A DNA stretch of 64,000 bases from Deltaproteobacteria bacterium (lineage in GTDB: Bacteria > Myxococcota_A > Polyangia > Fen-1088): positions 1 through 64,000 of the forward strand of contig JANRKS010000028.1 in the NCBI GenBank assembly GCA_033763315.1, read 5' to 3'. Both the position numbers and the translations under genes were made by a program. Positions 1 through 64,000 of the stretch are shown here, in pieces. The stretch's first letter is position 1. The number at the start of each line of letters is the position of its first letter. The notes under the pieces are model-generated. The model saw only the letters and a program-made list of their open reading frames with translations. It was not told the DNA's origin and searched no databases.

Positions 1-1646
1 CGCTCCATGTACTCCGACATGTCGAAGCGCACGAACTGAACGCCTAGGTTTTCCGCCAATTGCTTGGCCAATTCGGTTTTGCCGACGCCCGTGGGCCCAG
101 CAAACAGGAAGCTTGCGATTGGCTTGTCTGGGTGACCCAAGCCCGCGCGGCTCATGCGAATGGCCTGCACCACCTTTTCCACCGCGTGATCCTGGCCGTA
201 AATGCGCGCCTTGAGCTCGTCTTTAAGGTTGAGCAGCTTCTCGCGATCGTCCGAAGCCACGCGCTTTGGCGGTATGCGCGCCATGGTGGCCACAACCGTC
301 TCGATGTCCGTCTCACGCACCGTGGGCACCTTGCCTTGCCCTTTGCGCTTGATCTTCAAAGCCGCGCCGGCTTCATCGAGCAGATCGATGGCTTTGTCTG
401 GCAAGCGCCGATCCGTTAAATGCCGATCAGACAGCTCAACCGCCGCACGCACGGCCTTATCCGTGTATTTTACGCTGTGGAACTCTTCGTAGTGTGGCTT
501 CAGGCCGCGCAAGATCTTAAGCGCGTCTTCAATCGAGGGCTCACCCACTTCGATGGGCTGAAACCGGCGCGCCAAAGCGCGATCCTTTTCGATGTAGCTG
601 CGAAACTCTTTGTGGGTTGTTGTGCCGATGCAGCGAATACGCCCCGACGACAACAACGGCTTAAGCAAATTCGACGCGTCCATCGCACCACCTGAAGCGG
701 CGCCCGCCCCCACGATGGTGTGCAACTCGTCGATGAAAACGATGGCGTTTTCCTTCTCTTCGAGCTTTTGCAACACGGCCTTAAAGCGCTCCTCGAAATC
801 GCCGCGGAAGCGCGTTCCGGCCACAAGCGAGCCCATGTCCAAAGCCCAAATTTCCGCGCCCTTAAGTGCGTCGGGGGCCTCCCCCAACTCGATCTGGCGA
901 GCCATACCCTCGACGATGGCGGTTTTACCAACCCCGGCGTCACCGATGAACAAAGGATTGTTCTTGCGGCGGCGGGCCAGCACGTGCAGCGCGCGTTCAA
1001 CCTCGGCGTCGCGTCCGATCAGCGGATCGATTTTACCCTGCCGCGCACGCTCGTTGAGGTTCATCGCGTAGGCAGTCAAAGGGTCGGCAGCGGGCCCCTC
1101 CTCTTCCTGATCTTGGCTGGAAGGCGGCACGCCCCCGGCGTTGCTGGGTGATTTGGCCGGCAACAGGCGAGACACGCCGTGCGAGATGTAACTCACCACA
1201 TCGAGGCGCGAGATCCCCTCTTCCTTAAGGAAGTAGACCGCGTGCGATTCTGGCTCCGAGAACATCGACACCAAAACGTTCGCGCCTTGCGTGGTTTTGC
1301 GGCCTGCCCCCAACACATGGTTGACGGCCCTTTGCACCACACGGGCGAACCCCAATGTGGGTTGAGCAGGCTCGACGTCACCGGCGTCCCCTTCAATGGC
1401 GGGGATCTCGGACGATAGGAACTCTTCCAGCTTTTGCCGCACGCGCGGGATGTTGCCGCCACAGTGCCGGATGGTGTCTGCCGTTTTCTCGTCGTCGAGC
1501 AACGCCAACAGCAGGTGTTCAAGGCCCGAGTACTCATGGCGACGCGCGGTGGCATCATCCAAGGCGCGGCGCAAAGCCGCCTCAAGCTCCGGGCTCAACA
1601 CCGAAGGTTCATCATCATCGTTTTTCTGAGGCGGGGTATTTGCCAC
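1..1646 (-). CDS. clpA: ATP-dependent Clp protease ATP-binding subunit ClpA (3' end runs off the window)
   Basis: Not in the ORF track; translated by hand at both ends, which are in the same frame. GTG at 1646 follows GAAGGAG. N-terminus ...[35 protein letters not shown]; RFDMSEYME motif at the window edge. Directly downstream of clpS. Confidence 0.93.
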
Positions 1647-1688
1647 TTCAATGCTCCTTCGGAACCACGCTTAACCGGCGGTCAAGGA

Positions 1689-2012
1689 TCAGCTACCGCC
1701 TTGGGCGCGAATTGATGCCTGAAGCGGCATCTCATGCTCACGCGCATATCGAATCGTTTGCTGCGCCTTCGTCTCGGCCACCTCGTAGGTGAACACGCCT
1801 GCCACGCCCACGCCTTTGGTATGTACGTGCATCATGATCTGGCGCGCCTTCGCGGCGTCATGATGAAAGAAGCGCATCAACACGAACACCACAAACTCCT
1901 GCGTGGTGTAATCGTCGTTGTGCAACAAAACTTCGTAGAGTTTGGGCTTTTCAACCTTGGGCTTGTCCAAGGTTTGGAGATCTCGCTCCCCTGCCCTCTC
2001 CGTCTTCGCCAT
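1689..2012 (-). CDS. clpS: Clp protease adaptor ClpS
   Basis: YEVLLHNDDYTTQEFVV...VHTKGVGVAGVFTYEVAETK signature; start moved to ATG 2012 (MAKTER). Confidence 0.96.
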   Translation of the reverse strand: MAKTERAGERDLQTLDKPKVEKPKLYEVLLHNDDYTTQEFVVFVLMRFFHHDAAKARQIMMHVHTKGVGVAGVFTYEVAETKAQQTIRYAREHEMPLQASIRAQGGS

Positions 2013-2124
2013 TGTTGTCTCTAGCTTGGCACGACCACAGGGGGCGTCAAGAGTTGCGTCAGGCCGTGCCCATGCGGGTCCTGGCTCACGGCACGAGCCC
2101 ACCCGAGAAGCACCTGCCAACCCC

Positions 2125-4365
2125 CTACGAAACCAGCGTTTTTGCGAGCTCGTCTTGCGGCAAAGCCACCACCGGATGGGTGAGGGCTGGCCGCGCCTCT
2201 TGTGGCGGCGTTCGCACCGTCAGCGTGGTGGCACTGCTACGCGGCTCGTCCGTGCCGGCTGATTTGCGCCGGGCAAGCTCCATGAACCTCACCTGGGAAC
2301 GCACAACAGGCTCGGCTTCCCCGGGCTTGCGGCGCTCGTAAGCGCCGTCGGCGTTGAGACGACAGGCTTTGACGTTGTCGGCTAGCTGATTGGCGAGGAT
2401 CTCATCAATGATCCGCCGCCGCAGCTCCGGCTCTTCGATGGGAAACAAAACTTCCACGCGACGAACGAAGTTGCGCGGCATCCAATCGGCCGACGACAAA
2501 TAGACCTCGTCGCTGCCGCCATTGCCGAAGTGGAAGATGCGCGCGTGTTCCAAGAAGCGATCCACGATACTGGTGACGCGAATGTTCTCGCTCGTTCCGG
2601 GCACACCGGGACGCAAGCAGCAAATGCCACGAATGAGCAGATCAATTCGCACCCCGGCGGCAGACGCCCGGTAAAGCGCGCGAATCACGTCAGGGTCGAC
2701 CAAAGAATTCATCTTGGCCACGATGCGGCCTTTGTCTTTCAGCGTCGTTTCGCGCTCGATGAGTTCGATGATGCGTTCGCTGAGTCCCACCGGTGCCACC
2801 GCAAACCGCTTCCACGAAGGCGGCGACGAGTAGCCCGTGATCAGGTTGAACAGAGCGCCGGCGTCGTCGGCAAACTCCTCGCGCGCCGTCAGCAACGACA
2901 AATCGCTGTAAAGACGCGCGGTGGCCGGGTTGTAGTTGCCGGTGGAAAGGTGAACGTAGCGTTTGATTTTGGTGCCTTCACGGCGCACCACCAAACTCAT
3001 CTTGCAGTGGGTTTTGAGCCCGACCAAGCCATACACCACGTGCACGCCCGATTCTTCCAGCATGCGCGCCCATTCGATGTTCGAGCCTTCGTCAAAGCGC
3101 GCCTTCAGCTCCACAACCGCCGTGACTTGCTTGCCGTTTTCTGCAGCGCGCATCAACGAGCGCACGATCGGAGAATCGGCGCTGGTGCGGTAAAGCGTTT
3201 GTTTGATGGCCAATACGTTGGGATCGTCAGCGGCCTCCGAAATGAACTCGATGACGTGATCAAACGTTTCGTACGGGTGGTGCAGCAAGATGTCGCGTTG
3301 CCGCAAGACCTTGAAAAAATCATCGTATTCCTGCAACGGCGGAACAGGCTGCGATGAAAATGGCTCCTCACGAAATGGCTTTAACTGCTCGCGGCTATAG
3401 AGCGGCAACAGATCGCCGAGGTTCAACGGCCCATTGATGAGATAGGTATCCTCGGCTTCCAGACGCAGGGCTTTTTGTAGAAACGTCACCACCTCGGGGG
3501 GCGCGCCCATGGCGATCGTCATTCGCACCGCCTGGCCGCGCTCGCGCCTGCGCAGCTCTTTTTGAATCGTCTTGAGCAGATCGTCCGCTTCGTCTTCGTC
3601 GATGTCCAAATCGAAGTTGCGCGTGATGCGGAAGGGGCTGCACGACAGCACTTTGAAGCCCGGAAATAGATCGCCCGCGTGCATAGCAATCACGTCCTCC
3701 AGCAACACCACGTGGGGCTTATCAGGCGAGATGTCCACAAGACGCGGCAAGATCGCTGGAACCTGCACCACGGCGATGATGGTTTCGCGGCGGAGCATGG
3801 GCTCGTTTTCTTTGCGCAACAGAATCACGAGGTTCAAGCTGCGGTTGCGCAAAACCGGAAACGGATGCCCCTGGTCCACCGCCAACGGCGTGAGCACCGG
3901 CCACACGTCTGATTTGAAATAGGCCTGGACCGCCGCTTTCTGCTCGGGGGTCAGGTCGTTGGGCAGCAGCAAACAAACACCCGCCTTTTCGGCTAGGGCC
4001 GGTGCCACCTCGTTGCGCCAGTTGTCGTACTGGCGCGTGACCATGTCGTGCACCAAGCGGCTGATCGCACTTAACTGCTCGCGCGGGCTCATGCCGTCCG
4101 CGGCCGTGTCTTCGATGCCGCCGGTCAGCTGCTGCTTGAGGCCAGCCACGCGCACCATGAAAAACTCGTCCAAGTTCGAGTTTACGATGGCCTGAAACTT
4201 CAGACGTTCAGCGAGCGGCGTTTGTGGGTTGCACGCCTCGTCCAGAACGCGGTTGTTGAAGGCGAGCCACGATAGCTCCCGGTTCAAGAACAGCTGGGCT
4301 TGCGAAGCATCGCGAGGGCGAAGGTCGGTGGGTCGCTTCTTGGGTCGCTTTGCTCGTTTGGCCAT
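2125..4365 (-). CDS. ppk1: Polyphosphate kinase 1
   Basis: FLNRELSWLAFN, NLDEFFMVRVAGL, LHHPY, IKQTLYRT, GLKTHCK, STGNYN, DRFLEHAR and SADWMPRN motifs. Confidence 0.97.
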   Translation of the reverse strand: MAKRAKRPKKRPTDLRPRDASQAQLFLNRELSWLAFNNRVLDEACNPQTPLAERLKFQAIVNSNLDEFFMVRVAGLKQQLTGGIEDTAADGMSPREQLSAISRLVHDMVTRQYDNWRNEVAPALAEKAGVCLLLPNDLTPEQKAAVQAYFKSDVWPVLTPLAVDQGHPFPVLRNRSLNLVILLRKENEPMLRRETIIAVVQVPAILPRLVDISPDKPHVVLLEDVIAMHAGDLFPGFKVLSCSPFRITRNFDLDIDEDEADDLLKTIQKELRRRERGQAVRMTIAMGAPPEVVTFLQKALRLEAEDTYLINGPLNLGDLLPLYSREQLKPFREEPFSSQPVPPLQEYDDFFKVLRQRDILLHHPYETFDHVIEFISEAADDPNVLAIKQTLYRTSADSPIVRSLMRAAENGKQVTAVVELKARFDEGSNIEWARMLEESGVHVVYGLVGLKTHCKMSLVVRREGTKIKRYVHLSTGNYNPATARLYSDLSLLTAREEFADDAGALFNLITGYSSPPSWKRFAVAPVGLSERIIELIERETTLKDKGRIVAKMNSLVDPDVIRALYRASAAGVRIDLLIRGICCLRPGVPGTSENIRVTSIVDRFLEHARIFHFGNGGSDEVYLSSADWMPRNFVRRVEVLFPIEEPELRRRIIDEILANQLADNVKACRLNADGAYERRKPGEAEPVVRSQVRFMELARRKSAGTDEPRSSATTLTVRTPPQEARPALTHPVVALPQDELAKTLVS

Positions 4366-4477
4366 GTTGCAGCCGCATCATCCTAACGGCCGCCGGGCGA
4401 GAATCTCGCTTCCACGGCAACAGTTCTGCAAATTCTACCAGCCCCTCCGCAATGCACACCCTCAAGCGAATTTCCTT

Positions 4478-5440
4478 TTAAGTTTCAATCTGTTCCCGCG
4501 CGAGCTGCACTGCGCCACGAGCGGGGTCACGCACCACCACGACCTTGCCGATGGAGCCCCGCAAGTGGCCGAGCAGCGCGTCACGCAGCGCTTTTTGTCG
4601 CACCAGCAAGCTGCCGCCGAATGCCAAGGGAGGACGCCGCAGCCCCAGTTCCCGGCTCACGGCTTTCACCAACGCGGCCAAGGCGGCCGCTGCGTCGTCT
4701 ACCAATCGACGGGCCAAAGGATCGCCTCGACCGGCCAAACGGAAAACAACGGGGGCCAACCTCGCCAGCTCCGCCTTTGTCACCTGCGGGCCGTAGATCA
4801 AAGGCAAAAGCCCCGCGGGGTCTTTGCAGCCATAAAACCGCAGCACCGCCTGAGGCAAGGGCCCCCACGGCTCCCGGCCGTCAGCGGCCGTCACCGTATG
4901 TCGCATGGCTTCGATGGAAAGCTGGTAGCCCGATCCTTCGTCGCCGATCAGGTGCCCCCAGCCTCCCGAACGCGCGTGCCGCCCAAGCGTGTTTCGCCCC
5001 CAAGCAATGGAGCCCGTGCCGCTCACCACGGCCACGCCCTCTTGCTGACCGGTGGCGCCCAACAACAACGCCCCATCGTTCACCACCAGATTGTGGTCCG
5101 CCAAGCCTTGGCGTTTGAGCCACGCCAACGCATGCCCCTGGTCCTTCACAGAGTCGGCACCCGCAATGCCCACACAGGCGGACAAGGCCCGTTGCTTCGT
5201 GGCACCCGCCTCAGCGTTTGCCGATCCAATGGCCTGGGCGATGGCGGCGAACGCTGCACGCCAACCCACAACATGGTGATTGCTGGTGCCGGCCTCGCCG
5301 CGGCCCTTGATGCGTCCCTGATCATCGGCCACAACCGCCACCGTCTTCGAGCCGCCGCCATCGACGCCAATGATCCACCCCACGGGTGGTTTCACGGCCT
5401 TGCCAACCGGGCGGCGTTTCGAGCGTGAAGCGGAATCCAT
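4478..5440 (-). CDS. BadF/BadG/BcrA/BcrD-type ATPase (N-acetylglucosamine/MurNAc kinase-like)
   Basis: IGVDGGGSKT, VVNDG, VVSGTGSIAWG and GGWGHLIGDEGSG motifs; likely start ATG 5440. Confidence 0.88.
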   Translation of the reverse strand: MDSASRSKRRPVGKAVKPPVGWIIGVDGGGSKTVAVVADDQGRIKGRGEAGTSNHHVVGWRAAFAAIAQAIGSANAEAGATKQRALSACVGIAGADSVKDQGHALAWLKRQGLADHNLVVNDGALLLGATGQQEGVAVVSGTGSIAWGRNTLGRHARSGGWGHLIGDEGSGYQLSIEAMRHTVTAADGREPWGPLPQAVLRFYGCKDPAGLLPLIYGPQVTKAELARLAPVVFRLAGRGDPLARRLVDDAAAALAALVKAVSRELGLRRPPLAFGGSLLVRQKALRDALLGHLRGSIGKVVVVRDPARGAVQLAREQIET

Positions 5441-5486
5441 GCGGGGGTCGCGAGTATATGTCAGCCGGGCCTCGTATACTTGTTTC

Positions 5487-6866
5487 ATGGATTTGTCGTC
5501 GTTCCAGGGCGCCCCGTTCTCCGCGCGGCGCGATCGTTTGGCAAGGGCTTTGGGCAAGCAGCAAGCTTTGGTGGCGGCGGGCGTGCCCTCGCCTCGGAAC
5601 TATCTGGCAAACACCTATCCGTATCGGGCCAACAGCCATTTCCTTTATCTGTTCGGCCTGCCTTTGCGCGGTGCCTTTGGCCTGTGGAACGGGGACAACT
5701 GGCTGCTGTTTGCGCCCGAGCCCGATCCCGCGAGCGCTTTGTGGCATGGGCCTGAACCCACGTTGAAAGATCTTGCGGAGGCCGTGGGCTGCACCGTGTA
5801 TCCAGACACCCAGCTTACGTCGCATGTGGAAGGTGGTGTGCAGACGCTGCCGGCGGCCGATGCGCGCACGTGCGCGGTGCAATCGAAGCTGCTGGGGCGA
5901 GCGATTGAGACGGGCTCCGTTGCGGAGCAAGATCATCCGTTGGCTGATGCGATGTTGGCGTTGCGCTTGATCCATGACGAGGCGGCGATCGCGGAGATGC
6001 GGGCGGCGGTTGCGGCAACGGTGGCGGCGCACGCGGCCGGTATGCGTGCCACGCGCCCCGGCCGCAAAGAAAGCGAAGTGCGCGCGGCGATGGAAGCCGA
6101 GATCATCGGGCGCGATCTGACGACGGCTTACGGCTCGATCGTGACGGTGCACGGCGAGGTTCTGCACAACGAATACCACCACCACGAGATCATGAATGGC
6201 GATCTGTTGCTGGCGGATGTGGGCGCCGAAAGCGCGGGTGGATTTGCCAGCGACGTGACACGTACGTGGCCTGGCAACGGAAAATTCTCGGACACGCAAC
6301 GCGCGCTTTACAACGTTGTGTTACAAACGCAGAAGGCGCTGATTGAGGCGGTGAAGCCCAACGCGCGCTACCGCGAGATCCATATGTTGGCTTTGCAACG
6401 CATGGGCGAAGGTCTTAAGGACGTGGGCATATTGCAGGGCCGCGTGGAAGATCTCGTGGAAGAAGGCGCCGTGTCGCTGTTCTTCCCGCACGGCACGGGC
6501 CACCTGCTGGGGTTGGACGTGCACGACATGGAAGATCTGGGTGATCGCGCGGGCTACGCGCCGGGGCGCCAACGCACAAAGAACTTCAAATTGCGCACGT
6601 TGCGCTTGGATCGCGATTTATTGCCGGGCATGGCCGTGACGATCGAGCCTGGCTTTTATCAAGTGCCTGCGATTCTGCAGCATCCCGAACTCGGCCGCGA
6701 TCCCAAGCTCACGACGATGGTGAACTGGGAGCGGTTGGCGAAGTTTGCTGATGTGCGGGGCATTCGGATCGAGGACGATGTGCTGGTGACGGAGAGCGGG
6801 CACGACGTGCTGACGGCGGCGATTCCGAAGGAGATGGCGGATGTTGAAGCGGCGGTGGGGGGGTAG
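5487..6866 (+). CDS. pepP: Xaa-Pro aminopeptidase (M24B)
   Basis: LLADVGAE, ASDVTRTWP, FPHGTGHLLGLDVHD, TIEPGFY and GIRIEDD motifs; start ATG 5487, 6 nt after TATACT. Confidence 0.92.
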   Translation: MDLSSFQGAPFSARRDRLARALGKQQALVAAGVPSPRNYLANTYPYRANSHFLYLFGLPLRGAFGLWNGDNWLLFAPEPDPASALWHGPEPTLKDLAEAVGCTVYPDTQLTSHVEGGVQTLPAADARTCAVQSKLLGRAIETGSVAEQDHPLADAMLALRLIHDEAAIAEMRAAVAATVAAHAAGMRATRPGRKESEVRAAMEAEIIGRDLTTAYGSIVTVHGEVLHNEYHHHEIMNGDLLLADVGAESAGGFASDVTRTWPGNGKFSDTQRALYNVVLQTQKALIEAVKPNARYREIHMLALQRMGEGLKDVGILQGRVEDLVEEGAVSLFFPHGTGHLLGLDVHDMEDLGDRAGYAPGRQRTKNFKLRTLRLDRDLLPGMAVTIEPGFYQVPAILQHPELGRDPKLTTMVNWERLAKFADVRGIRIEDDVLVTESGHDVLTAAIPKEMADVEAAVGG

Positions 6867-6967
6867 CGACGACAGAACGGCGTGGGTCGCATCGCGTTGC
6901 ACGATGGCGATGGGATGGCACCGCAGGCATCGGCTCGGTGTTCGCGTTTTCTACCATGCCGCCCAGT

Positions 6968-7603
6968 TCATGTGACGGTCGCGAGGCTGCTTCGGATGGC
7001 ATCTCCAATTGTGGAATCAACTTCAAAGAGACCTTCCATCACGTCGGGCACCTCGCTTGCCTCTAAGTCGTTCCAAACCGTCTCGCCAAAGATGAGCAGG
7101 CCTACGGGACTGATTCTCCAGAAGATCATGTTGTTGGGGTAGTAGAGTTGGTAGTCGAGTCTCAGTAATCGGCCGCGTCGGCAGACATCGCATGATGTTC
7201 TTAGGCTTCCCCACTCAAATTGCCTGATAAAGCGCATTTCATGCGGATAGTTTTCAATCTCGCTTCTTGGACCGAACACAGCCTCCAGACCCTTCCGGAT
7301 AGCGCGACACATTGGACTTCGCCGGGAATGGGTTTCCACGGGCGGCGAGGCGCCTCTGATCGAAAGGTCGTGGTAACGCCGAACTAGAGGATGTGCATCG
7401 GCCAACCTCAGGCAGTTTTGAAATTCAATCAGGAGAGTAGATTTCTCCTCTTCGGACCAAGTCCGAGTGATCTCGAAAAACCTCGCAGCGCCATCCGCAA
7501 GGCGAAGTGCCTTGAGAAAGGGACACCCCGTCTTTGCCTGCTCTACGGCAAACCGTTTGCACCAACCGTATAAGGCAAGACCAAAATCTGAATGAAGATC
7601 CAC
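6968..7603 (-). CDS. Hypothetical protein (orphan-like, lower GC)
   Basis: 211-aa ORF filling the gap between pepP and the AAA ATPase gene; visibly more AT-rich than its neighbours; no motif recognised. Confidence 0.55.
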   Translation of the reverse strand: MDLHSDFGLALYGWCKRFAVEQAKTGCPFLKALRLADGAARFFEITRTWSEEEKSTLLIEFQNCLRLADAHPLVRRYHDLSIRGASPPVETHSRRSPMCRAIRKGLEAVFGPRSEIENYPHEMRFIRQFEWGSLRTSCDVCRRGRLLRLDYQLYYPNNMIFWRISPVGLLIFGETVWNDLEASEVPDVMEGLFEVDSTIGDAIRSSLATVT

Positions 7604-7708
7604 GGGAAAACATAATAAGAGGGATGAAGGCGCACCTCAAATCGGCGCTAGGGCGCCGAGGAGGATGACCGCCGCAAGGCCCAGAAAGGCTGCAATTGCA
7701 GTAGCACT

Positions 7709-9091
7709 TCACCGCGCCTCTGCCGCCAACAGCCGTGGCAGTTCACTCACCATGTAAAACGGTACGGACAACAGCGTGAACTTTCGCGACGGCCCGATAG
7801 GCAAGGCCGTCTCAAGCTCGCTCCTTTGCATTGGCTGCGAATTAACCCGCACCGCTAGCGACAATGCCTTTTCTTGCACCATCATCTGCAAGCTACGTAA
7901 GCGTCCCGTGGCGCCCGCTTTCACTTCCACCGGCACCACCTTGTCAGACACCTGCAGCACATAATCGACTTCAGCGTTGCTGTTCTTCGTTTCACGTGCC
8001 CAAGTGAAAAGCTGTGGCTCTTGATTGAAGGGTCGACACGCGCGCAGCTCTTGGCCCACCAGCTGTTCAGCCAGTTGGCCATTGTTGATCAACGTGAGAT
8101 CATCACGCGTGCGTATGTTCGCAGCGTCCACGCCTGTCATGTTCGTGTACAAGCCAACATCCAAAAAGCACACCTTCTGGTAGCGCTCGTCGACCTGCGC
8201 GCCAAGTGGAATCCCATTGGCAGAAGTGCGGTGCACGGGCGTAACGACGCGTGCGAGTGACAACAGCCGGAAGGCATCTTTGAGATTCAAAGATTTTTCA
8301 TCTCGATCAACTTCCGAAGGCATGAACTTGCGCCCCACAAGCTGAGGCAAGGCAGCGAATACCTTTGCTACCCGCAACCTGCTGACCCGCGAAGACAAGG
8401 CTGACTCGTACTTGTTGAAGTCGTCCCGAATCGTCTGCAGCAAATCTCGTTGTAGATCCGCCACCGCTTCGTAAGATCGTGTTGCCACCCACGCCGCCAC
8501 CGCCGCTGGCATGCCACCCACAAACGAGTAGACACGCACCAGGTTCATGAGTTGGTCGTGTATCGGTGCAGGCACCGGCTCGGCCCAACCGGCCGCGCGA
8601 ACAAACGTCAGCAACCGCTCTTCGCCACAGGCCAGCAGAAATTCGGCGAAGGTCATTGGTTCTACGTGCCCATAGGAGATGCGCCCCACCGGCATCGAGA
8701 ACGCAGGGCTGGCCAACGCAAAATCCAGGAGCGACCCCGCGGCCACCACATGCAATTCGGGCAACTCTTCGTGAAACCATCGAAGCTTTGCGAGCACCTG
8801 GGGAGCCGCTTGGATTTCGTCCAAGAACAACAAGTTCTTGCCCGCCGTAATGGGCCGCTTGAGCAATGCCTCAAGCACAGCGACGGTGGCGCGGGGGTCG
8901 TTCGAGGCGAAGCCTTGTGCAAGGCTCGGGTCTCGCTCGAAGTTGAGGTAGACAACGTCGCCCCATAGCTGCTGACCCACATTCTGGATCAGCCAGGTTT
9001 TGCCCGTCTGCCGCGCCCCACGCACAACCAACGGCTTACGCGCTACGTCGTCTCGCCGGGTTTTAAGAAAAGGGGCCCAAATCCGCTCCAT
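7709..9091 (-). CDS. AAA+ ATPase (AAA_14) with DUF4143 / C-terminal PD-(D/E)xK-like domain
   Basis: Walker A GARQTGKT, Walker B LFLDEIQ, AGSLL, PVGRI, GGMP, FLDVGL and C-terminal EVDYV...PVEVK. Confidence 0.92.
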   Translation of the reverse strand: MERIWAPFLKTRRDDVARKPLVVRGARQTGKTWLIQNVGQQLWGDVVYLNFERDPSLAQGFASNDPRATVAVLEALLKRPITAGKNLLFLDEIQAAPQVLAKLRWFHEELPELHVVAAGSLLDFALASPAFSMPVGRISYGHVEPMTFAEFLLACGEERLLTFVRAAGWAEPVPAPIHDQLMNLVRVYSFVGGMPAAVAAWVATRSYEAVADLQRDLLQTIRDDFNKYESALSSRVSRLRVAKVFAALPQLVGRKFMPSEVDRDEKSLNLKDAFRLLSLARVVTPVHRTSANGIPLGAQVDERYQKVCFLDVGLYTNMTGVDAANIRTRDDLTLINNGQLAEQLVGQELRACRPFNQEPQLFTWARETKNSNAEVDYVLQVSDKVVPVEVKAGATGRLRSLQMMVQEKALSLAVRVNSQPMQRSELETALPIGPSRKFTLLSVPFYMVSELPRLLAAEAR

Positions 9092-9094
9092 AGA

Positions 9095-9146
9095 CTAAAA
9101 TACTATAGTATTTATGACCGATGAGGTCTAAAAAACTATAGTATTT
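9095..9146 (-). promoter_or_regulatory. Doubled palindromic operator overlapping a sigma70-type promoter of the AAA/DUF4143 gene
   Basis: AAATACTATAGTATTT (9098-9113, perfect palindrome) and AAAAACTATAGTATTT (9131-9146), 33 bp apart; minus-strand TAGACC-N17-TATAGT. Confidence 0.7.
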
Positions 9147-9159
9147 TGCAAGAGCGGCT

Positions 9160-10407
9160 CTACGCCTTATACCGCCCCAAGATCACACACGCGTTCGTGC
9201 CGCCGAAACCGAAGCTGTTAGACAGCGCGGTCTTCACGGGCACTTCGCGCGCCGAGTTGGGCACGTAATCGAGGTCGCAGTCCGGATCCGGTGTGGTGTA
9301 GTTGGCCGTGGGGGGAACCACCCCGCGAGACACCGTCAAAGCGCAGATCGCCGTCTCGATGCCGCCGGCGGCGCCCAGCATGTGGCCTGTCATCGACTTT
9401 GTGGAGCTGACCATCACCTTACGCGCGTGATCGCCAAACACTTTCTTGATAGCGATCGATTCGTTCTGATCGTTCATCTTCGTGGATGTTCCGTGCGCGT
9501 TGATGTAGTCGATGTCTTCGGGCGCAAGCTTGGCGTCTTTGAGCGCCAGCTTCATGCAGCGTTGCGCGCCTTCGGATTCTGGCGCTGGTGCCGTGATGTG
9601 GTGGGCGTCTGAATTGGCCGCATATCCCAACAGCTCCGCGTAAATCTTCGCGCCGCGCGCTTTGGCGTGCTCAAGCTCTTCAATCACCAAGATGCCTGCG
9701 CCTTCGGACATCACGAAGCCATCGCGATCTTTATCGAACGGCCGCGACGCCGTGGCCGGATCGTCGTTGCGCGTGGACAAAGCGCGAGCCGCGTTGAAGC
9801 CGCCCACGCCCAGCGTGGTGATCGTGGCTTCCGTGCCGCCGCAGATCATCGCATCGGCGTAATCGTGCTGAATCAACCGCATCGCATCGCCGATCGCGTG
9901 CGCGCCCGTGGAACACGCCGACACGTGGCTGTAATTTGGCCCCTTGGCACCGTGGCGAATCGAGATCTGCCCGGGTGCCAAATTGATGATGATGCCTGGC
10001 ACGAAGAACGGGGACACGCCGTGGCGCGGGCCCTTTTCCTGCAAGGTATCGTGCGTGCGTTCAATCGTTGTGATGCCGCCCAAGCCTGCACCCACGAACA
10101 CGCCCACCCGCTCAGCAAATTCACCCTCGATCTTGAGGCCTGAATCTTCAACCGCCATCGCGGCCGCGCCGATCGCGAATTGAATGAACACGTCCATCGA
10201 CTTCGCTTCACGCCCGGCAATCCAGCGCGTGGGATCAAAGTCTTTGACCTCGCCTGCGATCTTCGTGGCGAAATTTGTGGTGTCGAACTTCGTGATGGGC
10301 CCGATGCCGGAACGCCCCGCAAGCAGCGCTTGCCAGTTCTCTTCGGTGCCGATCCCAAGCGGCGAGATCATCCCAATGCCCGTGATGACCACTCTGCGAC
10401 GTGACAT
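9160..10407 (-). CDS. fabF: 3-oxoacyl-ACP synthase II
   Basis: [41 protein letters not shown] and [10 protein letters not shown] motifs. Confidence 0.97.
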
Positions 10408-10431
10408 GAAGTTCAAAGCTCCCTAGCGATT

Positions 10432-10475
10432 AAAAACTGAACCCTGCGGTGGCCTTGCGCGGCCACCCCGCAGGG
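10432..10475 (-). terminator. Stem-loop with U-rich tail after acpP (partial terminator or mRNA stabiliser)
   Basis: Minus strand reads CCCTGCGGGGTGGCC-GCGCAA-GGCCACCGCAGGG followed by TTCAGTTTTT. Confidence 0.65.
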
Positions 10476-10482
10476 ACGTGAC

Positions 10483-10722
10483 TTACGATGCGTGGTTCTT
10501 GATGTAGTTGATGGCATCGCCGACGGTCTTGATCTTTTCCGTCTCTTCGTCGGGGATCTCGAGCTTGAAAGACTCTTCGAGCGCCAGCACCAGCTCGACA
10601 ATGGCGAGCGAGTCCGCCTTCAGATCCTCGGTAAAGGATGCGCTCGGGATCACCTTGTCGGCTTCCACTTCGAGCTGCTCAGAGATGAGCTTGATGACTT
10701 TCTCTTCAACGTTATCGGCCAT
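10483..10722 (-). CDS. acpP: Acyl carrier protein
   Basis: [18 protein letters not shown] phosphopantetheine site; 79 aa, acidic. Confidence 0.97.
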
Positions 10723-10789
10723 TGTCTCGTTCCTTTTCCGTTTGTGTTCTATTTGACCCGAAGCGTTATTTTCTTCAGGGTCCGGTAAC

Positions 10790-11548
10790 TTACATCAGAA
10801 GACCGCCATTGACCCGCAAAACCTGACCCGTGATATAGCTCGCGGCAGGGCTTGCCAAGAACGCCACGGCTTCGGCGATGTCCTCGGGTTTGCCCACGCG
10901 CCCCAGCGGTATTTGCTGCGTCAATTCAGCGCGTTTGGCCTCGGGAAGTTCAGAGGCTGTCATGTCAGTGTCGATCCAGCCAGGCGTCACGGCATTGCAC
11001 GTGATGCCGCGGCTTGCGTACTCGCGCGCCCAGGTCTTCGTTAAGCCGATGAGGCCCGCCTTCGCGGCCACGTAAGGGGCTTGCCCGGCGTTGCCCATCT
11101 CGGCGACCACGGAGCTGATGTTGATGATGCGGCCCGCGTCGCGTGCCTTCATGAGCGGGCGCAAAGCCGCGCGGGTGCAGTTAAACGAGCCCGTGAGGTT
11201 GATCGACAATGAACGTTGCCAGTCCGCATCTTTGGCACCCAAGGTAAGCGCGTTGACAGCCACGCCGGCGTTGTTCACCAAGATGGCCACGCCACCCAAT
11301 TCAGCAACGATGTCTTTGAAAGCGGCGTTGACGCCCTCGGCGTCGGCCACGTCGAAACGCTTTACGAAAGCCTCGCCACCTGCGGCGCGCACGGCGTTGG
11401 CGGCTTCGGCTGCCGCCCCTTCGTTGGCCGTATAGTTCACAACCACTTTGGCACCAAGACCACCCAACGCCACGCAAATCGCGCGCCCAATGCCACGGGA
11501 TCCGCCCGTAACAACAGCAACCTTGCCTTCTAAGCTTCGTGACATCAC
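10790..11548 (-). CDS. fabG: 3-oxoacyl-ACP reductase
   Basis: [22 protein letters not shown] and [12 protein letters not shown] motifs; located in the fab cluster. Confidence 0.95.
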
Positions 11549-11566
11549 ATGCTCCTTTGGTTTGCG

Positions 11567-12493
11567 TTAGGCGGACAGCGCGGCAAGCGACGAAGGATCG
11601 TTGATGCCCACCACCGGCAGTTCGCCCGCGATGCGCTTTACAAGACCGGCCAACACATTGCCATGGCCAAGTTCATAAGCTTTTGTGACACCCAATGAAA
11701 CCAAGGCCTTTACGGATTCTTCCCAGCGCACTGTGCCGGTGACCTGCCGGGTGAGAAGGTCTGTGACCCGTCCCGCGTCCTGATTGGCAACGGCTTCCAC
11801 GTTCGTCACCACAGGGATCTGCAGGGGCGACACCGTGACTTTGACCAATTCGGCCGCAAGTTTTGTGGCGGCCGGCTCCATGAGGGCGCAATGGAAAGGC
11901 GCGCTGACTTGCAAAGGAATGGCACGTTTGGCGCCGCGGCCTTTGGCCAGTTCGCAGGCGCGATCCACGGCCGCTTTTGTCCCCGCAATCACCACTTGGC
12001 CGCCGCCATTCAGGTTCGCAGGCGAGACCACTTCCCCAAGCTCCCCCACCGCCTCTGCGCATGCTTCGGCGACCGCCTGACCTTCCAGCCCCAAGATCGC
12101 AGCCATCGTGCCGGTGCCAGGGGCCACAGCCTCCTGCATGTAGCGACCACGCAGGTTCACCAAACGAACGGCGTCAGCCAAGGTCAACGCGCCCGCGGCC
12201 ACGAGCGCGGAGTACTCGCCAAGCGAGTGTCCCGCGACAAAATCAGCCTTCAGATCTGTTTTCGCCTGCAGCACCCGCAAGGCCGCGATGCTCGTGGTCA
12301 GGATCGCTGGTTGGGCGTTCGCGGTGAGCGTGAGTTCTGCTTCTGGGCCCTCGAAACACAGCTTCGACAGAGAAAATCCAAGCACGGAATCCGCCTCATC
12401 GAACACCGCCTTCGCCTGCGCAAAGCCATCGTAAAGGGCGCGGCCCATGCCAACTTTTTGCGAGCCTTGACCAGGGAACAAGAACGCGTTCAT
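11567..12493 (-). CDS. fabD: Malonyl CoA-ACP transacylase
   Basis: FLFPGQGSQ, AGHSLGEYSAL and VSAPFHC motifs; start ATG 12493. Confidence 0.96.
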   Translation of the reverse strand: MNAFLFPGQGSQKVGMGRALYDGFAQAKAVFDEADSVLGFSLSKLCFEGPEAELTLTANAQPAILTTSIAALRVLQAKTDLKADFVAGHSLGEYSALVAAGALTLADAVRLVNLRGRYMQEAVAPGTGTMAAILGLEGQAVAEACAEAVGELGEVVSPANLNGGGQVVIAGTKAAVDRACELAKGRGAKRAIPLQVSAPFHCALMEPAATKLAAELVKVTVSPLQIPVVTNVEAVANQDAGRVTDLLTRQVTGTVRWEESVKALVSLGVTKAYELGHGNVLAGLVKRIAGELPVVGINDPSSLAALSA

Positions 12494-12537
12494 TGTTTTT
12501 CTTCGGTGTTTGAGTTTGTTAAATCGTTGATTCGGGC

Positions 12538-13524
12538 TCACCAACGCATAACCGCTGAGCCCCAGGCGAACCCGCCGCCAAACGCGCACATAAGCACGTT
12601 GTCGTTGATCTTGCACTTACCTTGCCGAACGGCTTCGTCCAAGGCGATCGGCACCGACGCCGAGGAAGTATTCCCATACCGAGACAGGTTCAAGAAAAAT
12701 CGTTCCAAAGGCACGCCCACGCGGGCCGCCACACCTTCGACGATGCGCAGGTTGGCTTGGTGGGCAACCACCAGGTTCACGTCGTCCGCGGTCAGGTGGT
12801 TGTGCGCCAGTGCCTGTTCGCAAGCGGCAGAAAGATTCTTCACGGCATAACGAAACACCTCGCGGCCGTTCATCGTCACCTTGTTGCGTTTTTCAGCCAA
12901 TGCTTGCGCTGTGAGCGGCTCCGCAGAACCGCCCGCGGGAATGCACAAGTCTTTGGCAAGCGAACCGTCCGCGTGCAGGTGCGATGACAGCAAACCACGC
13001 TTGCCGTCGGATTCGGCCGTCACCAGCGCTGCGCCGGCGCCATCGCCAAACAGCACGCAGGTGCTGCGGTCACTCCAATCGATGATGCGCGACAAAACTT
13101 CCACGCCCACCACCAAGATATGGCGGTACGAACCGCGCGCGACGAAGGCATCGGCAACGCTGAGACCATAGAGAAACCCGGCGCAAGCGGCAGCGACGTC
13201 GAAAGCGGGTGTCCCGGGCCGGCAGCCAATTTTGTGCGCGACCAGCGCCGCACAAGAAGGCATCGGCATGTCAGCGGTCACGGTCCCCACAATCACGCAA
13301 TCAACGTCGGTGGGCGGAACGTTCGCAGCCTCACAAGCGCGGCGGCAAGCGGTGGCGGCCAAGTCACTGGCGGCTTGCCCTTCCTCCAAAATGCGGCGCT
13401 CATGAATGCCCGTGCGTTCGACGATCCACTCGTCCGAGGTCTGCACCATCTTTTCCAGGTCAGCGTTGGTTAGACGCCGCTCCGGAAGAGCACTGCCGGT
13501 ACCGACCACACGGGCACGGTTCAC
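12538..13524 (-). CDS. fabH: 3-oxoacyl-ACP synthase III
   Basis: WIVERTGI, DVAAACAGF, LFGDGAGA, HQANLRI and YGNTSSAS motifs; GTG start overlaps the plsX stop (GTGA). Confidence 0.96.
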   Translation of the reverse strand: MNRARVVGTGSALPERRLTNADLEKMVQTSDEWIVERTGIHERRILEEGQAASDLAATACRRACEAANVPPTDVDCVIVGTVTADMPMPSCAALVAHKIGCRPGTPAFDVAAACAGFLYGLSVADAFVARGSYRHILVVGVEVLSRIIDWSDRSTCVLFGDGAGAALVTAESDGKRGLLSSHLHADGSLAKDLCIPAGGSAEPLTAQALAEKRNKVTMNGREVFRYAVKNLSAACEQALAHNHLTADDVNLVVAHQANLRIVEGVAARVGVPLERFFLNLSRYGNTSSASVPIALDEAVRQGKCKINDNVLMCAFGGGFAWGSAVMRW

Positions 13525-14600
13525 GACACGATGCCTCCAGCAGGGGCCGATGGCTTCGGCTCCCAAATGTAAGATGACGTCTCGATGTCGGTGGCGAGCG
13601 CGGCGCTTAAGCCCGAGCGCGCGAAACTTTCAGCCTGCAGGATGGCGTTCTTGATCGCCTTGGGCCCTGAACCGCCGTGGCAGATCATGGCCACGCCGTT
13701 GACGCCTAAAAGTGGTGCGCCGCCGGTTTCAGCGTAGTCGGTTTTGCGCTTTAGCTTGCGCAACGCCGGTCGCATCATCATCGCGCCTAGTTTGACCAAA
13801 GGTCCGCCCCCTAGCACTTCCGCCTTAACCATTTTGAACACGGCATCCACCACGCCTTCACAGCCCTTCAACAGCACGTTGCCGGTAAAGCCGTCTGTCA
13901 CCACCACATCAACGTCGCCGCGAAACACATCGCGCCCCTCAACATAACCCACATAATCGAAGCCGGGGACGCCTTCGTGCTTGGCCTTGGCCAGCAGTGC
14001 GTGCGTTTCACGCGTCAGCGCCGTGCCCTTGTGTTCTTCAGAGCCGTTCGACAGCAACCCCACGCGCGGATGCGGCTTGCCGTGTTGCAAGCGCGCGTAA
14101 ACGGCGCCCATCACCGCGAACTGCGCCAACACCTGCGGCTTGGGATCCACGTTGGCACCCATGTCCAGGATCGCGCATTCGCCCTTGATCGTGGGGAACG
14201 TTGTGATGATGGCCGGCCGGTCAACGCCGGGCAGGCGGCCCAAAACAAATAACCCGCACGCCATCATCGCGCCCGAGTTGCCTGCTGAAATCACAGCGTC
14301 CGCTTCGCCGGCCTTGACCATGTCGAAGCACAAACGCATCGAGGACTGCTTTTTACCTTTCACCGCCATCGACGGTGCGTCGTGCATGGTGATGGCTTCG
14401 GTGGTGTGCCGAATGCTTAGGCTTTCGGATACACCTTTCCCCTTCGCACGTAAGTGCGGCTCAATCTTGCTTTCATCGCCGACGAGCACGACATCGAGCC
14501 CCGACGCCGCAATGGCCTCCACCGCACCCGCCACCTCCACCCACGGCCCTTGGTCAGAGCCCATCGCATCGACGGCGATGCGAAAACGGGGGGTGGTTAT
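13521..14600 (-). CDS. plsX: Phosphate acyltransferase PlsX (probable non-canonical ATA start)
   Basis: RIAVDAMGSD, SAGNSGA, DRPA, DMGANVD, DGFTGNV, GAPLLG and HGGS motifs. The conserved RIAVDA lies upstream of the ORF-track ATG (14564). Confidence 0.93.
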   Translation of the reverse strand: MTTPRFRIAVDAMGSDQGPWVEVAGAVEAIAASGLDVVLVGDESKIEPHLRAKGKGVSESLSIRHTTEAITMHDAPSMAVKGKKQSSMRLCFDMVKAGEADAVISAGNSGAMMACGLFVLGRLPGVDRPAIITTFPTIKGECAILDMGANVDPKPQVLAQFAVMGAVYARLQHGKPHPRVGLLSNGSEEHKGTALTRETHALLAKAKHEGVPGFDYVGYVEGRDVFRGDVDVVVTDGFTGNVLLKGCEGVVDAVFKMVKAEVLGGGPLVKLGAMMMRPALRKLKRKTDYAETGGAPLLGVNGVAMICHGGSGPKAIKNAILQAESFARSGLSAALATDIETSSYIWEPKPSAPAGGIVS

Positions 14601-14785
14601 GCTTCTTCCTCGATCTTAAGGACCTGGCGGCCCTTGTAGTAGCCACAGGCTTTGCAAACGATGTGCGGGAGTTTCATCTCGCCACACTGCGCGCAGGGGA
14701 TGCCCACGGGCGCTGTGCGCTTCATGACCTGCGCACGACGGATGCGCGAACGGGACTTCGACTGACGCTGTTGTGGGACTGCCAT
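14597..14785 (-). CDS. rpmF: 50S ribosomal protein L32 (Zn-binding CxxC form)
   Basis: MAVPQQRQSKSR...CAQC...PHIVCKACGYYKGRQV. Confidence 0.96.
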   Translation of the reverse strand: MAVPQQRQSKSRSRIRRAQVMKRTAPVGIPCAQCGEMKLPHIVCKACGYYKGRQVLKIEEEA

Positions 14786-14847
14786 TGTTCGTTCCTTGTA
14801 TCTGACCTAGCTAATTTGGAAACTGTTTTCGCGGCTTTTTTGCGGCG

Positions 14848-15411
14848 TTACGACGATTTCAGCTTCGCGAGTTCGGCGAAGGGCAACCGTTTGAGGTTTT
14901 CGCGCTCTTCGCAATCGCACGGCGTTTTGTCGCGGTTCACGCCGCAAGTGAGGCAAATGCCTAAGCATTCCGGTTCGCAGCGGGGGCTAAACGGCACCGC
15001 CAAGAACAGCTCCTCGCGAATTTCGGGGCCAATGTCGATGATGCCGTTTTGGAATACGGCGATGTCGCCATCGTCGCCTTCGGCCAGGTTAACGACGTCC
15101 TTGTCTTTGTCTTTCGCCTTGGCCGCCGGCGCGTCGCCTTCGGGCCCTTCAACAAAGATCACCGCCACGTCCACATCAATAGGGAGCGTGGTGGGCTCAA
15201 GACAACGCACGCAGGTCAGCTGCAGGGAGCCCGAGAGCTTTCCGCGTAGCAGGAAATCTTCGCCGTTGGCATCGATATGGCCCACAAAACGCAACCCCGC
15301 CGGCCCCACTTCGCCACCCAGCTCTGCACATTCTTGTGCCAGCCAGGCCGGGGTCACCGGCACGTCAATCGCGAGCCCAGCCTCGCCGATGTCGTTGGTT
15401 TTGTAGCGCAT
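14848..15411 (-). CDS. yceD: YceD/DUF177 family protein
   Basis: CVRCL and P...C...CLGICLTCGVN....CDC motifs; canonical position upstream of rpmF. Confidence 0.9.
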   Translation of the reverse strand: MRYKTNDIGEAGLAIDVPVTPAWLAQECAELGGEVGPAGLRFVGHIDANGEDFLLRGKLSGSLQLTCVRCLEPTTLPIDVDVAVIFVEGPEGDAPAAKAKDKDKDVVNLAEGDDGDIAVFQNGIIDIGPEIREELFLAVPFSPRCEPECLGICLTCGVNRDKTPCDCEERENLKRLPFAELAKLKSS

Positions 15412-15497
15412 GAAAGTCACGTTCCTTGGGCTTTGGTGCCCAGGGAGGTCGTAACTATAAGGGTCGTCGGCCTTCCGTCAAGGAAAGGCGACATGCG

Positions 15498-17012
15498 TCA
15501 TTTACTCGACCCGGACGCGGATCCAACCGCGCTGCCGCCAAACAGCAGCAAAGACTTGAGGTCTTGGTCGTTGAAGATCAGTTGCAGCCCCAAGAAGCCG
15601 TCGATAAAAGCACCGCCACCGCCGGGCGCACGCTGGTGGTTGAGCACGTCATCCGCACCGGCGATGAGGTAAAGCGAACGACCGTAAAGGGCGAGAGCGG
15701 CACGTGCCTGAACGCGGGGGTAGACGTTGGATCGCGTGTCGAACGCGTCGAAGGATAGGTTGAGGCGATCGCGAAGGAAGTGCAGATCGACACCGAAGCC
15801 ACCGGTAGACTCCTTGATGCCAAAGCGTCCCGTTACATTGCCCCAGCGTTTGCCGAACATAAAGCTGAAGCGCAATGCTTCGGAGATCGTTATCGTGCGC
15901 TCCGATATGACGCCGTCCTTACTGGAGTCGATCGTTTTGGTCTGAGTGCTCTTGAAACCACGCGGATCATCGACCAGCTCGATCAGATAGAACTTGTCGG
16001 GACGCGGGGCCAACTGGATCGAAAGGTAGGTCTTGAAAGAGTTGGCCAGGTAATTGTATTCGGTGCGCAGGCCCACGATCGTCTGCAGGTTCGTGATGCC
16101 CTTGACGAACGTGCTGGCGTCTTCGGTGAAGCTCTCGATGTTGTTGGCAATCTCATCGTCGGTGACCAGCCGCCCCACGGTGCCCTTGCCCTCGGCGACC
16201 GAGCCCGTGATTTTCTCAACGTTGGTTAAGGAGCTTTCAAGCTTGTCCACGCTAGCTTGAATGCGATCCAAGGACGTGCGTAGCTTCTCGCCCGTTTGTG
16301 AAACGGTGCCTTCACTCGTGCCCACCAAAGACTTTATGCCTTCGGTGATTTCGCGAACGTTGTTGATGGCGACAGCGATGTCATCCGATTGTTCGTTCGT
16401 CAGCTTCTGTATGTGGGCCGCGATGTCGTCCACGCGCAACATCAAGCGCTCGATCACCACCGAGTTGGTCTTGATGGTTTGGTTCAGCCCGTCCGCGATT
16501 TCGGCGATGCTTCCGGACGTCATGCCACGCACGTCTTTCAAAATGTCACGCAGGATCGGAATCGTGTCCTGCACAGATTCCGTCACGTCCGCGATGCTTG
16601 CGGGCTCGGTGACAAACTTTATCTCTTCGCCCTCTTTAAGGACCGGCACGGCTTCACCCGTGCGCGGATCCGTGGGGGTGCCAGGATCAACTTCTAGGTA
16701 GAACTCACCCAGCAACGAAGCAGATTTTTTGGCCACCAAGGCGTTGCGGTAAAGTGTGATCTTGCGGTCGATGCGAATATCGACGCGCGCTTTGCGGCCA
16801 TCGAGCCGCTTCGAGATGATGTTGCCGATCGGAATGCCCGCCGTTTGCACGCGCGATTTCTCGAACAGCCCCAAGGCGTCGTTGAACTTGGCGTAAAGCG
16901 TATAACCTTCGTCGCTTTGGTGCTCCTGCACGTACTTGAACAGCGCGAAGCTCAGCACCGACGCCACCAGCACCATCAGGCCCACCGTCAGGGGCGCAAA
17001 ACTGCGTCTCAC
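15498..17012 (-). CDS. mlaD: MlaD/MCE family protein, long form (TM + MCE + helical region + beta-rich C-terminus)
   Basis: N-terminal TM helix; FNDALGL..KSRVQTAGIPIG and SLLGEFYLEVDPG MCE motifs; follows mlaEF. Confidence 0.88.
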   Translation of the reverse strand: MRRSFAPLTVGLMVLVASVLSFALFKYVQEHQSDEGYTLYAKFNDALGLFEKSRVQTAGIPIGNIISKRLDGRKARVDIRIDRKITLYRNALVAKKSASLLGEFYLEVDPGTPTDPRTGEAVPVLKEGEEIKFVTEPASIADVTESVQDTIPILRDILKDVRGMTSGSIAEIADGLNQTIKTNSVVIERLMLRVDDIAAHIQKLTNEQSDDIAVAINNVREITEGIKSLVGTSEGTVSQTGEKLRTSLDRIQASVDKLESSLTNVEKITGSVAEGKGTVGRLVTDDEIANNIESFTEDASTFVKGITNLQTIVGLRTEYNYLANSFKTYLSIQLAPRPDKFYLIELVDDPRGFKSTQTKTIDSSKDGVISERTITISEALRFSFMFGKRWGNVTGRFGIKESTGGFGVDLHFLRDRLNLSFDAFDTRSNVYPRVQARAALALYGRSLYLIAGADDVLNHQRAPGGGGAFIDGFLGLQLIFNDQDLKSLLLFGGSAVGSASGSSK

Positions 17013-17842
17013 TTGCCGCCTCCCACAGGGGCGGCCAAGAGCGGCTTTTCACCCATGCCTGACATCTCCAGGAACTCACGCAGCACCGGATGATCGGATT
17101 GCCGAACCTCCGCGGGTGTTCCCGAAACAGCCATTACCCCTTCGTATAGCATCGAGACGCGGTCGCCGATGCGAAACGTGGACGCCATATCGTGCGAGAT
17201 CACCACCGACGTCACGGCAAATTCATCGGCGGTTCGGCGAATCATATCGTCCACATTCTTCGTTGCGATGGGATCAAGGCCCGTGGTGGGCTCATCGTAA
17301 AGCAAAATCTCGGGCCGATCGATGAGCGCGCGCGCCAGGCCCACCCTTTTTCGCTGGCCGCCCGACAATTGGGAAGGAAATTTCATGTCGACGCCAGGCA
17401 CTTCTGCCAAGGCCAGGCGCTTGAGCAGATCCCACACGCGCCCCTCCACCTCTTTGACGGGCAGGTGGTAACGCTCAAGCAACGGAAACGCGATGTTCTC
17501 CATGACGGTCATGGAATCGAACAAAGCGGCATACTGAAACACCATGCCGAACTTGCGCCGCAGCTTGCCGAGGTCCACCTCGCCAAGGCCCACAATGTCC
17601 TGCCCATCCACATAGATGTGACCGGAATCAGGTTGCAGCAAACCCATCAGGTGCTTCATGAACACGGACTTGCCCTGGCCCGAGCCGCCGATGATGATGT
17701 TCGTTTTGCCGCGCTCGATGTCGAGATCGATGCCACGTAACACGTGCTGCGGACCGAACGTTTTGTGGAGGCCTCGAATGCGGATCTGCCAACGTTCATC
17801 ACGCTTGTCGGGCGGTGTGGAATCGGCAATCCCGGGCGACAA
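17009..17842 (-). CDS. mlaF: MlaF-like ABC transporter ATP-binding protein
   Basis: GGSGQGKS, FQYAALFDS, LSGGQRKRVGLARA and YDEPTTGLDP motifs; likely TTG start at 17842 after GGAG. Confidence 0.92.
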   Translation of the reverse strand: MSPGIADSTPPDKRDERWQIRIRGLHKTFGPQHVLRGIDLDIERGKTNIIIGGSGQGKSVFMKHLMGLLQPDSGHIYVDGQDIVGLGEVDLGKLRRKFGMVFQYAALFDSMTVMENIAFPLLERYHLPVKEVEGRVWDLLKRLALAEVPGVDMKFPSQLSGGQRKRVGLARALIDRPEILLYDEPTTGLDPIATKNVDDMIRRTADEFAVTSVVISHDMASTFRIGDRVSMLYEGVMAVSGTPAEVRQSDHPVLREFLEMSGMGEKPLLAAPVGGGK

Positions 17843-17844
17843 GG

Positions 17845-18675
17845 TTATTCTCCGGAAATCGGCCAAAAAGCGTTGAGCACTTCGATCAAGAAGTAATCCA
17901 ACACGAGAATGCACACGGAGCCCGTGACCACCGAGCGCGTGGTGGCCAAGCCCACTTCCTTGGCGCCGCCACGAACGTTGAAGCCCTGGTAACAAGCGGC
18001 CAAGGTGAGTGCGAGGCCAAACACAAACGCTTTGCACAAGCCCTTGATGTAGTTACGCGGATCCACCCAATAGGTGAAAAGCCCCGTCACCTGGCCCACG
18101 TCAAGGTTGTGGACGGTAATGGAAACCAGGTAAGCCCCGACCAAACCGATGATGTTGAAGGCCATGGTCAAGACCGGCACCATCAGCGCCCCGGCGACCA
18201 CGCGCGGTGTGATGAGGTATTGCGTGGGGTTGACGGCGAAGGTGGTTAAAGCGTCGATTTGTTCGGTGATGCGCATCGACCCCAGTTCAGTGGCGATGCC
18301 TGACCCCGCGCGCGCGGTGATCATTAATCCTGCGAACACGGGCGCCAACTCTTCGGCCAAGGAAACACCCACCGTGACGCCCACCCAGCGCTCTTGATCG
18401 AAAATCGATAGCGCGTTAATCGCTTGCAAGGCGGAAACCGCGCCCGAGAAGAATCCAACCAACATGACAATGGGCAACGAGCCCACGCCGATGAACTCCA
18501 TTTGTTCCCAAAACAAACGCAGCCGAAAGGGGCGCCGAAACAGCCACACGAAGGCTGAAAACAGCATGATCATGTGCGCGCCGAACGCGCTGATGAAGTC
18601 TGCAAACGGCTTCAAAATGCGGCCAAAGACACCAAGGCCCGCCGTGGGTTTGCTATCGGATACAGCGTTAGCCAA
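17845..18675 (-). CDS. mlaE: MlaE-like ABC transporter permease
   Basis: IGVGSLP, ELAPV, ELGSMRITEQIDAL, PRV and GAKEVGLATT motifs; TTG start at 18675 is inferred. Confidence 0.92.
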   Translation of the reverse strand: MANAVSDSKPTAGLGVFGRILKPFADFISAFGAHMIMLFSAFVWLFRRPFRLRLFWEQMEFIGVGSLPIVMLVGFFSGAVSALQAINALSIFDQERWVGVTVGVSLAEELAPVFAGLMITARAGSGIATELGSMRITEQIDALTTFAVNPTQYLITPRVVAGALMVPVLTMAFNIIGLVGAYLVSITVHNLDVGQVTGLFTYWVDPRNYIKGLCKAFVFGLALTLAACYQGFNVRGGAKEVGLATTRSVVTGSVCILVLDYFLIEVLNAFWPISGE

Positions 18676-19933
18676 GCGGGCTCTCCGCGGGCACGGGTGA
18701 GCTTGCATCGGACTCGGAGCTGACGGTGTCGCCATCGCGGTAAAGCCGCGGCACGCGCTTGGATAAGCCGCAGGTGATCTCGTAATTGAGGGTTCCGGCC
18801 CAGGCGGCCACGTCATCCACCGTGATCGCTTGTTCACCATCACGGCCAATCAAGATCACCGGATCACCAACACTGACGCCCACGACGTCGGTCACATCCA
18901 CCATCATCATGTCCATACATACAACGCCGGCCACGGGCACGCGCTGGCCACGCACAAGAACTTGCGCCCCTGACACGTGGCGAGGGTAACCATCCGCGTA
19001 CCCAATGGGCAAAACGGCGATCCGACTGGGCCGTTGGGCCACAAAGCGGTGGCCATAGCTGACGCCCGCCCCCACGGCAACATCGTGCAACGTCATCACG
19101 CGCGTGCGTAAGCTCAAAACACTGGTCAGGCCTGCGCTCGACACAGCCGCACTCGGGACGGCGCCGTAAAGCGCCAACCCCGGGCGCACCGCTTGATACC
19201 GCGCGTTCGGAAAGCGCAGTGCCGCGGCCGTGTTTGCCGCGTGAGTGACCTCGGGAATCAGCCCGGCCTGTGCGACGTGCGCGCGCACTTGCTCAAACCG
19301 ATCCAGTTGTAGAAGCGTCGTGCTTTCATCCTCCCCGTCGGCACAAGCGAAGTGGGTGCATAAGCCTTGCAGCCTCAGACGCGGGCGATTGGCCAGAATG
19401 CGCAGGGCGTCCGACAACGCGGGCCCCACCACACCCAAGCGGTTCATGCCCGTGTCGGCTTTGAGGTGCACGTCGATGGGCCCCAGATCGTTGCGCCCCG
19501 ACGAACGCCGACGTGACGGGGCCGCGGCGAATTTCTCGAGGTCCGACGGGTCGTAGACAACAGGGGTCAGCCCCGCCTCGATGATGTCCGAATGCTCGTT
19601 GCCGTAATAGGCGCCGAGCACAAGGACGGGGGCGGTGATCCCCGCTCGCCGCAACTCAAGGCCTTCTTCGGCCAGCGAAACCGCGAGCACGTCACAAAGC
19701 GGAGCCAGGGCGCGGGCCACCACGACGGCGCCATGGCCGTAAGCATCCGCTTTGACCACGCCGAACAGCTTCACTTGCGGCCCCACCACTTGGCGCAAGT
19801 GCCGGGCGTTCGCGCGTAAGGCCGCCAGGTCGACCTCGGCCACGGTGGGCCTGATCGACGTGCGCAGGTCCGCTTGACGAACCCAACCGGGTGACGCCGG
19901 TGATTCCGGAGGGTTGTCGTTATGCGAAGGCAT
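18668..19933 (-). CDS. alr: Alanine racemase
   Basis: VVKADAYGHG (PLP lysine), DTGMNRLG, THFACAD, VRPGLALYG, GYADG and VCMDM motifs. Confidence 0.96.
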   Translation of the reverse strand: MPSHNDNPPESPASPGWVRQADLRTSIRPTVAEVDLAALRANARHLRQVVGPQVKLFGVVKADAYGHGAVVVARALAPLCDVLAVSLAEEGLELRRAGITAPVLVLGAYYGNEHSDIIEAGLTPVVYDPSDLEKFAAAPSRRRSSGRNDLGPIDVHLKADTGMNRLGVVGPALSDALRILANRPRLRLQGLCTHFACADGEDESTTLLQLDRFEQVRAHVAQAGLIPEVTHAANTAAALRFPNARYQAVRPGLALYGAVPSAAVSSAGLTSVLSLRTRVMTLHDVAVGAGVSYGHRFVAQRPSRIAVLPIGYADGYPRHVSGAQVLVRGQRVPVAGVVCMDMMMVDVTDVVGVSVGDPVILIGRDGEQAITVDDVAAWAGTLNYEITCGLSKRVPRLYRDGDTVSSESDASSPVPAESPLG

Positions 19934-20083
19934 ACGACTTTGCGGGGCAGCCCCAAGCGATTGGGTCAAAGTGGGCGGATTCTTCCACCCGCCAACCTTA
20001 GCGTCAATTGGCGCAACAGTAACGAAAACAGCTGGCCTTGGTGCGCGGGTGCACGTTTGGTCGACGTGCACCGCACAGGCCTG

Positions 20084-20848
20084 TTAGCTCACGGCGAGGG
20101 CTGGCTCTTGCGTCATTTCCACGCCCAAAAACTCGGGCGCGAGCGTGAGTTTTCGGCCCGCCAGGCGAACCAAACCCTTGCGTGCGAAGTCGGCCACGAT
20201 GCGGGACACCGTTTCACGACAGGCGCCAATCATCGTGCCCAGCTCTTGTTGCGTTGGGCTCTTGCGAATGAGCGTGCCTCCGGGCACAAGCTCGCCTTCT
20301 TCTTGCGCCAAGCGCACAAGCACGTCTTTGAGGCGTGTTTCCACATCGGCCAAGGCCAAGCCCGCGGCCATCGAGCGCGCGCCTGAAAGACGACGTTCGA
20401 AATCCTTCGCCAGTGACAACGCGGCTTCGGGGTTGCTGCGTACCTGCGACAACAGGGACTCCCGCGGCAGGAACAACAAAAGGCTGGTTTCGGAAGCCAT
20501 CAAGTCGTGCGAAAGGCGGCCGCTGGCGAACAAGGTGTCGATGCACACCGTGCCCTCGCGGAAGATCTCCAACGTGACCTCGCGGCCCTTGTCAGCGCGG
20601 CGAACGGCGCGCAGGCGGCCGCGCACCACCACAATGACTTCGTCGGTGCTGGACCCTTCGGCCAACACGACCTGACTCGAACCAAACGACCGCAACGATC
20701 CAACGAGCGACAAAGCGGCCAGTTGCGTTTGCGACCACCCATTGAAGAACGGGCAGCAGCGCAAAGCCGCGAGAACGGGCTGTACGGCGGTGGGGCGGCT
20801 GGTGTTGGCTGGGTACGACACGCGAAGCGGGGTAGTGGACAAAGACAT
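20084..20848 (-). CDS. Crp/Fnr family transcriptional regulator
   Basis: cNMP-like beta domain plus HTH TQQELGTMIGACRETVSR; SD AAGGAG before ATG 20848. Confidence 0.9.
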   Translation of the reverse strand: MSLSTTPLRVSYPANTSRPTAVQPVLAALRCCPFFNGWSQTQLAALSLVGSLRSFGSSQVVLAEGSSTDEVIVVVRGRLRAVRRADKGREVTLEIFREGTVCIDTLFASGRLSHDLMASETSLLLFLPRESLLSQVRSNPEAALSLAKDFERRLSGARSMAAGLALADVETRLKDVLVRLAQEEGELVPGGTLIRKSPTQQELGTMIGACRETVSRIVADFARKGLVRLAGRKLTLAPEFLGVEMTQEPALAVS

Positions 20849-20879
20849 GGGACTCCTTTGGTACGGCGGACATAGCCTC

Positions 20880-20896
20880 AGCAACAGCGATGCCAA
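20880..20896 (-). promoter_or_regulatory. Sigma54 (-24/-12) promoter of the Crp/Fnr gene
   Basis: Minus strand TTGGCAT-CGCTG-TTGCT with exact GG-N10-GC spacing, about 30 bp upstream of the start codon. Confidence 0.72.
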
Positions 20897-21064
20897 CGCA
20901 TACCCTAAGTTCGTCTAAGGGTTAGGGGCCTGGACCGGTTGGCACGGCGGCCTTGCCTGTGTCGTTTGTGCCACAGTGTTTGATTCCCACCACGAGCCAC
21001 ACAGCCACACCCCCGGGTTCATGTAGGCCGCGCGGCAAAGCTGGGCTAGGATCGCGCCCCTACC

Positions 21065-22240
21065 GTGACGTTATCAAGGATGGTTGTGTTCTTAGGGGTT
21101 GTGCTGACGTTGATCGGCAGCATCCATTTTTATTTTTGGCTGCGGCTCGTGAGGAACACCGCCATGCCGATGCCCTACCGGGCCTGGGTGGGCGCGGCCC
21201 TCGTGGCGTTGGCGCTCTCAATGCCGGTGGCCTTCTTCGTGGGCCGGAGCGTGTCGCCCCCGGTGCGCGCCGTTTTGGCCTGGCCGGCTTTTGTGTGGAT
21301 GGGGCTGATGTTCTTACTGCTTGTGGCTTTGGCCGCGACGGATCTGGTGCGATTGGCCTTGGCGGTGGGTCAAGCTATGGGTGGCGCGGCGGCTGATCCC
21401 GCACGGCGCACCTTCCTCGCGCGGGTCTTAGGGGGCTTGGCTGGGGGCACCGCGGGCCTTTTGGGTGGACTCGGGATGGCCAAGGCGTTAGCCCGTCTGC
21501 AGATCAAAGAGGTGAAGGTGGCGCTGGCCAAACTGCCCGCCGCCTTGAACGACTTCACGATTGTGCAGCTCACTGACATTCATCTTGGCCCCACCATTGG
21601 CCGCCAGTTCGCAGAAGAGATTGTGGCGCTGACCAACGCGCAGAACCCGGACATCATCGCCATCACGGGTGATCTGGTGGACGGCAGCGTTGAAGATCTA
21701 CGGCACGCGGCCGCGCCTTTGGCTCAGCTTCGGGCCAAGCACGGGGTTTATTTCGTGACGGGCAACCACGAGTACTATTCGGGTGTGGATGAGTGGCTGC
21801 GCGAGTTGGAGCGGCTGGGCATCAAGGTGCTGCGCAACGAGCGGGTGCTGCTGGGCGACGAGGGGGCCCAGCTGGCCATTGCTGGCGTGGACGATGCCAG
21901 CGCGCATAGGTTCGGTGATGGGCACGGCAGTGATGTTGAACGTGCTCTGCAGGACCACCCGCCGTCCGTCCCTGTGGTTTTGCTCGCTCACCAGCCGAAA
22001 ACGATCCACGCCGCGGCCAAGGCGGGCGTGGATCTGCAGCTGTCGGGGCACACGCACGCGGGGCAGATCTGGCCGTTCTCTTATCTGGTGCGGCTCGACC
22101 AACCATTTCTGTCGGGCCTCCACCGCCAAGACGGTACGCAAATCTACGTCAGCGCCGGCACAGGCTACTGGGGCCCGCCATTGCGGCTGGGGACGCAAGC
22201 CGAGGTCACAAAGCTCGTGTTGCGAACCAGCTGGTCGTGA
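21065..22240 (+). CDS. Membrane-anchored metallophosphoesterase (YkuE-like)
   Basis: N-terminal TM helices; TDIH, TGDLVD, GNHEYY, LAHQP and SGHTHAGQ motifs. Confidence 0.92.
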   Translation: MTLSRMVVFLGVVLTLIGSIHFYFWLRLVRNTAMPMPYRAWVGAALVALALSMPVAFFVGRSVSPPVRAVLAWPAFVWMGLMFLLLVALAATDLVRLALAVGQAMGGAAADPARRTFLARVLGGLAGGTAGLLGGLGMAKALARLQIKEVKVALAKLPAALNDFTIVQLTDIHLGPTIGRQFAEEIVALTNAQNPDIIAITGDLVDGSVEDLRHAAAPLAQLRAKHGVYFVTGNHEYYSGVDEWLRELERLGIKVLRNERVLLGDEGAQLAIAGVDDASAHRFGDGHGSDVERALQDHPPSVPVVLLAHQPKTIHAAAKAGVDLQLSGHTHAGQIWPFSYLVRLDQPFLSGLHRQDGTQIYVSAGTGYWGPPLRLGTQAEVTKLVLRTSWS

Positions 22241-22320
22241 GCGCCAAAGCCAACATTCACCACAAGGCGAAGCTGCTTGACTCGCGGGAGACAAGCCATA
22301 AAAGCTAGCTAGGCCACTTC

Positions 22321-23958
22321 ATGACAGCTTTGTCTGGTGTTGTTCGAGATCTCAGGTCGGCCTTGGCCCCTCGGGCCGCCGTGGGGCGCCTGGCTCAACT
22401 GGCCCGACGTCCCGGACCCGACTTCATCATACTTGCGGCGCTCTTGGTGGGGGCGAAGGCACTTGTTGGTAGCCCTGTCCTCACGGCATGGCGTTCAGTG
22501 GACGTCTTCACATCACCGTTCTTGCTTTGGCGTTTGATCGTCGTCAACGCGGAATGGCTTCGCCTTTTGTTCCCGCACGCTGTGCTGCTGGTTCTGGGTG
22601 TTCGCCCACGCTGGGAAAGTTGGGAGTCAGGCCAGCGCTTGCGCGTCGTCATCATGGTGTTGAGCACCGCAGTCGCGTGGTCCGCTGCAACGTACTCGTA
22701 CAATGAGTATTTCGGCCATGGCCATTGGCTCGATCGGGCGTTGGTGCTGATTCTTGCCGGAATCGGTTGGAAACGTCCAATGGCGGTTCCCTACCTAACA
22801 ATGCTCGCCTCCGTCTTGTTGCAGCAGGCAGGTCATCCGATAGGCGTCGACAGCTTTGATTGGCGGCCAATCTTGGAAGTGATGTGCCTGTTTTCGTGTT
22901 TCGTGTGGCTCGCCTTTCTCCCTAACCTCAACACCCGCCACTTCGTTCTGGTTGCTTTGGCGCTTATTGGCACCTACTACTTCGAGGCCGGCATTGCGAA
23001 GATTCGGTTCCGTCCCGTCGGGTCGTGGGTCTTCGAGGACGATCTGTCCAATCTCTTAATCGCGGCCCACATGCGAGGGTGGTTAAGCTTCATCCCCGAT
23101 GCGTGGATCTATGCGGTCGCGCACCCATTGCGAGCCTTGTCACCCGTTCTCACTGTTTTCACAGTCGTCACGGAGCTGGGGTTCTTGCTGCTCTTCATGC
23201 ACAGAAGGCTCACGCGCCCGTTTCTGCTGATGGCGGCCGCACTTCACGTTGGCATCTTCTTGCTGGCAGGCATCTTTTTTTGGAAGTGGGTGCTGCTCAA
23301 TCTTCTTTGGTTCTGGTTCTTCAAAGCTGACCAAGCGGACGTTCGCAAAAGTTGGTTCGATCATCGACTCACGGCGGCTTTCGCCGTGGTACTCGCCGTG
23401 TTTGGCGGCCGACAATACTTTAGGCCGCAGATTGGCGTCGCCTGGTGGGATACAAATTTCAATGAGCTCTATGAGATCAATGCCATCGGCAAAAGTGGGG
23501 CAAGCTACCGCGTCGCACCGGATGAATTTGCACCGAACGATGTGACTTTGGTCCAGGCAAATTACTGGAAGTTGGTGAACGGACCGTCCTTAATGAACGT
23601 GTATGGTTCAGCGTACAACCACGATCTTTACGTGGCACTGAAGAAGGCAACATCGCTTGATGAGATCCCCCCCATCTATCGTCGCTTCGCGCAGAACCGG
23701 TACAACGAGGGTTGGCAAAAGTCATTCGACGAGTTGATGCGTCGCAATTTTAGAAGCTGGAACCAACACGGCTTCCGCCACCGTTGGCTCAGATGGATAG
23801 GACGCCCTCCGCACCTTTGGGTTTTTCCACGCAACGCCGTTGCAAAGTTGCCTGAGACCATCGTTCGGGTTGACATCACACGGCAGCCTGTACTCTTTTC
23901 ATCCGATGCCGTGCAACGAGGCAGTCGAGACGTCATTCATTCGATAAAGATCGACTAG
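22321..23958 (+). CDS. Polytopic membrane protein, HTTM/VKGC-like
   Basis: Many hydrophobic segments; YFEAGIAK...W, TELGF and LHVGIFLLAGIFFWKW resemble the HTTM-domain pattern. Confidence 0.6.
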   Translation: MTALSGVVRDLRSALAPRAAVGRLAQLARRPGPDFIILAALLVGAKALVGSPVLTAWRSVDVFTSPFLLWRLIVVNAEWLRLLFPHAVLLVLGVRPRWESWESGQRLRVVIMVLSTAVAWSAATYSYNEYFGHGHWLDRALVLILAGIGWKRPMAVPYLTMLASVLLQQAGHPIGVDSFDWRPILEVMCLFSCFVWLAFLPNLNTRHFVLVALALIGTYYFEAGIAKIRFRPVGSWVFEDDLSNLLIAAHMRGWLSFIPDAWIYAVAHPLRALSPVLTVFTVVTELGFLLLFMHRRLTRPFLLMAAALHVGIFLLAGIFFWKWVLLNLLWFWFFKADQADVRKSWFDHRLTAAFAVVLAVFGGRQYFRPQIGVAWWDTNFNELYEINAIGKSGASYRVAPDEFAPNDVTLVQANYWKLVNGPSLMNVYGSAYNHDLYVALKKATSLDEIPPIYRRFAQNRYNEGWQKSFDELMRRNFRSWNQHGFRHRWLRWIGRPPHLWVFPRNAVAKLPETIVRVDITRQPVLFSSDAVQRGSRDVIHSIKID

Positions 23959-23989
23959 GCGGTTCTGCGCGACAGGAAGGCAGTGCGCT

Positions 23990-25579
23990 TTACGGTGTCG
24001 CCGGCGCTTCGTGTTCCACGCGGTAAAGCCGCCACCGACCGCTCTCGGTGATGCGCGTGACATAAGTGCTGGTTCCCTCGATGGGCCCTTGCACGACCGG
24101 ATCGTGGGTCAAGCCCTGGACAACGATGTAATCAAAGGCCGGCGCGTGCTTCTGCATCGAGAAGGCGGCCATATCATTCCACCGCGGACGTGGCGGTTGG
24201 GGCGCTTTGCTAAAAACGATGGGGTGGCTTGGGTTGTTAAATAGGTAGGGATCGTAGCCACCTTTTTCGGCAACGATATAGGCGTGAAACTGGTTGTATG
24301 GAGTCCGTTTTGATACGGGGTCGTGGTCGTCGAGTGTGAGCGTAAGTATCCGGCTTTCTCGTGGAACCGCCGCAATGATGTTGAGGAAGGGCGCGGCCCG
24401 CGTACCAAAATCTGCCACTTGCACAATGCCCACCACCATTGCCAAGACGGCGGCAACAAGGCCGGGCACCAACACAGTGAAACGGCGGGCATCCAAGGGC
24501 GGAGCGGGCAGAAACAAACCCAAAAGTACAATGAAGGAGGCTTGCCTTTGGTAGATGAACTGTTGATTGATGGGCCAGTAGATTCCAGAGGGGGCTGTCA
24601 AATACAGGAGCCAAGCCAATCCGTAGAGGCCCCAAACGATGCGCCAGTGCGTGTCCTTCGTCCGGTGTTTCAACCCAAGCAGACCAAGGAGCGGCGGCCC
24701 CAAGAACAGGGTCACAAACACCGCAAAGAGCAGCGTTGGCACAAGCGGGCCCGTGAACGTGAAGAACGTATGGTCAAAGAGGCTACTCCACCTTTGTGAG
24801 AAGCTTGGCCACGAGGGAGACCGGGCCTTTCCGCCCGCCCTCGCAGCGATGCGGCTAATGATCCACGGCAACATTGTTAAGATCGGCGCGAGTGCGGCAA
24901 GCCCATGAAGCTGCAGCCGGCGACGCCTATCTTTTGAGACAAACGCTGTGACCGCCGACGCGGCCATCCACACCAAAGTGGCATGTGCATGAGTCAGTGC
25001 CAGCAGACACCCGATCCAACTGCTTCTCCAAACATCGCGGAGAGACATCATTTCGATGGTTCGCGCAAGGTAAAGCAACGCCACACCAAAACCGATGACG
25101 TGCGCGAGAAATCCCCAGCTCACGTTGTAGTCCCAGGCGAAAGCAAAAGCGCAGAGGCCCACGCGCGGTGAACGCTTCAAGGCGATGGCCATTCGGATGG
25201 CCCCCAATGGGGTGCAAATCGCGGCGATGAAGGTGAGCAGCTTCGCGGCGACCAGCGGGCCGGCACCCCAACTCCCTAAACCCAGAATCGAATAAACGGT
25301 CCAGTACGGGACAGGGAAATACTGCAACTGGTAATGCCGCCGCGACACCTCGCCCCCAGACAAGACATGGCGCATCAAAGCGGCCAAGCCTGTGTGATCG
25401 GGCAAATCCTGCAACGGAAGGAATGGCGTCAAGAACAGCGGCGCTGCAGCCAGAACCGACAAGAAGCAGAACGTTGCGAGTAAAAACCGATCGTGTGCGA
25501 AAGCCGGCCAAATACCTACCGCGGTAGCCTGAGGCTCATCGCTGCGCACCGACGCACCATTCTCGAGCTCTTCGGCCAT
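23990..25579 (-). CDS. Polytopic membrane protein, GT-C glycosyltransferase-like
   Basis: First TM followed by a PLQDLPDH acidic loop, many TM helices and a soluble C-terminal domain. True start is ATG 25579; the longer ORF overlaps tRNA-Arg. Confidence 0.6.
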   Translation of the reverse strand: MAEELENGASVRSDEPQATAVGIWPAFAHDRFLLATFCFLSVLAAAPLFLTPFLPLQDLPDHTGLAALMRHVLSGGEVSRRHYQLQYFPVPYWTVYSILGLGSWGAGPLVAAKLLTFIAAICTPLGAIRMAIALKRSPRVGLCAFAFAWDYNVSWGFLAHVIGFGVALLYLARTIEMMSLRDVWRSSWIGCLLALTHAHATLVWMAASAVTAFVSKDRRRRLQLHGLAALAPILTMLPWIISRIAARAGGKARSPSWPSFSQRWSSLFDHTFFTFTGPLVPTLLFAVFVTLFLGPPLLGLLGLKHRTKDTHWRIVWGLYGLAWLLYLTAPSGIYWPINQQFIYQRQASFIVLLGLFLPAPPLDARRFTVLVPGLVAAVLAMVVGIVQVADFGTRAAPFLNIIAAVPRESRILTLTLDDHDPVSKRTPYNQFHAYIVAEKGGYDPYLFNNPSHPIVFSKAPQPPRPRWNDMAAFSMQKHAPAFDYIVVQGLTHDPVVQGPIEGTSTYVTRITESGRWRLYRVEHEAPATP

Positions 25580-25634
25580 GGCGTTGCTGCCTGCGTTTCG
25601 CCGAGCCGCGCCTTGCGACTCACAAATCTGCGTG

Positions 25635-25708
25635 TGCACCCGACATGAGTCGAACATGTAACCCCAGGCTTCGTAGGCCTGTGCTCTATCCAATTGAGCT
25701 ACGGGTGC
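25635..25708 (-). tRNA. tRNA-Arg(ACG)
   Basis: GCACCCG/CGGGTGC acceptor stem, AGCTCAATTGGATAGAGC D-arm, CAGGC-CTACGAA-GCCTG anticodon arm, GTTCGAC T-loop; CCA not encoded. Confidence 0.96.
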
Positions 25709-25777
25709 GTTTCTTCAGTTTTGGGAAGCTGCTCTTACGCTGCAGGAAACCTGCAGTCAAGAGTCAGCTGATCGCGG

Positions 25778-25864
25778 AGGAGAGAGAGGGATTCGAACCC
25801 TCGGTAGGGTCGCCCCTACGACGATTTAGCAAACCGTTGCTTTCGGCCACTCAGCCACCTCTCC
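25778..25864 (-). tRNA. tRNA-Ser(GCT)
   Basis: GGAGAGG acceptor, ACGGT-TTGCTAA-ATCGT anticodon arm, long variable arm, GAGGG-TTCGAAT-CCCTC T-arm. Confidence 0.96.
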
Positions 25865-25906
25865 AGTTGCTTGTTATTCAGTTTTTCGGGCTAATTTAGG
25901 TTTTTG

Positions 25907-25991
25907 AGGAGAAGGAGGGATTCGAACCCTCGGACGGTTTCCCGTCAACGGTTTTCAAGACCGTCGCCTTAGACCACTCGGCCACTTCTCC
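25907..25991 (-). tRNA. tRNA-Ser(TGA)
   Basis: GGAGAAG/CTTCTCC acceptor, ACGGT-CTTGAAA-ACCGT anticodon arm, long variable arm, GAGGG-TTCGAAT-CCCTC T-arm. Confidence 0.96.
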
Positions 25992-26052
25992 AAATTTTCC
26001 TTGGCCGAACTTGGTACCCGAACCCGGTTCCCCGAATCCGGCGGGGCCCCTA

Positions 26053-26081
26053 GTTGTACAAGCGAAGTGCAATGCCAGCAA
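26053..26081 (-). promoter_or_regulatory. Candidate sigma70 promoter of the tRNA cluster
   Basis: TTGCTG-N17-TACAAC followed by a GC-rich discriminator (TAGGGGCCCCGCC). Confidence 0.5.
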
Positions 26082-26136
26082 GGGGCCAAACCGCAAAGGT
26101 GTGGCGATTGCTGGACCTATTTTTGCGGCGGCGCGT

Positions 26137-26970
26137 TCACAGCCGGCCAAGCCCCGGGCCTTCCACGACGCGCGCGGCGGCCTCGGCCGCAGATTGTGCG
26201 GCAGCCAACACAGGTTTTCCCGCGGCCAAGCCAAGCGTGAGCATGACGGCAAAGGTATCGCCTGCGCCCGTCGGATCCACTTCAACAGCCAGGCATGCGG
26301 GTACGTGATGTGTGCTGCAGGTCCCGTTGGTGGAGGGCACAAACAATGTGGAGCCGCGCGAGCCATGGGTGAGCGCGACGACGGCCCCTTTTGTGGCAAC
26401 CGCTTGCGCCACCACCGCCGCGTGCGGGTGATCTTCATCAGAAAGCACCGCCACCTTCGCCGAAGCCGGCCAAGCGGCAAGCCACGCGTGGGGCCAGGTG
26501 GGCCGCACGGCGCCATCATCAGCCACAACCCGCATCACGCCTTGCATGCCGACGCCCACAAACGCGTTCGGAAGTGCCTGCACCAAACCCGGGGCGCATT
26601 CGTTGGCCACGGGACCGATGAACGCCGCCTTCGTGGACGTCCAGGCGGCCGGGAGCATCGACGGCTGAAGATCATCCGCTCTGGCCAGCAAGCGCAGCGC
26701 CCGCGGGGTGACGCTGTAGTCTAGAGAAAAGGTGGTGGCTTGCGCGCATGGATGCAAAGCCACGCCGATGTTTGCTTGATTTTTGAGTGCGACAAGCACG
26801 TCGAGATCAGCCGGCGCTGCCGTGACCACGCCCACCGTTTCGCCCTGGCGCTCCGCCACGCGCGCACAGAAGCTGGCCGCCCCACCCAAGCATCGGATCA
26901 CGGCGGTGTCAGCCGCACGCCGGATCAGATCCAGCGTGACATGGCCGAGCACCACCAATGAAGGGCTCAC
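26137..26970 (-). CDS. PfkB family carbohydrate kinase
   Basis: [21 protein letters not shown] and [10 protein letters not shown] motifs; GTG start overlaps the lon stop. Confidence 0.9.
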
Positions 26971-29480
26971 GCCGGCTCAACGGCTTCGGGCGGGCAAGCC
27001 GGGCAAGCCGATCCGGGAGGCAAGGCCGACTGAGGCGACGCCGTGGCCACCACAGCGCTTTCCTGACGACGTTCGTCGTTGCGGTTGCGCCGATCGATCA
27101 CCGTGCGCCAATCCACGGCCTCCGAAGGCGTTTGCAAAAACGTCTCGGGCTCCGCCAGCACAAGCGCCGTGCGCAGCACTTCGTCCACGTTTTCGACGGC
27201 CACAATTTTAAGGGCTTTCAGCACGCGCTTGGGCACTTCGCGCAGCTCGCGGACGTTGTCGCGCGGAATGATCACCGTGGTTACGCCCGCTCGGTGCGCC
27301 GCCAACAACTTCTCTTTGACGCCGCCGATCGGCAGCACGCGCCCGCGCAAGGTGATCTCACCCGTCATCGCCACGTCTCGGCGCACGGGCACACGCAAGA
27401 GGGCCGAGACCACGGCGGTGGCCATGGTGATGCCAGCAGACGGACCATCTTTGGGGATGGCGCCTTCAGGCAGATGGATGTGAATGTCGGCGCGGTTGTG
27501 AAAATCAACGTCCAAGCCCAGCGACGGGGCTCTTGAACGAATGTACGAAAGCGCCGCTTGCGCTGACTCTTGCATCACGTCGCCCAACTTACCCGTGAGC
27601 ACCAACTTGCCTCGGCCGGGCACGATGGAGACTTCCGTGCTGAGCAAATCGCCGCCATACGAAGTCACGGCCAAGCCATTGCACAAGCCCACCGAATCCG
27701 CGGTTTCCGTTTTTCCTGAACGAAACTTGGACGGGCCCAAGAAGTGGCCGAGGCGCTTGGGCGAGATCTTCCACGTGTTCAAGCTGCGGTCAGCGACGTA
27801 TTCACGCGCGATCTTGCGGCAAATCGTGGCCAGTTCACGCTCGAGGCTGCGCACACCCGATTCTTTGGTGTAGCCGCTGATGATGGCGCGCGTGGTTTCT
27901 TCGGGCACTTGAATCTTTAGGCCTGCAAGGCCGTTGTCACGTTGCTGCTTGGGCAATAGATGACGTTCGGCGATCGAGATCTTCTCGAACTCGGTGTAGC
28001 CCGGCACGAAGATCAACTCCATACGATCGAGAAGCGGCGCCGGTATGCCTTGCAGGTAATTTGCTGTGGCGATGAACATCACGTTCGAAAGATCGTAATC
28101 AAGCTCAAGGAAGTGATCCATGAACGCCTTGTTCTGTTCCGGATCCAAAACCTCCAGCAGCGCTGATGACGGATCGCCGCGGAAATCGGCGGACATTTTG
28201 TCCACCTCGTCCAACAAGAACACGGGGTTGTCGCTGCCTGATTTTTTCAGCGACTGGATGATCTTGCCCGGCAGCGCACCAATATACGTGCGGCGGTGGC
28301 CGCGGATCTCGGCCTCATCGCGCACGCCGCCCAAGGCGAGGCGCACGAAATCGCGACCCGTGGCGCGGGCGATGGACCGCGCGAGCGAGGTCTTGCCCAC
28401 GCCGGGCGGCCCCACCAAGCACAAAATCGGCCCCTTTTGTTTAGCGACGAGCGACTGCACAGCCAAGTACTCAAGGATGCGCTCTTTGACTTTGGTCAAA
28501 CCAAAGTGCTCTTCATCAAGCACCACTTGCGCTTGCGCCACATCAATGTGGCTTTGGCTGCAATCGCCCCAAGGCAACGCCAAGATCCAATCGATGTAAT
28601 TGCGCACCACCGCGGCCTCCGCGCTCATCGGCGCCATCATCCGCAGCTTCTTGATCTCTTTTTCAACCTTGGTTTTGGCCTCGGCGGAAAGCGCCTTATG
28701 TCGGGCGCGCTCTTCGAGTTCTGCGATTTCCGATTTAAACTCGTCGCGGCCATCGGCTTCTTTGCCGAGCGACTGAATTTGGTCGCTTAAGTACTGCTCT
28801 TTTTCAACGCGCTCGGCACGCCGCTTCACTTTGGTGCGAATGCGACGTTCCACTTCCAAGACTTCGACTTCGGCTTTGAGCAATTCAAGCAATTGCGTCA
28901 GCCGTGCCCAAGGCGAAATCACTTCCAGCAGCTTTTGCTTGTCGGCGAGCTTCAGCGGTAGATGGCCAATCACTGTGTCGGCCAGCGCGCCCGCCTCTTC
29001 GATCGTTTGCACGGAAGCCAAGATCTCGGGCGTCACGCGCTTGTTCAGCTTCACAAACGTCTCAAACGATGCCTGCACTTGCCGAACCATGGCGGCAAGC
29101 TCAGCCGCGTCTTCTTCGGGCTCGGGCAGGGGCTCCACGTCAACCACGTAGCAACCATCGGTTTTGACAAAACGGCGAACCACCGCGCGACGGCGGCCTT
29201 CCACCAAGACCTTCACGGTGCCGTCTGCAAGGCGCACCACCTGGATGATCCCCGCAAGCGTTCCCACGTCATGAATGTCTGACGGGTTCGGCTCCTCGGT
29301 GCCCGCTTGCCGCTGCGCGGACAAGAAGATCTCCTGGTACTCGCCGCTCGACATGGCTTCTTCGAGCGCCCCCAAAGACTTTTCGCGCCCCACGAACAGG
29401 GGCACAACCTGAAACGGGAACACAACGATGTCCCGCAATGGCAATAGCGGTGCGGGGCGAATCCGGGTGTCGTCGGCCAT
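26967..29480 (-). CDS. lon: Lon protease
   Basis: [40 protein letters not shown] (catalytic Ser) and IGGVKEK (Lys). Confidence 0.97.
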
Positions 29481-29598
29481 GGGATCAAAGCGTAGCCCCA
29501 CCACCCCAGCCCCCGAAATTTTCGCATACGCCTTGGTCCGGCGGGCAGGAAACGGTCCGCCGCTTGCGCCAGGGGGGACGTCACCATAACGTCACGGC

Positions 29599-30150
29599 GT
29601 GGCTTGGACGCCTTTGGAATCGCTGGTTCACGTTTTGAAGAACGCGTATTCGGGGGAATTGGCCGCGGCGTTGGCCTACGAGGGACACCGCAATTCAGTT
29701 CGGAGCGAGACGGAGAAGGCCGAGATCGAGCTCATCAGGTTGCAAGAGCTGCATCACCGGGAACGGGTGGGCGAGTTTTTGACAAGGCTCGGCGCCGCGC
29801 CCTGCCCTCGCCGCGAGCGCAAATTCCGCCGGATAGGCAAGGCGATCGCGTTTTTGTGCCACGTGGGGGGCTGGTTTTTGCCGATGTACGGTGCGGGTAA
29901 GTTGGAAAGCACGAACATCGTTGAATACGAGAACGCCGCCCGGTACGCATTGGCCGCGGGGCACCCCGAGCTTGTGGACGATCTCCTGCAAATGGCAGAG
30001 GTCGAGTGGGATCACGAGCTGTATTTTCGCCAAAAGGTGGCGAATCATTGGCTGTGCAAGTTGTTCCGGCTATGGCCGGTCCCGCCACCACGGGCACAGA
30101 TTCGCCACGGCTACGCCAATCTGTTGCTGAGCGGTTGGAAGGCGCAGTAG
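29599..30150 (+). CDS. Ferritin-like di-iron protein (Coq7/DMQ-hydroxylase-like)
   Basis: [19 protein letters not shown]...EY and EVEWDHE form an E...ExxH...E...ExxH ligand pattern. Confidence 0.75.
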
Positions 30151-30157
30151 GCGCGTT

Positions 30158-31435
<1,278 letters not shown>

Positions 31436-31507
31436 CGAATCAAAACGGTAGCACGACCCTGACCAGGGGGCTACGGCAGTGCCCCCCGAGCCAGTTAGGT
31501 GCGCGTA

Positions 31508-32155
31508 CTAACGCACCTTTTCGGTGGTCTTCTTTTCAATCACTTCATCGATCAGGCCGTATTCCTTGGCCTCGATGCCGCTCATGAAATAATCGCGTTC
31601 CGTGTCGTTCTTGATGCGATCCAGCGGCTGGCCGGTGTGGCCCGCAAGCAAGTTGTTCAAGGTGTCGCGGGTGCGCAGAATCTCACGGGCGTGAATGTCG
31701 ATGTCGGTGGCCTGGCCCGAGAAACCGCCCAAGGGCTGGTGAATCAGGATCCGGGAGTGCGGCAAAGCGTAACGCTTACCCTTGGCACCGGCAGACAGCA
31801 GGAAGGCGCCCATGGAAGCCGCCTGGCCCATGCAGAAGGTGGCCACGTCGGGACGCACATATCGCATGGTGTCGTAGATGGCCAAGCCTGCGGTCACCAA
31901 CCCGCCGGGCGAGTTGATGTAGAGCATGATGTCTTTATCGGGATCTTCGCTTTCCAAGAACAACAGCTGCGCGATGATGATGTTCGCGATGTCGTCGTTG
32001 ACCTGGGTGCCCAGGAAGATGATCCGGTCTTTGAGAAGACGGGAGAAGATATCCCAGCCGCGCTCGCCCCGGTGGGTTTGCTCGATGACCGTGGGAATGA
32101 TGATATTGCTGACGGAAGGGGGAAGCGCGTCGTATGGGGAGCGGGACATCGTCAC
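31508..32155 (-). CDS. clpP: ATP-dependent Clp protease proteolytic subunit
   Basis: [33 protein letters not shown] and ERD motifs. Confidence 0.98.
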
Positions 32156-32227
32156 CTCACTTGAGATTTAGGGAAGTAGTATCGCCGGAAATAAGACGCC
32201 TGTCGCGCCTGTCGGGATTCTAAACTT

Positions 32228-33553
32228 CTACTTCCCCGCCTCTGTGGCCTGTTGAGCCTCTTCCGCCGATACGTCAGCGATCTTAGCCTGGGCCAACAGC
32301 AGATCAAGCGTCTTGTCGTCTTGGATCTGGCGCCGCAAGCCGTGGATCTGGCCTGATTTTTCGAGGTCGGCGCGCAGCTTTTTGACGTTCTCTTGGCGGG
32401 CGGCGGCCAGTTCTGCCAGCTTCTTCTGCACGTCCGCGTCCGTCACTTCGATCTTCTCAACTTCGGCGATCGCGGCCAACAACACCGACGCGCGCGCCTG
32501 GGTTTCGGCTTCCGGCAACGAATCGTTGAACATGCGCTGGTCGTCGATGCCGGCAGCGCCAGGCTCGATGCCCATGCGGGCCAACTGGGCCTTGAACTGT
32601 TCCACCATGCTCTTGGCGTAACGTTCAACCATCGAACGGGCCACGGGGAAGTCATTGGCCTTCACCAGCGCCTTCACCGCCTGTTGTGACAATTCGGCGC
32701 GGATGCGCTGCTTATCGGAATCTTCAAGCCGCGCGCGAATCTTTTCTTTGAGGCCTGCGAGCGTCTCGGCTTCGCCCGTGTCTTTGGCGAGTTCATCATC
32801 GATCGCCGGCACCTTACGGCTGCGAACCTCTTTGACGGTGACCTTCAAGGCCACGTCCTGGCCAGCCAGCTCGCGCATCGGCACGTCGTCGGCGATCTTG
32901 TATTTGACCTCGTGATCTTCAGCTTTCACCGAGATGCCATTGAGCTGCGCCGCCAAACCAGGCAGGGGCTCGCGGCTTGGATCCGACAGATCCACGGCGG
33001 CAGTGCGGTGTTTAATCTTGTGGGCGCCGACTTTGCCCGTGACCTCGACCAAAACGAGATCGTCCCCTTTGGTAACGTCGCGACCTTCTTCGATGGGCAA
33101 GTACTGCGTGAGCTGGCGCTGGTGCGTTTCCAACTGTTGCTGGATCTGCGCTTCGTCCACTTTGGCGGGGCGGCGCTTGAGTTCGAGGCCCGTGTAGCCC
33201 TTCGGAACAACCGTTGATTTGATTTCAACCAACGCCGAGAATTTGAAGCCTTGGCCGGCTTTGAGTTCGAGTTTGTCAACCCGGGGTGGGGCGACGGGGG
33301 CAATTTGTTTCTCTTCAATCGCTTGGCCCAACGACAACTCGATGATTTCGCGCGCCACTTCGTCTTCGACGCGGGGGCCGTACATCTTCTCAAGCACGGA
33401 CCGCGGCGCCTTGCCGGGGCGGAAGCCATGCAGCTTCACTTGCTTGCGCAAAGCACTGTAGGCACGTTCCAACCTGGGAGCGACGTCGCCCCAGGGCACT
33501 TCAAAGTCAACGCGCTTTTCAACCGGGGAGATGTCTTCAATGGAGAGCTGCAT
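32228..33553 (-). CDS. tig: Trigger factor
   Basis: GFRPGKAP ribosome-binding motif; canonical position upstream of clpP. Confidence 0.94.
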   Translation of the reverse strand: MQLSIEDISPVEKRVDFEVPWGDVAPRLERAYSALRKQVKLHGFRPGKAPRSVLEKMYGPRVEDEVAREIIELSLGQAIEEKQIAPVAPPRVDKLELKAGQGFKFSALVEIKSTVVPKGYTGLELKRRPAKVDEAQIQQQLETHQRQLTQYLPIEEGRDVTKGDDLVLVEVTGKVGAHKIKHRTAAVDLSDPSREPLPGLAAQLNGISVKAEDHEVKYKIADDVPMRELAGQDVALKVTVKEVRSRKVPAIDDELAKDTGEAETLAGLKEKIRARLEDSDKQRIRAELSQQAVKALVKANDFPVARSMVERYAKSMVEQFKAQLARMGIEPGAAGIDDQRMFNDSLPEAETQARASVLLAAIAEVEKIEVTDADVQKKLAELAAARQENVKKLRADLEKSGQIHGLRRQIQDDKTLDLLLAQAKIADVSAEEAQQATEAGK

Positions 33554-33699
33554 GGGAAGGGCTAAGGTTATTCAGGACTACGGCCCCCACGTCAACAGCC
33601 ACGAAGCCGCCGAATGCTGGGGCGACACAAGACATTGCGTCGCGCCAGAGGGTTTAAGCTTGCGCCAAACCCCGCGCTCGTACACCATACCGCCCTTAC

Positions 33700-35415
33700 A
33701 TGTCGTCAGGAGGATTCAGCACGCTAGGCGATCGCCTAGGTATTAAGGTGGCAGAGTGCCGCGTGCGTGGCTGCACCCGTACCTGGACCGATCTGTCTAG
33801 CAATCCAAAGCTGGGCGACGCCGGGGTCACCGACGACACCAAAGGCATGTGCGAGTCATGCCGCCGACGCTGGCCGAAGCTGGCCGACAAAGACATGCCG
33901 TGCGCGCGCGAGGGCTGCGAAGGCACATGGCGCTACAGCCGCGAATCGCAACTAGAGCACCTGGCCTCGGGCCGCCCCGATCCGAAGCACTTCTGTGGCG
34001 CCTGCGACGAAAAGCTTAAGAGCCTCGAAACAGTTGAAGCCACCTGCGCCGTCCCCGGCTGCGGCCGCACGGCACGCCTGACGCCAAAACAACAATTGCT
34101 GGGCGATGTGGGCGGCGTTGACCTTGCGGAAGGTGGCATCACCTACACGGGGCCGCTGTGCAAGCGCTGCGCGGAAAAAGGCCCGTACATCAAAGACGTG
34201 GCCGTGGCTTGCGGCATCCAGAAGTGCAAGCGCACTTGGACATGGAAGGCTGATGAGCAGATGCAGGCGTTTGCTTCTGGCAAGCCGAACATCGCTCCTC
34301 GCCGCATGTGTGACACCTGCCGCGATGCTTTCGGTAAACTTTTAGACCGCGACATTCGCTGCCGCGCTTCAGGCTGCAAGAAAACCTGGCAGTGGACGCG
34401 CGAACAGCAGCTTGACGCCGCGGTTGCAGATAAGCCGCTGCCCAAGCCTCCGTCACATCTTTGCACAGACTGCTTCAAGATCTGGAGCGGCCTTAAAGAC
34501 GAAGAGCGACCGTGCCGTCGCTCGGGGTGCAAGAACACCTGGACAGAAAAGCGCGGCGCCCAACTGGCCCGCATTCTGCGTGGCAAAACCGGTGAGCCGT
34601 TTCCTCAGTTCTGCGCTTCATGCGCGGGCGAGGTGGAACACCTCAAGGATCGCGAAGTGCCCTGCAAGAGCGAAGGGTGCAAGCGCACCTGGACCTGGAC
34701 GGCGCAACAGCAGTTCATCGCGGGCGTTCGCCCCCTGCCCTCGCAGCTGCCCAAAGTGGCGGTTGAGGCAAAGCCTGCGGATCCGAACGCATCCAGTGGC
34801 GCTGATGAGTCGGTCACGCACGAGGCACAGCCAGCGGCGGTGCAAGCGTCGCATGAAGACGTTCAAGCCGAGGCCGCCGGTGCGGATGAGGCCCACGATC
34901 ACGACGAACAGCACGATGATGTGGGAGCCGAGCCGGCTGGGGCCGAAGGCGCGGAGGCCGAGGGCACCGAGACGCCCGAGGGTGGTGAGGTCAATGCATC
35001 CGAAGCCACCGGCGCCAACGGAGAAACCGCCACCGCAGCGCCCACAAAGAAGCGCCGCCGCCGGCGTCGCCGCGCGCGGAACCACGTTCACGCCCCGAGC
35101 CGTCACTGCGGCTTTTGCACTGATTTCCTGGCCAAGCACAAGACCATCGAATTGCCCTGCGCCAGCTGCGGCACGCCGATTTTCTGGCCGCCCGAGAGCC
35201 AGCTGCAAACCGAACTTGGCAATTGGGAGATCCCGAAGCTGTGCGGGGCGTGTAAGCGCGACGCCACAGAGGCCGAGCGCATCCGCGCCAAAGAGGAAAT
35301 CATCAGCCACGCGCCTCACGCGGCCGGCTCTGCCCACCCGGCTCCCCAAGCGCCCGTCCCAGAACCAGAGACGCCGCCTGCCGAGGCGCCGTCTGCTGAT
35401 TCTACGCCTGCCTAA
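33700..35415 (+). CDS. Tandem zinc-ribbon repeat protein (eight C-x4-C/C-x2-C ... C-x2-C units)
   Basis: Repeated D-x-x-x-x-C-x3-GC-x2-TW-x-W-x4-Q...P-x3-C-x2-C unit; typical GC3-rich codon usage. Confidence 0.85.
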   Translation: MSSGGFSTLGDRLGIKVAECRVRGCTRTWTDLSSNPKLGDAGVTDDTKGMCESCRRRWPKLADKDMPCAREGCEGTWRYSRESQLEHLASGRPDPKHFCGACDEKLKSLETVEATCAVPGCGRTARLTPKQQLLGDVGGVDLAEGGITYTGPLCKRCAEKGPYIKDVAVACGIQKCKRTWTWKADEQMQAFASGKPNIAPRRMCDTCRDAFGKLLDRDIRCRASGCKKTWQWTREQQLDAAVADKPLPKPPSHLCTDCFKIWSGLKDEERPCRRSGCKNTWTEKRGAQLARILRGKTGEPFPQFCASCAGEVEHLKDREVPCKSEGCKRTWTWTAQQQFIAGVRPLPSQLPKVAVEAKPADPNASSGADESVTHEAQPAAVQASHEDVQAEAAGADEAHDHDEQHDDVGAEPAGAEGAEAEGTETPEGGEVNASEATGANGETATAAPTKKRRRRRRRARNHVHAPSRHCGFCTDFLAKHKTIELPCASCGTPIFWPPESQLQTELGNWEIPKLCGACKRDATEAERIRAKEEIISHAPHAAGSAHPAPQAPVPEPETPPAEAPSADSTPA

Positions 35416-35803
35416 ACCGCTGCTGCAGCCGATGCACCAGCGGAATGTCCGCGGGAGGCAGTTTGAGCGTCAGCACGTCACTTAGCGGCACCCAACGTAC
35501 GTCGTGCACCTGCACGGCCGTGGGAGCGCCGCGCGTGACCGTGCATTCATATAGCAACATGTAGAGGTCGAAGGACTCGTAGGCGTAGAACACCACGTCC
35601 ACCACGCCACCCACTTTTATCTCGCAGCCGAGCTCCTCCGCTATCTCGCGGACCAGCGCCGCCTCTGGCGACTCTCCGGGTTCGATCTTGCCGCCTGGGA
35701 ACTCCCAACATAGAGGCAGTGACTGGTCGGGTCGCCGCTGCGACAAACACACGCGATCACCATCGCGCAGCCATGCCGCCACCACCAAAAGCCGTGATCG
35801 CAT
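35402..35803 (-). CDS. NUDIX hydrolase, MutT/NudG-like
   Basis: WEFPGGKIEPGESPEAALVREIAEELG Nudix box and C-terminal PPAD; start ATG 35803. Confidence 0.92.
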   Translation of the reverse strand: MRSRLLVVAAWLRDGDRVCLSQRRPDQSLPLCWEFPGGKIEPGESPEAALVREIAEELGCEIKVGGVVDVVFYAYESFDLYMLLYECTVTRGAPTAVQVHDVRWVPLSDVLTLKLPPADIPLVHRLQQRFRQA

Positions 35804-35810
35804 AAGGCGA

Positions 35811-37808
35811 TCAATGCCGGATTTGGCTTGGATCAGCAAGCTCTGGCAAACGCAAAACAGGGCTGCGACGTGTGCCTTGGTCCTGCGCCAGCGCATCGAT
35901 GCGCGACAGAAGTTCATCAAGAGCGAATGGTTTGTGGATGCACGCCGGAGGCGACTCCTCAAGGAAACGCCGGGCTTCGGGGGCAAAAGCCCCGCCCGTG
36001 ATGAACAAGAACCGCTGCGGCAGTTCAGGATAAAGTTCCCGCACAGCCGCGAAGAATTCTGCGCCCGACATCCCAGGCATCTGCAGATCACACAAGATCA
36101 CGTCGAAATCGCGGTCAATGGCCAGCAGCGCGAGGGCTTCTGTGGCGCTGCCCCGGATCTCCACATCATGATGATCGATCAGCATGCGGCGGTAGGCTTT
36201 CAGCAGCAATGTTTCGTCGTCCACCGCCAAGACGCGGCGTCGCCGACCGGTGCGGCCTTCAACCTTAGGAGATGGAGGTTGATCTTTCGCGGCCAAGAAC
36301 GGCAGCGTCACGCGAAACAAAGCGCCGCGCCCTGGTTCACTTTCCGCTTCGATCTTGCCGCCCAACGACAGGACGATGTCACGCGAGATTGGCAAGCCGA
36401 GGCCGGTGCCAACGCCACGTGGCTTGGTTGTGTAGAACGATTCGAACACGCGGCTCATCACGTCGGCGGCAATGCCGGGGCCGCTGTCTTGGATTTCAAC
36501 GACGACACCGGACGGGGTGTCGAAACTGCGCACCCACAGACGGTTGCGCTCGGGGCCACCTTCAGACATCGCGTGGGCCGCGTTCAAAATGATGTTGAGG
36601 AAAACTTGGCCGAGACGAGCCGCGCCGCCCGGCACATGGCGTGTGGCACGCAGATCGCGGATGACTGTGGCGCGGTAACGAAGCTCGTTGCGTAGCATCG
36701 ACAGCGCAGACTCCAAAGATACATTCGCGTCGGTTGCCACCTGGGTGTCGTCATCCACACGCGAGAACGAATGCAAATCACGCACGATGCGCGTGATGCG
36801 TGCCATGCCCTCCTTGGATTCTTGCAAAATGCTCATGGCATCGAACATCAGCGCCTGCGCCCCCAACGAACGAGCCACGCGTGGCTGGCTCGCAAGCTTT
36901 TCGTCCATCGTCTGCAACACCGACAGCACAGAATCTAGGTTGTGCAGAACAAAGGAAGCGGGGTTGTTGATCTCGTGCGCCACGCCCGCAGCCAGCAAGC
37001 CGATCGATGCCAGCTTTTCTGCCTGTAGACGCCTCACTTCGAGATCGCGCGCGTCCGTGACGTCGCGCATGTGCAGAAGCACGCGGTCTACCGCGGGGTA
37101 GGCGGCCACCAAGAGCTGCCGTTGGTCGCGCGATATCACGAGTTCGACGCGCTGGTTGGAGTGTCGCGCCTGGCTTGCCAGCGCCGCTAGATCAGGATCC
37201 ACGATCTCTGCGGCAACATCGCGGGGGTCACGCATGCGTCGGCCGGCGGTGTTTTCAAGCACAACCACGCCGTCGTTGTCTAACAGCAACACACCATCTT
37301 CAATCAGGTTTACGGCTTCTCGAAGCACGTCCCGTTCACTGCGCACTTCGTCGGCCAAAGCTGCGACTTTGCGCGTGTGTTCCACAACTTTGATCTCAAG
37401 CTCCGAGTTGTGACGGCGGGTTTCCGCGGCCAAGCGCTTCGAACGCAAGTTGAGATCCACGCGGCCACGAATCTCATCGGCCGAAGACGACGACAACAAC
37501 ATGTCATCGAGATCGCCTGGCAAAAGCGTGCCCGGCGCGCCGAGTTCAGGCCACGCATCAACAATGAGGACGGTGGGCAACGATCGCAAGCGACTCAGGC
37601 GGGCGACCTTGCCGCACAGGGCCTCCGCGCCACCGCCCTCCAGCAAGATGTGGACGAGCAGCAGATCGCTCTCCCGCACACCTGACAACTCTTCGAGCGC
37701 TGAATTGACGTCAGAGCAAACGGCGACCACGTGGCCCGCCTGGCCTAAAGCCACAGTGAAGTGGCGAGAAACGCCCGGAGCCGAAGCGGCAAGAACAAGG
37801 CGGGCCAT
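35811..37808 (-). CDS. Cytoplasmic hybrid histidine kinase (pseudo-REC - PAS-like - HisKA/HATPase - REC)
   Basis: GVAHEINNP H-box, QVFLNIILNA, DSGPGI and GTGLGL motifs; C-terminal VDDE...CDLQMP...KPF receiver. Confidence 0.93.
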   Translation of the reverse strand: MARLVLAASAPGVSRHFTVALGQAGHVVAVCSDVNSALEELSGVRESDLLLVHILLEGGGAEALCGKVARLSRLRSLPTVLIVDAWPELGAPGTLLPGDLDDMLLSSSSADEIRGRVDLNLRSKRLAAETRRHNSELEIKVVEHTRKVAALADEVRSERDVLREAVNLIEDGVLLLDNDGVVVLENTAGRRMRDPRDVAAEIVDPDLAALASQARHSNQRVELVISRDQRQLLVAAYPAVDRVLLHMRDVTDARDLEVRRLQAEKLASIGLLAAGVAHEINNPASFVLHNLDSVLSVLQTMDEKLASQPRVARSLGAQALMFDAMSILQESKEGMARITRIVRDLHSFSRVDDDTQVATDANVSLESALSMLRNELRYRATVIRDLRATRHVPGGAARLGQVFLNIILNAAHAMSEGGPERNRLWVRSFDTPSGVVVEIQDSGPGIAADVMSRVFESFYTTKPRGVGTGLGLPISRDIVLSLGGKIEAESEPGRGALFRVTLPFLAAKDQPPSPKVEGRTGRRRRVLAVDDETLLLKAYRRMLIDHHDVEIRGSATEALALLAIDRDFDVILCDLQMPGMSGAEFFAAVRELYPELPQRFLFITGGAFAPEARRFLEESPPACIHKPFALDELLSRIDALAQDQGTRRSPVLRLPELADPSQIRH

Positions 37809-38207
37809 GCGCTATCCCTGATTGCCGAAACGCGCGCGTGTTGAAACCGTCCTGCGCAGGCCGGGCATGCACAAAACGAGCAAGCGCGCGAAGGCAACAC
37901 AACCAGCCCCGCACACCCCTTTACCATCCAACAGCGAACAGAAACTCGTCATAGATGCGCAAGACCTGGCTTGCGCCTCCTCATAATCAGGCCGAAACCC
38001 GCGATGAGGCAAGTTCATTTCGTAATCGCTGACGCGCATACATCTAGGTACACAGGAGCCAAGCGTTGTGACCGGAATGGGCTTTCGCGGCCATTCTGCT
38101 TCGTTGCTCCGTTGTAACGACGGTGACAAAGAAGTAAGTGGGTGAGCACACAAAGACGTTACGGGACCCGCTCAAGGCGGTCTGCTAGCCCGTCGATGCT
38201 ATGGCTC

Positions 38208-39302
38208 ATGAGCGAGTTGGTCAATGAGGAGGTGCCGGCGGCGAAAGTCCTTTACGTGGACGACGAACCCAACCTTTGCCGCGCGTTCTTGCGCATATTT
38301 GGCAACGAGCCCGGCTTGAACGTACACGTGATGACGTCCCCAGCGGCGGCTTTGGATCTCATCGACAAGGAATCGTTCGATGTGATCGTATCGGATCTGC
38401 GCATGCCTGAAATGGATGGCATCGCCTTTTTAGCGAACGCGCGGCGCCAACGCCCTGAGGCGCGGCGCCTGTTGATCAGTGGATACGCCGATTTCGAGAC
38501 GGCGCTGGTGGCGATTAACAAAGTTGGCGTCGATCGGCTGCTCACCAAACCCTGGAACACCTACGAAGTTGTGAGTGCGGTGCAGGCCGCGGCTGATCAC
38601 GTGTCATTGCTGCGAGAGAACGCGCGCGTTCACGAAGAGCTACGGCGAAAGAACAAAGAGTTGGGGAGGATGAACCGCCAGCTCGATTTGATGCTCGAAG
38701 AACGCACAAGCAACCTTTTGGATAGCCTCGTGTCGGCGCTCGATCTGCGCGACTCGGAGACGCAGTGGCACTCGCGGCGCGTGGGCCTTTACGCGCGTCG
38801 CCTCGCCAGCGAGCTTGGCATCGCTGGCAAAGATCTGGACGACATTGAACGCGGCAGTATTTTGCACGACATCGGCAAAATCGGCGTTCGCGACGCTGTG
38901 TTGCTGAAGCCGGGCCCACTCAATGACGAGGAGTGGGTGGAGATGAAGCGCCATCCCGCGCTGGGTTTCGAGATGCTCAAGGACATCGGCTTTCTTGAAC
39001 ACGCTCGTTTGATTCCGCTGCAGCACCAAGAGCGGTACGACGGCTCGGGCTACCCTGGTGGTCTGCGGGGTGAACAAATCAGCATTGGGGCGCGAATCTT
39101 CGCGGTCGTCGACACCTACGACGCCATCACCAGCAACCGGCCCTATCGCAAAGCGCGCACGTACGCCGTGGCCCGCAGTGAAATCGAACGGTGCGCCAAC
39201 ACGCAATTCGATCCCAAGGTGGTCAGCGCGTGGCTACGGGTTCCTGAAGGCGACTGGCATGCGATCCGCCAGTCCCTAGAAGCCAAGGGCGCCGACGATT
39301 AG
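38208..39302 (+). CDS. Response regulator with HD-GYP cyclic-dinucleotide phosphodiesterase domain
   Basis: YVDDE..SDLRMP..KPW receiver; HSRRV, LHDIGKIG, HQERYDGSGYP and RPYR motifs. Confidence 0.93.
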   Translation: MSELVNEEVPAAKVLYVDDEPNLCRAFLRIFGNEPGLNVHVMTSPAAALDLIDKESFDVIVSDLRMPEMDGIAFLANARRQRPEARRLLISGYADFETALVAINKVGVDRLLTKPWNTYEVVSAVQAAADHVSLLRENARVHEELRRKNKELGRMNRQLDLMLEERTSNLLDSLVSALDLRDSETQWHSRRVGLYARRLASELGIAGKDLDDIERGSILHDIGKIGVRDAVLLKPGPLNDEEWVEMKRHPALGFEMLKDIGFLEHARLIPLQHQERYDGSGYPGGLRGEQISIGARIFAVVDTYDAITSNRPYRKARTYAVARSEIERCANTQFDPKVVSAWLRVPEGDWHAIRQSLEAKGADD

Positions 39303-39303
39303 A

Positions 39304-39645
39304 TTAGGCTCGATCGCCAAGCTGATCGATTCGGTCGATTTTGGCGGCCAGAATGAAATCGTTCTCGGACAAACCACCCACGTCGTGGGTCCAAACCGTG
39401 ACATTGACGGTCGCGTAGCTCACGGCAAAATCGGGGTGATGGCCTTCGGACTCGGCAAGTTCCGCCAGGCGATTCACAAACGCCATCGAACCGCGGAAGT
39501 CACGAAACTTGAACTGACGACGTAGCTGACGCTCATCTGCGATCGTCCATGCTGGTATCTCGACCGCGAGCGACGCAATTTGTAGGGCGGTCAGTTTGGC
39601 GATTCCACCTGTGCAGGGCGCACACTTTCGGCTCGAGAGGTCCAT
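39304..39645 (-). CDS. phhB: Pterin-4-alpha-carbinolamine dehydratase
   Basis: CAPC, EGHHPD and WTHDVGGLSENDFILAAKID motifs; start ATG 39645. Confidence 0.92.
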   Translation of the reverse strand: MDLSSRKCAPCTGGIAKLTALQIASLAVEIPAWTIADERQLRRQFKFRDFRGSMAFVNRLAELAESEGHHPDFAVSYATVNVTVWTHDVGGLSENDFILAAKIDRIDQLGDRA

Positions 39646-39728
39646 GGACACGTAGGTTACCAAGCGGGGCAGCCACGTCACCTTGTTATGCGGTTGCGCT
39701 GCGCGCCGGCCTCTGGCAGTTTTGCCGG

Positions 39729-40112
39729 ATGTCTAGTGCGGTCACCAACGGCATTCGCGTCACTGTGAAAAGCCAATACATCGCCGATCGCTCTGCCCCG
39801 CGCGAACGGCGGTATGCCTTCTCTTATACGGTCACAATCCGCAACGAAGGCGCGGAGAGCGCGCAGCTGTTGAGCCGTCACTGGATCATCGTGGACAACG
39901 AAGGCGGCCAGCAAGAGGTCAAAGGTGAAGGCGTGGTGGGTGTGCAGCCGATGCTTCGGCAAGGCGAGAGCTTCGAGTACACCAGCTGGTGTGTGATCCC
40001 CACGCCCTCGGGCGCCATGCGCGGCACGTACCAGATGGTGGCAAACAGTGGCAAACGATTCGACGCCGAAATCGCCCCCTTTCGATTGGGCTTGCCTAAC
40101 TCTTTGAACTAG
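39729..40112 (+). CDS. apaG: ApaG protein
   Basis: YTVTIRN, QLLSRHWII, GEGVVGVQP, FEYTS and GAMRGTY motifs. Confidence 0.95.
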   Translation: MSSAVTNGIRVTVKSQYIADRSAPRERRYAFSYTVTIRNEGAESAQLLSRHWIIVDNEGGQQEVKGEGVVGVQPMLRQGESFEYTSWCVIPTPSGAMRGTYQMVANSGKRFDAEIAPFRLGLPNSLN

Positions 40113-40119
40113 GTGGCGC

Positions 40120-40842
40120 ATGCGCATCTTGGCAGGGACCAGTGGGTTTTCTTACGCGCCTTGGAAAGGCTCGTTTTATCCCGAAAAACTGCCTAGCAAG
40201 CAGATGCTGGCGTTTTATGCCACGCAGTTGCCCGCGGTGGAGATCAACAACAGTTTCTACCGCATGCCCAAACCAGCGGATCTGACGGCCTGGGCCGATC
40301 AAACGCCAGACACCTTTCGGTTCGTATTGAAAGCCCCCAAACGCATCTCGCATGTGCAGAAGCTTGTTGAGTCGGGGTCGGACGTCGCTCGGCTGGGTGA
40401 AGTGGCGGCTGCATTGGGGCCGAAGCTGGGACCGGTGCTGATACAGCTGCCGCCGTTTTTGCGGGTGGATGCGCCTCGCCTGCGGGCCTTCTTGGCGGTC
40501 CTGCGCGAGGTGGCGCCGCGTCTGTCGCCTGCCTTTGAGTTCCGTCACGCCTCTTGGTTTTGCGAGGAAGTGTATGCGGCGCTATCGGAAGCCAAGGCCG
40601 CGCTGTGTATCGCTGACGACGAAAAATTGACCACGCCGATGGTTGCCACCGCCCCTTGGGGCTACCTGCGCCTACGGCAAGAGGGGTACGACGACCAGGC
40701 TTTGGCTTCCTGGTGGGACCAGGTGCAAAAGCAAAGTTGGTCGGAGGCCTATGTCTTCTTCAAACATGAGGACGCTGGGGTTGGTCCGCGGTTGGCCAAA
40801 GCGTTCCTGGGTTTAGCGGGTTCCCCAACCCCCGCGCCTTGA
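40120..40842 (+). CDS. DUF72 family protein (TIM barrel)
   Basis: GTSGFSY..W.G.FYP, VEINNSFY, KAP..ISH, QLPP, EFRH.SW, YLRL and FFKH motifs. Confidence 0.93.
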   Translation: MRILAGTSGFSYAPWKGSFYPEKLPSKQMLAFYATQLPAVEINNSFYRMPKPADLTAWADQTPDTFRFVLKAPKRISHVQKLVESGSDVARLGEVAAALGPKLGPVLIQLPPFLRVDAPRLRAFLAVLREVAPRLSPAFEFRHASWFCEEVYAALSEAKAALCIADDEKLTTPMVATAPWGYLRLRQEGYDDQALASWWDQVQKQSWSEAYVFFKHEDAGVGPRLAKAFLGLAGSPTPAP

Positions 40843-40908
40843 GGGCCCGACGCGGTAGGATATGTAAGTTTTTTGCCTACTGCGATTTGAGCCTATACTG
40901 TGAAGCGC

Positions 40909-41778
40909 ATGGCAGCGCGCTCCATAGCAAAGGGAAGCATCTCCTTCGGGTTGGTGGCAATCCCCGTCAAGCTTTACCCGGCCACCCAACCGCAGGCGGG
41001 GTTGTCGTTCAACTTGCTCGACAAGGAAACGGGGGGGCGACTCAAACAGCAATACGTGCGGGCCAGCGACGGCGAGATCGTCGAGCGCTCACAAATGGTC
41101 AAAGGTTACGAATTCGCCAAAGGCCAATACGTGACGTTTACGCCCGAGGAGCTCAAGTCCCTTGAAGAGCGCGGCAGCCAAGCCATCGAGATAGAGGAGT
41201 TCGTTCCCCGGGCGGCGGTGGATCCCATTCACTACGACAAGCCTTACTATTTAGGCCCCGAGCGCGGCGGCGAGAAGGCCTACCGTTTGTTGAGTGAAGT
41301 CATGACAGAAACCGACCGCGTGGCGATCGCCCGGTACGCGGCGCGCGGCAAACAATATCTCGTGATGCTTCGGCCCGCAGAAAAGGGGCTGGTGATGCAA
41401 CAGCTGCTGTATGCGGACGAAGTGCGCCCGATGAGCGACGTGCCGATCCCCGACGTTGAGCCCAAGCACGGCGAGTTGCAGCTGGCGCGCCAATTGGTGG
41501 AGCAAATCTCGAAGCAGACGTTCGACGTCAAAGCCTATAAGGATGAAGTGCGCGAACGGATCAACGCTGACATTCAGCGGAAGATCGAAGGCCATGAGAT
41601 CGAGCAGTTGGAAGAGGCTTCGGAGCCGGCGCAGGTGATCGACCTCATGGAAGCCCTCAAGGCAAGTTTGGCCGCCCACGCCGCTGCAACTTCTGCCCAG
41701 GCGGAACAGCGCCGGCCTGCCAAGCTTTCAAGCGATTCACCACCGGCCCGCAAACGCTCCAAGGCGGGGGCCGAATAA
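40909..41778 (+). CDS. ku: Non-homologous end-joining protein Ku
   Basis: GSISFGLVAIPVKLY, VKGYE, IEIEEFV, YDKPYYL, YADEVR and VIDLMEALKASL motifs; basic C-terminal tail. Confidence 0.95.
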   Translation: MAARSIAKGSISFGLVAIPVKLYPATQPQAGLSFNLLDKETGGRLKQQYVRASDGEIVERSQMVKGYEFAKGQYVTFTPEELKSLEERGSQAIEIEEFVPRAAVDPIHYDKPYYLGPERGGEKAYRLLSEVMTETDRVAIARYAARGKQYLVMLRPAEKGLVMQQLLYADEVRPMSDVPIPDVEPKHGELQLARQLVEQISKQTFDVKAYKDEVRERINADIQRKIEGHEIEQLEEASEPAQVIDLMEALKASLAAHAAATSAQAEQRRPAKLSSDSPPARKRSKAGAE

Positions 41779-41823
41779 GCGCGATTGCTCGCATCTCAAC
41801 GCCGTCAAGCGGCGACGCGCAAT

Positions 41824-41832
41824 TTATCCACA
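41824..41832 (+). promoter_or_regulatory. Perfect DnaA box in the ku / MerR-TPR intergenic region
   Basis: TTATCCACA exact consensus, beside an AT-rich stretch. Confidence 0.4.
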
Positions 41833-41931
41833 GGGTCAGGGTCGCAAAATCGCTCACTTTTCTGCGTAAGAAAAGTGTGTTGTGTTTTTTGTGATCCGCA
41901 AAACCGCGTGGGTATTATCATCACGCCGCCC

Positions 41932-42810
41932 ATGTATTCTGTACAGAAGGTCTCCAACGTTCTAGGCGTGCCCGCGGATCGCCTGCGTTCGTACATGAAG
42001 GCCGGGTTTGTGACCCCGGCGCGTGACGAGGACGGAGAACTTCGTTTGTCGTTCCAGGATATGGTGTTGCTTCGTAAGGTGGAAGGGCTGTTGGGGCAGC
42101 AGATCCCGGCCAAGCGGGTGCACCAAGCCCTGCGCCGTCTGAAGCAAACGTTGGGCAGCACCCGGCCGCTGGCGGGTTTGAACCTCGATGTGGATGGCGA
42201 TCGTCTCATCGTGGACGAGGGCAACACGCGCTGGGATCCGACCTCGGGGCAGATGTTTTTGTCGTTCGCAGGCGGCGCACGAAAGCACTCGCAGGCCTCA
42301 GAGACCAACATCGCTCCTTTGGCACTGGCGCGCGAAGCCTCGGCGCAGGAGTCGCAAAAGCGAAAGAAGCTGCGCGGCGAACGCGGCCCGGACGGCCTGA
42401 CGGCGCACGAGCACTTCGAGCGCGGCTGTGGACTGGAAGAGCAAGACGCGGCGGCCGCGCGCGACGCCTACCAGGCGGCGATTGATTTGGATCCCGCGCA
42501 CGCAGACGCGCACATCAACCTGGGGCGACTGCTGCATGAATCAGGACACCCGGAGGCAGCACAGCTGCACTACCGCGTGGCTTTGACGGTGCGCCCCGAG
42601 GATCCCACCGCGTTCTTCAATTTGGGCGTGGCCCTCGAAGACACGGGCCGCCGTGCCGAGGCGGTGGAAGCCTATGAGTCGTCGATTGGCATCGACCCCT
42701 CCAACGCCGACGCCCACTACAATCTGGCGCGCTTGCTTGAACAATTGGGGCGCCCCGAAACAGCCGTCCGTCACCTGTTGATTTACCGCCAGCTGACGAA
42801 GCGCCGCTAG
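41932..42810 (+). CDS. MerR-like HTH fused to TPR repeats
   Basis: YSVQKVSNVLGVPADRLRSYMKAGFVTP..SFQDMV (MerR-like HTH); AHINLG, AFFNLGVAL and AHYNLARL TPR units. Confidence 0.85.
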   Translation: MYSVQKVSNVLGVPADRLRSYMKAGFVTPARDEDGELRLSFQDMVLLRKVEGLLGQQIPAKRVHQALRRLKQTLGSTRPLAGLNLDVDGDRLIVDEGNTRWDPTSGQMFLSFAGGARKHSQASETNIAPLALAREASAQESQKRKKLRGERGPDGLTAHEHFERGCGLEEQDAAAARDAYQAAIDLDPAHADAHINLGRLLHESGHPEAAQLHYRVALTVRPEDPTAFFNLGVALEDTGRRAEAVEAYESSIGIDPSNADAHYNLARLLEQLGRPETAVRHLLIYRQLTKRR

Positions 42811-42831
42811 CCGCGGCCACGCAGGCCTGCG

Positions 42832-43956
42832 ATGCAGGGCACATTCACTGAAAAGCACCTGCTGGGTTTGTGCGTGATTGCGCGCGATGAAGCGCACAAC
42901 CTGCCGCGGCTGCTGCACTCAGCGGCACCGTGGGTTGGCGAGATGGTTGTGGTGGACACGGGGTCAGTGGATGACACGGCCGCCGTGGCCACAGCGTTAG
43001 GCGCCCGCGTGGTTCACTCGCCCTGGCAGAACAGTTTTGCATTGGCCCGCAACGCTTCGCTGGACGCCGCCACGGCCCCCTGGGCGCTGGTGTTGGACGC
43101 AGACGAAGAGCTGGTGGTGACTGACGCCAAGGCATTCGCCCACGCTCTGCAAACCGTGCAGCATGCGTTCGCGTTGGACTGCCACGATCTGCGCGACGAT
43201 GGCTCATTTTCCGTGGCGCCCCTGCTGCGTTTGTTTCGTAACAAATCACCGTTGATGCGGTTCGAGGGCGCGGTTCATGAGCAACTTGTGGGCGTGGCGC
43301 GTGGCGGGGTGGGTGTCGCGCACGCGGCCTTTATGCACTTCCTTCACACCGGCCACACAAGCCAAGTGCTGGCGCAAAGGCATAAGGACCAGCGCAACCT
43401 GGATCTCGCGCGCGCGCAAGTGAGGCAAACGGCAGACGATCCCTTCGCGTGGTATTGCCTGGGCCAAGCGTTGCTCACGCAACCAACCCGGGAGCGCCAA
43501 GAGCAAGCCATCCTTGCTTTTGGCCAAGCCATGGGGCGATTGACGGCCGGCCACGAAGGCGAAGCGTATGTTGTTTCGTTGTTCTTGAGCCACGCACAAA
43601 CACTGTTGCAACTGCAACAGACTGACGAAGGGGTGGCGATCCTGAACGTGGCGTTGGCTGGATTTCCCGATAGCCCCGATCTGCGGTTGGCACGGGCGCG
43701 CGCGTACATGACGGCGGGCGATTATGCGCAAGCCGAGATTGATCTGCGGGCGTGCTTGGATGACAACGCAGCGGCCTTCTTCGTGCGGTTGAATCCCACG
43801 GCCACGGGTTACGAAGCGCGGCTGACGTTGGGACTGTGCTTGCTGCGCCAACAGCGTTGGAGCGAAGCTGAAGGCCATCTGCGCGCCGCAGCCGCCACTG
43901 CGCCTGCGGGAGACGAGCGCGCCAACGCGCTGCTTGGCACACTCAACTCACGATGA
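42832..43956 (+). CDS. GT2 family glycosyltransferase with TPR repeats
   Basis: CVIARDE, VVDTGSVD, FALARN, LVLDADE and FEGAVHE motifs; helical TPR-like C-terminus. Confidence 0.88.
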   Translation: MQGTFTEKHLLGLCVIARDEAHNLPRLLHSAAPWVGEMVVVDTGSVDDTAAVATALGARVVHSPWQNSFALARNASLDAATAPWALVLDADEELVVTDAKAFAHALQTVQHAFALDCHDLRDDGSFSVAPLLRLFRNKSPLMRFEGAVHEQLVGVARGGVGVAHAAFMHFLHTGHTSQVLAQRHKDQRNLDLARAQVRQTADDPFAWYCLGQALLTQPTRERQEQAILAFGQAMGRLTAGHEGEAYVVSLFLSHAQTLLQLQQTDEGVAILNVALAGFPDSPDLRLARARAYMTAGDYAQAEIDLRACLDDNAAAFFVRLNPTATGYEARLTLGLCLLRQQRWSEAEGHLRAAAATAPAGDERANALLGTLNSR

Positions 43957-44441
43957 CAAACACGCAGCAACTCACGGTGGTGGCACGAAGCCCAAGCGAG
44001 ACCCAAATGTGGGCTGAGCGGTTGGGGCGCGCCATGGGCGCCGGGGACGTATTGGCACTGACGGGTGGATTGGGCAGCGGCAAAACCACGTTCTGCCAAG
44101 GCTTGGCACGCGGCCTCGACGTGGGCGCTGATCGCGCGGTGGCCAGCCCTACGTTTGCTCTGGTGAACATTCACCCTGGACGCGTCACCTTTGCGCACGC
44201 CGACCTCTATCGCCTTAAGAGCGAAGCTGAACTTGAAGAGCTGGGCCTCGACGAGGCGATGGAACAGGGCGCGGCCGCCATCGAGTGGGCCGAACGGTTT
44301 GCACAGGTGCTGCCAAGCGACCATTTGTCGCTGCTGTTGCTCGCCGACGAAGCAGGCGTGCGCACGCTGGTGTTTAAAGCTCACGGGCCACGGGCCGCGC
44401 GCCTGTTGGCGGCCTTAGGCCCAAGCGCCTCGGTTGTGTGA
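43953..44441 (+). CDS. tsaE: tRNA t6A biosynthesis ATPase TsaE
   Basis: GGLGSGKTTF, VASPTF, HADLYRL and IEWAE motifs. Confidence 0.95.
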   Translation: MTNTQQLTVVARSPSETQMWAERLGRAMGAGDVLALTGGLGSGKTTFCQGLARGLDVGADRAVASPTFALVNIHPGRVTFAHADLYRLKSEAELEELGLDEAMEQGAAAIEWAERFAQVLPSDHLSLLLLADEAGVRTLVFKAHGPRAARLLAALGPSASVV

Positions 44442-44456
44442 TCGCGCCCCGCAAGC

Positions 44457-44500
44457 ACAACAACGCCCCCGGCTCTTGCGAGGCGGAGGCGCGTTGTTGT
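44457..44500. terminator. Bidirectional hairpin between convergent tsaE and ompA-like genes
   Basis: ACAACAACGC...GCGTTGTTGT outer stem enclosing a GC-rich inner stem. Confidence 0.65.
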
Positions 44501-44515
44501 CGCACTGACTGTTTA

Positions 44516-46045
44516 CTATTTCGTAATCAGTTTGAATTCGATGCGACGGTTTTGTTCGCGGCCCTTCTTGGTCGCGTTCGGAGCGATCGGCTGGTCAGGC
44601 CCGTAGCCTTTGCTCTCGATGCGGCTTGCATCGATGCCCGCCGAAACGAGGTACTCCTTCACGGAGTCGGCGCGATCATGTGACAGCTGCATGTTCTTCT
44701 CAGGTACGCCTTCAGAAGAGGTGTGGCCTGAGATTTCGATGCGCAGATCTGGGTAATCCTTCAGCACCTTGACGGCGCCCGCCAAGACTTTGAAAGAAGA
44801 CTTGGCGATGGCAGCCGAGTTCTTCTTGAACGTGATGCCCTGAATGACGCCCGTGAACTTTTGCACCTCTTTGGGAAGCTCGTCGGGGCAGCCGTCACCG
44901 TCTTGGAAGCCGTTTTTGGTTTCAAGTTCGGTGGGGCACTTGTCGTCAGCGTCCAGCACACCGTCGCCGTCGTTGTCGGGATCGGGACAGCCATCTTCAT
45001 CTTGGAAGCCATCGGCGTCTTCGGCCTCCGTGGGGCATTTATCAGCGGAGCCGAACAGACCATCTTTGTCTTCGTCGCTCTCAGGGCAGCCGTCTTGATC
45101 GTCAACGCCGTTCATGGTTTCGGCTTCAAGCGGGCACTTATCCACGCCATCGAGCACGCCATCGTTGTCGTTGTCAGGATCGGGGCAGCCGTCTTCGTCT
45201 TGGAAGTTATCGACGTCTTCCTTTTCCGTCGGGCATTGATCCTCTGGATCAAGCAAGCCGTCGCCGTCTGTGTCTGCAGGCGGGGGTGGCGGTGGGGGCG
45301 GTGGGGGCGGAGATCCACCGAACTTCACGCCAAGACCGGCCAACAACTCAAAGCTGGGTGTAACGCCGCCATCGTGCCAGTCGGGCAACCACGACGTGCG
45401 CGCGTCAAAGCGTGCAAGCAGCGTCTTCGAAATGTCCCACTTCATGCCGGCGCCGACGTGGAAGCCACCGTCCTTATCCTTCTCTTCAATGCCGCCCTTA
45501 ATGGCGCTGCCGTCCGTGTCGGCCACTTGGGCCAAATTCACACCGGCGAGCACGAAGGGACGGAAATCGCCCCACGTGGCCACGTGAGCCAGCAAGTGCA
45601 GGCGGTAGATCATGATGAAGGCAGCGATGTCGTCGCGGCGATCGGAGGTGGGAAGGCCCGAGACTTCGCTTTCAATCCCGATGGTCGGGAGGAAGTTCAA
45701 AGCCAAGCGCAAACCAAACTGACCCGAGAAATTGGGGCCACGCCCGGGGCTGTCGGCCACGCCCAGTTCCAGGTCCTTCGCCCACAGGTGATACCCCCCG
45801 AACAGCCCGAGTTCGACCTGCAGGCCACGCGGTTCACCACTGGGGGCGGCCGCGGCCGGCGGTGGAAGCTCGAGCGTCTTGTCCGCTTCGATGCTTTGGG
45901 CTGGAGTTGAAGCCGGAGCGGCAGGCGCTGCGGCGGGGTCTTCGACCGCAGGTGAAGCTGGCTCTTGGGCGTACGCCGTTGCGCCAACCCCCAACCAAAT
46001 TCCACAAGCGGCACTCAGGATGTTTCTTGATTTCGTCCGTTGCAT
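44516..46045 (-). CDS. OmpA family outer-membrane protein with thrombospondin type-3-like repeats
   Basis: Signal peptide (ATAYA), beta-barrel region, poly-Pro linker, DxDxDG..D.CP repeats, then IEISGHT...LSHDRA...NRRIEF. Confidence 0.92.
   Translation of the reverse strand: MQRTKSRNILSAACGIWLGVGATAYAQEPASPAVEDPAAAPAAPASTPAQSIEADKTLELPPPAAAAPSGEPRGLQVELGLFGGYHLWAKDLELGVADSPGRGPNFSGQFGLRLALNFLPTIGIESEVSGLPTSDRRDDIAAFIMIYRLHLLAHVATWGDFRPFVLAGVNLAQVADTDGSAIKGGIEEKDKDGGFHVGAGMKWDISKTLLARFDARTSWLPDWHDGGVTPSFELLAGLGVKFGGSPPPPPPPPPPPADTDGDGLLDPEDQCPTEKEDVDNFQDEDGCPDPDNDNDGVLDGVDKCPLEAETMNGVDDQDGCPESDEDKDGLFGSADKCPTEAEDADGFQDEDGCPDPDNDGDGVLDADDKCPTELETKNGFQDGDGCPDELPKEVQKFTGVIQGITFKKNSAAIAKSSFKVLAGAVKVLKDYPDLRIEISGHTSSEGVPEKNMQLSHDRADSVKEYLVSAGIDASRIESKGYGPDQPIAPNATKKGREQNRRIEFKLITK
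44881..45276 (-). repeat. Coding tandem TSP3-like Ca-binding repeats (D-x-D-x-D-G...D-K-C-P-x-E...DGCP)
   Basis: About four 33-aa units are visible at protein and DNA level. Confidence 0.85.
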
Positions 46046-46169
46046 TCCACGTCTCCCGATGGCTCTCTAGCGGTGCCAGTATATCGACGCAGCCGGCGCG
46101 CGGAAGTTTTCTTGACGCAAAAAGGCTTAAAGTTGCATACAGTCGCCTCACCTACACATTCGTGCAGTC

Positions 46170-47882
46170 ATGGGCGTTTCAGTTAGGGATCAAAGGCCGC
46201 CGGCGCGCCGCCCGGCGTGGCTGTGGCTGCTGACCTGCCTCAGTTGTTGTGCGGCTTCGCCAAACGTCGCCGCGAACGAGAATGTGGTGATCTCCATCGT
46301 GGGCACGAGCGATCTGCATGGGCACATCGAGGTGTTGCCCACGCTCGGCGGTTATGTGAAGAACCTGCGGGCCGCACGCAAGGCGGACGGCGGCGCGGTG
46401 TTGCTGGTGGATGCCGGGGACATGTTTCAGGGCACGCTGGCCTCCAACAGCACCGAAGGCCAAGTGGTGGTCCAGGCCTATAACGAACTGGGGTATGCAG
46501 CGGCCGCCGTGGGCAATCATGAGTTCGATTTTGGTCCTGTCGGCCCACGAGACAACGCCGGCGATTCGACCGACGACCCCCGCGGCGCTTTGCGGGCGCG
46601 CGCGGCCGAGGCTCGCTTTGCATTCCTGATGGCCAACGTAGTCGACGACGCCAAGGGCAAACCACTGACCGGGAAGAACCTGATGCCAAGTGTTTTGCTG
46701 AACGCTGCGGGCCTAAAGGTGGGCGTTGTGGGCGTGACGACGATCGACACACCCAAATCCACGTTGGCGGCGAACATTCAGGGTCTGCACATGCAACCGC
46801 TGGCGCTGGCCGTGGCCACCCAGGCACAAGCGTTGCGGCAGCGTGGCGCACGGATTGTGTTGGTGTTGGCGCACGCGGGAGGCTCGTGTCGCCGCTTTGA
46901 TGTTCCCACCGACATCGGTTCGTGTGCCACCGGCGCGGGAGACACCGAGATCTTCGATGTGGCGCGGGCCCTGCCCCGCGGTGCCGTTGACGCCATCGTT
47001 GCGGGCCACACCCATGCGGCCGTGGCTCACGAGGTTAACGGCATTCCCATCGTGCAATCCTATGCGCACGGGCGCGCGTTTGGACGCATCGATCTGGTGT
47101 GGGACGCGAGAGCCAAGCGCGTGCGGGAACACCATATCTTTCCCCCACAAAATTTGTGCAAAGGTCGCTCCGCGAAATCGCCCTCCGGGTGTGTTGCCTT
47201 CCCCTATGAAGGCCGCAAAGTCGAGCCCGATCTTGCGACGCAGAGATTGGCCGCGTCCGCTGAGAAACGGGTAAATGAAGTTTCGTCGCAACCGTTGGGC
47301 GCCACCGCCTCGGCCGCCTTCCAACGCGACTATGACGACGAATCGGCGTTGGGCAACCTGGTTGTGGATCTTATGCGTGCGGCGCGGCCTCAGGCCGACG
47401 TGGCTTTGACCAATGGCGGCGGCTTGCGCAGTGATCTGGCCGCGGGCCCGATCACGTACGGGCGGCTGTTTGAGGTTGTGCCGTTCGATAACACATTCGC
47501 TTTGGCCAGCGTGACCGGCAAACAACTGGCCGCAATGTTCGCTCACAACTTGAAAAGCAAAGGCGGCTTCCTATCACAATCGGGACTGCAGATCACATCG
47601 CGCTGCGAAGGTGCAAAGTTGCTTGTGCGGCTTGCAAGACCCGATGGAAAACCCATCGAAGAGGGCGAGACCCTTACGATGGTGACAAACAGCTTCTTGG
47701 CATCGGGAGGAGATGCTGCATTTGAAAAGCTGCCTTTCCAGGTGGAAGCCGCGCCGCCCTTGCGCGATGAACTCGTTAAAGTGATCGGCCAGCGAGGCGG
47801 TGTGATTGCGCCTTCAGAGTTCACCGCGCAACGACGCCACCAGTATCCGGGGCCGCGCCCCGTTCGCTGCCCGCAGAACTAA
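46170..47882 (+). CDS. Bifunctional metallophosphatase / 5'-nucleotidase (UshA-like), exported
   Basis: SDLHG, DAGDMFQG, GNHEFD, GHTH, NGGGLR, PFDN and FLASGGD motifs. Confidence 0.92.
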   Translation: MGVSVRDQRPPARRPAWLWLLTCLSCCAASPNVAANENVVISIVGTSDLHGHIEVLPTLGGYVKNLRAARKADGGAVLLVDAGDMFQGTLASNSTEGQVVVQAYNELGYAAAAVGNHEFDFGPVGPRDNAGDSTDDPRGALRARAAEARFAFLMANVVDDAKGKPLTGKNLMPSVLLNAAGLKVGVVGVTTIDTPKSTLAANIQGLHMQPLALAVATQAQALRQRGARIVLVLAHAGGSCRRFDVPTDIGSCATGAGDTEIFDVARALPRGAVDAIVAGHTHAAVAHEVNGIPIVQSYAHGRAFGRIDLVWDARAKRVREHHIFPPQNLCKGRSAKSPSGCVAFPYEGRKVEPDLATQRLAASAEKRVNEVSSQPLGATASAAFQRDYDDESALGNLVVDLMRAARPQADVALTNGGGLRSDLAAGPITYGRLFEVVPFDNTFALASVTGKQLAAMFAHNLKSKGGFLSQSGLQITSRCEGAKLLVRLARPDGKPIEEGETLTMVTNSFLASGGDAAFEKLPFQVEAAPPLRDELVKVIGQRGGVIAPSEFTAQRRHQYPGPRPVRCPQN

Positions 47883-47894
47883 AACAGCAAGCGG

Positions 47895-49997
47895 CTAAGA
47901 GACGGCTTCGATGAGGCGCTGCGCCGCCTCGATAGATTCGGTCGTGCCCGTGATCGCCAATACGTCGCCTTCGGACAAACGTTCGTGCCCCGTGGGCACC
48001 ACAATCGCACCACCTGCGCGCGTGATGGCCAGCACGGTTGCACCAGTGAGCCCGCGCAGGTTCAACTCAACCAACGTCTTGCCGATCGCCGGGCTGCGAG
48101 GTTTAACAGGCAAAGGCACGGGCGCGCCCAACCCTGGCAGGGACTGCTTAACAACGCTGAGGTTATCCATGGTGATATGCGTACCGCTTTGGTTGGGGTC
48201 GTGGTGCGGCTCGGTGCCTTGCGCCGCCAACACTTCAACGATCACCTGCGCGCCGGCCCGCACGTGCCCTTGCAGATTGGTGGCGCTTCGCCAGAAGGTG
48301 ATCCCCAGCACGGCCACCACCAACAAGAAGACCGCGGCGCCCTCAAAGCTGGGCAAGAACGGTTGGGTCACAGCCACCAGCGGCGCCCCAAACACCAACG
48401 CAACGGCTAGCTGCAAGGACACCACAAACGCGCGGCGAGGCGCCGCTGCCAGATCCAACTGCCCCTTGCCCGCACGAGGCAACGCGAGCTCGGCCAGTTC
48501 ACCCCCAATTGTGCGCGCCAAGCGAATGGCGCCTAAGCAAAACGGAGATCCAATCACCACCGCGACGGCCACAACAACGATGTGAGCCAACCAGACGTTG
48601 CCGTGCAGGAAGGGTGACACGCGTTGGACCAATGACTTTAACGAGAGGCTGGCGCCGATGATCACGGCGGCGAGAGCCACCACGTCCCCCAACATCAACG
48701 CCAAACGGCGACGCATGCGGCGGGCTGGCGTTTGCGGGCCGCGCGCGGGGGACGACAAGCGTTCGAACCATGTACCGTAAAGCGCGCAGAAAGTTTGCAA
48801 CGCCGGCGGCAGACGTTCGTAAAAACGCGCCGACGCCCGGCCTGAAGCTTTCACCAACAGCGGCGTCAACAACGTGGTGGCCACAGAAACGGAAACAACC
48901 ACCGGAAAGAGAAACGGCCGCACCACGCCCAGGGTGAGGCCCAACCCGACGAGGATGAAAGAGAACTCACCGATCTGCGCCATGCTCATGCCAGCCTGCA
49001 CAGATGTGCGGACGCTGTGGCCCGACAAGAACGACGCGACCGACACGGACAAGAGTTTGCCGGCAAGCACCACCGCGGTGAGCACCAGGACGGCGCCCCA
49101 ATTGGCGGTGACCAACTTTGGATCGATCAGCATGCCCACCGACACGAAGAAGATGGCGGCGAACATGTCGCGGATGGGTTTAACGAGCCTTTCCACGCGG
49201 TGGCCCGCACCACTTTCAGACACCAGGGAACCTGCCAAGAACGCGCCAAGTGCCACGGAATAACCGAATTTCTGCACCAACAACGCCATGGCGAAACACA
49301 GACCCACGCTGGCCACCAATGTTGTTTCGGAACGGCCGAGGCGCAGGATAAAACGCATCAGACGCGGCACCACCATCATGCCCACCACCAACAGCACCAC
49401 CAAGAAACCCAGCAGCTTGCCGGTGGTGGATGCCAACGTGCCCATCGTGTCGTTAACCGATCGCGCCTGCCCTGAAACCACGGCAGGCAGCGTGGCCAAC
49501 AACAAGATGGCGATGAGATCTTCGAAGATGAGCACGCCGAAGACAACTTCTTTGATGCGCTCATCGATCTTTTGCTCTTCGAAAGTCTTGGCGATGATCG
49601 TGGTGCTGGAGATCGACACGGCGGCCGCGGTTAACATCGCTTCGGCCGGGCTCCAGCCAAACAGCTTTGCGGTCACGAAACCAAGCCACAACATGGCGCT
49701 GACTTCGATGGCGGCCACGGCGGCGATGCCGATGCCCCGGCGCAGCAGCTTGCGGATGCTGAACTCAAGCCCGAGTGAAAACATCACCAGGATCACGCCG
49801 AGTTCTGAGAGCGTTTCGATGATGCCCTGGTCGGCGAACAGGGGCATCGGAAAATGGGGGCCCACAAGCAGGCCCGCCATCACATACCCAAGCACAACCG
49901 GTTGCTTGAGGCGCTGAAACAAGACGGTGGTGACGGCCGCCACGCAGAGGACCAGCGCTAGGTTGGTGAGGAAGACGTGAGGGCCGTGCACAGCCAA
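47895..49997 (-). CDS. CPA2 cation:proton antiporter with TrkA-C domain
   Basis: [38 protein letters not shown] and QIGEFSF motifs; C-terminal [17 protein letters not shown]. Confidence 0.92.
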
Positions 49998-50073
49998 AGT
50001 ATCCAGCGTTGGCCCGAGCGCGTCCAGGTTTTGCTATTGTGGCGCCAGTTACATACGGTCCCGCACCGGAGGA

Positions 50074-51786
50074 ATGAAAGTGCCCCACGATAAACCTGCC
50101 GCCTTGAACGAAACCAGCAGCTGGAACGCCCTGCAAGCCCACGCCCAGAAGTTGGGCCACACCAGCATGCGCGCGCTGTTTGCGGCGGAGCCCGACCGCG
50201 CCCAACGACTCAGCCTGGCGCTCGGCGGTTTTACCGTGGACTTCTCAAAGAACATCGTCACCGATGAAACGTTGCGGTTGCTGCGCGACCTGGCCCGTGA
50301 GGCCGGCGTTGAACGATTGCGCGACGCCATGTTCGCGGGCGAGAAGATCAACATCACCGAAGATCGGGCGGTGTTGCATGTGGCGTTGCGCAACCGTTCG
50401 AACCGGCCGATCGTGGTGGACGGCGAAGATGTGATGCCCCAGGTGAACGCCGCACTGGCGAAGATGAAGGTGTTCTCGGATCAAGTGCGGGCGGGCGGCT
50501 GGCTCGGGTTCACCGGCAAACCGATCAACACGATTGTGAACATTGGAATTGGTGGGTCGGATCTGGGCCCGGTTATGATCACCGAAGCGCTGAAGCCCTA
50601 TGCGAAGCGTGACTTGGCTGTGCACTTTGTTTCAAATGTCGACGGCGCGCACATTCAAGAGACGCTGCGGCTTTTGGATCCGCAAACGACTCTTTTCATC
50701 GTGGCGTCGAAAACGTTCACCACGCAAGAGACCATGCGCAACGCGCATACAGCCCGCCGTTGGTTCTTGGCGCAAGCCACGGATGAAGCGCACATCGCCA
50801 AGCATTTTGTGGCGCTTTCCACCAACAGCACGGAGGTGGCGAAGTTCGGCATTTCAACCAGCAACATGTTCGAGTTCTGGGACTGGGTGGGCGGCCGTTA
50901 TTCGTTGTGGTCCTCGATCGGTCTGCCCATCGCGCTGGCGGTGGGGTACGACAACTTCGAGCGATTGCTTGCAGGGGCACACGCGATGGACGAGCATTTT
51001 CGCACGGCGCCGCTCGAGAAAAATTTGCCCGCCACGTTGGCGTTGCTGGGCGTTTGGTACAACAACTTCATGAACGCCGATAGCCACGCGGTGTTGCCTT
51101 ATGACCAGTATCTGCACCGGCTGCCCGCTTACTTGCAGCAAGGCGACATGGAGAGCAACGGCAAGCGCGTGACACGGCAAGGGGCCGCCATCGCGTATCA
51201 AACGGGCCCGATCATTTGGGGCGAGCCTGGGACCAACGGCCAGCACGCGTTTTACCAATTGATTCACCAAGGCACGAAGCTGATCCCGTGCGACTTCATC
51301 GCGTCGATCGAGGCGCCTCATAGGCGGGGCGGCCTCACGCCGGCGCTGGCGTGCATTGAGGAGGATCTCAACGATCACCACGAAAAGCTGCTGGCCAACT
51401 GTTTTGCGCAATCGGAGGCGTTGATGCGCGGCAAAACGGAGGCGGAGGCGCGTGCTGAACTGGATGCCGAAGTGGCGGCGGGAAAGCTTTCAGGGGCCGC
51501 GCGAGATGCCTTGCTGCCGCACAAAGTGTTTCCTGGCAACCGGCCTAGCAACACGATCTTGTATCCAGCGCTCGATCCCTACACGCTGGGGCTTTTGGTG
51601 GCGCTTTACGAGCATAAGATCTTCGTGCAAGGCGCCGTGTGGAACGTGAACTCGTTCGATCAGTGGGGCGTTGAGCTGGGCAAGCAATTGGCCAAGGGCG
51701 TGTTAGCGGATCTGGGCACCAAAGCCACCACCACCAACCACGACAGTTCTACCAACGCGCTGATCAACGCCGCCAAAAGCGTGTGA
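50074..51786 (+). CDS. pgi: Glucose-6-phosphate isomerase
   Basis: [40 protein letters not shown] and [10 protein letters not shown] motifs. Confidence 0.98.
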
Positions 51787-51814
51787 CCAGCGCGTGGGCG
51801 CCGGGGCGCATGGC

Positions 51815-52771
51815 TTAAACCAGCGTCTCGGCGAACTTCTCGAGCTTGCGGCCGTCCGCGTAGAACTTGCGAATGCCGTCCGATAGCTTGTCCACGGCCA
51901 TCGCATCCTCGTTATGCGCGAACCGATAAGCCTTTTCATCGAGGTGAACCTTCGGAACGTCTGCCTTCTTGGCCGCCGCGGGATCCAGGCGACGGGGCAA
52001 GGTGCCTTCCTTTTCCGACAAGGTGGCCAAAATGTCGGGGCTGATGGTCAGCAAGTCGCTGCCACACAGGCGCGTGACTTGTTCCACTTTGCGGAAGCTC
52101 GCGCCCATGACTTCGGTCTTGTAGTCGTATTTTTTGTAATACGTGTAGATGCGTTCAACAGAGGCCACGCCGGGATCCTCTTCGGGGGCGATGTCTTTTA
52201 CGCCGCGCTCTTTGAGGTAGTAATCGTAAATGCGGCCCACAAACGGCGAGATCAGCGTGACGCCCGCTTCGGCACAGGCCACCGCTTGCGCGAAGCTGAA
52301 CAACAGCGTGAGGTTGCAGTGAATGCCCTCTTTTTCCAGACGTTCAGCGGCTTTGATGCCTTCCCAAGTTGAACCAAGCTTGATCAAGATGCGGTTGCGA
52401 TCGATGCCGGCCTTGGCGTAAAGTGCGATGAGCTCGCGCGCTTTGGTCACCGAACCTTCGATGTCGAAGCTGAAGCTGGCATCCACTTCGGTGGACACGC
52501 GGCCGGGGATGATCTTCAAGATCTCGCAACCAAAGTTCACGGCCAATTTGTCCATGAAGGCGGTGGTACGCGCTGACTTGTCACCACTGATGGAGTTCGA
52601 GAACTTGAGCGCCTCGTCCACAAGCCCGCGGTATTGGGGCATCTGGGCGGCCTTCAACAGCAGCGAAGGGTTGGTGGTGGCGTCTTGCGGCTTGTGTTTG
52701 GCGATCGCTTCAATGTCGCCTGTATCGGCAACCACAACCGTGTGCTGTTTCAGTGATTCAAGCAGTGTCAT
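51815..52771 (-). CDS. tal: Transaldolase
   Basis: [39 protein letters not shown] and MGASFR motifs; start ATG 52771. Confidence 0.97.
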
Positions 52772-52881
52772 CGTGGGACTCCTCGGGCCTGCGGGCCCCC
52801 TGGGGGCGTGTGCTTTGTGTTCAGGGAACTTTAGCGGACGCGCCCGGCCGGGGGTAGCATGGGTGGTGCATTTGTGGCCCG

Positions 52882-53802
52882 ATGACGCACGCCCTGGCGC
52901 CTTACCCTGATCCCGAAAGCCGCGACACAACGACGCGCGGGTTGGCCGACGCGTTGGGCGGCGAGGCCATAACGTATGGCCAAAGCGTCGAGGGACGGCC
53001 TTTGTTGGCCGTGCGCGTGCCGGCACGGGTGGCTGGAGCACCTCGCGTGCTTGTGACCGGCAACATCCATGGTGTGGAGTGGATCTCGTCGCAAGTTGCT
53101 TTAGGCGTGCTGCGCGTGCTGGGCACGCCTGCCGGCGCCCCCTTGCGGGCAAATGCGGAGGTGTGGGTGATTCCGTGCCTGAACCCCGATGGCTACGCGC
53201 GTACGTTTTTGAGCGGTGGCCACGGTTCACTCGCGGGCCTCCGCACCAACGCCAATGGAGTGGATCTCAATCGGAATTTTCCGCTGCCGGCCGGGCACGT
53301 TCGAAAGCGGTTGCCCGGGGCCGGCTCAAGCACACCCGGCAAAGCCACGTACGTGGGGACGGGGCCGCTGAGCGAACCTGAGAGCGAGGCGTTGGATCGG
53401 CTGCTGCACGACCAACAATTTCACGCTGGCATCAATGGCCACAGTTTCATGGGCAAGGTGATCCCCGCCCGCGCGCTGCGCGCAAAGGAAGCATCCGTTT
53501 ACAAAGGCCTGGCGCGCGCGTTGGCGAAGGCGCAAGGCGCGTTTCGTTATGGGCGTCTGGCAAGCAACTGGATTGATACGTTCACCGGCGAGCTTGAAGA
53601 TCACCAACATCACCACCACCGCATGTGGGCGGCGTGCTTAGAAACATTCACGTTCGGCGCAAGCGTGCGGCAACACTTGCGTGCGCCAAGTTTGTTTTGG
53701 CGTTTTAACCCGCACGATGTGCAGCGCTGGTGTAACAATGACGTGCCGGCTGTGGCGGCGTTTTTGTTGGCCGCGCTCAAGCAACCGCGGCCCGCGGGGT
53801 GA
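52882..53802 (+). CDS. M14 family zinc carboxypeptidase
   Basis: [31 protein letters not shown] and E(T) motifs. Confidence 0.9.
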
Positions 53803-53873
53803 ATTCACCTCCCCCGTTAGGAGCGAAGGGGCCAAAGGGAGAGGGGACACCCGGAGGCGTTAGGTTCCGGTGG

Positions 53874-54368
53874 CTATGGCGTGGCGGGCGCGTTGGCTCG
53901 GGGCGGCTGTGGCAGCCAGCGGTTACGTGAACGGGGAACACGCGGCGGCAAGGGGTAAAGTGAGCGGCACTCGTGCACCGTGTGGTAGCCATAGGCCGCC
54001 GATGCGGCGGTGACGGCAGCCAACACCAAGGCGCCAACGCCGAGCGTGATGGCGGCGTTGGCGCCGGTGTGATCAGGCGCGGGATCCCAACTCGGTTGCA
54101 CCGCATTCGTGTCACTCGAACGCGCGAGGAAACCAATTCCCGTTAAAAGGAGGCCGAATCCGCCAACGCCCGCGGCGCCCACGGTATCGAGCACGGGCGC
54201 GGCCATGCGCCTCGTGCATGGCGCGGTGGCTTGAGGAACGAGCGGTGGGGGTTCCTCATGGCGCACCGGCGGGGGGACAACCGCCAAGAAGCTGCAACCG
54301 GGTTGCCAAACAAGCAAACCAGACAACACAGCGGTCAAGACACCTCGAGTGTTAGCGGGCTTGTACAT
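53874..54368 (-). CDS. Putative lipoprotein with two hydrophobic segments
   Basis: Signal ending QPGC-SF; C..APVLD, S(AA)YGY...C pattern; SD GAGGTG. Confidence 0.7.
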   Translation of the reverse strand: MYKPANTRGVLTAVLSGLLVWQPGCSFLAVVPPPVRHEEPPPLVPQATAPCTRRMAAPVLDTVGAAGVGGFGLLLTGIGFLARSSDTNAVQPSWDPAPDHTGANAAITLGVGALVLAAVTAASAAYGYHTVHECRSLYPLPPRVPRSRNRWLPQPPRANAPATP

Positions 54369-54747
54369 CGCACCTCGATGGAACGTACCTGAGCGACACG
54401 GCGATCGCGTCGGCGCTGAACCTCAGATTGTTTTCATTCGGTTGCTGGAGAGTCTCCGCTCTATAGGGAGACAGGTAACAAGTTTGCAGCTCTTCGTTCC
54501 CCTCGAAGCCGTCGATGAGTTGCAGCAGTCGCAGGCACAGGGGACGACAAACGCAATCGATCTCGTCCTGTTTACAGCCTGCGGAAGCACCGTCGCGCTT
54601 ACAGTCCGCGATCAGGCGCTGCAAATCCTCGTCTGGGGCATTCACGTAGACAGTCTGTTGGATGGGCGGGCAAGGCTCATCACACGCGGCTGAGCCAGTG
54701 AACAGCCACGCCAAAAACACGACCCGGGGCAAACGCAATTGCAGCAT
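54352..54747 (-). CDS. Small Cys-rich lipoprotein, paralog of the N-domain of the upstream ferritin-like protein
   Basis: Lipobox SAAC followed by 8 further Cys; ATG overlaps the upstream stop (TGATG). Confidence 0.75.
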   Translation of the reverse strand: MLQLRLPRVVFLAWLFTGSAACDEPCPPIQQTVYVNAPDEDLQRLIADCKRDGASAGCKQDEIDCVCRPLCLRLLQLIDGFEGNEELQTCYLSPYRAETLQQPNENNLRFSADAIAVSLRYVPSRCDVQAR

Positions 54748-55688
54748 CACGCGAGATCCTCTGCCAGGTGCTGCAAGATCAACCGGGTGTTTTCACGGCA
54801 CGGGAATCCCAACTGCGTACGCACGTACTCTGGGAGGGACCGCGCGTGCGCCAACCGTCGTAGCTCTCGGGCGCCCGCCTGGGCCACGCCCGCGCGTTGC
54901 CGCGGCGACAACTGCGGCAAAGCCCATGAACGTATCGCACGCGCCAAGGTGGCGTGGCGAAGCTCGTCTGGTGCAATGCTTGACATGGCCGCACGTACGC
55001 GCGTGTCGCCGGCAACCGCGCCCTGGTGTGCGGCCACCAAAGCGCCGAAGCTTTCACGCACGCAGCCTTCCACTTCATTGGCGCGAGCGAGTTGCGCGAG
55101 ACTGGGTAGACGAGGCTCAGCGGGGCAGCGAGGCACACCTGGCTCAATGCCATGCGATCGAACGATGGCACGCAGAGCGCGCGCATGACGGATCTCGTCG
55201 CGAGCCGCGGCGCGCGCCGCCTCCACAAGCTCAAGTGGCGCCTCGTGATGGCGCAGCTGGCGGGCCAACCGCCGGAAAGCGGGCACTGAGGCAGCTTCGA
55301 GTTGCGACATCCGCGCCAGCCACTGAGCCACTGGGGGCCCCGCTTTGCCATCGGCAAAACGCAGCCGAGACGGGCGACGACCTCCAGTACAACTCGGCTC
55401 GCTACCGACGTGCACGCGCAGGTATCCGTCTTTATCGCTATGCAATTCGCAATGCACAATTGCGTAAGCATTGCTCACGAACTCACACAGAGGCCGGCAA
55501 TCAGGATTCACGGGGCGCCGGCACGCCTGCACAAGCGGCGCGATCGATTCGTCTGTCTCGCGGATCAAATACAAGCGGTCATCAGGCGGGCAGTCACACC
55601 CGCCTAACCCGATCAAGGGCACACCGGACGCGATGAGGCTGCGGAGGATGTTGTTAAACCAGCGGCGCGACGAAATCTCTTCGAGCAT
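54747..55688 (-). CDS. Ferritin-like di-iron domain lipoprotein with Cys-rich N-domain and GRRP motif
   Basis: SRRWF...LGGC signal; LEAASVPAF, DEIRH, NEVEGCVRE and DELRH ligands; SD GAGGTG before ATG 55688. Confidence 0.85.
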   Translation of the reverse strand: MLEEISSRRWFNNILRSLIASGVPLIGLGGCDCPPDDRLYLIRETDESIAPLVQACRRPVNPDCRPLCEFVSNAYAIVHCELHSDKDGYLRVHVGSEPSCTGGRRPSRLRFADGKAGPPVAQWLARMSQLEAASVPAFRRLARQLRHHEAPLELVEAARAAARDEIRHARALRAIVRSHGIEPGVPRCPAEPRLPSLAQLARANEVEGCVRESFGALVAAHQGAVAGDTRVRAAMSSIAPDELRHATLARAIRSWALPQLSPRQRAGVAQAGARELRRLAHARSLPEYVRTQLGFPCRENTRLILQHLAEDLA

Positions 55689-55713
55689 AGGCACCTCGTG
55701 CCTTTGACTCTGC

Positions 55714-55730
55714 AGCAAAGGCTGGGCCAA
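55714..55730 (-). promoter_or_regulatory. Sigma54 (-24/-12) promoter of the ferritin-like lipoprotein operon
   Basis: Minus strand TTGGCCC-AGCCT-TTGCT with GG-N10-GC spacing, 25 bp upstream of ATG 55688. Confidence 0.62.
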
Positions 55731-55928
55731 TTGCAAAGGCGGGCGTTCTGACGAACGGCAGCCGTTTTCGGAGCCCGAGACGGTGACATTGGTGTCGCGG
55801 TTACGTCGGCCGCGCGTGATTGACGAGATCAAGGGCCAGCATTTCTCACGCACGGGCGAACTCCTTCGCATCCACAGCGACGCCCCTGCGTTCTCAGATG
55901 CAATCGCACAGGCAACAGGCCGCCCCTT

Positions 55929-57155
55929 TCATTCTGGGGGCACCCCGGCGTTAGCGGCCAAGCCCTGATCACAGTGCCGATTCACGGCGTTCGCAATTTC
56001 CTGCTGGAGATGGTGGTTCAGCAGAGGGTGCAGGGGCAAGTACACAGTGTTGGGTAACCAGGCCGCGGCTTCGATTGGTTTTGCACCAGGGTGTTGAGCG
56101 GGAGAAGGCGCCACCACCAGGCGCGACGCACGCGACGTGGCGTCGTATCCCGCTGCGCGCAACGTCTCCACCAGTTGCAAAGGGGCGTGACAACGGATGG
56201 GATAGACCCAGCGTGTTGGAAAATTTGCGGCAGCACCAACCAGACAATCCATACGAAGCGTCCGGCGATATTCATCGGCAAGCTTTTGCTTCCATCCCAA
56301 CTTCGTCCCTCCTTTTGAAGTCAAGCGTTGTCGTAGAAACTTTGTGAGGGCGTCTGATGGCCGGCATCGCATCCGAGCAAAGAGGTTCTCGCCGGCAAAC
56401 CCCTGAGAGGAAAGGTTCAACAGTTTTTCCAAATCGGTGCCAACAAGCCGGCACGCAACACCTGTGGCAGAAAAAGCAAAGCCGCTTCCCAACAGTTTCA
56501 AAATCGCGAGGTCGGTGAGCGCTCGGGCATACGCGGCGCGTGACTGCTGCGGGAAAGTGGACTCAACCTCCTGTGTGGCCAACGCCAAATCCGGATCACG
56601 AAAAAGCACCAAGGCCCCGCCGGCCGCGGTGCGGGTCTTAATCTTGCCGAAGCTAAAGAACGATACGTCCGCCGCAGGATCGGCAACGGGCACATCGGCG
56701 TTATAGCTTTGTGCAACGTCTTCCCACAGCGGCAGGCTGTTCTGCCGACAAACAGCACCAATAGCCTCTAGCCTGGCCTTAGAACCGAAAAGATGCGTCA
56801 CCATCACCGCACGGGTTCGAGGCGTAATTTGCCGAGCCACTTGCTCAGCCGTGGGTGCAAGAGTATTGCAGGGAACATCTAGCGGAACGGCGACCAGGCC
56901 GTGCTCCTTGATGATCCGCAACATGTCGGCAATCGTAATTGCGGACATGAGAATTTCGCTTCCGGGTGCCCAGTCCATGGCAGTGAGGAGCGCATCAAAA
57001 GCTGTTCGAACAGACAGACTGAGGAAACCACAGCGGCCCGCAGCGATGACGGGGTCGGACCAAACACGGGATCTTCCGGACCTTGGATCGAGGCAACCAA
57101 ACCCCGCCCGCAGCACATTTGCCCATTCGATGTCGACGATGCCACGGGGAATCAC
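55929..57155 (-). CDS. DegT/DnrJ/EryC1/StrS family PLP aminotransferase
   Basis: ITPRTRAVMVTHLFG, WEDVAQS and SFFSFGKIKT motifs; GTG start at 57155 is inferred. Confidence 0.85.
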   Translation of the reverse strand: MIPRGIVDIEWANVLRAGFGCLDPRSGRSRVWSDPVIAAGRCGFLSLSVRTAFDALLTAMDWAPGSEILMSAITIADMLRIIKEHGLVAVPLDVPCNTLAPTAEQVARQITPRTRAVMVTHLFGSKARLEAIGAVCRQNSLPLWEDVAQSYNADVPVADPAADVSFFSFGKIKTRTAAGGALVLFRDPDLALATQEVESTFPQQSRAAYARALTDLAILKLLGSGFAFSATGVACRLVGTDLEKLLNLSSQGFAGENLFARMRCRPSDALTKFLRQRLTSKGGTKLGWKQKLADEYRRTLRMDCLVGAAANFPTRWVYPIRCHAPLQLVETLRAAGYDATSRASRLVVAPSPAQHPGAKPIEAAAWLPNTVYLPLHPLLNHHLQQEIANAVNRHCDQGLAANAGVPPE

Positions 57156-57250
57156 GGAGGAACCTGGCCCCACACTAACACTGCGTGGACCAAACGCATC
57201 CCCAAGAACGCTGGCGGTAAAAGCGCTGGTTTTCTGCGATACTCCTCCCC

Positions 57251-58708
57251 ATGGCATCGCGAAAGTCTGAACCACAGGATTCGTTCGACTCGCCAGTGGC
57301 GTTTGCCCCTTGCTCCAATGGCGAGTATTGCCCGCCTTCTCTCACCGCAGCGGACGCACGCGCAGAACGGCTGTGGCGTGAGTTGGTTGAGGACAAGCAC
57401 AAACGCGTGGGGATGTCGCGGAGGCAGTTTGCGCAGAGTGCATGTGGAACGGCGACGGCTTTATTCGTGATCAACCAGGTTTACGGATGTGGCGGCAACG
57501 ATTCATCGCGGGTAGGGACGGACGATGCTGGGTACCGCATTGATGCCGGCGCGATGGAAGATGCGGCCCAAGCATGCGAGGCGCTCGGGGGCGATGAGTT
57601 CGTGTTGGATGTGCAAACGCACTCCGCGGCACCGCGGCCTCCGTGGATGGAGCCAGACGTATGCCGGCCAACGAATGAATCACAGTCGTGCATTGGGCCG
57701 CTGCGGTTCATCAAGGAGGTGTTCGTGGCCAGCGACACCGACGTTGCGGTGCTCTCGGGTGTGCCTTCGGTGCGCGAGCAAGATCCACTGCGCATCGAGG
57801 CGCGCGACGAGATCCGCCGGATCGTGGATCGAATGGGTGGCCCGCGCCTATTGTTACACGCGAATGTGAGACCAAATGAAGGACAAGTGGCGCTTGATTT
57901 CATGGAAATCGACGCGAAGCAATTCCCGATTAAGGCCTGGAAAGTGTATCCGAGCGATGGAAACTGGCGCCTGGACGAAGACGTCTACGGAGCCCCGTTT
58001 CTTAGCAAGGCGCGCGCTTTGGGTGTGAAGGTGGTGGCCGCTCACCGTGGAATCGCGGATGATCAAAACCGCTACACCGATTTTTCGTCGCCGCGTGACT
58101 TGGCCGGTGCGGCCAAACAGTTTCCCGACATCGCCTTCCTTTGCTACCACTCGGGATGGGACGGCAAAGTGGCTGAAGACCATCCGTTTGATCCAAGCGA
58201 AGCAAACCCGCGCGGCATCGATCGTTTGATCAAAGCCGTGTTGGATCACGGAAGCGTATCGAACGTGTACGCGGAGCTGGGGTCAACGTGGCGCAATCTG
58301 ATGACGCGCCCCGAGGAAGCGGCCCACGCGTTAGGAAAACTGCTCAAGTACTTGGGGCCCGACAAGATCCTCTGGGGCACAGATGCGTTGTTCACCGGCA
58401 GCCCACAGGAGCAGATCGTGGCGTTTCGTGCGTTTCAGATCCCCGAGGCGATGCGCGAAAAACATGGCTATCCGGCGCTGTGCGCCGAGACCAAACGCAA
58501 GATCTTGGGGTTGAACGCGGCAAAGGTGTACGGCATCGACCCCGCAGAGAAGCGCGATGCCATCACGGACGATGAGGTTGCGCAGTGGAAGTTGGCGATG
58601 GCGGATGATCCGGCTAGCGTTCCGTTGCCCGCGCAGAAGTCGTACGGACCGAAGACGCGTCGGGAGTTCTTCGCAATGATGCGCCACCAAGGCGGACGGC
58701 ACGTGTGA
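57251..58708 (+). CDS. Amidohydrolase (amidohydro_2-like) with internal twin-arginine motif
   Basis: LDVQTH, AWKVY, AHRG, YHSG, NVYAELGSTW, ILWGTD and ILGLNAAKVY motifs; SRRQF at about residue 57. Confidence 0.88.
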   Translation: MASRKSEPQDSFDSPVAFAPCSNGEYCPPSLTAADARAERLWRELVEDKHKRVGMSRRQFAQSACGTATALFVINQVYGCGGNDSSRVGTDDAGYRIDAGAMEDAAQACEALGGDEFVLDVQTHSAAPRPPWMEPDVCRPTNESQSCIGPLRFIKEVFVASDTDVAVLSGVPSVREQDPLRIEARDEIRRIVDRMGGPRLLLHANVRPNEGQVALDFMEIDAKQFPIKAWKVYPSDGNWRLDEDVYGAPFLSKARALGVKVVAAHRGIADDQNRYTDFSSPRDLAGAAKQFPDIAFLCYHSGWDGKVAEDHPFDPSEANPRGIDRLIKAVLDHGSVSNVYAELGSTWRNLMTRPEEAAHALGKLLKYLGPDKILWGTDALFTGSPQEQIVAFRAFQIPEAMREKHGYPALCAETKRKILGLNAAKVYGIDPAEKRDAITDDEVAQWKLAMADDPASVPLPAQKSYGPKTRREFFAMMRHQGGRHV

Positions 58709-58823
58709 GCCTCGCGACTCGTTCCTGCGCTGAAGCCGATGTTCCAGCGAAGGAACAGGACCGCCATGTTTAAAGGCGTATTGAGGCGCAGGGCCTCGCA
58801 CGGGATGTGCATTGGGCTGACCC

Positions 58824-60386
58824 GTGAAGAACCAAGGCACGGCGACAGACGAATGGCCGAAATCGGCGGCGGGCCCGCGCGAGCGCTTTGCGCAAGTGAC
58901 AAACATGGTGGCGGTTGGCACCGTGACCCCTGCATCGGCGAGATTTTGGGCACGGGTTGAAAAGCAAGGGCGTGTGCGGCTGCTTTTGAACGATGGCAAG
59001 AGCAGCGTGTGCAGCCAATTGTTCGATCCAGCCTACACCCCGGAATCGACGTGGGCTGTGACGTATCCCGATGATCTTGTTGACGCCCTGCCCTTGCGGC
59101 CGAACACGTCGTACACGTTCGAGTTGCAGGATGAAGTCGGTTGTCTTGTTGGCGCCGGTAAGTTCAAGACACCCTCGGAATGTCTGGAAGCCGTGCCTGC
59201 TCGTTGGTCGCTGGCGTTCTTGAGTTGCCATCAACCTTTCGGCCCCGACGGCCAAGTGACACCGGAAGCTCACAACATGTTGGCCGCCGTTCGAAAAGCC
59301 TTCGCGCTTTGCGAGCCCGAGCTGGTTCTGTTCTTGGGCGATCAGGTTTATTCCGACGCGCCGAAATCCATGTCGTTGTTCGAGGATCGCGAAGGCGAGC
59401 GCAACGTTTTGCACGAAGCTCCAAACGAAGTGCGGAGGCGCTTTGATTTGCGATACCGCCAAGCGTGGCATGAGCCCGCGTGGCAAGCGCTGCACGCCTG
59501 CGCCGCCACAGCGTGCATTCCCGATGATCACGACATCATCGACAACTGGGGATCCGATGTGGAGCACAATCAACCTTCCTGGCAGAAGGTGCGCGACGCC
59601 GCGTTGGAGGCTGCCTTTTCGTGGCAAGGGCAGCGTTCCTCAGCCCTTCGCCCCCCGCCGGGCAACTTTCAACAAGAGTTCCGGTGGCACAACGCGGGCG
59701 TGGTGCTGTTGGATGTGCGCACACAACGGCGCGTTGGCTACGCTCCGGAAGACAGCCAGATCGTGGATCCCGTTGCGATCGACCGCTTGGAACGATTCTT
59801 ACGCCGCAACGCCAGCTTGCCCGTGATCTTCGTGGCCGTCTCGGTTCCGATGATTCACATCCCGCAGTGGCTATCGGACGTGGGCCACGCCTTGCCTGTG
59901 GGAGGCATGGATTTGGCCGATCGATGGTCGAACCCAGCGTGGGCAGACACGCGTGATCGGCTGCTCACCATGCTGAACGAGCACCGCCGTGCACATCCGC
60001 AGCAGCAGGTGGTGTTGCTATCAGGCGACATTCACGCGGGTTGGGCCGTAAAGTTATGCGATCCTCACGACGACGTGCGGGGCAGGCCGATTGTGCAATT
60101 TGTTTCAAGCGCCATCACCAACGGCGAAGGTTCTATTGTGGGCGCCGTGAGCAATGCCATGCTGCGCGCCGCACAGGCTGTGTCGGGGCCAGTGGCGGGG
60201 CTTCATGTGCAAAACGTCCAAGGTCTAGCAGAAGCCACCGGCAACCCTTTTGGCGGACTGAATGTGGGCGTGGTGGACGTCATGACTTGCGCCGGGCAAA
60301 CACAAATTCGGCTGCGGCTCTTTAGCCACGGCGAAGGACTTCATGCCGCCGAAGCGGTGTGCGTGTTCGACAGTGGCCCGTTATAG
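58824..60386 (+). CDS. PhoD-like alkaline phosphatase (metallophosphatase)
   Basis: FLSC, LGDQVYSD, PDDHDI.DNWG, LDVRTQR, D.W and LSGDIH motifs; start codon uncertain. Confidence 0.85.
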   Translation: MKNQGTATDEWPKSAAGPRERFAQVTNMVAVGTVTPASARFWARVEKQGRVRLLLNDGKSSVCSQLFDPAYTPESTWAVTYPDDLVDALPLRPNTSYTFELQDEVGCLVGAGKFKTPSECLEAVPARWSLAFLSCHQPFGPDGQVTPEAHNMLAAVRKAFALCEPELVLFLGDQVYSDAPKSMSLFEDREGERNVLHEAPNEVRRRFDLRYRQAWHEPAWQALHACAATACIPDDHDIIDNWGSDVEHNQPSWQKVRDAALEAAFSWQGQRSSALRPPPGNFQQEFRWHNAGVVLLDVRTQRRVGYAPEDSQIVDPVAIDRLERFLRRNASLPVIFVAVSVPMIHIPQWLSDVGHALPVGGMDLADRWSNPAWADTRDRLLTMLNEHRRAHPQQQVVLLSGDIHAGWAVKLCDPHDDVRGRPIVQFVSSAITNGEGSIVGAVSNAMLRAAQAVSGPVAGLHVQNVQGLAEATGNPFGGLNVGVVDVMTCAGQTQIRLRLFSHGEGLHAAEAVCVFDSGPL

Positions 60387-60439
60387 GAGAAGTGCCGAAG
60401 GGCTTCGGGATTTCGAGCTTAAGGTCGCCAACAAGCCCC

Positions 60440-63400
60440 CTATGCTCCGTCCTCCACCTTTGGCACAACCTTCGCCTTGCGCATCGGCTTCCACAAGCCT
60501 TGTGACAAGAAGGCAGCCCACACCCAGCGGCTCCAGCGCAACAACGCAAGCGCAAGCCACAACGCCCAGGCCATCATGGCGATGCGGTAGACGAACAGCG
60601 GCACCGAGATCACGAGAGGCTGCGGCAACGTTGCCAAAGCTTGGTCGCTATACCAACGCAACAGCGTTTCATCTGAGCCGTTGCCCATGACCTGCATATC
60701 AGGCGATTCGAGCAAACCGGCACGAATGGCAGCGAACACCAAGACGGCGGCGATGCCTGTCCATAACACAAACGTAAGCTGCGTGAAGTTATAGGCCCAC
60801 GCCCGCGCTGGTCTGCGAATGCGCAAGCGCCAACCAAGCAACAAGAAGAACCCGCTCACGAATGCCACCGCGGGAAGTCCCACTTGGACAAGACCTAAGC
60901 CTAAAAGGGCCCAGTCCAACATTGATAAGGGAGACAACTTCGTGCGCGCCAATACATAGCCTAGCGCCACGAGCACCAGCAGGTAGCTCCAGAAGAAGAC
61001 CGCGGGGCCAAGCAATGGACCGGCCGTCCACAACACCCACCGTCCGGCGGAGCGCAACTGCACAACCGTGGATGCATTCGTGCTCTTCACTCCAAGGTTC
61101 ACCGCGGCGGGTTTGAAAGCGAACGCATGGCCTGCGGGATAACGCCAATCCATAACGAGGCTGTTTGCGCCAGGCACCAACGTTAACGTCACTTGCGTGG
61201 CATGCTGCGTGCTGGAGCTGCGTACGGGTGTTGAGGTGCCATTGATGGATAAGGCACTGAGCACGGCGCCTGCAGGCAACGTGATCACGTGCTCGCGGCC
61301 ACGGCTTGTGCGGCTTTGCCATTGCAAATTCACTTGCGTGCTGCGCGGCCCTGGTGAGTAGGTGGCGCTGCTGTTGTCGATCGTTAACGTTTGCCCTTCA
61401 ACGCCGCTTGGCCGTGTGATCGCAAGGGATACAGATTCATTCGGCCACGGACGCCACAACCACATACGCTGCGCATCCGTGTTGCCTTCACCGCGAAGCG
61501 TGGGGATGCCCTGCACATCAACGTGCCACATCGGCGCCGCCGCCACCTGCCACTCTTCAACAAAAACGCGATCCGCCGAAGGTGCTTTTAACGTCAGTGC
61601 CAATTGTTGCGATAATGTCGCGTCCCACGTTGCCGAGGCCGTGCCTGGGCTCAAGTTTAGTGCCACAGCACGCCCATTGGTTGCCAAGACCACACCCGCA
61701 CTTGTGACCGATTCACCTGGCAACAGGGGGATGTCGGCCAAAACGGGCGCGATGCTTTCGCCGAGACGTTCAACCGTCGTGTGAGTGGTCCACCGCAACC
61801 CTAGCGTGATTTCACGGCGTACCAGCAGCAACGGCACCACGCCATCGGCGCCTGCTGCATCTTTGCCTTTGCTTTCGGCGGCCGCAACAACGCGGGTGAA
61901 TTGCAGCGTTTCACTGGCTTGTCCATCCGTTCGCAGCCCCTCAAGCTGCACGCCTTGCAGTCGCGCGCGGGTGAACTTTGGTATCACAGGCAAGGTCAGC
62001 GACAGCGATTCTTTGGCGGGGAAGGCGCCCTGCATTTCAATGACGTTGGCCCCCTCGTTGACGACCGCCCACAACACACCTTTATCATCACGCGACAAAG
62101 CCACGGCCGCTTGGTTGTTCACGCGCACCTGCGATGGCAGCCAGCCATCGGGTTGACCGGGCAACGCCACAGCGGCACGGGCCAGGGCTGACACCGTAAA
62201 GCGCAGCTTCAACAACTGTGCTGAGGCATCCACCTGCAACTCATCCACTGTGGCGCAGTGAGGGCTGCAAGTTGGTGGGCGCACCAGGCGTTGTTTGAGG
62301 GTTTCTAGAACGTCCGCTGGCGGCGCCACCGGCGCGGGCTCGTCTGCAAGAGCCCGAGAGGGCACAAGTGCAAGCAAGATGAAGGGCATTGCGATCGCGA
62401 CCGAGGCCAGACTTAACCGGTGGCGCTTGAACATAAGGAAGGCAAGCGCCGCCAGGAGCACAACACGCAAGATCGCGAGGAAACTTGTGAGCCACGGAGG
62501 CAGTAGCCAAAGCGAAAGGCTTTGATCCGCCTGAACGGGACCGTTATAGGAGAAGCTGATGGTGTCCCACTGCCATGATGGAATGCCGGGCCCCGTTTGG
62601 ACGACGACGGACTTGTCCCAGACGGCGAGGTTTTGCGTCGTCTGCGCATTTCTCTTTGAGAATGAATCCCTCTTTCGGCCATAGAGGCCATGGAGGGAGT
62701 TCGCCGCAGGTGCGCCTGCCCCGACGCTTTCCACAACGCGACCCTCAACCGATTCTTCGATTTCCTCAGGCTCGGCCGCCGGCGCGTCGGCCTGCATTTT
62801 TGCATACTGTTGCACCGCCGCCGGCGCCGGCGCGGCCCCAGGCATGGGGATTGACCAACCACCACTTCGAGTGGCTGCGGGATGCAAAGCCAAACGCAGG
62901 TCTTGAGCGGCAAACGGCACGAAGATAAACAGCCAAACCGCCCAACTGCCGAGGCGCAAAACGCGAGGCACCCACGCCAGTTTTCCCGGCGGAACCAAGC
63001 GCAGCAATGCCTCGGCTATGACAACAGCCAGCCACACCCAGGCGGGGGCATCGCCTTCATTGAGGCTCAGCAGCAAAGCCGCAAATGCCACGGCGCCCAC
63101 GCGGTAGCCATAAAGGCGTTGCACGCTCACGGCCACGATCAACAACAAGAACAGATCCAGTAGCGACCACGCCTGTACCCAGCTGCCGTTGACGTGATCG
63201 GCCCCTGCGCCAAACAATAACTTCCATCCCGGCCCCAGGTGCACTTGCCCGGAGAGCGAATCGAAATCCTGGTGCCACGCCACGGCGGGAATGGTCATGC
63301 CTGTGCGAGGAACGCGGCTGTCGGCTTCAATGCGCGCGTTCTGCACGCGGATCTCTGCGCCCCACAGGCCGCCACTTTGTTTGTTATCACCGAGCGTTGT

Positions 63401-64000
63401 GATGAACTGGTCTTCGCCATTGACCGATAGGCGCCCCAGTTGCGCGGGTGGTTGCATCGACAGGCGCCAACTGCGGGACAGCGTGCCGTTGATGTTGTCG
63501 CGCACGGTGAACGCGGCGCCATCGAAGTCGAGCCATAGCTGCCGCGACAGTGACAACCGATCTGGCAACGGTGGTTCGTTGCCACGCTGATGTTGTACAA
63601 GCTTAAGCGTGGCGCCTGGTTCAACGGCGTAGGTTGGCAGCGCCTTCCACTCATCGGGCAGCGTGGTTTGCTGCGGATCAATCGCAGGCACACCTTCAAT
63701 AGTGACCGAGCGAACCGCGGGAGCCGCTGCAAAAACCCACGCCTCTTCGCCTTCTTTCCATGGACCCTCGGGTGCGGGGCGCACCACGCTCTCAACCTGA
63801 GCCACGTTGCGTGCCACAAGTTCGATCGTCCATTGCCCTGGCCGCACCTGCGTGCGCAAACGCCCATCGGGTTCGATGCGCACCGGCAAGCCGCTGCTGA
63901 GCGACAGCGGCACGAAGCCCTCTGGCAACGCCCGACCCAGCACCAATTCGCGGCTCTTGCCTGACACGGCCAGCGTGACCCGCGTGGTGAGCAACACGGG
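60440..64000 (-). CDS. Large hypothetical membrane protein (5' end off window, more than 1185 aa)
   Basis: Uninterrupted ORF to the window edge, alternating beta-rich soluble regions and two TM clusters. Confidence 0.85.
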   Translation of the reverse strand, partial: PVLLTTRVTLAVSGKSRELVLGRALPEGFVPLSLSSGLPVRIEPDGRLRTQVRPGQWTIELVARNVAQVESVVRPAPEGPWKEGEEAWVFAAAPAVRSVTIEGVPAIDPQQTTLPDEWKALPTYAVEPGATLKLVQHQRGNEPPLPDRLSLSRQLWLDFDGAAFTVRDNINGTLSRSWRLSMQPPAQLGRLSVNGEDQFITTLGDNKQSGGLWGAEIRVQNARIEADSRVPRTGMTIPAVAWHQDFDSLSGQVHLGPGWKLLFGAGADHVNGSWVQAWSLLDLFLLLIVAVSVQRLYGYRVGAVAFAALLLSLNEGDAPAWVWLAVVIAEALLRLVPPGKLAWVPRVLRLGSWAVWLFIFVPFAAQDLRLALHPAATRSGGWSIPMPGAAPAPAAVQQYAKMQADAPAAEPEEIEESVEGRVVESVGAGAPAANSLHGLYGRKRDSFSKRNAQTTQNLAVWDKSVVVQTGPGIPSWQWDTISFSYNGPVQADQSLSLWLLPPWLTSFLAILRVVLLAALAFLMFKRHRLSLASVAIAMPFILLALVPSRALADEPAPVAPPADVLETLKQRLVRPPTCSPHCATVDELQVDASAQLLKLRFTVSALARAAVALPGQPDGWLPSQVRVNNQAAVALSRDDKGVLWAVVNEGANVIEMQGAFPAKESLSLTLPVIPKFTRARLQGVQLEGLRTDGQASETLQFTRVVAAAESKGKDAAGADGVVPLLLVRREITLGLRWTTHTTVERLGESIAPVLADIPLLPGESVTSAGVVLATNGRAVALNLSPGTASATWDATLSQQLALTLKAPSADRVFVEEWQVAAAPMWHVDVQGIPTLRGEGNTDAQRMWLWRPWPNESVSLAITRPSGVEGQTLTIDNSSATYSPGPRSTQVNLQWQSRTSRGREHVITLPAGAVLSALSINGTSTPVRSSSTQHATQVTLTLVPGANSLVMDWRYPAGHAFAFKPAAVNLGVKSTNASTVVQLRSAGRWVLWTAGPLLGPAVFFWSYLLVLVALGYVLARTKLSPLSMLDWALLGLGLVQVGLPAVAFVSGFFLLLGWRLRIRRPARAWAYNFTQLTFVLWTGIAAVLVFAAIRAGLLESPDMQVMGNGSDETLLRWYSDQALATLPQPLVISVPLFVYRIAMMAWALWLALALLRWSRWVWAAFLSQGLWKPMRKAKVVPKVEDGA

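Follow-up and report, generated by a model that had tools for sequence, protein, structure and literature searches.

A conserved sigma-54-type promoter precedes a lipoprotein gene cassette encoding a predicted membrane-anchored ferritin-like di-iron protein in Myxococcota

The analysed window, a stretch of 64,000 nt from a Deltaproteobacteria bacterium of the Myxococcota_A lineage (contig JANRKS010000028.1), contains three overlapping genes, referred to as A, B and C, and a set of promoter-like elements in front of them. The features of the locus and of protein A are as follows.

55798-55783, minus strand: putative palindromic upstream activator site, GCGACACCAATGTCAC (the plus strand reads GTGACATTGGTGTCGC; consensus GCGACA-N4-TGTCRC)
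55754-55769, minus strand: word GAAAACGGC between enhancer and promoter, in the window inside a 6-1-6 inverted repeat AACGGC-T-GCCGTT
55729-55714, minus strand: putative sigma-54 -24/-12 promoter TGGCCC-AGCCT-TTGCT, TGGCCCAGCCTTTGCT, with GGC-N7-TTGCT conserved in orthologous loci
55697-55694, minus strand: Shine-Dalgarno GAGG, by direct reading of the sequence 5 nt before the gene A ATG at 55688
55688-54747, minus strand: gene A, 313 aa, predicted lipoprotein
Residues 7-11 of A: motif SRRWF
55598-55596, minus strand: codon of Cys31 in the lipobox LGGC of A, ending a long predicted signal peptide (30 aa)
55595-55389, minus strand: probable disulfide-rich N-domain of A (residues 32-100) with a conserved H79-C80-E81-x-H83...H93 patch
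55385-55371, minus strand: GGRRP junction of A (GRRP, residues 103-106)
55343-54750, minus strand: predicted ferritin-like di-iron domain of A (residues 116-313), from the fold model and ligand conservation
Residues 131-134, 164-168, 207-212 and 241-245 of A: bundle motifs EAAS, DEIRH, EGCVRE and DELRH
54750-54352, minus strand: gene B, 132 aa, predicted lipoprotein
54368-53874, minus strand: gene C, 164 aa

The GTG start of B overlaps the TGA stop of A in the string GTGATG, and B and C share 17 nt, provided that the ATG is the start of C. These overlaps agree with the original prediction, which had described three overlapping genes as one unit and whose individual features were all found in the sequence at their predicted positions. 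Homologues and their neighbourhoods were collected as that prediction had proposed. The gene order A-B(-C) recurs in other genera, and the flanking genes are unrelated and different at every locus. Gene B lies downstream of A in all nine loci with downstream DNA, and C is found 3′ of B in six of eight; in the two loci devoid of C the next gene is convergent. Judged from these arrangements, the conserved core of the cassette is A-B and C is optional; the proposed three-gene system is thus a real unit in the window, but only its first two genes form the conserved part.

The family of protein A comprises 7,810 clusters at 50% identity, under the generic annotation “ferritin-like domain-containing protein”; of 401 genomes sampled from the phylum, 119 encode members of it, often at least five each. 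A homologue (P0022) matched only unnamed Myxococcota clusters in the Atlas, and a pattern scan of genome contigs with A alone gave 195 pattern matches, none of which was confirmed. Neither Pfam, NCBIfam nor the PDB provides a curated model or a solved structure for the family, and nothing on it was found in the literature listings and opening parts of abstracts covered. The family is uncharacterised, as supposed, but it is very large and not rare.

The AF2 model of A (pLDDT 86.4) revealed a ferritin-like bundle. Superposition of residues 116-313 onto known structures yielded VIA Z values of 15.7 for 4mud (PaaC-like), 15.3 for PaaC, 14.8 for aldehyde-deformylating oxygenase, 14.0 for R2lox and 13.3 for MMOH, with rmsd values of 2.6-3.3 Å over 175-185 aligned residues for the enzyme-type neighbours, compared with Z values of 10-12 for ferritins and Dps, 12.2 for symerythrin and 10.3 for Mn catalase. 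In a Foldseek search with the whole model the best match was 5ux2_B (E 1.3e-3), none reaching E 0.001 or better, and a sequence-profile search of the PDB returned nothing but noise and “ExxH” helices of de novo design. No variation occurs at E131, E165, H168, E207, E212, E242 or H245 among 30 close and 55 diverse sequences, and Cys209, next to the predicted di-metal site, is kept in at least 90% of the diverse members; N204, Q222, W255, Cys209 and the GRRP motif are strictly conserved in the family. Fold model and ligand conservation support an enzyme-type ferritin-like bundle with a full set of di-metal ligands in A, in line with the di-iron domain originally read from the sequence motifs. 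As a separate observation, A comes structurally closest to oxygenases that depend on a reductase or to ligand-binding oxidases, and not to peroxidases, which speaks against the explanation preferred below.

Sequence models relate A to known families only distantly. Among the Pfam families of the clan considered at their gathering thresholds (Rubrerythrin, Ferritin_2, AurF, COQ7 and DUF455), all scores for A stayed below threshold (Ferritin_2 13.3 bits versus 24.7, AurF 11.5 versus 29.6, Rubrerythrin 12.6 versus 22.8), and no NCBIfam family matched. For 55 family members only weak Pfam matches were obtained (best E 2.9e-5), with Rubrerythrin in 13 (best E 1e-4) and Ferritin_2 in 7, again below threshold. 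With PaaA/PaaC, aldehyde-deformylating oxygenase, R2lox and the soluble methane/toluene monooxygenase hydroxylases, A shares the helical bundle and the E/ExxH/E/ExxH ligand pattern, but their sequences are just 10-20% identical to that of A, and every Pfam model falls short of its threshold. Features that set A apart from these enzymes are its predicted export and lipid anchoring, the Cys-rich N-domain with the GGRRP junction behind it, the additional invariant E212 and near-invariant Cys209 in helix 3, and the lack of a gene for a reductase or ferredoxin partner. Rubrerythrin, symerythrin and Mn catalase are peroxide-reactive four-helix di-metal proteins, and in rubrerythrin the bundle is fused to a small Cys-rich redox domain. 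The di-metal four-helix site is common to all three and A, and rubrerythrin, the most frequent weak Pfam match of the family, also resembles A in its small fused Cys-rich domain; in contrast to this group, A has no rubredoxin CxxC pairs, a longer bundle, a predicted extracytoplasmic location and only sub-threshold Pfam matches. Exported ferritin-like families are known in Ferritin_2 (PF13668) and the DUF2202-type lipoproteins, which like A contain extracytoplasmic ferritin-like domains with no assigned function, often in envelope redox/metal loci. Export of A differs from theirs in probably following the Sec/SPII rather than the Tat route, and DUF2202 was not among the Pfam matches of the A family.

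The calls of signal peptides and lipoproteins for A, B and C rest on motif conservation. In A, Cys31 of the LGGC lipobox is invariant in two alignments of relatives and occurs in 90% or more of the 55 diverse members; in B, a small residue followed by Cys after a hydrophobic stretch occurs in 8/8 sequences; and in C, an N-terminal hydrophobic segment carries a conserved lipobox-like G-C-S-[FYL] (G/S-C-S-[FYL] in all homologues found). Lipoprotein-type N-termini with an invariant Cys are thereby supported for all three proteins, as anticipated. The N-domain of A contains six conserved Cys and, modelled alone, reached a pLDDT of 88.8. No solved relative was recognisable (best Foldseek E 0.38, best VIA Z 4.5), a result that does not prove a new fold.

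Protein B, originally seen as a small Cys-rich lipoprotein, is indeed predicted to be one, and it can be related to A. BLASTP connects the two at E 2e-4; with a profile built from B only, the N-termini of A proteins were the next-best matches among 5,480 ORFs (E 2e-4 to 6e-3); and hhalign, comparing the alignment of mature B with that of the A N-domain, gave 96.5% probability (E 8.5e-10). These comparisons identify B as a stand-alone paralogue of the A N-domain, which keeps its six Cys and has no His patch. B is a structured domain with three probable disulfides and not a leader-core peptide. Protein C bears, as described before, two hydrophobic segments, which are Gly/Ala-rich; a PSW loop and two additional Cys are conserved in it as well. 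It has four homologues in a large protein database and matches only unnamed Myxococcota clusters in the Atlas.

The putative promoter TGGCCCAGCCTTTGCT displays a -24 GG and a -12 GC spaced 10 nt apart in a TGGC...TTGC context. Taken alone, the window contains this word at chance level: TGGC-N7-TTGCW occurs three times versus 2.2 expected, and at least three copies were found in 37 of 100 shuffles. Its significance derives from conservation across orthologues and not from enrichment in the window, since GGC-N7-TTGCT lies 12-29 nt 5′ of the start codon in all eight orthologous loci with upstream DNA, at a chance of 0.0025 per 60-nt window. The genome encodes one copy of rpoN (PF04552 match, E 1e-64) and 59 PF00158 matches for enhancer-binding proteins (EBPs), 52 of them strong (E 8.5e-24 or better). 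Conservation and gene content together bear out the sigma-54 promoter that had been postulated.

A dyad-symmetric site about 70-100 nt upstream is expected for a dimeric helix-turn-helix activator. The palindrome GCGACACCAATGTCAC, which had been put forward as a possible enhancer, begins 69 nt upstream of the -24 TGG. An exact GACA-N4-TGTC is present at similar distance in five of eight orthologous loci; one further locus (L051) shows one mismatch, and in two (L004 and L053) just the half-site GCGACA is retained. Paired with -24/-12 sites, the palindrome forms seven composites genome-wide versus 1.16 expected (Poisson P 2e-4), and the composite pattern matched 24 times in five related genomes versus none for the reversed control. 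Both the orthologous loci and the genome-wide enrichment argue for its role as an enhancer. Among 28 examined genes behind such composites, 5 are members of the ferritin-like family, and 10 encode lipoproteins by a strict lipobox regular expression, about 15 by eye. The GCGACA-N4-TGTC palindrome therefore appears to mark a sigma-54 regulon of mostly lipoprotein genes that includes ferritin-like paralogues. Between palindrome and promoter, GAAAACGGC may represent a third regulatory element; of 34 spacers separating the palindrome from the -24 element, 10 contain AAAC[GA][CG], whereas shuffled spacers gave 1.4 on average and 6 at most.

The arrangement corresponds to regulons of NtrC-family EBPs in the correctly spaced -24 GG and -12 GC, the dyad site about 70-100 nt upstream and the sharing of one site by several promoters. 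It deviates from them in that no activator gene adjoins any target and that the targets are mainly uncharacterised lipoproteins. An activator gene was found neither in the window nor beside four other A-B(-C) loci, and no EBP gene adjoins any regulon site, the closest being ~16 kb away. The literature listings and abstract openings covered contain no description of the palindrome. In this genome a large catalase gene and an HPF-like gene each lie behind a composite promoter. An oxidative-stress regulon was considered and is unproven because the composite promoter of the catalase is not kept: its orthologues in three of three relatives have no palindrome, and a sigma-54-like word precedes only one of them. 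This weak stress or redox character of the regulon counts against the explanation preferred below.

Taking these data together, we tentatively favour, at somewhat below an even chance, an autonomous envelope cassette of A-B and an optional C, driven from one sigma-54 promoter and encoding in A an extracytoplasmic di-metal enzyme that reacts with O2 or H2O2. The GCGACA-N4-TGTCRC palindrome, ~70 nt 5′ of the -24 element, would serve as the binding site of one EBP, and the cassette would be expressed together with other surface lipoproteins under the same EBP signal. Protein A would leave the cytoplasm, most likely through Sec, and be held by a lipid anchor at Cys31; its small, presumably disulfide-locked α/β domain with the His3/Glu patch would be followed by the enzyme-type ferritin-like bundle, whose di-metal carboxylate site is predicted to consist of E131, E165-x-x-H168, E207/E212 and E242-x-x-H245 with the almost invariant Cys209 adjoining. 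To our knowledge, the periplasm holds neither NAD(P)H nor ferredoxin, so that a chemistry requiring only O2 or H2O2 and a local reductant (Fe2+, thiols or membrane quinol, for example) seems most likely, and A might act as an oxidase, peroxidase or ferroxidase. As a lipoprotein copy of the A N-domain without the His patch, B might dock on the N-domain site or compete for it, as a partner or regulator, and C may be a membrane-embedded accessory protein in part of the clade.

The strongest competitor, to which we assign a minor share of probability, holds that A is an oxygenase modifying a membrane lipid, fatty acid, quinone or protein, the original version being a RiPP-like modification of A itself or of B. 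The top structural neighbours do oxidise substrates or bind lipids (aldehyde-deformylating oxygenase, PaaA/C, R2lox, MMOH), the membrane tether would place the site beside lipids, and B, as a copy of the A N-domain that always follows A, could fill the docking site of a substrate. However, there is no conserved precursor peptide, protease, transporter or reductase gene nearby, and outside the cytoplasm no electron donor for turnover is evident. The RiPP-like version in particular is not supported, as neither precursor peptide, protease nor transporter was found, the flanks vary from locus to locus, and B is a folded paralogue with three probable disulfides rather than a leader-core peptide.

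As to the route of export, the twin-arginine motif had suggested that A leaves the cytoplasm folded and metal-loaded via Tat. SRRWF is literally present, 22 residues before the lipobox Cys in a long signal peptide (30 aa) with a weakly hydrophobic h-region, and among more distant members three have RR directly before this region (L004, L051 and L053) and three KR (L052, L054 and L050). The motif is, however, not conserved in orthologues: the four closest homologues (50-70% identical) read LPSWF, PSAWF, RPPWF and CQEWL at this position, so that RR is replaced by PS, SA, PP or QE, and carry no RR elsewhere in the N-terminus, while distant subfamily members have RR, KR, RS or RH at a different position. 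Because RR is missing even in orthologues 68-70% identical to A, and since the six conserved Cys of the exported N-domain fit Sec export with oxidative folding and argue for folding after export, we regard Sec/SPII as the more likely route and Tat as unlikely for A; the distant members with RR or KR just in front of the h-region may nevertheless use Tat.

Somewhat less probable still is a non-catalytic role of A as a metal binder or store of the ferritin, Dps or desiccation-protein type, buffering iron or another metal at the surface. The ferritin-like fold with ferroxidase-type ligands, the His3/Glu patch on the N-domain and the weak Pfam similarity (Rubrerythrin 13/55, Ferritin_2 7/55) would suit this function, but the bundle is long and of the enzyme type (Z 14-16 to enzymes versus 10-12 to ferritins/Dps), a lipid-anchored monomer is not obviously able to build a storage shell, and the strict conservation of N204, Q222, W255, Cys209 and GRRP suggests a specific active site. 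Least of all do we expect that the promoter-like words arose by chance and that the genes use another promoter or form no single operon: despite the lack of enrichment in the window, the -24/-12 word is retained in 8/8 orthologous loci within intergenic DNA that is otherwise not alignable, its pairing with the palindrome exceeds expectation across the genome and in relatives, the ends of the three genes overlap, and a search of 53600-56000 gave no sigma-70-like promoter.

In the textbook view, di-iron carboxylate enzymes work as catalysts in the cytoplasm and rely on reductase partners. In the A family, a complete di-iron site is predicted outside the cytoplasm on a lipid anchor. New in this analysis are the paralogy between B and the A N-domain, the A-B core, the conserved promoter, the recurrent palindrome regulon and the finding that the twin-arginine motif is not conserved. 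The minimal cassette of A and B, the promoter/enhancer pair marking co-regulated lipoprotein genes and the list of invariant residues provide handles on the system. In a far-reaching scenario that we consider improbable, A and its thousands of relatives would be di-iron oxidoreductases of a new class, tethered to the membrane outside the cytoplasm, which on the outer side of the inner membrane use membrane quinol or thiols to reduce O2 or H2O2, comparable to a periplasmic alternative oxidase or rubrerythrin, with B as docking partner, redox/metal relay or substrate of A and with one sigma-54 activator recognising GCGACA-N4-TGTCRC. The hosts concerned are predatory, social soil bacteria of the myxobacteria-like kind, and if A did reduce peroxide or oxygen, or oxidise lipids or proteins, at their surface, this would bear on their handling of redox stress or the remodelling of their envelope.

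The three open reading frames expected between 53874 and 55800 were confirmed on the minus strand, where they form a set of translationally coupled genes with the following features.

55798-55783: 16-bp palindrome GCGACACCAATGTCAC, upstream of A
55729-55714: -24/-12 word (sigma-54 promoter elements) TGGCCCAGCCTTTGCT, upstream of A
55688-54747, minus strand: gene A, 313 aa; ATG start, with GAGG ending 5 nt before it
54750-54352, minus strand: gene B, 132 aa; GTG or adjoining ATG start in a GTGATG string that holds the stop of A
54368-53874, minus strand: gene C, 164 aa; 17-nt overlap with B

Every motif of the original prediction for A (SRRWF, the LGGC lipobox, GRRP, EAAS, DEIRH, EGCVRE and DELRH) was found in the sequence. 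The nearest genes are unrelated to A-B-C and include no sigma-54 activator gene in the window: a DegT-type aminotransferase-like ORF of the same orientation lies 240 nt upstream and a convergent M14 carboxypeptidase gene downstream, followed farther out by an amidohydrolase, a PhoD-like phosphatase, a transaldolase and a glucose-6-phosphate isomerase-like ORF (the last named from the ORF listing, not from a Pfam match). Because the flanks differ in every locus, the cassette (A-B, with or without C) is self-contained. Near the window end, a minus-strand ORF (60440-63997) encoding 1,185 aa or more continues past the boundary; Pfam yielded nothing for it at E ≤0.001.

Protein A gave only sub-threshold Pfam matches (Ferritin_2, AurF, Rubrerythrin) and no NCBIfam match, and stays below the thresholds of the named ferritin-like families. 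A word-index search retrieved 867 relatives at E 0.001 among the best 8,000 candidates by shared words, and an exhaustive search 7,810 cluster representatives at 50% identity with E ≤0.001 (4,193 with ≤1e-10). With the A profile, matches at E ≤1e-20 came from 119 of the 401 genomes sampled in the phylum, which often reached the scoring limit of five copies; relatives stem from Corallococcus, Pyxidicoccus, Hyalangium, Paraliomyxa and Polyangia MAGs and are named 'hypothetical', 'lipoprotein' or 'ferritin-like domain-containing protein'. Their common part comprises residues ~98-313, the N-terminal parts being variable. In the AF2 model of A (pLDDT 86.4, pTM 0.71), residues 35-100 form a small beta-alpha-alpha-beta-beta domain and residues 116-313 a long helical bundle. 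The latter is closest to enzyme-type superfamily members (VIA Z 15.7 for the PaaC-like 4mud, 15.3 for PaaC, 14.8 for aldehyde-deformylating oxygenase, 14.0 for R2lox and 13.3 for MMOH), whereas ferritins, Dps, symerythrin and Mn catalase score lower (Z 10-12); Foldseek alone reached E 1.3e-3 at best. Among 55 diverse family members C80, G103, R104, E131, F138, E165, H168, N204, E207, E212, Q222, E242, H245, W255, G294 and P296 are invariant; C31 (lipobox), C64, R105 and C209 are each retained by 90% or more. A thus contains the anticipated four-helix di-iron domain, with invariant ligands and a matching modelled fold; it belongs to the ferritin-like superfamily and combines an enzyme-type ferritin fold with a complete di-metal carboxylate site. 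This site, together with its further conserved second-shell residues and adjoining cysteine, suggests an enzyme, not a storage protein. Two loci from elsewhere deviate in arrangement: L015 (G326:C5:175657-177740) encodes two full-length family members in tandem with Cys-rich N-domains, one preceded by GCGACATTCGTGTCCG, and L011 (G016:C41:56910-57544) distributes one member over two adjoining ORFs (profile positions 90-211 and 208-301), which may represent a frameshifted or decaying copy.

Protein B, found as the small Cys-rich lipoprotein foreseen, gave few matches in single-sequence searches (three in the large database, and in 4 of 41 related genomes). BLASTP aligned it with A at E 2e-4, and a B-only profile run against 5,480 ORFs recovered the N-termini of A proteins as next-best matches (E 2e-4 to 6e-3). 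With the signal peptides removed, hhalign matched mature B (8 sequences) to the Cys-rich N-domain of A (10 sequences) over 69 columns with 96.5% probability and E 8.5e-10, the six cysteines of B coinciding with six of the N-domain. B is a paralogue of this domain. An H79-C80-E81-x-H83...H93 patch, invariant in the subfamily of A, is absent from B. The N-domain modelled alone reached pLDDT 88.8, and no convincing solved relative was found (best VIA Z 4.5; Foldseek E 0.38). B follows A in all nine loci with downstream DNA (window, L003, G007 split into L004 and L044, L005, L049, L051, the cut L052, L053 and L054). C is more variable in occurrence: it is found behind B in six loci (L052 being cut in this count), whereas L051 and L053 have a convergent gene in its place. 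As foreseen, C is a lipoprotein-type sequence with two hydrophobic segments, both Gly/Ala-rich; in addition, a conserved G/S-C-S-[FYL] motif lies behind its initial, N-terminal hydrophobic segment, accompanied by a PSW loop and two further conserved cysteines, and Atlas and database searches returned unnamed Myxococcota clusters only. None of 38 other A-family loci (L002, L006-L013, L015-L043) has a B- or C-like gene downstream, so the cassette is confined to one subfamily, with A at least 39% identical.

We tentatively favour, with somewhat less than even confidence, the following scenario. A dimeric enhancer-binding protein (EBP) would bind the palindrome and switch on the cassette along with some six further genes, most of them for lipoproteins. 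A would reside on the membrane surface outside the cytoplasm, beyond the reach of an NAD(P)H-dependent reductase, and its chemistry would for this reason most likely be that of an oxidase, peroxidase or ferroxidase-like enzyme, with electrons supplied by Fe2+, thiols or membrane quinol. B, devoid of the His patch, might bind where the N-domain binds and act as partner, regulator or relay. The main rival, a substrate-modifying oxygenase acting on targets that could include B or lipids, appears rather unlikely, and metal buffering by A is distinctly improbable.

A, B and C have lipoprotein-type N-termini by their conserved motifs, and that of A is supported by a Cys invariant in the alignments behind a hydrophobic stretch. 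The route of export is a question separate from function. The SRRWF motif, previously taken as a Tat signal, is present in the window's A, and distant subfamily members carry RR (3) or KR (3), RS or RH elsewhere, directly before the hydrophobic region; however, at this place LPSWF, PSAWF, RPPWF and CQEWL stand in the four homologues nearest to A (50-70% identity), and the exported N-domain contains six conserved cysteines, from which we infer three disulfides (pairing and His-patch geometry being deduced from sequence and secondary structure alone). Tat export is thus unlikely, although some members may use it; more probably, A leaves the cytoplasm by Sec and only then undergoes oxidative folding and takes up its metal.

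The -24/-12 word before A, confirmed as proposed, would carry no weight from the window alone; its support comes from orthologous loci, gathered from related genomes and metagenomes. GGC-N7-TTGCT is found 12-29 nt before the start codon in all eight distinct A-B-type loci with upstream DNA, which are homologous and hence not independent trials (L054 and L050, with upstream DNA cut, and the duplicates L056 of L005 and L055 of L053 were left out).

-24/-12 words of the eight A-B-type loci
Window: TGGCCCAGCCTTTGCT
L003: TGGCCCAGCACTTGCT
L004: AGGCGCCGTTGTTGCT
L005: TGGCACGCCCCTTGCT
L049: AGGCACGGGACTTGCT
L051: TGGCGTGACGCTTGCT
L052: GGGCACGGCTCTTGCT
L053: TGGCTCGCAGCTTGCT

The surrounding intergenic DNA is otherwise unalignable between genera, and the window's genome contains 633 copies of the word, both strands counted, corresponding to a chance of 0.0025 per 60-nt window. 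Although TGGC-N7-TTGCW is unenriched in the window (3 matches against 2.2 expected), this conservation makes a chance promoter match hardly credible. A search of 53600-56000 revealed no sigma-70-like site, and the genome encodes one sigma-54 gene and 52 strong PF00158 (EBP) matches. In L005, L049, L051 and L053 TTGCT ends just 12-13 nt before the ATG of A, so that the predicted transcripts would be leaderless or nearly so; the predicted leader of the window's A is ~14 nt and contains the GAGG. A second perfect TGGC-N7-TTGCA word, TGGCAACCCGGTTGCA, inside gene C (54293-54308, minus strand) provides the codons of its conserved W-Q-P-G-C lipobox peptide and is most likely a coding by-product rather than a promoter.

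The upstream inverted repeat, suggested earlier as an enhancer, recurs in five of the eight loci as an exact GACA-N4-TGTC, 53-73 nt ahead of the -24 element; L051 has GCGACAGTTCAGTCGC with one mismatch, L004 and L053 the GCGACA half only. The window's genome contains 56 such palindromes, in seven cases with TGGC-N7-TTGC in the next 160 nt (1.16 expected; Poisson P 2e-4), compared to 0-2 words in control windows farther downstream, and GACA-N4-TGTC-N50-80-GGC-N7-TTGC gave 24 matches in five related genomes and none for the reversed control. The A cassette has a conserved, predicted sigma-54 promoter and a shared, putative palindromic enhancer. Of the genes behind these composites of palindrome and -24/-12 word, 28 were examined, not counting the window's A. 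Five encode members of the ferritin-like family, among them a 495-aa paralogue from a different contig of the window's genome and its sister-species orthologue; many of the remainder have lipoprotein-type signals (10 by strict regex, ~15 by eye), and Pfam matches are few (VWA, PKD, FG-GAP, HTTM, DUF2330, DUF6345). In relatives, composites precede an HTTM-domain membrane protein in L142 (G001:C10) and a DUF2330 protein in L144 (G014:C103), both families being membrane or exported. One composite, GTGACATCGGTGTCGC and TGGCCCGTCGTTTGCT, precedes a large catalase of 823 aa (Catalase, Catalase-rel and Catalase_C/DJ-1 domains; L130, G000:C7:153188-155801, in the window's genome), but the palindrome is absent before the catalase orthologues of three relatives, and an oxidative-stress regulon is therefore not established. 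Another (L133, G000:C34:48136-49333) is followed by a 112-aa family-less ORF and a 108-aa HPF-like ORF with a weak, sub-threshold S30AE/HPF (ribosome hibernation) match (E 7.6e-4). Between palindrome and -24 element, 10 of 34 composite spacers contain a GAAAACGCC-like word (1.4 expected; window 55754-55769, L005, L049, L135, L142, L148, L150, L151, L154 and L155), a putative site which may serve a second or architectural factor.

No paper on the A family or the palindrome was found in those parts of the literature accessible to full-text search. Ferritin-like proteins exported from the cytoplasm have precedents, such as DUF2202-type lipoproteins, which makes export in itself less surprising. 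New are the size and coherence of the unnamed family of A, its paralogous N-domain partner B, and a defined sigma-54 enhancer/promoter regulon.
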